Part shown: in pieces, positions 1 through 25,690 of the stretch
How positions within the stretch are numbered: the first letter of the stretch is position 1
Layout: each line of letters opens with the position of its first letter
Notes under the pieces: model-generated
What the model was told of the DNA's origin: nothing
Seen by the model: the letters and a program-made list of their open reading frames with translations, nothing else
Database searches by the model: none
Source of the DNA: a virus
Lineage: Duplodnaviria > Caudoviricetes
DNA: 25,690 nucleotides
Direction: 5' to 3' (one strand)
Virus record (IMG/VR): IMGVR_UViG_3300042507_002079
Span: 1 to 25,690 of that record
Position numbers and translations under genes: made by a program

Positions 1-1
1 G

Positions 2-205
2 CCCGCGATGCGCCACGACAAAACCAAAGTGGAAGACGTAGACACCGACGACGAAGACCATGCAGTAGACGCACTCCGATATCTGCTAGCCTGCCGTCCG
101 TACAATGAAATCACCCGCAAACATAAACACGCCACATATGATGCTGAGGGTAGAGTACAAAGGTTCATGGAGAAGTTGGACAAAACAAAAAAGCGGAGAT
201 GGTAA
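2..205 (+). CDS. terL: Terminase large subunit, C-terminal end (5' truncated by window)
   Basis: EDVDTDDEDHAVDALRY matches the DH-x2-DALRY motif ending terminase RNase H-like nuclease domains; frame open from the window edge; lies upstream of the portal. Confidence 0.85.
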   Translation, partial: PAMRHDKTKVEDVDTDDEDHAVDALRYLLACRPYNEITRKHKHATYDAEGRVQRFMEKLDKTKKRRW

Positions 206-702
206 TGAGAATCGTTGACAACTACAATTATCTGCCAGGTTGCTGTTGGATCTGTCGAGGGGTCGCCAAGCCGATCATTGACATGGAACTAGACCTAGAC
301 GGACACAACAGTCCCGACGACGCAAACCCGTCAGCAAACACCCGTCTCTACATCTGTGCCGACTGTGCGCTTGAACTAGCTCGCATGGTTGCACCAGCCC
401 GTGCAATAGAAATGCACCGTTACGGAGAATTCGCAGCAATGTCAGCAGTCGCCAAAGAAATGGGTGACCGGGCAGAAATAGCAGAAGAACGCCTAGCCTT
501 AATCGCAGGAGCAATTGTGGGTGTAGACTCACAACCTGTAGAGCAGGCAGGCCCTACAAGTCAACTCGACGAGGATGATCCGCCGTTAGGCTCCGCACGG
601 CCCGATGTAGCAGGTTCACCCCTTACCAGCAAGCGAGGTCGTCCTCGTCGGGAAGACACCCCCAAACCCGAAATAGATACTGATTTCGTTGGTGATCTGT
701 GA
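199..702 (+). CDS. Hypothetical protein with Cys4 zinc finger (CWIC...CADC) and C-terminal AT-hook-like KRGRPRR
   Basis: 167-aa ORF, GGAG upstream, overlaps terL stop; motifs read from translation. Confidence 0.75.
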   Translation: MVMRIVDNYNYLPGCCWICRGVAKPIIDMELDLDGHNSPDDANPSANTRLYICADCALELARMVAPARAIEMHRYGEFAAMSAVAKEMGDRAEIAEERLALIAGAIVGVDSQPVEQAGPTSQLDEDDPPLGSARPDVAGSPLTSKRGRPRREDTPKPEIDTDFVGDL

Positions 703-908
703 TATTCGCAGCGTTCAGCCTCGTCGCCCTACTGGGAATTGTCCTGTTGTTACTACGCGAGAACCGTAGATTGACTAATCTATTGTTGGCAAAGAATCCA
801 TCAGCAGCTATCGCCGCCGAAAAATTCTCTAAGTCAACAAAGAAAGAACAAGTCGATCCTCGGTCACGAACAGCGTGGCAGTCACCAACTGAAGGCGTAG
901 GGCCATGA
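699..908 (+). CDS. Small single-TM membrane protein
   Basis: GTG start overlapping previous stop (GTGA); hydrophobic N-terminus FAAFSLVALLGIVLLLL followed by basic residues; stop overlaps portal ATG. Confidence 0.7.
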   Translation: MIFAAFSLVALLGIVLLLLRENRRLTNLLLAKNPSAAIAAEKFSKSTKKEQVDPRSRTAWQSPTEGVGP

Positions 909-2851
909 AACCTTGGGAACCACCCAAACCAACAGATGTCATTGACCTATGGAACAAGGCTGACCGCTATCTCCTAAAAGAACGACGCGACTACTGGATG
1001 AACGCGTCCTACAACAGCGGTCAACAATGGATTTGGTGGGATCAGACCCGCAACATTGTGCAAGAACTGGACTATGCCAACGACAACGAACGGTACACGC
1101 GTATCACCGTTGATAAGTTTGGGCCTCGTACAACAAACCTTTTATCTCGTATGACGCGCTCCCCACTTGTATGGGAGATCGAGCCATCAGGAACAGACGA
1201 CGCGTCAGCTCGTCGCCAACGTCTACAAGAACAACTTCTCCTATCGGAAGCCACAGAACAAGACTGGGCTGACATCCGTGAAGAACACCTTCTCCAAGTC
1301 CTATACGGTGGATCGGCAGCCGTATCTATTGAATGGGATCCTCAACTAGGCAAGATCGTTGCCACCGACCCCGTTACCGCCATCCCGATCCCCGCTGGTG
1401 GTGTACGCCTCACACCCCTCGGTATCAGCGAATTCTGTCTAGAACCAGGTTCACAGTCAGTTGATGACGCTCGCTACTGGATCAAATGTGTCGCTCTACC
1501 CCCTGAGCAGGTTAAAGAACGCTACGACCTTGACTTTGATCCCGTACCTGACGCTGAAGCATCATTGTCATCGCGCCACCGCACATTGCTGTCGCGTCGA
1601 CCACAAGGTCAACCACCCCGCTTAACCCTTGTCTACTGCTACTACGAACGCCCAACCAACCGTACCCCTGGTTGCGTCGTACACGTCGTAAACAACAAGC
1701 AGGTATACGCCTACGGCGACGGTCAAGGCTGGCCATTCCCATTCCAACGCCTCAACATCGCTATCGGTATCCAGCGCAAAATCCCTCGTACATGGGTCGG
1801 AAACACACTTCTTACCCCGGCACGAGACATCCAGTACGCCTACAACCGTGCGCGCTCAACCATCCTTGAACATATGCGTAAAGCAGCTAACGCTCGACTG
1901 ATGGTTCCCGCAGGATCAATTGAAGACTCCGACACCATTACGACCGACCCAGCCGACGTTCTTGAATACAACGCCGAACTGGGCGAACCGCATTGGCAGT
2001 CAGCACCCGAAGTCCCCCGCTGGATCAGTAACGAGGCTGCACAACTAGAAGCAGAGATGGACGACATCTTCTCCACCCACGCTGTTTCTCGCGGTCAAGC
2101 ACCTGGCGACCGCAACTCAGGACTTGCCCTATCAGTATTGGCTGAAAAGGACGACGGCCCACTAGCACCAATGGCACGAAACCAGTCTGCTGTTTGGGCG
2201 CGTATCGGTCAAATGACGTTGCAGTTGTACCGTGCCTACGCCCAGCAATCAGGCATGGTGCGATCACAAACGATCACTACCCAGCAAGGATCGACCGTCC
2301 AGTTTGAATGGACAGCCGAAGACATTGACGAAACCCCACAAGTCAAAGTCCCGCTAGACGCGACCGCACCACGATCCAAGATTGCAACCCAATCCGTCAT
2401 CACATCGCTGGCACAAACCTTCCCAGCAGCATTCCAAAACATTGACGGCCCAAGCCTGTCAAGACTGCTCGACCTTCCCGACCCCAAAGGTTTCATGGCA
2501 TCAGCAGATCCCGATGTTGCCAAAGCCGAATGGGAAAACGGACTACTCATGCAGGCCACCCCTGTTATGCCAGCCGACTTTGACGACCACGCCAAACATA
2601 TTGCCCAACACAACCGTGAGCGCAAATCCCCTGCATACGAGCTTGCAACACCCGATGTTCGACAAGCAATTGACGTTCACGTTCAAGCGCACCAAAAGCT
2701 GGCCGCTGACGAAGCAGCCGCACAACTCGCAGCACAGCAACAGATGCCGGGATCAGAAATGCTCCCGCAAGCCAATGAAGCACCTGGATCATTGGTTCCA
2801 CAAATACAAAACGGACAGCCAGGACAACCACAGGAGATGCCACCACAATGA
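905..2851 (+). CDS. Portal protein (podovirus/P22-like)
   Basis: 648 aa, between terminase and scaffold/capsid; portal-like segments (YNSGQQW, ARDIQYAYNRARS, SRGQAPGDRNSGLALSVLAE, DDHAKHIAQH) and Gln/Pro-rich tail. Confidence 0.88.
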   Translation: MKPWEPPKPTDVIDLWNKADRYLLKERRDYWMNASYNSGQQWIWWDQTRNIVQELDYANDNERYTRITVDKFGPRTTNLLSRMTRSPLVWEIEPSGTDDASARRQRLQEQLLLSEATEQDWADIREEHLLQVLYGGSAAVSIEWDPQLGKIVATDPVTAIPIPAGGVRLTPLGISEFCLEPGSQSVDDARYWIKCVALPPEQVKERYDLDFDPVPDAEASLSSRHRTLLSRRPQGQPPRLTLVYCYYERPTNRTPGCVVHVVNNKQVYAYGDGQGWPFPFQRLNIAIGIQRKIPRTWVGNTLLTPARDIQYAYNRARSTILEHMRKAANARLMVPAGSIEDSDTITTDPADVLEYNAELGEPHWQSAPEVPRWISNEAAQLEAEMDDIFSTHAVSRGQAPGDRNSGLALSVLAEKDDGPLAPMARNQSAVWARIGQMTLQLYRAYAQQSGMVRSQTITTQQGSTVQFEWTAEDIDETPQVKVPLDATAPRSKIATQSVITSLAQTFPAAFQNIDGPSLSRLLDLPDPKGFMASADPDVAKAEWENGLLMQATPVMPADFDDHAKHIAQHNRERKSPAYELATPDVRQAIDVHVQAHQKLAADEAAAQLAAQQQMPGSEMLPQANEAPGSLVPQIQNGQPGQPQEMPPQ

Positions 2852-3576
2852 CCGACTTTAACCCCGAAGGTGTAGTGGATACTGCGCCATTAGAAGGTTC
2901 AGAAGCCAGTTCCACCGATGTCAATTGGGAAGACAAATACCGATCAGAAGTAGCCGACCGTGTCAAAGAACGCGAACGCTACAAGCCGATTGCACAAACA
3001 TTCGCCAAAATGCATCCCGACGATGCCCGTGCAGTACAAGAGTTTGCTAACGCTTTCGCGTCAGGAGACACCGACACCGCAGTCCGATGGATGGTTGACA
3101 ACGCCAAGACCCTCGCCGGGGAACGCTTTGACAATTTCATCAGCCCCCAAGCACAAGCCGCCATTGGTCAGCAAGCAGTTCAAGACGGCCAGTCGGCAGG
3201 TCTGACCCCCGGTCAGGTTGAACAACTCGTCGAGCAACGGATGAACCAGTTCGCCCAAGCTCAGGTACAAACACAGTACGAACGACAAATTGAGGAGACG
3301 CTCGCACAACATGGACTTCAACCCGATACGCCGTTGGCGACAGCAGCAATCGTCGCAGCATCCCGCCGATCCGACCTTGATCTTTCCCTGGCAATACGCG
3401 AAATGGAAGATCAAGTTCTCGCTCAGGCAACGCAGATCGCAGCGAAGCGTTCAGAGGCAGGTAGCCAAATGGCGACACCCATCGTCAATGGGCAAGCCTC
3501 AACCACCTTCGCAGGACAGAACATGAGTCCTCGCGAACGGGCTATGGCTCGACTGCAACAGCACGGTCTTAGCTAG
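2848..3576 (+). CDS. Capsid scaffolding protein
   Basis: 242 aa, acidic N-terminus, helical Ala/Gln-rich body, basic C-terminal helix (SPRERAMARL); between portal and capsid; AGGAG RBS. Confidence 0.75.
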   Translation: MTDFNPEGVVDTAPLEGSEASSTDVNWEDKYRSEVADRVKERERYKPIAQTFAKMHPDDARAVQEFANAFASGDTDTAVRWMVDNAKTLAGERFDNFISPQAQAAIGQQAVQDGQSAGLTPGQVEQLVEQRMNQFAQAQVQTQYERQIEETLAQHGLQPDTPLATAAIVAASRRSDLDLSLAIREMEDQVLAQATQIAAKRSEAGSQMATPIVNGQASTTFAGQNMSPRERAMARLQQHGLS

Positions 3577-3580
3577 CCAT

Positions 3581-3611
3581 TTGACAAACAGGTGTTGTAG
3601 TGGTGTAGCAT
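3581..3611 (+). promoter_or_regulatory. Putative promoter for capsid operon
   Basis: TTGACA 3581-3586 and TAGCAT 3606-3611 (19-nt spacer, longer than optimal); the pre -10 sequence GTAGTGGTGTA is identical to that of the 11300-11327 promoter. Confidence 0.5.
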
Positions 3612-3621
3612 TTCGTCTGTA

Positions 3622-3723
3622 CCTCGGATGAGGCGCACCACATACAACCACTTAACATCGGAAGATGCAAGGCAACGCTGGATGGCGTGAACCATTGACA
3701 AGGTTGTGAACCCCCACATTCAC
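3622..3723 (+). promoter_or_regulatory. Structured 5' leader of major capsid gene with three GGA(U/A)-loop hairpins
   Basis: CCTC-GGAT-GAGG (3622-3633), CATC-GGAA-GATG (3656-3667), ACGCT-GGAT-GGCGT (3676-3689 approx.); ACAACC 3644-3649 can pair with GGTTGT 3702-3707 to enclose the last two. Confidence 0.65.
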
Positions 3724-3747
3724 CCACCCTCTTAAAGGAACCCCATC

Positions 3748-5016
3748 ATGCCCGCAACACTCTCAACAGTCGATGCCATTCTCAAGGACGACTACAAGGA
3801 ATATCTCGACAACCTCAACAATGCGAACTTCATTCTTTCGCAAGTTGAAACCCGCAAAGACACCGTCCAGGGTCGTATTGCCCGCCACGCCGTCCACCTC
3901 GGACGCTCAAGTGGTGTAGGCGCACGAGCCGAAAACGGAACCTTGCCAACTGCAGGAAACCAGGCTTTCGCAACAGTCCCGGTTCCCGTACGTTACGTTT
4001 ACGGACGCATCCAACTTTCAGGCCCAACCATCAAGCAGGCTGTCACCGACCGTGGCGCATTCATTGATGCTTTGGATGCTGAAATGGAAGGCATCAAGAA
4101 CGACGCAATGAAGGATGTCAACCGTCAGTTGTGGGGTACGTCAAACGGCGTTATCGCACAATGTGGTACGACTTCGTCAGCAACGACCGTTGTTCTCGCC
4201 TCAACCACAGGTTCGACCGCTCTCCGTCAGTTGTTCTTTGATGGTGGCATGGTTGTTGACATCGGAACCGTCGCATCCCCGACGACCGTCGCATCAGCTC
4301 GTACCATCACCTCGGTCGACGAAACCAACAAGACCATCGCCATCTCAGGTGCAGCAGTCACGACCACCTCGTCACACTTCGTTTTCCGTAGTGGTGCAGG
4401 TGGAGCGTCCAGCAACACAGGTCAGCCTGGCGACGGACAGGTCGAATTGACTGGTCTTCAGACCATCGTTGACGACACCGCAGTCCTTCACACAATCAAC
4501 CCTTCGTCACAGCCGAAGTGGAAGTCCTATGTGAACAGCAACTCAGGAACCAACCGTTCCATCACCGAAACCCTCATTACTGGCTCCATCATGAAGACCC
4601 TCACCAACTCAGGTAAGAAGCCTTCGTTGTTGGTTTCGGCTGAAGGTGTCAACTTGGCAATCAGCAACTTGTTGCTCTCATTGAAGCGCAACATGGAGCA
4701 GACCCAGCTCAAGGGTGGCTACGCAGGCATCCAGTTCTACAGCCCGTCTGTCAGCGGTAAGGGTGACGAGTCACCGACTGCCTTGTACGCAGACTTCGAC
4801 TGCCCGAACAACCGCCTGTACGGCATCAACCCCGACGTGTTGGTTTACCACCAGGTTGGCGACGGATTCCAGTTCATGGATCTTGACGGTGCAGTTATGA
4901 ACCGTAAGCCCGACGTGGATGCCTACGAAGCAACCTTGTACGCCTACGGCGAACTTGCTTGCAAGCAGCGCAACGCCCACTTCGTCATCAAGGACATCAC
5001 CGAGGTGAGCATCTGA
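3748..5016 (+). CDS. Major capsid protein (HK97 fold inferred)
   Basis: 422 aa after scaffold, strong AAAGGA RBS, biased codon usage; AILKDDY N-terminus, GRIQLSGPTI...AFIDALDAEMEG and YGELACKQRNAH C-terminus typical of podovirus-type capsids. Confidence 0.9.
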   Translation: MPATLSTVDAILKDDYKEYLDNLNNANFILSQVETRKDTVQGRIARHAVHLGRSSGVGARAENGTLPTAGNQAFATVPVPVRYVYGRIQLSGPTIKQAVTDRGAFIDALDAEMEGIKNDAMKDVNRQLWGTSNGVIAQCGTTSSATTVVLASTTGSTALRQLFFDGGMVVDIGTVASPTTVASARTITSVDETNKTIAISGAAVTTTSSHFVFRSGAGGASSNTGQPGDGQVELTGLQTIVDDTAVLHTINPSSQPKWKSYVNSNSGTNRSITETLITGSIMKTLTNSGKKPSLLVSAEGVNLAISNLLLSLKRNMEQTQLKGGYAGIQFYSPSVSGKGDESPTALYADFDCPNNRLYGINPDVLVYHQVGDGFQFMDLDGAVMNRKPDVDAYEATLYAYGELACKQRNAHFVIKDITEVSI

Positions 5017-5336
5017 TGGCAACTTCAGTCAGTATTACAACTGGCCCTGAAGTTCCGGGAAGCCGTAAGGAAGTCACTGGTGTTATCACTTTTGACTCGT
5101 CTTATGTAACTGGTGGCGAGGCTGTCACTTTGGCGCAGTTGGGTCTTTCACGACTTGACTACCTCATCGTGACCGCTGTCAACGGAAACATCCCTGCGTG
5201 GGACGGATCAACCTCGTCGCCTAAGATCAAGTTGTTTTGGGTGGACACCACCACAGACGGCGCACCGATGGCTGAAGTTGTGAGTACGACAGACGTTTCT
5301 TCAACGACTGCTCGCTTCTTGGCAATCGGCGCATAA
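5016..5336 (+). CDS. Small virion protein, probable head decoration/cement protein
   Basis: ATG overlaps capsid TGA (TGATG), GAGGTG RBS; 106 aa, beta-rich (ITFDSSYVTGGE); co-terminated with capsid. Confidence 0.7.
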   Translation: MATSVSITTGPEVPGSRKEVTGVITFDSSYVTGGEAVTLAQLGLSRLDYLIVTAVNGNIPAWDGSTSSPKIKLFWVDTTTDGAPMAEVVSTTDVSSTTARFLAIGA

Positions 5337-5360
5337 ACCAAATCCCCTAACAAACGAACG

Positions 5361-5392
5361 AGCCAGCCACTTTCGACGGTGGCTGGCTTTTT
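5361..5392 (+). terminator. Rho-independent terminator after capsid operon
   Basis: Perfect 10-bp stem AGCCAGCCAC/GTGGCTGGCT (5361-5370/5379-5388) followed by T-run. Confidence 0.9.
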
Positions 5393-5402
5393 CGTCTATA
5401 AT
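5373..5402 (+). promoter_or_regulatory. Putative promoter overlapping the terminator
   Basis: Perfect TATAAT at 5397-5402; TCGACG at 5373-5378 in the terminator loop (18-nt spacer). Confidence 0.5.
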
Positions 5403-5428
5403 TTCAGCATCACCACGAAAGGTTCATC

Positions 5429-5728
5429 ATGGCTACCTACTCAGCTTCTTCCGCCAAAACGATCACACTTGTTGCCAACACGGTAGACACAGTCACTTTG
5501 ACCGGGAGTGGCAACAATTTGCACGTTTGGCAAACATCGACCACGCCTATCTATTTCACGACTGCTCAACCAGGTCAGACCCCGGCAACACCGACAGTTG
5601 CAGGTGACAACACCATCGGCATTTTTAACAACAACAACTCAACCGATTTCCCCTGGTCGGGCAACGGCATCGTTATCAAAGTTATTTCCGCTGGTACAGG
5701 TACAGTCAACTTCGCCTTACATGGTTGA
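5429..5728 (+). CDS. Small beta-rich virion protein (hypothetical)
   Basis: 99 aa, Thr/Gly-rich beta-strand pattern, GAAAGG RBS, in head module. Confidence 0.75.
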   Translation: MATYSASSAKTITLVANTVDTVTLTGSGNNLHVWQTSTTPIYFTTAQPGQTPATPTVAGDNTIGIFNNNNSTDFPWSGNGIVIKVISAGTGTVNFALHG

Positions 5729-5749
5729 TTATTTGTATATAGTGTTGCC

Positions 5750-6205
5750 ATGATTCGCGCAGCAAACCTCATGGGAGAAGTAGAAGGCGGTAGCCAAATG
5801 GCTGAAGTCGCCTTTGACGTATATGACATTGCGACCCGCATCCAAAAGGGTGACGAGTCGGGCTGGCGAGGTGATCCCAGCGCATCACTCATGTTCAACC
5901 CAATTATCGGTCGATTTGAAGTGTGGATGGTTGATGCCACCGGGACACCGTATGTCGCCTGCTCACACCACCGAGCTGACCACACTCTGATTGTGAAACT
6001 GATTGAGGGTGACTGGCAAAAAGGTAAAGCACTCCACGAAGACCTGCTCAAAAAGAACAAAGCGATCCTTGCTGCTCACGAAACAGAGGAGAAGGAAAAG
6101 CGACTAGAATTAGCAGACAAGTTGCATTGGGCATTGATTAAGGATGTCGGCCACTTGGGTGGATCTAACAAGCGCAGTATCAGCATGAACGAGAAAGGCA
6201 AGTAA
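5750..6205 (+). CDS. Hypothetical protein (probably leaderless)
   Basis: 151-aa ORF; TATAGT at 5738-5743, 6 nt before ATG; no SD. Confidence 0.8.
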   Translation: MIRAANLMGEVEGGSQMAEVAFDVYDIATRIQKGDESGWRGDPSASLMFNPIIGRFEVWMVDATGTPYVACSHHRADHTLIVKLIEGDWQKGKALHEDLLKKNKAILAAHETEEKEKRLELADKLHWALIKDVGHLGGSNKRSISMNEKGK

Positions 6206-6207
6206 AT

Positions 6208-6855
6208 ATGAACCTACTTGACCTTCGTAACGCTGTCAAAGATCGACTGGCAATCCGTTCGGATGGTTCAGGCAACAGCCTTGACGGACTTATCACTAAC
6301 GCCTATGTGAACACTTCTATTGATGACGCGCTTAATCGTGTCAGCATGGAGCGCGACTGGTGGTGGCTTGCCACGACCGCATCACTATCGTTTGATACGA
6401 CCGACGGTGACGCAGCTTTGCCCGCCGATTTCATGCGAGCCAACAAACTGGTTATTAACGGCAACCCAGTCGAACCACTACCGTTGGACACATTCCTAGA
6501 CCCCAACGCCGATATGAACGCTTACGGCTGGCTGGTTTACGGCAACGCTGTCAAGATCACGCCGATCCCAACCACGACTACTACCGGGACGTTGTACTAC
6601 TTCCGTAGCGAACCAGCCCTTTCGACACAAGCGTCTCCCGATACTAAGTCACCGTTGATGCCCGTTGTCTACCACAAGTGCATTGTCGCCTACGCTAGCC
6701 ACCTTTGTGCGGCCCGCCGCCAAGACGAACAACGCGCATCGTTGTATCTCCAAGAGTACGGCAACTTCTTGAAGTCAATGAGCGACGACAACCGTGCCAC
6801 GATCCAGCGACGAATCAAGTTCTCACGGACGATGTCAGACGCAGCCTGGAGCTAA
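6208..6855 (+). CDS. Head-to-tail adaptor (tail tubular protein A-like)
   Basis: 215 aa; MNLLDLRNAVKDRL N-terminal helix, W-x-W, LPADF, PIP, PLMP...YH...IV pattern typical of podovirus adaptors; position before nozzle. Confidence 0.75.
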   Translation: MNLLDLRNAVKDRLAIRSDGSGNSLDGLITNAYVNTSIDDALNRVSMERDWWWLATTASLSFDTTDGDAALPADFMRANKLVINGNPVEPLPLDTFLDPNADMNAYGWLVYGNAVKITPIPTTTTTGTLYYFRSEPALSTQASPDTKSPLMPVVYHKCIVAYASHLCAARRQDEQRASLYLQEYGNFLKSMSDDNRATIQRRIKFSRTMSDAAWS

Positions 6856-6858
6856 GTC

Positions 6859-8403
6859 ATGGGATCATTCCAAATTACTTATGACGACTTTTCGGGTGGT
6901 CAGTACATGGGGAACAAATCCACCAACCTGCCCAAAAACACTTGGCACGGCGAAAACGTAATACCGACACCTGCTGGGCAATTAGTTGCTTCAGGAAATT
7001 CAAAAGCAGCTGACTGGAGTGTAACAGGAACACCTGATAGTGGAAAAATTCTTGACCATTGGGTTATTGGTGGTGACGCATATATATTTATCAACACAAT
7101 TAAAACTGGGACTAGCACATCTCGATTCTTGAAATTTGCAGGCGTAAACAACGGCAGCACATTCCCGATTACGCCAACAACTGCGACTTTGACGGGTGTT
7201 CTTGACGGTAATGTCGCCTACTATCCAGCAACATCATTGTTTTATTACATCAGCACAGCAGGGAACATTTATTCAGTAACAACTGCTGGAAGCGTTTCGG
7301 CTGCAATATCAACTGCTTTAGCGGGTCTTGGATTAACCAATATTACGTCGTATGGCTACCGCCTATTGGCTTGGGGCGGCACAAACGCCACAGCCAAAAA
7401 GCGTCTCTATTATTCCGACACCACGTTAGCTACATGGTCAACGGCAGATTACTACGAATTCAACGGAACAATCCTTAACGTGTTGCCTCGAACAAACGAT
7501 TTGCTAGTTATCTGCGACACCGGGGTCTTCAGCCTCGTGGGCGTACTAGGCGCATCAATCACAAACCAATTGATCGTGCCTCAAGAAAACATTATGGAAG
7601 GCATGAAAGACGCAACCGTTGTAGGTCGCAATGTGTATTTCTTAGATCAACTTGCTAACGGATCAATGGACGGTCGCCTGTACCGCATGGTCGGTTCGTC
7701 CGTACAGCCTGTAGAAACTCTTGCGTTGTCAGACGTTCTTGCCCAAACTGGCCTTGAACAAGCTCGTGTTATGGCTATTAACGACGGGCGACTTGTAATT
7801 ATGATGCGTACAGGTATTTGTTACGCAGAAACTTCCAAAGGTCAATGGTCGCGTCTAACCGCAACTACAGCCACACTTGACGCAGCGGCCTCTAAACAAC
7901 AACAAATTGGTCGAGCAGGCCCAAATTCACTCAACGAATTTTTTATGGCTGCCTCATTTGAGCCTATAAAAAAATCAATTGTATTAAATCGTTATATACA
8001 TAACGAAATTTATCCAGCACCAACTCTTGGAGATATAACTATTTCAGGCGGCGGTAGCGGAACACTTCCAACCGCGACCGTAACCCTTCCCGAATATTGG
8101 CATTCCAAACCTTTTTCGGTCAAAGAAGTGTTTATTGAATACAGCGTGACAACAGAATTTGGTGTTTCAACTGTAGTTGAAGCACAAATTGTGTCAACAG
8201 GCAACGTAGATGTTTTGTCTCAAGATATTAGTCTCATACCGTCAAGCCTTATTCCAAACATAAATCAACTGTCTGCCTCTTATGGCACATACGTTATGGA
8301 ACGATTCCGACCCAACAACGCCGCTAAGGGTTTTGGTGCAAAAACAATAATTACATTTAGTGCTGCCACTATCAAACGTGTAATTTTGAACTGTGAAGAC
8401 TGA
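6859..8403 (+). CDS. Tail nozzle / stabilisation protein (tubular protein B / P22 gp10-like)
   Basis: 514 aa, begins DDFSGG..., beta-propeller-like pattern (RLLAWG, RLYYSD, LLVICDTGVFSLVG, VYFLD); follows adaptor. Confidence 0.7.
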   Translation: MGSFQITYDDFSGGQYMGNKSTNLPKNTWHGENVIPTPAGQLVASGNSKAADWSVTGTPDSGKILDHWVIGGDAYIFINTIKTGTSTSRFLKFAGVNNGSTFPITPTTATLTGVLDGNVAYYPATSLFYYISTAGNIYSVTTAGSVSAAISTALAGLGLTNITSYGYRLLAWGGTNATAKKRLYYSDTTLATWSTADYYEFNGTILNVLPRTNDLLVICDTGVFSLVGVLGASITNQLIVPQENIMEGMKDATVVGRNVYFLDQLANGSMDGRLYRMVGSSVQPVETLALSDVLAQTGLEQARVMAINDGRLVIMMRTGICYAETSKGQWSRLTATTATLDAAASKQQQIGRAGPNSLNEFFMAASFEPIKKSIVLNRYIHNEIYPAPTLGDITISGGGSGTLPTATVTLPEYWHSKPFSVKEVFIEYSVTTEFGVSTVVEAQIVSTGNVDVLSQDISLIPSSLIPNINQLSASYGTYVMERFRPNNAAKGFGAKTIITFSAATIKRVILNCED

Positions 8404-9440
8404 TGCCGTTTCAGTACACATTTCGTGCCGATGACATCACGACCTGGGAAGCGGAAACTCGTGACCTAGTCGAGAACCGTGACCGGGAATTTGAGTTGTA
8501 TTCGACGACGATTGATACATCGTTCTTAAACTTAAACGCTAGTAACCTTACATTAGGAACTGTGCCATCAGCTCGCATGACAGGCGCATACACGGGAATT
8601 ACTGGTGTAGGAACTTTGAGTGCTGGTTCTATCCCTGTGTCATTACTTACTGGCACAACTTTGCCTTCTAGCATTGTTACTTCATCGTTGACTTCTGTCG
8701 GTACTTTGACTTCTTTGACTACGACGGGTCAAGTAACAATGACTCGTGGCGCATTAGGCACAACGGCAGGAAACGAAATCGTTTTCTTAGACCCCAATGC
8801 GACAACATCTAACGGCGACAAACTTGATACTCGTTTGATACGCAACAGCAACGGAACAAGTTGGACAACTGCTGTTTGGCGTATGGGTCGCCTTGTTGAC
8901 TCAACGCGCATGGGTTTCATCCAGTTTGGTGATGGTGCTGGCGCGCAAGATGTTCGGTTTGGTGTTGGTACTACAACTTACGGAATTATTACTACTGGCG
9001 GTCTTACAGTTAGTAGCAACATTACTATTTCTGCATCAGGTTCAAGCCTTGTTGTTAATAACCCATCAACAGGCACAGGTAACGCTGCTCAATGGGTAAC
9101 CGCCTTTGGTGTTTACATTCTTATTAGAAACACTTCAACACGCAACGACAAAGAAAACTTACAACCGCTGAACGGCATTGTTACGCCAAGCATGATTGAT
9201 AATATTGACATCAGTTTGTGGAACAGAAAAGGTGCAACAGGCTTCCCCGAAATAGGGCCGATGGCAGAAGATATGGATGAAATTTCTCCGTTCTTGTCCA
9301 TCAGGGGTATGGACTGTGATGAAGAAGGAAACATCGTGCCAACTGCCCCTAGCGGTATCAACCAAAACTCTTGGTTGAGTTTGTTGACTTTGGGCATACA
9401 GGATCTTCGTAAACGAGTAGAACAATTGGAGACAACATGA
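8403..9440 (+). CDS. Tail fibre/spike with C-terminal S74-type intramolecular chaperone
   Basis: Gly/Thr/Ser-rich shaft with TGVGTL / TSVGTL repeats; C-terminus STRNDKENL...IGPMAEDM...IQDLRKRVEQLE matches the peptidase S74 pattern (S-x4-K, G-x2-A-E/Q, terminal coiled coil). Confidence 0.85.
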   Translation: MPFQYTFRADDITTWEAETRDLVENRDREFELYSTTIDTSFLNLNASNLTLGTVPSARMTGAYTGITGVGTLSAGSIPVSLLTGTTLPSSIVTSSLTSVGTLTSLTTTGQVTMTRGALGTTAGNEIVFLDPNATTSNGDKLDTRLIRNSNGTSWTTAVWRMGRLVDSTRMGFIQFGDGAGAQDVRFGVGTTTYGIITTGGLTVSSNITISASGSSLVVNNPSTGTGNAAQWVTAFGVYILIRNTSTRNDKENLQPLNGIVTPSMIDNIDISLWNRKGATGFPEIGPMAEDMDEISPFLSIRGMDCDEEGNIVPTAPSGINQNSWLSLLTLGIQDLRKRVEQLETT

Positions 9441-9580
9441 ACGAACAATTAGATGCAAACAAAGTTGTAGAGTCACTATTACGCCAAATAGTTGACTATG
9501 CTCAAAAAGTAGCGGTGCTAGAAGCCCGCCTCAACAGCACACCAGGAGAATCCAATGTCGAAACAGAGCTTGCTGACTGA
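9437..9580 (+). CDS. Small coiled-coil protein, 47 aa (absent from ORF track)
   Basis: ATGA overlap with fibre stop, GGAG RBS; MNEQLDANKVVESLLRQIVDYAQKVAVLEARLNSTPGESNVETELAD. Confidence 0.75.
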   Translation: MNEQLDANKVVESLLRQIVDYAQKVAVLEARLNSTPGESNVETELAD

Positions 9581-9806
9581 AATAGCGGTCATCAACAACG
9601 CTAGGTATGTCCCGGTGTGCGGATACCAAACACTCCTAGACACCCTAGACAAACCCGACCAGGTTGACCTACAAGCAGCCATGTCCGACCCCAGCATCCA
9701 ATGCTCCGCAATCGAGCGAGCGTTACGCCAACGAGGCAACAGCATCACAGCGACGACACTACGCCGTCACCGACGAGGGGACTGTTCTTGTGGCAGGACT
9801 AGCTGA
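9555..9806 (+). CDS. Small HTH-like/Zn-binding protein
   Basis: AGGAG RBS; early Cys, helix pair AIERALRQRG..ITATTLRRH, ending HRRGDCSC; directly upstream of the phosphoesterase. Confidence 0.75.
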   Translation: MSKQSLLTEIAVINNARYVPVCGYQTLLDTLDKPDQVDLQAAMSDPSIQCSAIERALRQRGNSITATTLRRHRRGDCSCGRTS

Positions 9807-10935
9807 AGACATCAACCGCCTAGGCGAAACCAAACGGCTGTCGCTGGGTCGCATCGCAGACCTACTTGACCGCAACGGGATTGACTTAGACGAAGTCGGC
9901 AAGATTCAGCGCGTCTCGCTGTACCAGTCGCTCACCAAGAACGACGAAGGCGAAGCCGAACTACACGACCTGACCGCAATCCAGTTCTCGCCCAAATGGG
10001 CAGAAGGCCCCGAATGGCCAGTCATCCAGCCAGGCCCACCAGTCAAACTCCCAGCCCGCAAACCCGCCAAAACCCTCTCAGGGTGGCGTAATTGTGCCAT
10101 CCTTCCCGATATGCAGATCGGCTACTACAGAGGCGTAGACGGGCAACTACAACCCACACACGACGAACAAGCGATCAAGGTCGCATTAGACATCGTCAAA
10201 GATGCCAACCCTGTACTCGTCGTCCTAGTCGGAGACAACCTAGACCTGCCCGAAATGTCCAAATACCGTCTGACTGCCCCATACCAGCAGACCACCCAAG
10301 CCACCATTGACCGTGCCACCACACTCTGCTTTGAAATCCGTGAAGCAGCACCCGACGCACGGATCGTATGGCTCGCAGGCAACCACGAAGAACGACTCCC
10401 CCGGTACTTGATTGACAACGCGAGCGCAGCGTTTGGTCTTCGACGAGGATCATCCCCCGAATCATGGCCAGTCATGTCAGTCCCGTTCCTATGCCGACTA
10501 GACGAATCCAACGTGGAGTATCTACCTGGATACCCTGCCAGCCACATTTGGATCACAGAGAATCTCAAAGTGATACACGGCGACAAGGTTGCTAGCGGTG
10601 GCAGTACCGCACACAAGTACCTTGCCACCCAAAAGGTCAGCGTCATCTACGGACATATCCACCGTCGAGAATGGGCAGAACGCACGAGAGACGACCACGA
10701 CGGCCCATCCACAATCCTCGCAGCGTCCCCAGGTTGCCTGGCTCGTATTGACGGCGCAGTCCCCAGTACCAAAGGTGGTGTAGACCTAGACGGCAGACCC
10801 CTCGTCCAGCACGAAGACTGGCAACAAGGATTAGCCATCATCCCGTTTGACCCTGAGACAAACAAGTTTTGTTACGAACAGATCGCTATTCATGACGGAT
10901 GGGCGATGTGGCGTGGTAAGAATTACGGGCAATGA
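9790..10935 (+). CDS. Calcineurin-like metallophosphoesterase
   Basis: Motifs PDMQIG, GDNLD, GNHE, HGD, GHIH; GTG start at 9790 with GAGGGG RBS preferred to the TTG at 9664. Confidence 0.9.
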   Translation: MAGLAEDINRLGETKRLSLGRIADLLDRNGIDLDEVGKIQRVSLYQSLTKNDEGEAELHDLTAIQFSPKWAEGPEWPVIQPGPPVKLPARKPAKTLSGWRNCAILPDMQIGYYRGVDGQLQPTHDEQAIKVALDIVKDANPVLVVLVGDNLDLPEMSKYRLTAPYQQTTQATIDRATTLCFEIREAAPDARIVWLAGNHEERLPRYLIDNASAAFGLRRGSSPESWPVMSVPFLCRLDESNVEYLPGYPASHIWITENLKVIHGDKVASGGSTAHKYLATQKVSVIYGHIHRREWAERTRDDHDGPSTILAASPGCLARIDGAVPSTKGGVDLDGRPLVQHEDWQQGLAIIPFDPETNKFCYEQIAIHDGWAMWRGKNYGQ

Positions 10936-11252
10936 AACCTGTACTTGTCATATGGAACGACGCTCATGCCGGGACATCCACATGGGAACGCATTGAAGAC
11001 CTTGTGGACAACGAGCCGTACGAAGTTAAATCTGTCGGTTTCTTAATGACAACTAAGGCTGGTGGCAAACGAAGTCACGTCTCGATTACCCAATCTTGGT
11101 CGGCTGATGGGTGTGTAGACTCGGTTCTCCATATCCCTGCCAAGATGGTTGTCAGGGTCATTAACTTGGCCGAGGAAACCGATGAACATTTCAATAAAAC
11201 TGGTACAAACAGCCCTGCATTATCTAAAGCGAGCAACCCCACGGGGACGTGA
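10932..11252 (+). CDS. Hypothetical protein (W-x-DA ... SVG ... IP pattern)
   Basis: 106 aa, ATGA overlap; VLVIWNDAH...W...KSVGFL...HIPAKMV resembles a recurrent small beta-barrel-like phage family (from recollection). Confidence 0.75.
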   Translation: MKPVLVIWNDAHAGTSTWERIEDLVDNEPYEVKSVGFLMTTKAGGKRSHVSITQSWSADGCVDSVLHIPAKMVVRVINLAEETDEHFNKTGTNSPALSKASNPTGT

Positions 11253-11316
11253 AGAAGAAGACGAACTAGCCAATCTGATCTACGCGTTAGAGAAGTTACT
11301 CGACAAGAAAAAGTAG
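11182..11316 (+). CDS. Small helical protein, 44 aa (absent from ORF track)
   Basis: GAGGA RBS; MNISIKLVQTALHYLKRATPRGREEEDELANLIYALEKLLDKKK; fills the gap before the next gene. Confidence 0.65.
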   Translation: MNISIKLVQTALHYLKRATPRGREEEDELANLIYALEKLLDKKK

Positions 11317-11327
11317 TGGTGTATTCT
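11300..11327 (+). promoter_or_regulatory. Putative leaderless promoter
   Basis: TCGACA (11300-11305), 16 nt, TATTCT (11322-11327), 6 nt, GTG start at 11334. Confidence 0.55.
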
Positions 11328-11333
11328 GTATAG

Positions 11334-12401
11334 GTGAAACATCTGTCCCGCCTTGGAATCTTTGCCGTATGCCTCATGGCCATGGTTCCCCACGCCCGTG
11401 CAGAAGATCGACTGATCGTTAGCGCACCAACCGATTACTGGTTCACCTTTACTGAAGAAACCGTATTTGTAGCCACAACCTATCAGTCGGGCGATCTACC
11501 ATCTGACCCGCAATTGTGGCTGTATGCAGGGGATTTGTTGCTTTTTACAAACGACGATTACTTAGGGCTTCAATCCCATATTGAAATAACGCTTCAACCA
11601 GGCGACTACCGTCTCCGAGCTAGCACCTGCTGCTACGAACCTGACGTGTGGCGCGATGGCATCGTTTGGAATATCCAATACGAGTTGTATTACACCGGGA
11701 TACAAATAGAACCAACCACCACCACCATTCAGGAGACGACAACCACGACATGGGAGCCAACTACAACATCCACGGAACCGACGACGACCTCTACTACTAC
11801 TGCCCCAACAACGAGTGTCCCTGTCGAGGAACCACCGACCACCGTGGAAACGACAACTACCTCGTCTTCCACTACAACCACGACAACTACCGAGGCCCCG
11901 ACGACTACGGCACAGACCGTACCCGTGACGACGACTCTGCCACCGACGACGACTACCAGCACTACGACCACATCTTTGGCTCCTACAACGACGGTGACGA
12001 CTTCCACCCCGCCTACCGAACCGCCTACAACGACTACCTTGCCACCAAGCGACAGTCCACCACCGCCTGACGCAAGCCCAGCCGAACTGGTCGCCTACCT
12101 AGACACCGTCACCGCCGAAAACCTGGCGACCCTAGACACCGAAGAAATCACACAGCTCGTAGACGACATTGCTACCGCCGAACTGACAGACGAACAAGCC
12201 GAACAGATCGCCCTAGCCCTTACTGATGCCCCGGCTGAAGTCAAAGAAGCGTTCCAAGAAGCAGTCAACGTCTTCGGTGGACAATTTGATTCCTATGTCC
12301 CAACAGGCTCGACCGTGCCTGTCGGAACTCGTAGAACCCTTATAGCGGTCACAACTGCCACCTTCGCAGCGTCCACCCCTATAAGTAGAAAGAAGCCGTA
12401 A
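11334..12401 (+). CDS. Exported protein: signal peptide, PPC-like beta domain, Thr/Pro-rich stalk, acidic helical domain, hydrophobic/basic tail
   Basis: MKHLSRLGIFAVCLMAMVPHARA signal (A-x-A); DPQLWLY...NDD...SHIEITLQPGDYRLRA is PPC-like; about 120-aa T/P tract. Confidence 0.85.
   Translation: MKHLSRLGIFAVCLMAMVPHARAEDRLIVSAPTDYWFTFTEETVFVATTYQSGDLPSDPQLWLYAGDLLLFTNDDYLGLQSHIEITLQPGDYRLRASTCCYEPDVWRDGIVWNIQYELYYTGIQIEPTTTTIQETTTTTWEPTTTSTEPTTTSTTTAPTTSVPVEEPPTTVETTTTSSSTTTTTTTEAPTTTAQTVPVTTTLPPTTTTSTTTTSLAPTTTVTTSTPPTEPPTTTTLPPSDSPPPPDASPAELVAYLDTVTAENLATLDTEEITQLVDDIATAELTDEQAEQIALALTDAPAEVKEAFQEAVNVFGGQFDSYVPTGSTVPVGTRRTLIAVTTATFAASTPISRKKP
11712..12066 (+). repeat. Low-complexity Thr/Pro-coding tract (ACN codon runs)
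   Basis: Degenerate ACC/ACG/ACT/ACA runs encoding EPTTTT-like units. Confidence 0.85.
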
Positions 12402-12562
12402 TGAAAAAACCAGTCAAAACAGTCATCGAATCAGCGATCATGTCAGGGTCACTTGGCCTAGTTCTGATTACCTTGTCAGGCACAACCCGAACCCAGGCGT
12501 TAGTTATCTCTATCGTCTCCGTCGGACTGTTCTTTGTGTCGTCGCTGGCCGACCGTGACTAG
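12401..12562 (+). CDS. Two-TM membrane protein, 53 aa (absent from ORF track)
   Basis: TAATG coupling to upstream gene; MKKPVKTVIESAIMSGSLGLVLITLSGTTRTQALVISIVSVGLFFVSSLADRD. Confidence 0.75.
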   Translation: MKKPVKTVIESAIMSGSLGLVLITLSGTTRTQALVISIVSVGLFFVSSLADRD

Positions 12563-12572
12563 ACTAGAACCC

Positions 12573-12728
12573 ATGACCAAGCCAGTAAAGACAGCATTAA
12601 TAGCACCAATAGTGCTAGCCTGCGTTTTACTATCCCAATGCTCAGACAGGTACAGGTACCCTTGTGACAACCCAGCCAACATCGGAAAACCCGAATGCCC
12701 GCCCGCAACGGTCAATCCCGCCCCGTAA
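12573..12728 (+). CDS. Small Cys-containing lipoprotein-like protein, 51 aa
   Basis: TAGACT 7 nt before ATG 12573; hydrophobic segment, lipobox-like LSQC, then DRYRYPCDNPANIGKPECPP. Confidence 0.7.
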   Translation: MTKPVKTALIAPIVLACVLLSQCSDRYRYPCDNPANIGKPECPPATVNPAP

Positions 12729-12735
12729 AAAGCGC

Positions 12736-12981
12736 ATGGATCAAAACGAACTAGACGCTCGACTGCGCTTCTATGTCGGTATCGGACTCATCATTATCGT
12801 CGGACTTATCGTCTGCACGATGCTGTTCGGACTGCTATTCGTCGTACAGCCGCTCGACGCTCAATCGCCCAATGACAAAGCAATGCTTGAAATGCTCGGC
12901 CCGATTTGCTATACATTGGTAGGAGCTGCCGTCGGGATCGTTGCGACACGCAGTAACCGCCAAGACCCACCATCCGAATAA
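12736..12981 (+). CDS. Two-TM membrane protein (holin-like candidate); start uncertain
   Basis: ELDARLRF, TM1, QPLDAQSPNDKA loop, TM2; the frame is open further upstream to a GTG at 12664. Confidence 0.75.
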   Translation: MDQNELDARLRFYVGIGLIIIVGLIVCTMLFGLLFVVQPLDAQSPNDKAMLEMLGPICYTLVGAAVGIVATRSNRQDPPSE

Positions 12982-12994
12982 CCAGGAGCCTGCC

Positions 12995-13204
12995 ATGCCC
13001 TTAGTACAAGCCAACATCATTTTCACCATTGACACAGATTTCCTGCCACCCGAAATACCGGGAATGGACACCCACGACGGCGATGTCGTACCACCCATTT
13101 CAGGTGCTGAACAAGTCGTGTACGAAGTATTCAAGAAGATACAAGAAGTGCTACCCGAAAAGGTACACGCCTTCATACACACATCTACCCTGCTAGATCG
13201 CTAG
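12995..13204 (+). CDS. Hypothetical protein, 69 aa
   Basis: AGGAG RBS before ATG 12995; fills the gap before the endolysin. Confidence 0.7.
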   Translation: MPLVQANIIFTIDTDFLPPEIPGMDTHDGDVVPPISGAEQVVYEVFKKIQEVLPEKVHAFIHTSTLLDR

Positions 13205-13226
13205 TTCTTCTGCTAGCGTGTCTTAA

Positions 13227-13976
13227 ATGGCACGCAAATACACAGGCTACGACGGCGACGCAACTGGCAAACAAGCTGGTTTAGAAGAACTTGTACGTCA
13301 ACTATGTAGCAGATTCCCCCTGTTTAACAACGGTACTTGGGTTGTTCGCAACATGAACAATGCCAACCTGTCAAAGCCAAAGCCGTCAGTCCATTCTACT
13401 GGCCGTGCAGCCGACCTCTCATGGCGCAAGTCAGGCAAGAAAGGCTCAGGCAACTACGCCGACGCTGTCGCGCTACTTGACTTCCTAGTGCTACACGCCG
13501 AAGCCCTACAGATCGAAGAATTACACGACTACTTCCCGCAACCACACGGTCGAGGCTGGAAATGCGACCGGGAATCGTGGAAGGTATATGACAAGCCGAC
13601 GATTGGTTCAGCCCCTGGTGGCGACTGGATCCACCTAGAAATTTCTCCCCTTCACGCACAGAACGCCCTGTACTACAAGGAATTCTTTGCAAACCTCGCG
13701 ACAGCATCGGGAGAAAGTCCTTCTCCGCTAACTCCCGGTGCTGGCGCACCTGCCCCCGTGTCAGCCCCTTTAGCATTTGCGTATCCTGGGAAACCGTTGA
13801 AGATCGGTTCCAAGGGCGACGCTGTGAAACTCGTGCAGGCAGTCGTTGGCGGTGTGATTACCGATGGCGATTTTGGGAAGAAGACTGACCACCGTGTCAA
13901 AGAATGGCAGTTCGCCCACAACATTGCAGCCGACGGCATCGTCGGGCCTGTCTCGTGGAAAGCCATGTTCGGCTGA
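13227..13976 (+). CDS. Endolysin: M15-type Zn peptidase plus C-terminal peptidoglycan-binding domain
   Basis: SVHSTGRAADL and WIHLE (H-x6-D...H Zn ligands), Pro/Ala linker, PGBD-like LKIGSKGDAVKLVQ...DGDFGKKT...ADGIVGPVSW; extended -10 TGCTAGCGT 7 nt before ATG. Confidence 0.9.
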   Translation: MARKYTGYDGDATGKQAGLEELVRQLCSRFPLFNNGTWVVRNMNNANLSKPKPSVHSTGRAADLSWRKSGKKGSGNYADAVALLDFLVLHAEALQIEELHDYFPQPHGRGWKCDRESWKVYDKPTIGSAPGGDWIHLEISPLHAQNALYYKEFFANLATASGESPSPLTPGAGAPAPVSAPLAFAYPGKPLKIGSKGDAVKLVQAVVGGVITDGDFGKKTDHRVKEWQFAHNIAADGIVGPVSWKAMFG

Positions 13977-14230
13977 TGGAAGCGGTCGTTGTCGCAGTCG
14001 TCACGGGAGTGTTCGCCGTTTTAGCAATCCTCGTTGAGAAGGGTCGCAAAGAGAACAAGCGTGACCACGGGAACGTGATGGATCGACTAGACCTCGTCTC
14101 ATCAGAGATACGCAAAGACATTCGCCAGGTGCGTTACGAACTGAACGATCATGCCAATGGGCCAGCCCACAACACAAAGCCTGTTGTTTCTGCTAAAATC
14201 CCATTGAAGAAACGACCGAAGGCTGGATAG
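13976..14230 (+). CDS. Holin-like/lysis membrane protein (N-terminal TM plus coiled coil)
   Basis: TGATG coupling to endolysin; MEAVVVAVVTGVFAVLAILV then charged helix ending L-x2-H. Confidence 0.7.
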   Translation: MEAVVVAVVTGVFAVLAILVEKGRKENKRDHGNVMDRLDLVSSEIRKDIRQVRYELNDHANGPAHNTKPVVSAKIPLKKRPKAG

Positions 14231-14250
14231 CCAGTAGGAACTCTAAGGAG
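14191..14250 (+). promoter_or_regulatory. Extended -10 promoter and leader with GGAU-loop hairpin for internal-protein operon
   Basis: TGCTAAAAT 14191-14199; GGCT-GGAT-AGCC 14221-14232; TAAGGAG RBS 14244-14250. Confidence 0.6.
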
Positions 14251-14255
14251 CATCT

Positions 14256-14795
14256 ATGGCAGAGACAGCGACAGCCGAGTATTACAGAAAACAAAACGAG
14301 TTAAACAAAGCCAAACTCAAGACTGACTACGAACAGTATCTTGCCGACCTTGCTACTAAATACGGCATTTCAAGCGGGCAGTTAAACGCCAACCTTGAGT
14401 CCCGTGGCATCCTTCGATCAGGCGAAGCAGGCACAGCCCAAACACGACTAGGTGCAGCTAACGAAGCAGCGCGAACAAGTGCTACAACTAATTACGATTA
14501 CAACGTAGCAAGTGAAGACGTTAACTTGGCGACCCAACTAGCTGGTTTGCAATCGTCAACCCCTGCAGCGACCCCTGCCCCAGCTACCCCAGCTACCACA
14601 ACAGTTGACTACTCAGGCGTTGACTTTAATGCACTTGGTCGTTGGATGGCCCAAATTGAAAAAGACAAAAAAGATAAAGCTCAAGTAGCCGCTGCTCCAG
14701 GATTAAACTGGAATGCAGTAGCGGGATGGGGTGGGGGTACAGGAAATCGACCTGCTACTACAACCGTCACACCACCAAAGCCGTGGCAACGCTGA
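14256..14795 (+). CDS. Probable internal virion (ejection) protein 1
   Basis: 179 aa, Ala/Thr/Gln-rich helical, LESRGILRSG motif of a type seen in podovirus pilot proteins; strong RBS. Confidence 0.65.
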   Translation: MAETATAEYYRKQNELNKAKLKTDYEQYLADLATKYGISSGQLNANLESRGILRSGEAGTAQTRLGAANEAARTSATTNYDYNVASEDVNLATQLAGLQSSTPAATPAPATPATTTVDYSGVDFNALGRWMAQIEKDKKDKAQVAAAPGLNWNAVAGWGGGTGNRPATTTVTPPKPWQR

Positions 14796-15325
14796 TGGCA
14801 TTTGACCTTTCAACACCTGCCGCCCAACTTGCCTGGGGTGTATACCAACGCGGCCAAGAAGTACAAGACTACAAAGACAAACTTGCCGAAGAAGCACGCG
14901 CTCGTGTCCAAGCCCAACTTGCACCATTTGGTAACCAAAACGACGCGACAACAGCAACCTTCAACAGCATCTACGGCCCTGCCGCAGCAACCCAACAAGC
15001 GCGTGCCAAAGCCATGCAAGAGTATGTGAAAGGGCTACCCGAACTACTTGCTCGCGTTAAAGCCGAAAAAAGATCAGGCTCAGGCGGGGGTGGCGGTCGT
15101 AGCAAATTTGTGCCACAACCATATGTGAGTCCCGAAGATTACTTAAAATTTTTGCTAGGTGGACAAGGTGGCAACGGTCAACCAATCGCTGTTCAAAAAG
15201 ATTTAGGTGGCGGAATGACTTACGGAAACGTCGGTGGATACGGTGCGGTATACCCAACAGGCTCAACAGGCCCTACAGTCAGACCCAAGTTCCAACGCAC
15301 AGTCAACGCAGACAGGTTTGGCTGA
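14795..15325 (+). CDS. Probable internal virion protein 2
   Basis: 176 aa from ATG overlapping previous TGA; Ala/Gln helices and Gly-rich linker. Confidence 0.6.
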   Translation: MAFDLSTPAAQLAWGVYQRGQEVQDYKDKLAEEARARVQAQLAPFGNQNDATTATFNSIYGPAAATQQARAKAMQEYVKGLPELLARVKAEKRSGSGGGGGRSKFVPQPYVSPEDYLKFLLGGQGGNGQPIAVQKDLGGGMTYGNVGGYGAVYPTGSTGPTVRPKFQRTVNADRFG

Positions 15326-16488
15326 TGGCTCCTAAGATCGGCCCTCGTGGCATCACGATTCAAGACGTGCGGCGCGTAGCCACAAATGGCCTACCCAAAG
15401 ACACCGGGGAATCGCAATACATTTACGCCCCACCTTCTCGATTGACCCCAGCCTACAACCCTGAACTTTTGGCGGCTCTTATGGCGGGTCAAGCGCAACC
15501 TAGTTACGGCGAAAAATACGGTGGGTTCCCAACGCGAGAAATGTTGAACGACGCAGCTTTGGGTTACGCCTTAAACATTCGCGACATAGGCGATTACGCA
15601 GGATATAAAGCTGCAGAACTGAATGCCCCATTGGAGCGCGAACTTACTAGCGTTTATGATTCTGCTGATGGATACGACGCGTTTGCAGCTGAAATTGCTA
15701 AAGGCAGAGCGAAACAAAGCAACATCCGAAGCGCATTTGGTGAAAAACAACCATCAGCAATTATGGATTTAGCAGGACAACAACGAACCAAAGCCGAAGC
15801 AGATCGCCAAGCTGCCCTAGCCAAATACAGGTCTGATGCTGAATCTGCGTACACAAGCGATTTCAACACCCAAGTTGATCCTTACCAACAGATCGCAGAA
15901 ACTATTTACGGTACGCCAGTCTCACAGCTCGCTCGACAAGCACTCATAACCCAATACGGCGTTGACCCCAACGTGGCGCGCGCAACCTTCACCGAACAAA
16001 CAGACCTTGACTACGCCAAACTTCTACGAGACTCAGAACTTGCCGCGCAAGGTATTGACTTCTCGATGAGCGAAGGCGAAATGATCTACAACTCACAGGG
16101 GCCTGAAGCATACAGGGTTTACCAAGAACAAAAAACTTACGAAGCGATGTATGGCACGCCAGCAGAACAAGCCAAAGCCCAACAAGATTTGATTGACTCA
16201 CAATACGCCCCAGTTGACGCAGAAATTTTGGATGAATGGGGCATCACGCCAAAAGAAGTAACCGGGGCAGATGCCGAAACAGTTCGTGCGCTGTTTCTAG
16301 ATCCCGAATTCTTGTCAACATGGATTAGGCCGTCCGTTGAACTTCTTGATGCCAGTAATGGGGTTACTTCGGGTGCTGATATTGCAGGTCAACAAGCACA
16401 AGCATATTTGAAAGTTAACCCTAACGATTACTTGAGGGCTAGAACACTTGCAGCAATCATCGCAGAGTTTGATTTCTTGAGTCGCTGA
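15325..16488 (+). CDS. Probable internal virion protein 3
   Basis: 387 aa, helical Ala/Gln-rich, TGATG-coupled on both sides. Confidence 0.6.
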   Translation: MAPKIGPRGITIQDVRRVATNGLPKDTGESQYIYAPPSRLTPAYNPELLAALMAGQAQPSYGEKYGGFPTREMLNDAALGYALNIRDIGDYAGYKAAELNAPLERELTSVYDSADGYDAFAAEIAKGRAKQSNIRSAFGEKQPSAIMDLAGQQRTKAEADRQAALAKYRSDAESAYTSDFNTQVDPYQQIAETIYGTPVSQLARQALITQYGVDPNVARATFTEQTDLDYAKLLRDSELAAQGIDFSMSEGEMIYNSQGPEAYRVYQEQKTYEAMYGTPAEQAKAQQDLIDSQYAPVDAEILDEWGITPKEVTGADAETVRALFLDPEFLSTWIRPSVELLDASNGVTSGADIAGQQAQAYLKVNPNDYLRARTLAAIIAEFDFLSR

Positions 16489-19400
16489 TGTCTGCTGAAG
16501 ACTTCATTAATCGAGTTAAACAACGTAGGTTAAATAAGCCGACCTCTGACGCGCCACCGACTATACCGCCATACCCGACATACCCGCCATATTTAACTTT
16601 ACCGCCAACGACAACCCCGCCAGGCAAAACAAACTTTATTGCCGATTATGTACCAACAGGAAATGTACCGCAATCGTCCGATAGTGGCGGTGGCGGTGGC
16701 GGTGGCTTTTGGGGCAATCTTTTTTCTATTCCAGTTAGTTCAACAAAAGCAGTTTTTAGTGGGATCGGCCAACTTCCGCAATTAGGAAAAGACATTGTAA
16801 TGACTGGCGTCGGTACTGCGGAAGAAGCATACGGCGGAATAACTCAAACTTTAATTCCCTTTTACGACTACACCACACGCGCAGATAAACGACGAAAACA
16901 AGCCGAAGAAATGGGTCTTAAAGGCTACGAGGCACTCAATTACGAATTAGCTCACACATATCCGTTTGTAACAAAGTTTGCTGACTCAGTACAAACACTT
17001 GGTGGCAATGTTGCCGAACTCGTACCACTTGCAAAAATTGATGTTGGCGAACCGGGAGTTAACTACAAAAACGCTTTCAACAGAGGCGACTTTGGCGAAA
17101 TGCTTGTTGGTGACGTTGGAACAGCAATCACTCTTGGTCGTCTCAGCGGGATAGGTAACGTCGGCGTTCGCGCAGGAGCCAAAGTTAATTCAGCAGGCGC
17201 ACCTCGACTAGGTTCAACTATCTCAGCAGCGTCACGATTTGTTGAAGAACCAATCGGTTCAACAGCACGCGGAACAGCCCGTGTGGGCAACCTGGCAGCA
17301 GACCGACTGTCCCGACTCTCAACTTTGGGCAACACCGCAACTGCTCGCTTGACAGGTTTCGCTGATCGAGCTGGACGAATCGCTGAAGCACCACGCCCAC
17401 TACGCCAAACACTTGATGAGGCTGTGGGTGCGCGCCGATTAAAGTTTGAGGGACGTTTAACAGATCTAATTGACGAAGAAACAAGATTAACTGACGCAAT
17501 AGAACGACTTTCCCCTGACGACCAGGCGCGAATTAAACTTGACGAAGAACTTACAAAAGTCATAGAAGCCAAAGAAAAAGCCTTGACTGGTACTGGCCGA
17601 CCGAAAATGTTACGCCAAGAAATTAGAGCGCAACAACGAGCAACCGAAGCAACGCGTACTAAATGGGTGACCGCAATCAACCGTTGGACTAACGAAGGTT
17701 CTGTCCCCGAATCTGTCCGTCAATTGGATGAATCAGCACAAGCAGCGCGCGTACGCCAGCAAGAAGAAATGGCAAAAGGCGACCCGCAAACCGCGCAATT
17801 CAACGATGACCAAGCAACGTTCTACGAAGAAGCAGCGAACCTGAAACGATCCGACGTTGACGGTCGACTCAATCCTAAGAACTGGGACAATGTTGAAAAG
17901 CAGACGGTATTCAGTAGTGCCGTGCTGATTATGACCAAAATCAAAGAAGAAATAGTTCGCGCATACGACAGCAAAGTCAGAGAAGGTTTAACGCACGAAC
18001 AAGCCGTTGACTGGATTGCAAGGAACATCACACCACCTGAACTGCTACCTGAAATAGCTGCTCAGGGTTACGCTTGGACACCACAAGCCATTGACCGTGT
18101 CATCCGATTCTCAAAGGGTCAACTAGACGCATTTGACAGCATGAACATTGAAGGTGCTGCGCGCCTCATCAACGCGTTTAGCGAATGGTTCAGTAGCCAG
18201 GCGATGCAAGGTATCGGTCGGGTAACCGGGGCTTTGCCGTTCACCTACAAATTCAACTTGCCTGACCCAATGAATATGGTGCGTCAGTTGAAAGATCGAC
18301 TAAAACTCAAGACAGCAGTCTATGAAATTTTAGATGAAGCAATGGCGTATGTATTGCGTCGCGACCACATGGATTTTGTCACCGAACAAAAGATTGACCT
18401 TGATAATCCAACGGGACTGTTTGAGAAATTTGCAGAAAAACGCCCTGATAGCGAACAGTACGCCATTGCCTACAAAGCATTGACCGAAGCATTTGATGTA
18501 CTTGTAGATGACCCGCAGACCTCAATGTTCATGCAGAACAAGATGATCTATCCCGCTGCAATGCGACCTGTGATGTTGGCAAGAGAACGCTTAACGCAAG
18601 CAGCTCGCGCCGAAGACGTAACTTTTATGGCCGACGAGTTGGCGCAACTTGCTGTTCAAAACCAAGACTTAATCCCCGGCAGAACCTTGAAGTCAATTGC
18701 TACTGCTATCAAGTTGGCTTTAGGTGAGCAGACTAAATACGACGTGCGAACCTGGGTTCGTGTTCAAGCAACTCTCAACCGTTTAGTCGCTGAAGCACAA
18801 AAGGCTCAAGCCGAATACCAAGGTGCGGGAGCAAAACTTAGTGGTGGCATTGACAGTACAATGGCTCGACTTCAACAAATTGAACAGTTTGCTGTCGCTG
18901 CTAACGCAATGATTGACCAAGTTATTGCTAACCCTGACATTGTTTTCCCTGACCTTGCTAACGGTTCACCACGACTTGTCGCAGCAAGACAAGCGGAGCA
19001 AGCAAACCTGTCTCGCATTGACGCGATCCCCGACGAGATCGCTCAGGTTGATGCCGAGATTAAAGCCGAGATTGACCGTCAGAGAACCGCTAACGCCTAT
19101 CTGCAACAGGAGTTGGACAATACTCAGGTCAGCCTTGACGAAGCTCGTACTCGCGCTACTGAAACAGCCGATGCCGAAGCCACGGTGCGCCAGCAGTTAG
19201 ACCAGGAGCAGGCGTACATTGATGCATACAACAAACTGACCGAAGAAGAACTTGCAGCGTTACAAACAGACTTTGAGACAGCACTTCGCATCCACGGCCA
19301 GTACGCAAGTGGTGACAAGTTTGTTAGCAAAGGCACAGCGCAAGCAGTTAAGCGTCGCCTAGTCGAAGAAGCCACACAACGCCTTGCTGTCGCCCAAGGT

Positions 19401-22400
19401 CTTGTAGATAGTTTGATGCCTTCACGGTTGCGTCGCTCGCGCACAATGACTATCGGTTTGGCAACCGATCCGAACGCAATGTCGTTTATGCAGGAAGACT
19501 TCCGTGCGCCATTTGAAAGTGCCGTCTACCAGGCTATTGGTGATCCAAAACTAGCTAAGAAGGCGTACAACGATTTTGTTAACTCTCGTACCGTCATGGA
19601 TGAAGGTGTTGCCGTTGACCAACTCAGCATGGAAACAGGTCGTGACTTCGCATCAGATAGCGATTTCATGGCAGAACTTGGTCGCGCCTGGGCTGAACAA
19701 TGGCAAGCCGAAAAAGACTTAGGTCGCGCCAAACAAAAAGGCGTAGAGGCTATTCGCAAAGAACTTGCTGCCGAAAATCAGGCCAACATTGACCAGGCTA
19801 TTGAAGCATCCACAGTTACACAGCAGAACCTGCCGTGGATTGAGCGCATGATCGAATTAGATGATCGCGCAACGCTTGCAGAAGCCACTCGCACCGTTGA
19901 AGGTCTACGCCGTGATCTAGCCAAAGCCGAACAAGCAGCACAAAAAGCACAAGCCGACCTTAACCGTCTAGCGGCCAAAGTAGCCAAACTTACCGACCAA
20001 GCACGACCCAAGGTTCCGAACGAACTACTGACACGCCGTAGCAAATTAGAAAAAGAATCCGCCACTACAAAGAAAGCAACTCGCCGTCTAGCCGGGGTCG
20101 TAGAACGCGCCCAAACAGCAGAACCTAAGACGATAGCCAGCCTTGTTAAGAGCGCACGCCTCGCGCGACTACAAGGTGTCGGCAAACTAAACGCTGACGG
20201 ATCAGCACAAATGCTCCCAGGTCTTGCTGGCAAATTAGATGCCGAACAACAAACGCTTCTAGTCAAGCAAGCCGAACTAGACGCAAAACTTGCCGATGTT
20301 CGACGCAGAGCAGCCGAGCAAGACGCGTTAGAACAACAAACACAGACGATCCAAGGCGAAGCACAAGCACTATCCGACCTACAAGGCCAGCCAATGGGGC
20401 CACAGTTACTTGCCCAAAGCGGAGCAGCACGACTCAATGTTGAAGGCGCAAGCCCTATTTACTACCCGGCAGGCGAAACATCGTCCGTTACACCACAGGC
20501 TCGTATTGAAACTCGACTACGAAGCGAAGCAGCTGGTGCTGAACGGCAATCAGCGACCGAAGGTGTCAAGACAACCAACGTCATGGCAATGGACTCAGGC
20601 AAATTTGCTGACCGCGTCAATGAGATCCTGGGTCAATTCGCGCGCAACGTCGTAATTCAAAGACTTATTCAGAACCGTGAGTTTGTTACTGACGTGTCTT
20701 ACCATTTTACTGATGAACAACTAGCACAATTTGATATTGACGCTCGTCGCAAACTTGGCAACCAGCGCACAAACTTAAACACTTACGAATTTGAACAGCT
20801 TGTCAAAAAAGAAGTCGGCAATACAATCCTACAAAAGTTGAAAGAAAAAGGTTTAGAGCCAATATCTAAAGTACAAATGCCCGACCCCGAAGATATTTAT
20901 ACTGGTCGTTCTGCGCTGGATACATTCAAAGACATCGTCGAAGGTAAAGACATTGACGCAACAACGCTTGTCATGCCTATCGGTATGCGTGACAGAGTCG
21001 CATCAAGTTTCGTAGCCAAGTCGGACGCTGCAATCCCTGACGGCGTAAAGAAGTTGTTCACCAAAATTGGCAAAGTAACATCGGGTTGGAAGTCGGTCAT
21101 CTTGCCGATCTCAGTTCGCTGGCAAGTAGGCGACTACATGGGCAACATCATCAACGCTTGGGTGCGCGGAGACATTGACCCCAAAACAATGATGGAAATG
21201 ATGAAGTTGGTTGACGAACTCATCCGCGAAGACACCGGGACTGGCAAATTCAAGGCTCGCACCGGGGGCGCAACCAACCGCACATTCAATAACCCCGTAT
21301 TGCAAGCACTTATCGGTGAAGGTATCCAAGGTCGGTCACTACGCCTTGACGACATCCGTGACATCTTAGCTGCTAACAAGGGAGCAGTACCTATCGGTGA
21401 TGTCAATGCCAGGTTTGGTCGAGACTTCCGCAAGAAAGCGTTCAACTTCAACGAGTACATGAACACGCAACAAAAACTTGCTGTAGCAATGGTTAAGTTG
21501 CAAGAAGCGTTAGACAAACAAGGTCGCACAATGGCAGACATTGACCCTGTCACATTGCACAACGACCCCCAACTACAAGCCGCAGTAACCGAAGCAGTCC
21601 AATTCGCCAACGAAACCCTCGGATCGTTCAGCGAAATGACACCGTGGGAACGAAACGTCGTCCGACAAATATTTCCATTTTGGTCATGGATCAAATTCAT
21701 CAACACCGCAGCAGCCAAACTATTACTAGATAGTCCTGACCGAGTCTTGTTCTACTCTCACCTTGGCTCGATGACAATGGATCCCGACTCCGAAGGTCTT
21801 TACAGTTGGCTACAAAACAAGACACCCATCGGTGGCCTGTTGTTTGACCTGTCATTTACTAACCCATACACCGACGCAATCCTGTTCCAAAAAAACCCAT
21901 TTGAAGCAGGATTTGAACAAACAACATCATTTTCACCAGCCATAACTTTTACTTTAAGCGCGCTTGGAGAAACCGCCTACTACTTTACGGGACGCAAATT
22001 CCCACCTTTAATCGCTGGATCCCGCCCCAGTTACCTTGAAGGTAGCCCTACAGCATCAAGCGCATCCTTTGGCGACTTTGTTGGTGGTGTTGCCTACCAA
22101 GGGCTAAAATCATTTGGCGGCCCAGCCCGAAACCTATTAGAACTTGGGCCTGCTGACACAAAAATTCCGTTCACCGATGTAGCCGTTGGGCCTGGCAAAC
22201 GGTTCGGTCAAGGATCACTCCGCACCGAGGGACGATACGCAGAACTTGGACTGTCTCCAAACACGGCTCGACTATCGTCATTCCTACGCACATTCGGTCT
22301 ACCAGGGCCTATCATCAGCATGGAAGAAGCCAAACGGCAGGCAGAAGAACAACGAATTGCTGACGAGAAAGCCCGCCTACGCAAAATACAGGAGAGAATT

Positions 22401-22412
22401 AACGCTGGATGA
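16488..22412 (+). CDS. Giant internal virion/DNA-ejection protein
   Basis: 1974 aa, Cys-free, long coiled coils, C-terminal ERNVVRQIFPFWSWIKF motif typical of large podovirus internal proteins; last of four coupled genes. Confidence 0.75.
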   Translation: MSAEDFINRVKQRRLNKPTSDAPPTIPPYPTYPPYLTLPPTTTPPGKTNFIADYVPTGNVPQSSDSGGGGGGGFWGNLFSIPVSSTKAVFSGIGQLPQLGKDIVMTGVGTAEEAYGGITQTLIPFYDYTTRADKRRKQAEEMGLKGYEALNYELAHTYPFVTKFADSVQTLGGNVAELVPLAKIDVGEPGVNYKNAFNRGDFGEMLVGDVGTAITLGRLSGIGNVGVRAGAKVNSAGAPRLGSTISAASRFVEEPIGSTARGTARVGNLAADRLSRLSTLGNTATARLTGFADRAGRIAEAPRPLRQTLDEAVGARRLKFEGRLTDLIDEETRLTDAIERLSPDDQARIKLDEELTKVIEAKEKALTGTGRPKMLRQEIRAQQRATEATRTKWVTAINRWTNEGSVPESVRQLDESAQAARVRQQEEMAKGDPQTAQFNDDQATFYEEAANLKRSDVDGRLNPKNWDNVEKQTVFSSAVLIMTKIKEEIVRAYDSKVREGLTHEQAVDWIARNITPPELLPEIAAQGYAWTPQAIDRVIRFSKGQLDAFDSMNIEGAARLINAFSEWFSSQAMQGIGRVTGALPFTYKFNLPDPMNMVRQLKDRLKLKTAVYEILDEAMAYVLRRDHMDFVTEQKIDLDNPTGLFEKFAEKRPDSEQYAIAYKALTEAFDVLVDDPQTSMFMQNKMIYPAAMRPVMLARERLTQAARAEDVTFMADELAQLAVQNQDLIPGRTLKSIATAIKLALGEQTKYDVRTWVRVQATLNRLVAEAQKAQAEYQGAGAKLSGGIDSTMARLQQIEQFAVAANAMIDQVIANPDIVFPDLANGSPRLVAARQAEQANLSRIDAIPDEIAQVDAEIKAEIDRQRTANAYLQQELDNTQVSLDEARTRATETADAEATVRQQLDQEQAYIDAYNKLTEEELAALQTDFETALRIHGQYASGDKFVSKGTAQAVKRRLVEEATQRLAVAQGLVDSLMPSRLRRSRTMTIGLATDPNAMSFMQEDFRAPFESAVYQAIGDPKLAKKAYNDFVNSRTVMDEGVAVDQLSMETGRDFASDSDFMAELGRAWAEQWQAEKDLGRAKQKGVEAIRKELAAENQANIDQAIEASTVTQQNLPWIERMIELDDRATLAEATRTVEGLRRDLAKAEQAAQKAQADLNRLAAKVAKLTDQARPKVPNELLTRRSKLEKESATTKKATRRLAGVVERAQTAEPKTIASLVKSARLARLQGVGKLNADGSAQMLPGLAGKLDAEQQTLLVKQAELDAKLADVRRRAAEQDALEQQTQTIQGEAQALSDLQGQPMGPQLLAQSGAARLNVEGASPIYYPAGETSSVTPQARIETRLRSEAAGAERQSATEGVKTTNVMAMDSGKFADRVNEILGQFARNVVIQRLIQNREFVTDVSYHFTDEQLAQFDIDARRKLGNQRTNLNTYEFEQLVKKEVGNTILQKLKEKGLEPISKVQMPDPEDIYTGRSALDTFKDIVEGKDIDATTLVMPIGMRDRVASSFVAKSDAAIPDGVKKLFTKIGKVTSGWKSVILPISVRWQVGDYMGNIINAWVRGDIDPKTMMEMMKLVDELIREDTGTGKFKARTGGATNRTFNNPVLQALIGEGIQGRSLRLDDIRDILAANKGAVPIGDVNARFGRDFRKKAFNFNEYMNTQQKLAVAMVKLQEALDKQGRTMADIDPVTLHNDPQLQAAVTEAVQFANETLGSFSEMTPWERNVVRQIFPFWSWIKFINTAAAKLLLDSPDRVLFYSHLGSMTMDPDSEGLYSWLQNKTPIGGLLFDLSFTNPYTDAILFQKNPFEAGFEQTTSFSPAITFTLSALGETAYYFTGRKFPPLIAGSRPSYLEGSPTASSASFGDFVGGVAYQGLKSFGGPARNLLELGPADTKIPFTDVAVGPGKRFGQGSLRTEGRYAELGLSPNTARLSSFLRTFGLPGPIISMEEAKRQAEEQRIADEKARLRKIQERINAG

Positions 22413-22783
22413 TCTACAAACTGGAAGTCCACGGTCGACGACCCACCACTCTGAACCAGGAACGCAAGACCAACAACTGGGGAGCCAGGGCCAGCGACAC
22501 CAAATGGTGGCGAGCGCAGTACGCCGAACTAGCAGCCGACATCCCGCCGATGAAACGCATCCACATCTCGGTCACCCCCCTGCACAAGAACGGCAGGTCA
22601 CCACAGGACGTTGGAGCCTGCTTCCCCGCTGCCAAAGCCGGGATAGACGGACTCGTAGACGCTGGGGTTATACCCGACGACACACCCGACATCGTTGTTA
22701 GGCTAGACTTTTACGCACCGCACGTCTGTGGAGAAGACGGACTCAGAATCGAAGTTAGGAACGCCGATGAACCCAATGTATAG
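22409..22783 (+). CDS. rusA: RusA-like Holliday junction resolvase
   Basis: 124 aa; PTTLNQER, QDVGA...KAGIDGLVDAGVIPDD matches the RusA D...K-x3-D...DD pattern. Confidence 0.8.
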   Translation: MIYKLEVHGRRPTTLNQERKTNNWGARASDTKWWRAQYAELAADIPPMKRIHISVTPLHKNGRSPQDVGACFPAAKAGIDGLVDAGVIPDDTPDIVVRLDFYAPHVCGEDGLRIEVRNADEPNV

Positions 22784-23060
22784 CAACGCACTCTCAGGTC
22801 TAGCCTCAGGTATGGCAAGTGGTGGTGGCGCACCTATGGGTGGCGACATGGCTATGGGTGGCATGGGTGAAGGCGAAGGCGAAATGGTTCCCTGCCCTAT
22901 GTGCCAAGGTGTTGGCATGGTTCCTGCTGACATGATGGGTGGTGGCGCAATGCTCCCGCCTCGCCTCGCAGCCCGTGGTGGCGGTATGCCAATGGGTGGC
23001 GACATGGGTGGAATGTCAATGGGTGGCGGTATGCCAATGCCATCCTCACCAATGAGCTAG
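22767..23060 (+). CDS. Gly/Met/Pro-rich low-complexity protein with one CxxCxGxG motif
   Basis: AGGA RBS before ATG 22767; 97 aa; repeated PMGGDM; CPMCQGVG. Confidence 0.65.
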   Translation: MNPMYSNALSGLASGMASGGGAPMGGDMAMGGMGEGEGEMVPCPMCQGVGMVPADMMGGGAMLPPRLAARGGGMPMGGDMGGMSMGGGMPMPSSPMS

Positions 23061-23062
23061 TC

Positions 23063-23392
23063 ATGGCAACGCCAGCATGGCAACGCAAAGAAGGTCAGAA
23101 CCCTTCAGGTGGACTCAACGACAAAGGTCGAGCGTCGTACAAAGCACAGACAGGTGGCACTCTAAAAGCCCCGGTCAAAGGTCGCCCGTCTTCCCCCGAT
23201 CAGATGCGTCGTAAAGGATCGTTCTTATCGCGCATGGGTGGTTCGCCAGGCCCAATGAAAGACGACAAAGGCCGTCCGACCCGCAAAGCGTTAGCACTCA
23301 AAGCATGGGGTGCATCGTCACCAGCCGAAGCCAAATCTATGGGTCGTCGTCTATTGGAGCAGTACGCCAAGCAGAAAGCTGACAAGAAATGA
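23063..23392 (+). CDS. Conserved basic phage protein (DUF6321-like)
   Basis: PAWQRKEGQNPSGGLNDKGRASY...SFLSRM...GRPTRKALALKAW; family assignment from recollection, not searched. Confidence 0.75.
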   Translation: MATPAWQRKEGQNPSGGLNDKGRASYKAQTGGTLKAPVKGRPSSPDQMRRKGSFLSRMGGSPGPMKDDKGRPTRKALALKAWGASSPAEAKSMGRRLLEQYAKQKADKK

Positions 23393-23541
23393 AGAAGCCT
23401 TTTTGGGAAACAAAGAACCCGAACAAGAAGTCAAGCAAACTTGGTGCTGAAGGTATCGCCCTTGCCAAGAGCATGGCATCTAAAGCTGGTCGACCGTACC
23501 CAAACCTTGTAGACAACGCCGCAGCAAGCCGTAAGGTATAG
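23389..23541 (+). CDS. Small basic protein, 50 aa, AGRPYPNLVDN motif (absent from ORF track)
   Basis: ATGA overlap; MKKPFWETKNPNKKSSKLGAEGIALAKSMASKAGRPYPNLVDNAAASRKV. Confidence 0.75.
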   Translation: MKKPFWETKNPNKKSSKLGAEGIALAKSMASKAGRPYPNLVDNAAASRKV

Positions 23542-23548
23542 TAGTACC

Positions 23549-24961
23549 ATGCTTCCCCGTCGCGATGCCCCTGCTAGACGACTGCCGTATACCACGGCAG
23601 ATATGAGCGAACGCCTAGCCAGGCGCAAAGCCGACCAGGCCAATCAAGCATTACGATTCGGTGTCACCAATCCACCTATACCTGCCCAAGAAGATAAAGG
23701 TGGCGGTGGGGGCTTGTGGCCTAGCTGGGGCGAAATAGGTAACGCAATAAAATCGGTAGGTAACACAGCAAAATCGGTAGGCGGTATGGCTGTGGGAACA
23801 ATTAACACAGTTGCAGCAACGCCAATAGATATGGCTGATTGGGCTAACCAACAGTTAGTAAAATATGTTGCTGGCAAAGAACCCGTAGATCAATTTGATC
23901 CTGCATTAGTCGGGTCATTTAACCTTCTTGGAGAAACCAATCGAGGATTAGATGCTTCAACACGTCGACTTATAGGTGACATTACAGCAATTCCCCGTGT
24001 AGGTAAACCGTCTGCTTCACCAACGGCGACAGATATTAAACAACAAGGTTGGGTCAACGGGTTAGGCAATGCCGCACTTGACTACGGCAACCTGGCCGCA
24101 ACAGTTGCACCGTTCGTAGGGCCAGTCGCTAGGGGTGGCATTAACTCTTATCGCCTTATCAAGTCAGGATTGGCTGATGATCTCGCACGATTCCAAGCTG
24201 GCAATGACGCAGGGGTTTTAGGTTACGGTGGACGAGAACGACCACAACTTAATTTGACAGGTCAACCTAAGCCTCGTCAAACAGCAGAATTTTTTAACCA
24301 GTTGCGTGGGCCTATGAATGAAGTTAGAGGCTTTGGTGATGTTGGCGGGCCGTTTGCTGAAGGTATTAGCGGGATCATTAGAAGTTCAGTAGAAAATGTG
24401 AACTTGCCTCGACCGGGTGCAGGAACTGTAGCAAGATCAGCAGATGCTATGGAGCAATACATCAACCAATTAACTTCACAACTTGATTCTGTCCCCGACT
24501 GGATGAAGCCCCCAGCTGAAACGAAGCCACTTACTGATCCGTTTGCTGACCCTAATTATCAGCCCCCGCCCTATAGAGAAATACCGATGAGTCCTCGTCG
24601 TGCTGAAATTAGTGCCACTCCTAGAGCAGGACAAAACCCTGTATGGCCTAAAGATTGGGATCAGGTTGATCTAACAAAAGAGCTAGACCTTACTAAGAAA
24701 TTTGACAACCCAAATCAATTGGACAATGTTGCACCTGAAATTCGCAACAAATGGTCAGCACAACAAGCATTCAAAGAAAATTTAATTAAACAAATTAACG
24801 AAGGCGATCTTTATTCATTCCCGAAAGATTTCTTCCCACCAGGTGCTAACACTCCAGCGCAACAAATACGTTGGCTTGAAGTTTCTTCGCTGAAAGATTT
24901 GTTAAGTAATCCCGTCTTAGCAAATGAGTACATAGATTTGATGCGGTTGTTCGGGCAGTAG
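23549..24961 (+). CDS. Hypothetical protein, possibly an additional internal virion protein
   Basis: 470 aa; TATAGT 6 nt before ATG; N-terminal half resembles the N-terminus of the 1974-aa protein. Confidence 0.75.
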   Translation: MLPRRDAPARRLPYTTADMSERLARRKADQANQALRFGVTNPPIPAQEDKGGGGGLWPSWGEIGNAIKSVGNTAKSVGGMAVGTINTVAATPIDMADWANQQLVKYVAGKEPVDQFDPALVGSFNLLGETNRGLDASTRRLIGDITAIPRVGKPSASPTATDIKQQGWVNGLGNAALDYGNLAATVAPFVGPVARGGINSYRLIKSGLADDLARFQAGNDAGVLGYGGRERPQLNLTGQPKPRQTAEFFNQLRGPMNEVRGFGDVGGPFAEGISGIIRSSVENVNLPRPGAGTVARSADAMEQYINQLTSQLDSVPDWMKPPAETKPLTDPFADPNYQPPPYREIPMSPRRAEISATPRAGQNPVWPKDWDQVDLTKELDLTKKFDNPNQLDNVAPEIRNKWSAQQAFKENLIKQINEGDLYSFPKDFFPPGANTPAQQIRWLEVSSLKDLLSNPVLANEYIDLMRLFGQ

Positions 24962-24994
24962 CCCCTGCTCACAGCGTCATTTAGTCCCGGTGAC

Positions 24995-25071
24995 TTGACC
25001 GAAGGTTGCCGTACAGTAAACTTGGTGTTGCCAACACAAACGTGATGTTGAAGGCTACGAGCCTCTATCAC
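24995..25071 (+). promoter_or_regulatory. Promoter, palindromic site and leader hairpin
   Basis: TTGACC 24995-25000, 16 nt, TAAACT 25017-25022; GTGTTG-C-CAACAC 25025-25037; hairpin GTGAT...AGGCT-ACG-AGCCT...ATCAC 25042-25071. Confidence 0.55.
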
Positions 25072-25089
25072 CCTTAACAAAGGAAATTC

Positions 25090-25656
25090 ATGCGGCAAAT
25101 CACCAAAGCAATACTCATTATTTGCGTTATGTCATCGTGCGGATCGACAATGAAAGTCTCAACCGAGACACTCCCTGTTCTCCAGCTCGCACCAGTCACA
25201 ACACAACCAGTCATTTTGAATGCACACGAAGCATTGCAAGAAGACCTAGCAACCACAACCACAACAACAACCGAAGCACCGTTAGTGTCAGATCCCCTTG
25301 ATTACATTGACGAATCGCGTGCAATGTACGGCAAGTGTGGTGAATGGTACGAGACAGCGATCTCGGTTGGCTGGCCTAACGACCCTGACGTGTTGCAGAC
25401 GTTAGGTCAAATTATGTGGCGTGAATCAAGATGTCAGCCCGACGCCTGTTCAAAGTCTGACAGTGGGAGACAATGCCGTGACTACGGGTTAATCCAGGGC
25501 AATTGGTACGCCCACCACGAATGGTGGACAGAACTGGGCATCGAACCCCAAGATATGTTTGACCCTGCCACAAACCTAGGGTGGGCTTACCTGCTCTATT
25601 CGGGCCGTGAGGCTCAAGGCAAATGTGGATGGCAACCTTGGAGCTTGTCGTGCTAA
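25090..25656 (+). CDS. Lipoprotein with lytic transglycosylase (SLT/lysozyme-like) domain
   Basis: AAAGGA RBS; lipobox-like VMSSC; Thr-rich linker; IMWRESRC (catalytic Glu), DYGLIQ, DPATNL, GWQPW. Confidence 0.88.
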   Translation: MRQITKAILIICVMSSCGSTMKVSTETLPVLQLAPVTTQPVILNAHEALQEDLATTTTTTTEAPLVSDPLDYIDESRAMYGKCGEWYETAISVGWPNDPDVLQTLGQIMWRESRCQPDACSKSDSGRQCRDYGLIQGNWYAHHEWWTELGIEPQDMFDPATNLGWAYLLYSGREAQGKCGWQPWSLSC

Positions 25657-25690
25657 TGCAATGGTGGGGTTACGCAATTTGTAAAAATAT
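25656..25690 (+). CDS. Start of next gene, possibly a WhiB-family regulator (3' truncated)
   Basis: TAATG coupling; MQWWGYAICKN fits the W-x3-A-x-C WhiB N-terminus, but only 11 codons are visible. Confidence 0.35.
   Translation, partial: MQWWGYAICKN

Follow-up and report, generated by a model that had tools for sequence, protein, structure and literature searches.

The 171-nt gap 5′ of the major capsid protein gene of an uncultured, podovirus-like freshwater phage (Caudoviricetes) carries a promoter-like site and three hairpins tipped by GGA. The phage DNA, IMGVR_UViG_3300042507_002079, is 25,690 nt long, corresponds to the structural module, and was analyzed in its entirety (hereafter, the window). 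Relatives keep the GGA loops on stems that covary, and similar arrays were found before unrelated head genes. Comparison of these sequences led us to propose, tentatively, that the leader is an RNA operator with several binding sites for a head protein of the phage, probably the free scaffold.

Results

The portal gene (905-2851; phrog_156, P22-like portal) is followed by a gene on the plus strand (2848..3576) coding for a 242-aa protein predicted to be all-helical. This protein was labeled as a putative scaffolding protein by synteny, i.e., by its location in the portal-capsid gap; it had no match in Pfam or PHROG and its gene is kept in 22 aligned relatives. The major capsid protein gene (3748..5016, plus strand; 422 aa) matched phrog_14242 (E 3e-87), and the nearest capsids of cultured phages, about 30% identical, belong to phages of Arthrobacter, Microbacterium, and Cellulosimicrobium. 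Next to it, a conserved gene for a 106-aa protein (5016..5336, plus strand), of which a relative's copy had no Pfam match, likely shares the capsid transcript. An intrinsic-terminator-like hairpin with a 12-bp stem and a T run (5360..5399, plus strand) would end this transcript. The terminator-like hairpin region (5360-5402) overlaps a promoter-like TCGACG-18-TATAAT that would serve the next genes. Elsewhere in the window, a metallophosphoesterase gene (9664-10935) sits amid tail and lysis genes, and an ORF of 1974 aa (16488-22412) had no Pfam or PHROG match. The host is very likely an actinobacterium because relatives of the phage encode WhiB and the nearest cultured capsids are those of actinophages. 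WhiB is encoded by a complete 40.8-kb relative (E 2e-15), and homologues were found in three further complete relatives. The one match in a genome collection (L081) is a 2.3-kb contig placed in a Pirellulales bin that has no WhiB, where it was probably mis-binned. A 79-kb record (G006; loci L466-L469) contains two phage gene sets and seems to be two genomes joined together; host DNA was not evident in it.

The initial annotation, made from the nucleotide sequence of the window, described three hairpins with differing stems and one loop class in the leader of the capsid gene, and all three were located, on the plus strand like the remaining elements. The first hairpin, P1 (3618..3637), includes CCTC-GGAT-GAGG (3622-3633) with the loop GGAU at 3626-3629, and its stem can be lengthened to 8 bp if one mismatch is allowed. 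P3 (3656..3667) is CATC-GGAA-GATG with the loop GGAA at 3660-3663, and P4 (3675..3688) is ACGCT-GGAT-GGCGT with the loop GGAU at 3680-3683. Both would be enclosed in a junction by the closing stem P2 (3644..3707), in which ACAACC (3644-3649) pairs with GGTTGT (3702-3707). The last hairpin, P5 (3706..3723), consists of GTGAA and TTCAC around a variable C/A-rich loop and overlaps the 3′ arm of P2. As had been annotated, it lies ahead of the Shine-Dalgarno-like (SD) AAAGGA (3734-3739), which forms with a G-poor spacer the segment 3724..3739. P5-like hairpins, as judged by eye, are present in relatives. When hairpins were counted as GGAN tetraloops on stems of at least 4 bp, dinucleotide shuffling of the 171-nt gap, repeated 20,000 times, never produced three and produced two in 30 cases. 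The whole plus strand of the window has only 10 such hairpins.

Conservation was assessed with the results of three capsid-based scans (the best 80 of 134, 157, and 162 loci), which added up to 205 loci, 200 of them with enough upstream DNA. There were 76 distinct leaders at 82-100% capsid identity, and the addition of L266 (58%) brought the set to 77; clusters at 80% identity defined 24 lineages. In the 77 leaders, 200 of 271 GGA sequences sit at the tip of a stem with 4 bp or more, compared with 79 of 1260 within the coding region of the capsid gene, and the proportions for the 24 lineages are 60 of 88 and 24 of 390, respectively. Such hairpins number three in 44 leaders, four in 3, two in 26, and one in 4. 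Pairs 2 to 6 of P1 are formed in 24, 21, 21, 21, and 21 of the 24 lineages, with many pair types, and pairs 2 to 5 of P3 in 19, 22, 19, and 18 of 22 lineages. The exchanges in these two stems include C-G, G-C, A-U, and U-A. Pairing of P1 and P3 exceeded that in column shuffles, at most 5 of 5000 of which matched it at pairs 2-5; the shuffles ignore phylogeny, and the P1, P3, and P4 sites were chosen manually, with the exclusion of three that have no GGA. The GGA of P4 is kept in 23 of the 24 lineages, in tri- to hexaloops, and since its loop ranges from 3 to 6 nt, fewer lineages (13-15 of 23) form the pairs when a tetraloop register is imposed. The ACAUA-like linker located downstream of P1 (3640..3644, plus strand) is also conserved, its loose pattern being matched in 21 of 24 lineages. 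Among 184 stem positions, G-U occurs 13 times and A-C 4 times, which favors the sense strand as the one that folds. The refuting conditions named in the initial annotation were thus not encountered on the sequence level: related leaders do keep GGA loops on covarying stems, and a promoter-like site lies upstream of the hairpins.

Loop size (3-6 nt) and copy number (three to four) vary across relatives. P1 is duplicated in two loci (L067 and L074), L266 has four GGAG loops, and nine of the 77 leaders have one non-GGA loop (AGAA, AGCA, or GGU-type). The last GGA loop is located 57-87 nt upstream of the capsid start codon throughout the family, and G accounts for 6% of positions -35 to -13 in the 24 lineages. 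Some relatives have an SD without the GGA that is present in that of the window. Profile scans for relatives at 45-58% capsid identity mostly returned the same family, the informative loci being L266/L267, L330, L591, and L592. Of these, L330 (49% capsid identity) has no leader, its scaffold looking related by eye, and GGA arrays are absent from L591 and L592. The cultured relatives at about 30% identity have gaps of 8-36 nt and no such leader. In a complete relative (G001), the capsid leader is the sole cluster of such hairpins, with none before the scaffold gene.

A promoter-like site, TTGACA-19 nt-TAGCAT (3581..3611, plus strand), was identified at a position from which transcription would start near 3617-3618. 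A TTGACA...TAnnnT site is located 5′ of the hairpins across the family leaders. The TTGACA box matches in at least five of six positions in 64 of the 76 distinct leaders, where the spacer is 19 nt (33 leaders), 16 nt (27), or 17 nt (4). The length of this spacer is bimodal and separates two clades (19 nt and 16 nt); a scan for consensus promoters with 16-18 nt spacers did not call the 3581..3611 site. Because it sits downstream of a conserved promoter-like site, the leader would be transcribed, with a start at about 3617. In five of 23 lineages, a perfect 14-bp palindrome, possibly an operator, is found directly before the -10 box. Bases 5′ of the presumed start (3600-3641 region) can pair with 3636-3641, and in the predicted read-through transcript P1 refolds and loses its GGA tetraloop (probability 0.0 vs 0.97).

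The ACAACC/GGTTGT multibranch junction that had been proposed in the initial annotation is only part of the picture. The pairing is kept in relatives, as 86.2% of the cells are paired in 19 aligned leaders in comparison with 17.6-43.4% when the alignment is slid, and two-sided changes occur at four of six pairs (just 5 cells in all). However, P2 and P5 share bases 3706-3707 and are mutually exclusive, so that the junction is an alternative to the 3706-3723 hairpin. The predicted energies of the P2 and P5 conformers (-27.0 and -27.8 kcal/mol) are within 0.8 kcal/mol, and the predicted ensemble probabilities in the promoter-started RNA are 0.09 for P2, 0.84 for P5, and 0.17 for P4. Folding energy is unremarkable, with a z of -1.39 in the window and a median z of -0.67 over the 24 lineages. 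The signal of the leader is its conservation, not its stability. A conserved anti-SD sequence was looked for and not found. Predicted pairing of the SD hardly differs between the P2 and P5 conformers, so a ribosome-access switch is unsupported.

Arrays beyond this family were looked for with a protein-blind scan that used three CGGAYG-type motifs, for which 121 of about 350 loci were listed; within the matches of such a pattern scan, loop uniformity holds by construction. Among the GGAY matches listed, 15 of 121 loci had at least three stems of at least 4 bp, and these comprised 12 before scaffold or capsid genes and 3 repeats. Six of the 12, always among the matches listed, belong to the capsid family of the window, five precede scaffold-type genes of phrog_784/DUF6651 (four classified and one, L357, assigned by its identical N-terminus), and one precedes a phrog_283 capsid. 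A further locus with two counted stems (L403) precedes an HK97-type capsid. Examination of 14 cultured phages showed that 12 have a DUF6651 scaffold with 1-4 GGA hairpins within 170 nt of its start, over a cultured-phage background of 0-0.58 GGA hairpins per 170 nt; the two with other scaffolds have no GGA hairpins there. The 12 include HK639, Caulobacter phage DMCA, and phages of Pseudomonas, Acinetobacter, and Rhizobium, and in five cultured phages two further GGA hairpins are found before the capsid gene. In DUF6651 phages (L452, L453, L454, L455, L458, L465), the array 5′ of the scaffold gene usually begins directly behind a hairpin that resembles an intrinsic terminator.

A scan for GCAY was meant as a negative control and found head-gene arrays, and TCAY was used as the control instead. 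Among the GCAY matches listed of about 1100, 21 of 119 loci have three stems, and 20 of them are followed by a gene. With four near-duplicates not included, the 16 classified loci among those listed precede 13 phrog_9857 scaffolds, 2 phrog_267 capsids, and 1 unclassified gene. The first hairpin of these 21 arrays (within L472-L589) often doubles as a terminator-like stem. Among the TCAY matches listed of about 210, 22 of 118 loci have three stems, 18 of them with repeated stems; two following ORFs had no PHROG match, and no head-gene array was found among the matches listed. Five loci (L654, L694, L697, L702, L711) have triple GCC-UCAC-GGC-type hairpins with partly differing stems, which are not before classified head genes and may be another repeated RNA motif. 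The GGAY and GCAY arrays have in common a spacing that depends on the gene that follows. In cultured phages, the nearest GGA is 9-34 nt from scaffold starts vs 44-95 nt from capsid starts, three of these offsets having been re-based on annotated starts, and in the GCAY set the match ends 11-20 nt from scaffold starts vs 51-53 nt from capsid starts. By sequence criteria, the capsid leader belongs to a cross-phylum class of head-gene hairpin arrays.

Discussion

The fixed loop, the free stems, and the tolerance in loop size and copy number suggest that the leader is a protein site. The middle base of the loop is fixed within lineages (9 of 77 leaders with one exception), which suits a phage-encoded reader, and the restriction to head genes together with the spacing rule also favors one. 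The scaffold is proposed as this reader because it is a head protein with a regulatory precedent, phage P22. In this mechanism, transcription from about 3617 would yield the leader RNA, whose GGA loops would be bound by a head protein of the phage, probably scaffold that is not yet assembled, so that the production of capsid protein keeps pace with head assembly. The P2 junction would be favored over P5 once P3 and P4 are bound. Capsid synthesis would more likely be stimulated, or its mRNA protected, than the ribosome site be blocked, because the last loop is 57-87 nt from the start codon and the spacer is poor in G. In other phages, where the hairpins abut the scaffold start, repression would be expected.

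Some of the evidence counts against the scaffold as the reader. GGAY loops are common to scaffold families without detectable homology; in hhalign comparisons the scaffold of the family had a probability of 0.2% with DUF6651 and 5.5% with the GCAY scaffolds. Besides, the family's own scaffold gene has no array, while one is present in DUF6651 and phrog_9857 phages. The structure model of the scaffold is all-helical (pLDDT 70.8, pTM 0.35) and showed no known RNA-binding fold; a fold search matched only a member of the same family. A broader hypothesis is that G-N-A-Y hairpin arrays are a cross-phylum operator code, each read by the phage's own scaffold, where the loop letter co-varies with the scaffold lineage and distance sets the sign (repression of scaffold, boost of capsid). 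We consider this extension doubtful. If true, the coat-to-scaffold stoichiometry would be self-adjusting, and the phage of the window would carry a capsid-only, promoter-led arm of the system.

The alternative that fares best, although unlikely, is that a host factor other than CsrA, such as a ribosome or S1-type protein, RNA polymerase, an RNase, or a chaperone, reads the G-N-A tips, and that the leader is a translation enhancer or mRNA stabilizer for abundant virion proteins. The same loops are found 5′ of scaffold and capsid genes that are unrelated to each other, in phages whose hosts are gamma- and alphaproteobacteria and Actinobacteria, and in view of the lack of homology between the scaffolds this is the simpler explanation. 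G-N-A is common to GGAY, GCAY, and the AGAA/AGCA variants, P1 begins at the presumed 5′ end, and the spacer is G-poor. However, a general reader of G-N-A would not fix the middle base in each lineage, to which only 9 of 77 leaders have an exception, and the capsid leader is the only such cluster in the complete relative G001.

The consensus for CsrA is ANGGA. The initial annotation had brought up CsrA/RsmA recognition of GGA in hairpin loops and had remarked that the consensus A is missing. In this reading, host CsrA/RsmA would bind the three GGA loops, plus the GGA of the SD, and control capsid translation. The remark was correct for most loops, as A occupies position -2 in only 9 of 68 loops and position -1 in 5 of 68, and CsrA is improbable as the reader. 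GGA triloops are common, none of five complete relatives encodes a CsrA (no PF02599 match), the last loop is 57-87 nt from the start, some relatives lack GGA in the SD, and the sister GCAY arrays have no GGA at all. A weak additional argument is the existence of arrays in a Caulobacter phage, a genus without a row in the CsrA table of PMC4682653, in the accessible part of that source. On the other side, GGA is exposed in hairpin loops here (60 of 88 on stems of at least 4 bp), AGGAU or ACGGAU is present in a few of them, and GGA in loops is the core of Csr recognition according to the accessible part of PMC9037510. The same part of PMC4682653 includes a CsrA encoded by Acidimicrobium ferrooxidans, so an acidimicrobiial host could have one.

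It is known that 5′ hairpins protect mRNA, and short stems need good loops. The GGA loops could then be mere favorable caps and the leader a structural stabilizer without a reader. This seems quite improbable given that GGAU, GGAC, and GGAG are neither GNRA nor UNCG loops, C-A is frequent as the closing pair (17 of 88), the folding z-scores are weak, and the loop of P5, a hairpin of the same leader, is free to vary. Also very improbable are a small decoy RNA that is released, loops that mimic the SD, or a ligand-sensing tandem-hairpin riboswitch. P2 with two GGAY hairpins does resemble the layout of TwoAYGGAY, and P2/P5 alternatives exist. Nonetheless, the decoy suggested in the initial annotation found no support, as a scan from 3300 to the capsid start called no terminator and there is no terminator-like site between the element and the capsid gene. 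The SD-mimic loops, its other suggestion, are unsupported since four-base loops would pair poorly with rRNA. The array is always 5′ of head genes and had no Rfam match. A tandem-hairpin riboswitch of the guanidine-II/mini-ykkC type was rejected for lack of an Rfam match, of ACGR loops, and of a metabolic downstream gene. Least probable of all is that the hairpins act as DNA, as a cruciform or single-stranded G-N-A loops, in transcription or packaging: DNA loops of the d(GNA) type have high stability (PMC3201870, accessible part) and C-GGA-G triloops exist in relatives, but the 13:4 bias of G-U over A-C speaks against it, as does a location that is constant with respect to start codons and always behind the promoter.

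The preferred reading, a leader read by a phage head protein, can be compared with several known systems. Wyckoff and Casjens reportedly described, in 1985, the post-transcriptional autoregulation of the phage P22 scaffolding protein. The likeness lies in the control of head-protein supply, proposed here to be exerted by unassembled scaffold, and in the P22-like portal of the phage. Unlike in P22, the element precedes the capsid gene, comes with a promoter-like site of its own, and repeats a defined loop, and binding by the scaffold is putative. In the R17/MS2 coat operators and the lambda boxB-N pair, a phage protein recognizes the loop of a small hairpin, and the loop variants are specific to lineages. 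The arrays differ from these in having three or four copies, in being located on head-gene mRNAs of dsDNA phages, and in extending across host phyla; the boxB-N hairpin is covered in the accessible part of PMC12550061. CsrA/RsmA target leaders and the CsrB/RsmY/RsmZ decoys are also multivalent, with several loop GGAs on variable stems. In contrast to them, the loops here are Y-GGA-Y-R, mostly without the upstream A, the sites are far from the capsid SD, there is no phage CsrA, a GCAY sister class exists, and the element is a cis leader of head genes. TwoAYGGAY (RF01731) has two GGAY-loop hairpins on a common basal stem according to the accessible part of bioRxiv 10.64898/2026.09.22.753630, where it consists of multicopy chromosomal elements. 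The capsid leader has a fixed position before a phage gene, no AY prefix (A at -2 in 9 of 68), an extra 5′ hairpin, and no match to that family at E<=10.

Neither the window nor the 301-nt region matched Rfam 15 at gathering or E<=10, and 12 related loci searched at E<=1 yielded a single chance snoRNA match (E 0.45). This outcome, together with loops conserved on covarying stems, agrees with the initial view of an uncatalogued structured leader. The leader would work like a multivalent translational operator, and we do not assign it to a catalogued family. Literature searches, whose coverage was outside subscription papers, found no description of such a leader. We regard three points as new, namely, the multibranch form that is promoter-led and found at the capsid gene only, the sister class with GCAY loops, and the rule on spacing. 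The balance of capsid and scaffold supply in dsDNA phages is known for very few cases, and with a short RNA signal that is repeated in the leaders of head genes and extends from E. coli phage HK639 to actinophages of freshwater, this question becomes directly testable in cultured phages and laboratory strains. The array can also help, as a marker in the sequence, to annotate scaffold genes whose function is unknown, e.g., DUF6651, and the arrays could supply orthogonal RNA-protein switches.

Structured leaders before head genes have precedents. The accessible part of PMC10690425 includes the GP20-a and GP20-b motifs as well as unnamed candidate RNAs of viruses, located 5′ of scaffold (GP20) and major capsid genes. 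The capsid leader resembles them in location and differs in its lack of an Rfam match, and one of the 8,495 unnamed models of that work, as far as its accessible part goes, may possibly cover this leader family already. A distinct conserved hairpin, with GGGCC...GGTAC arms, was observed before the scaffold gene of the cultured relatives Shocker, Adat, Jasmine, and DS1 (L082, 1936-2070; L083, 2061-2124; L084, 2062-2124; L085, 1964-2029).
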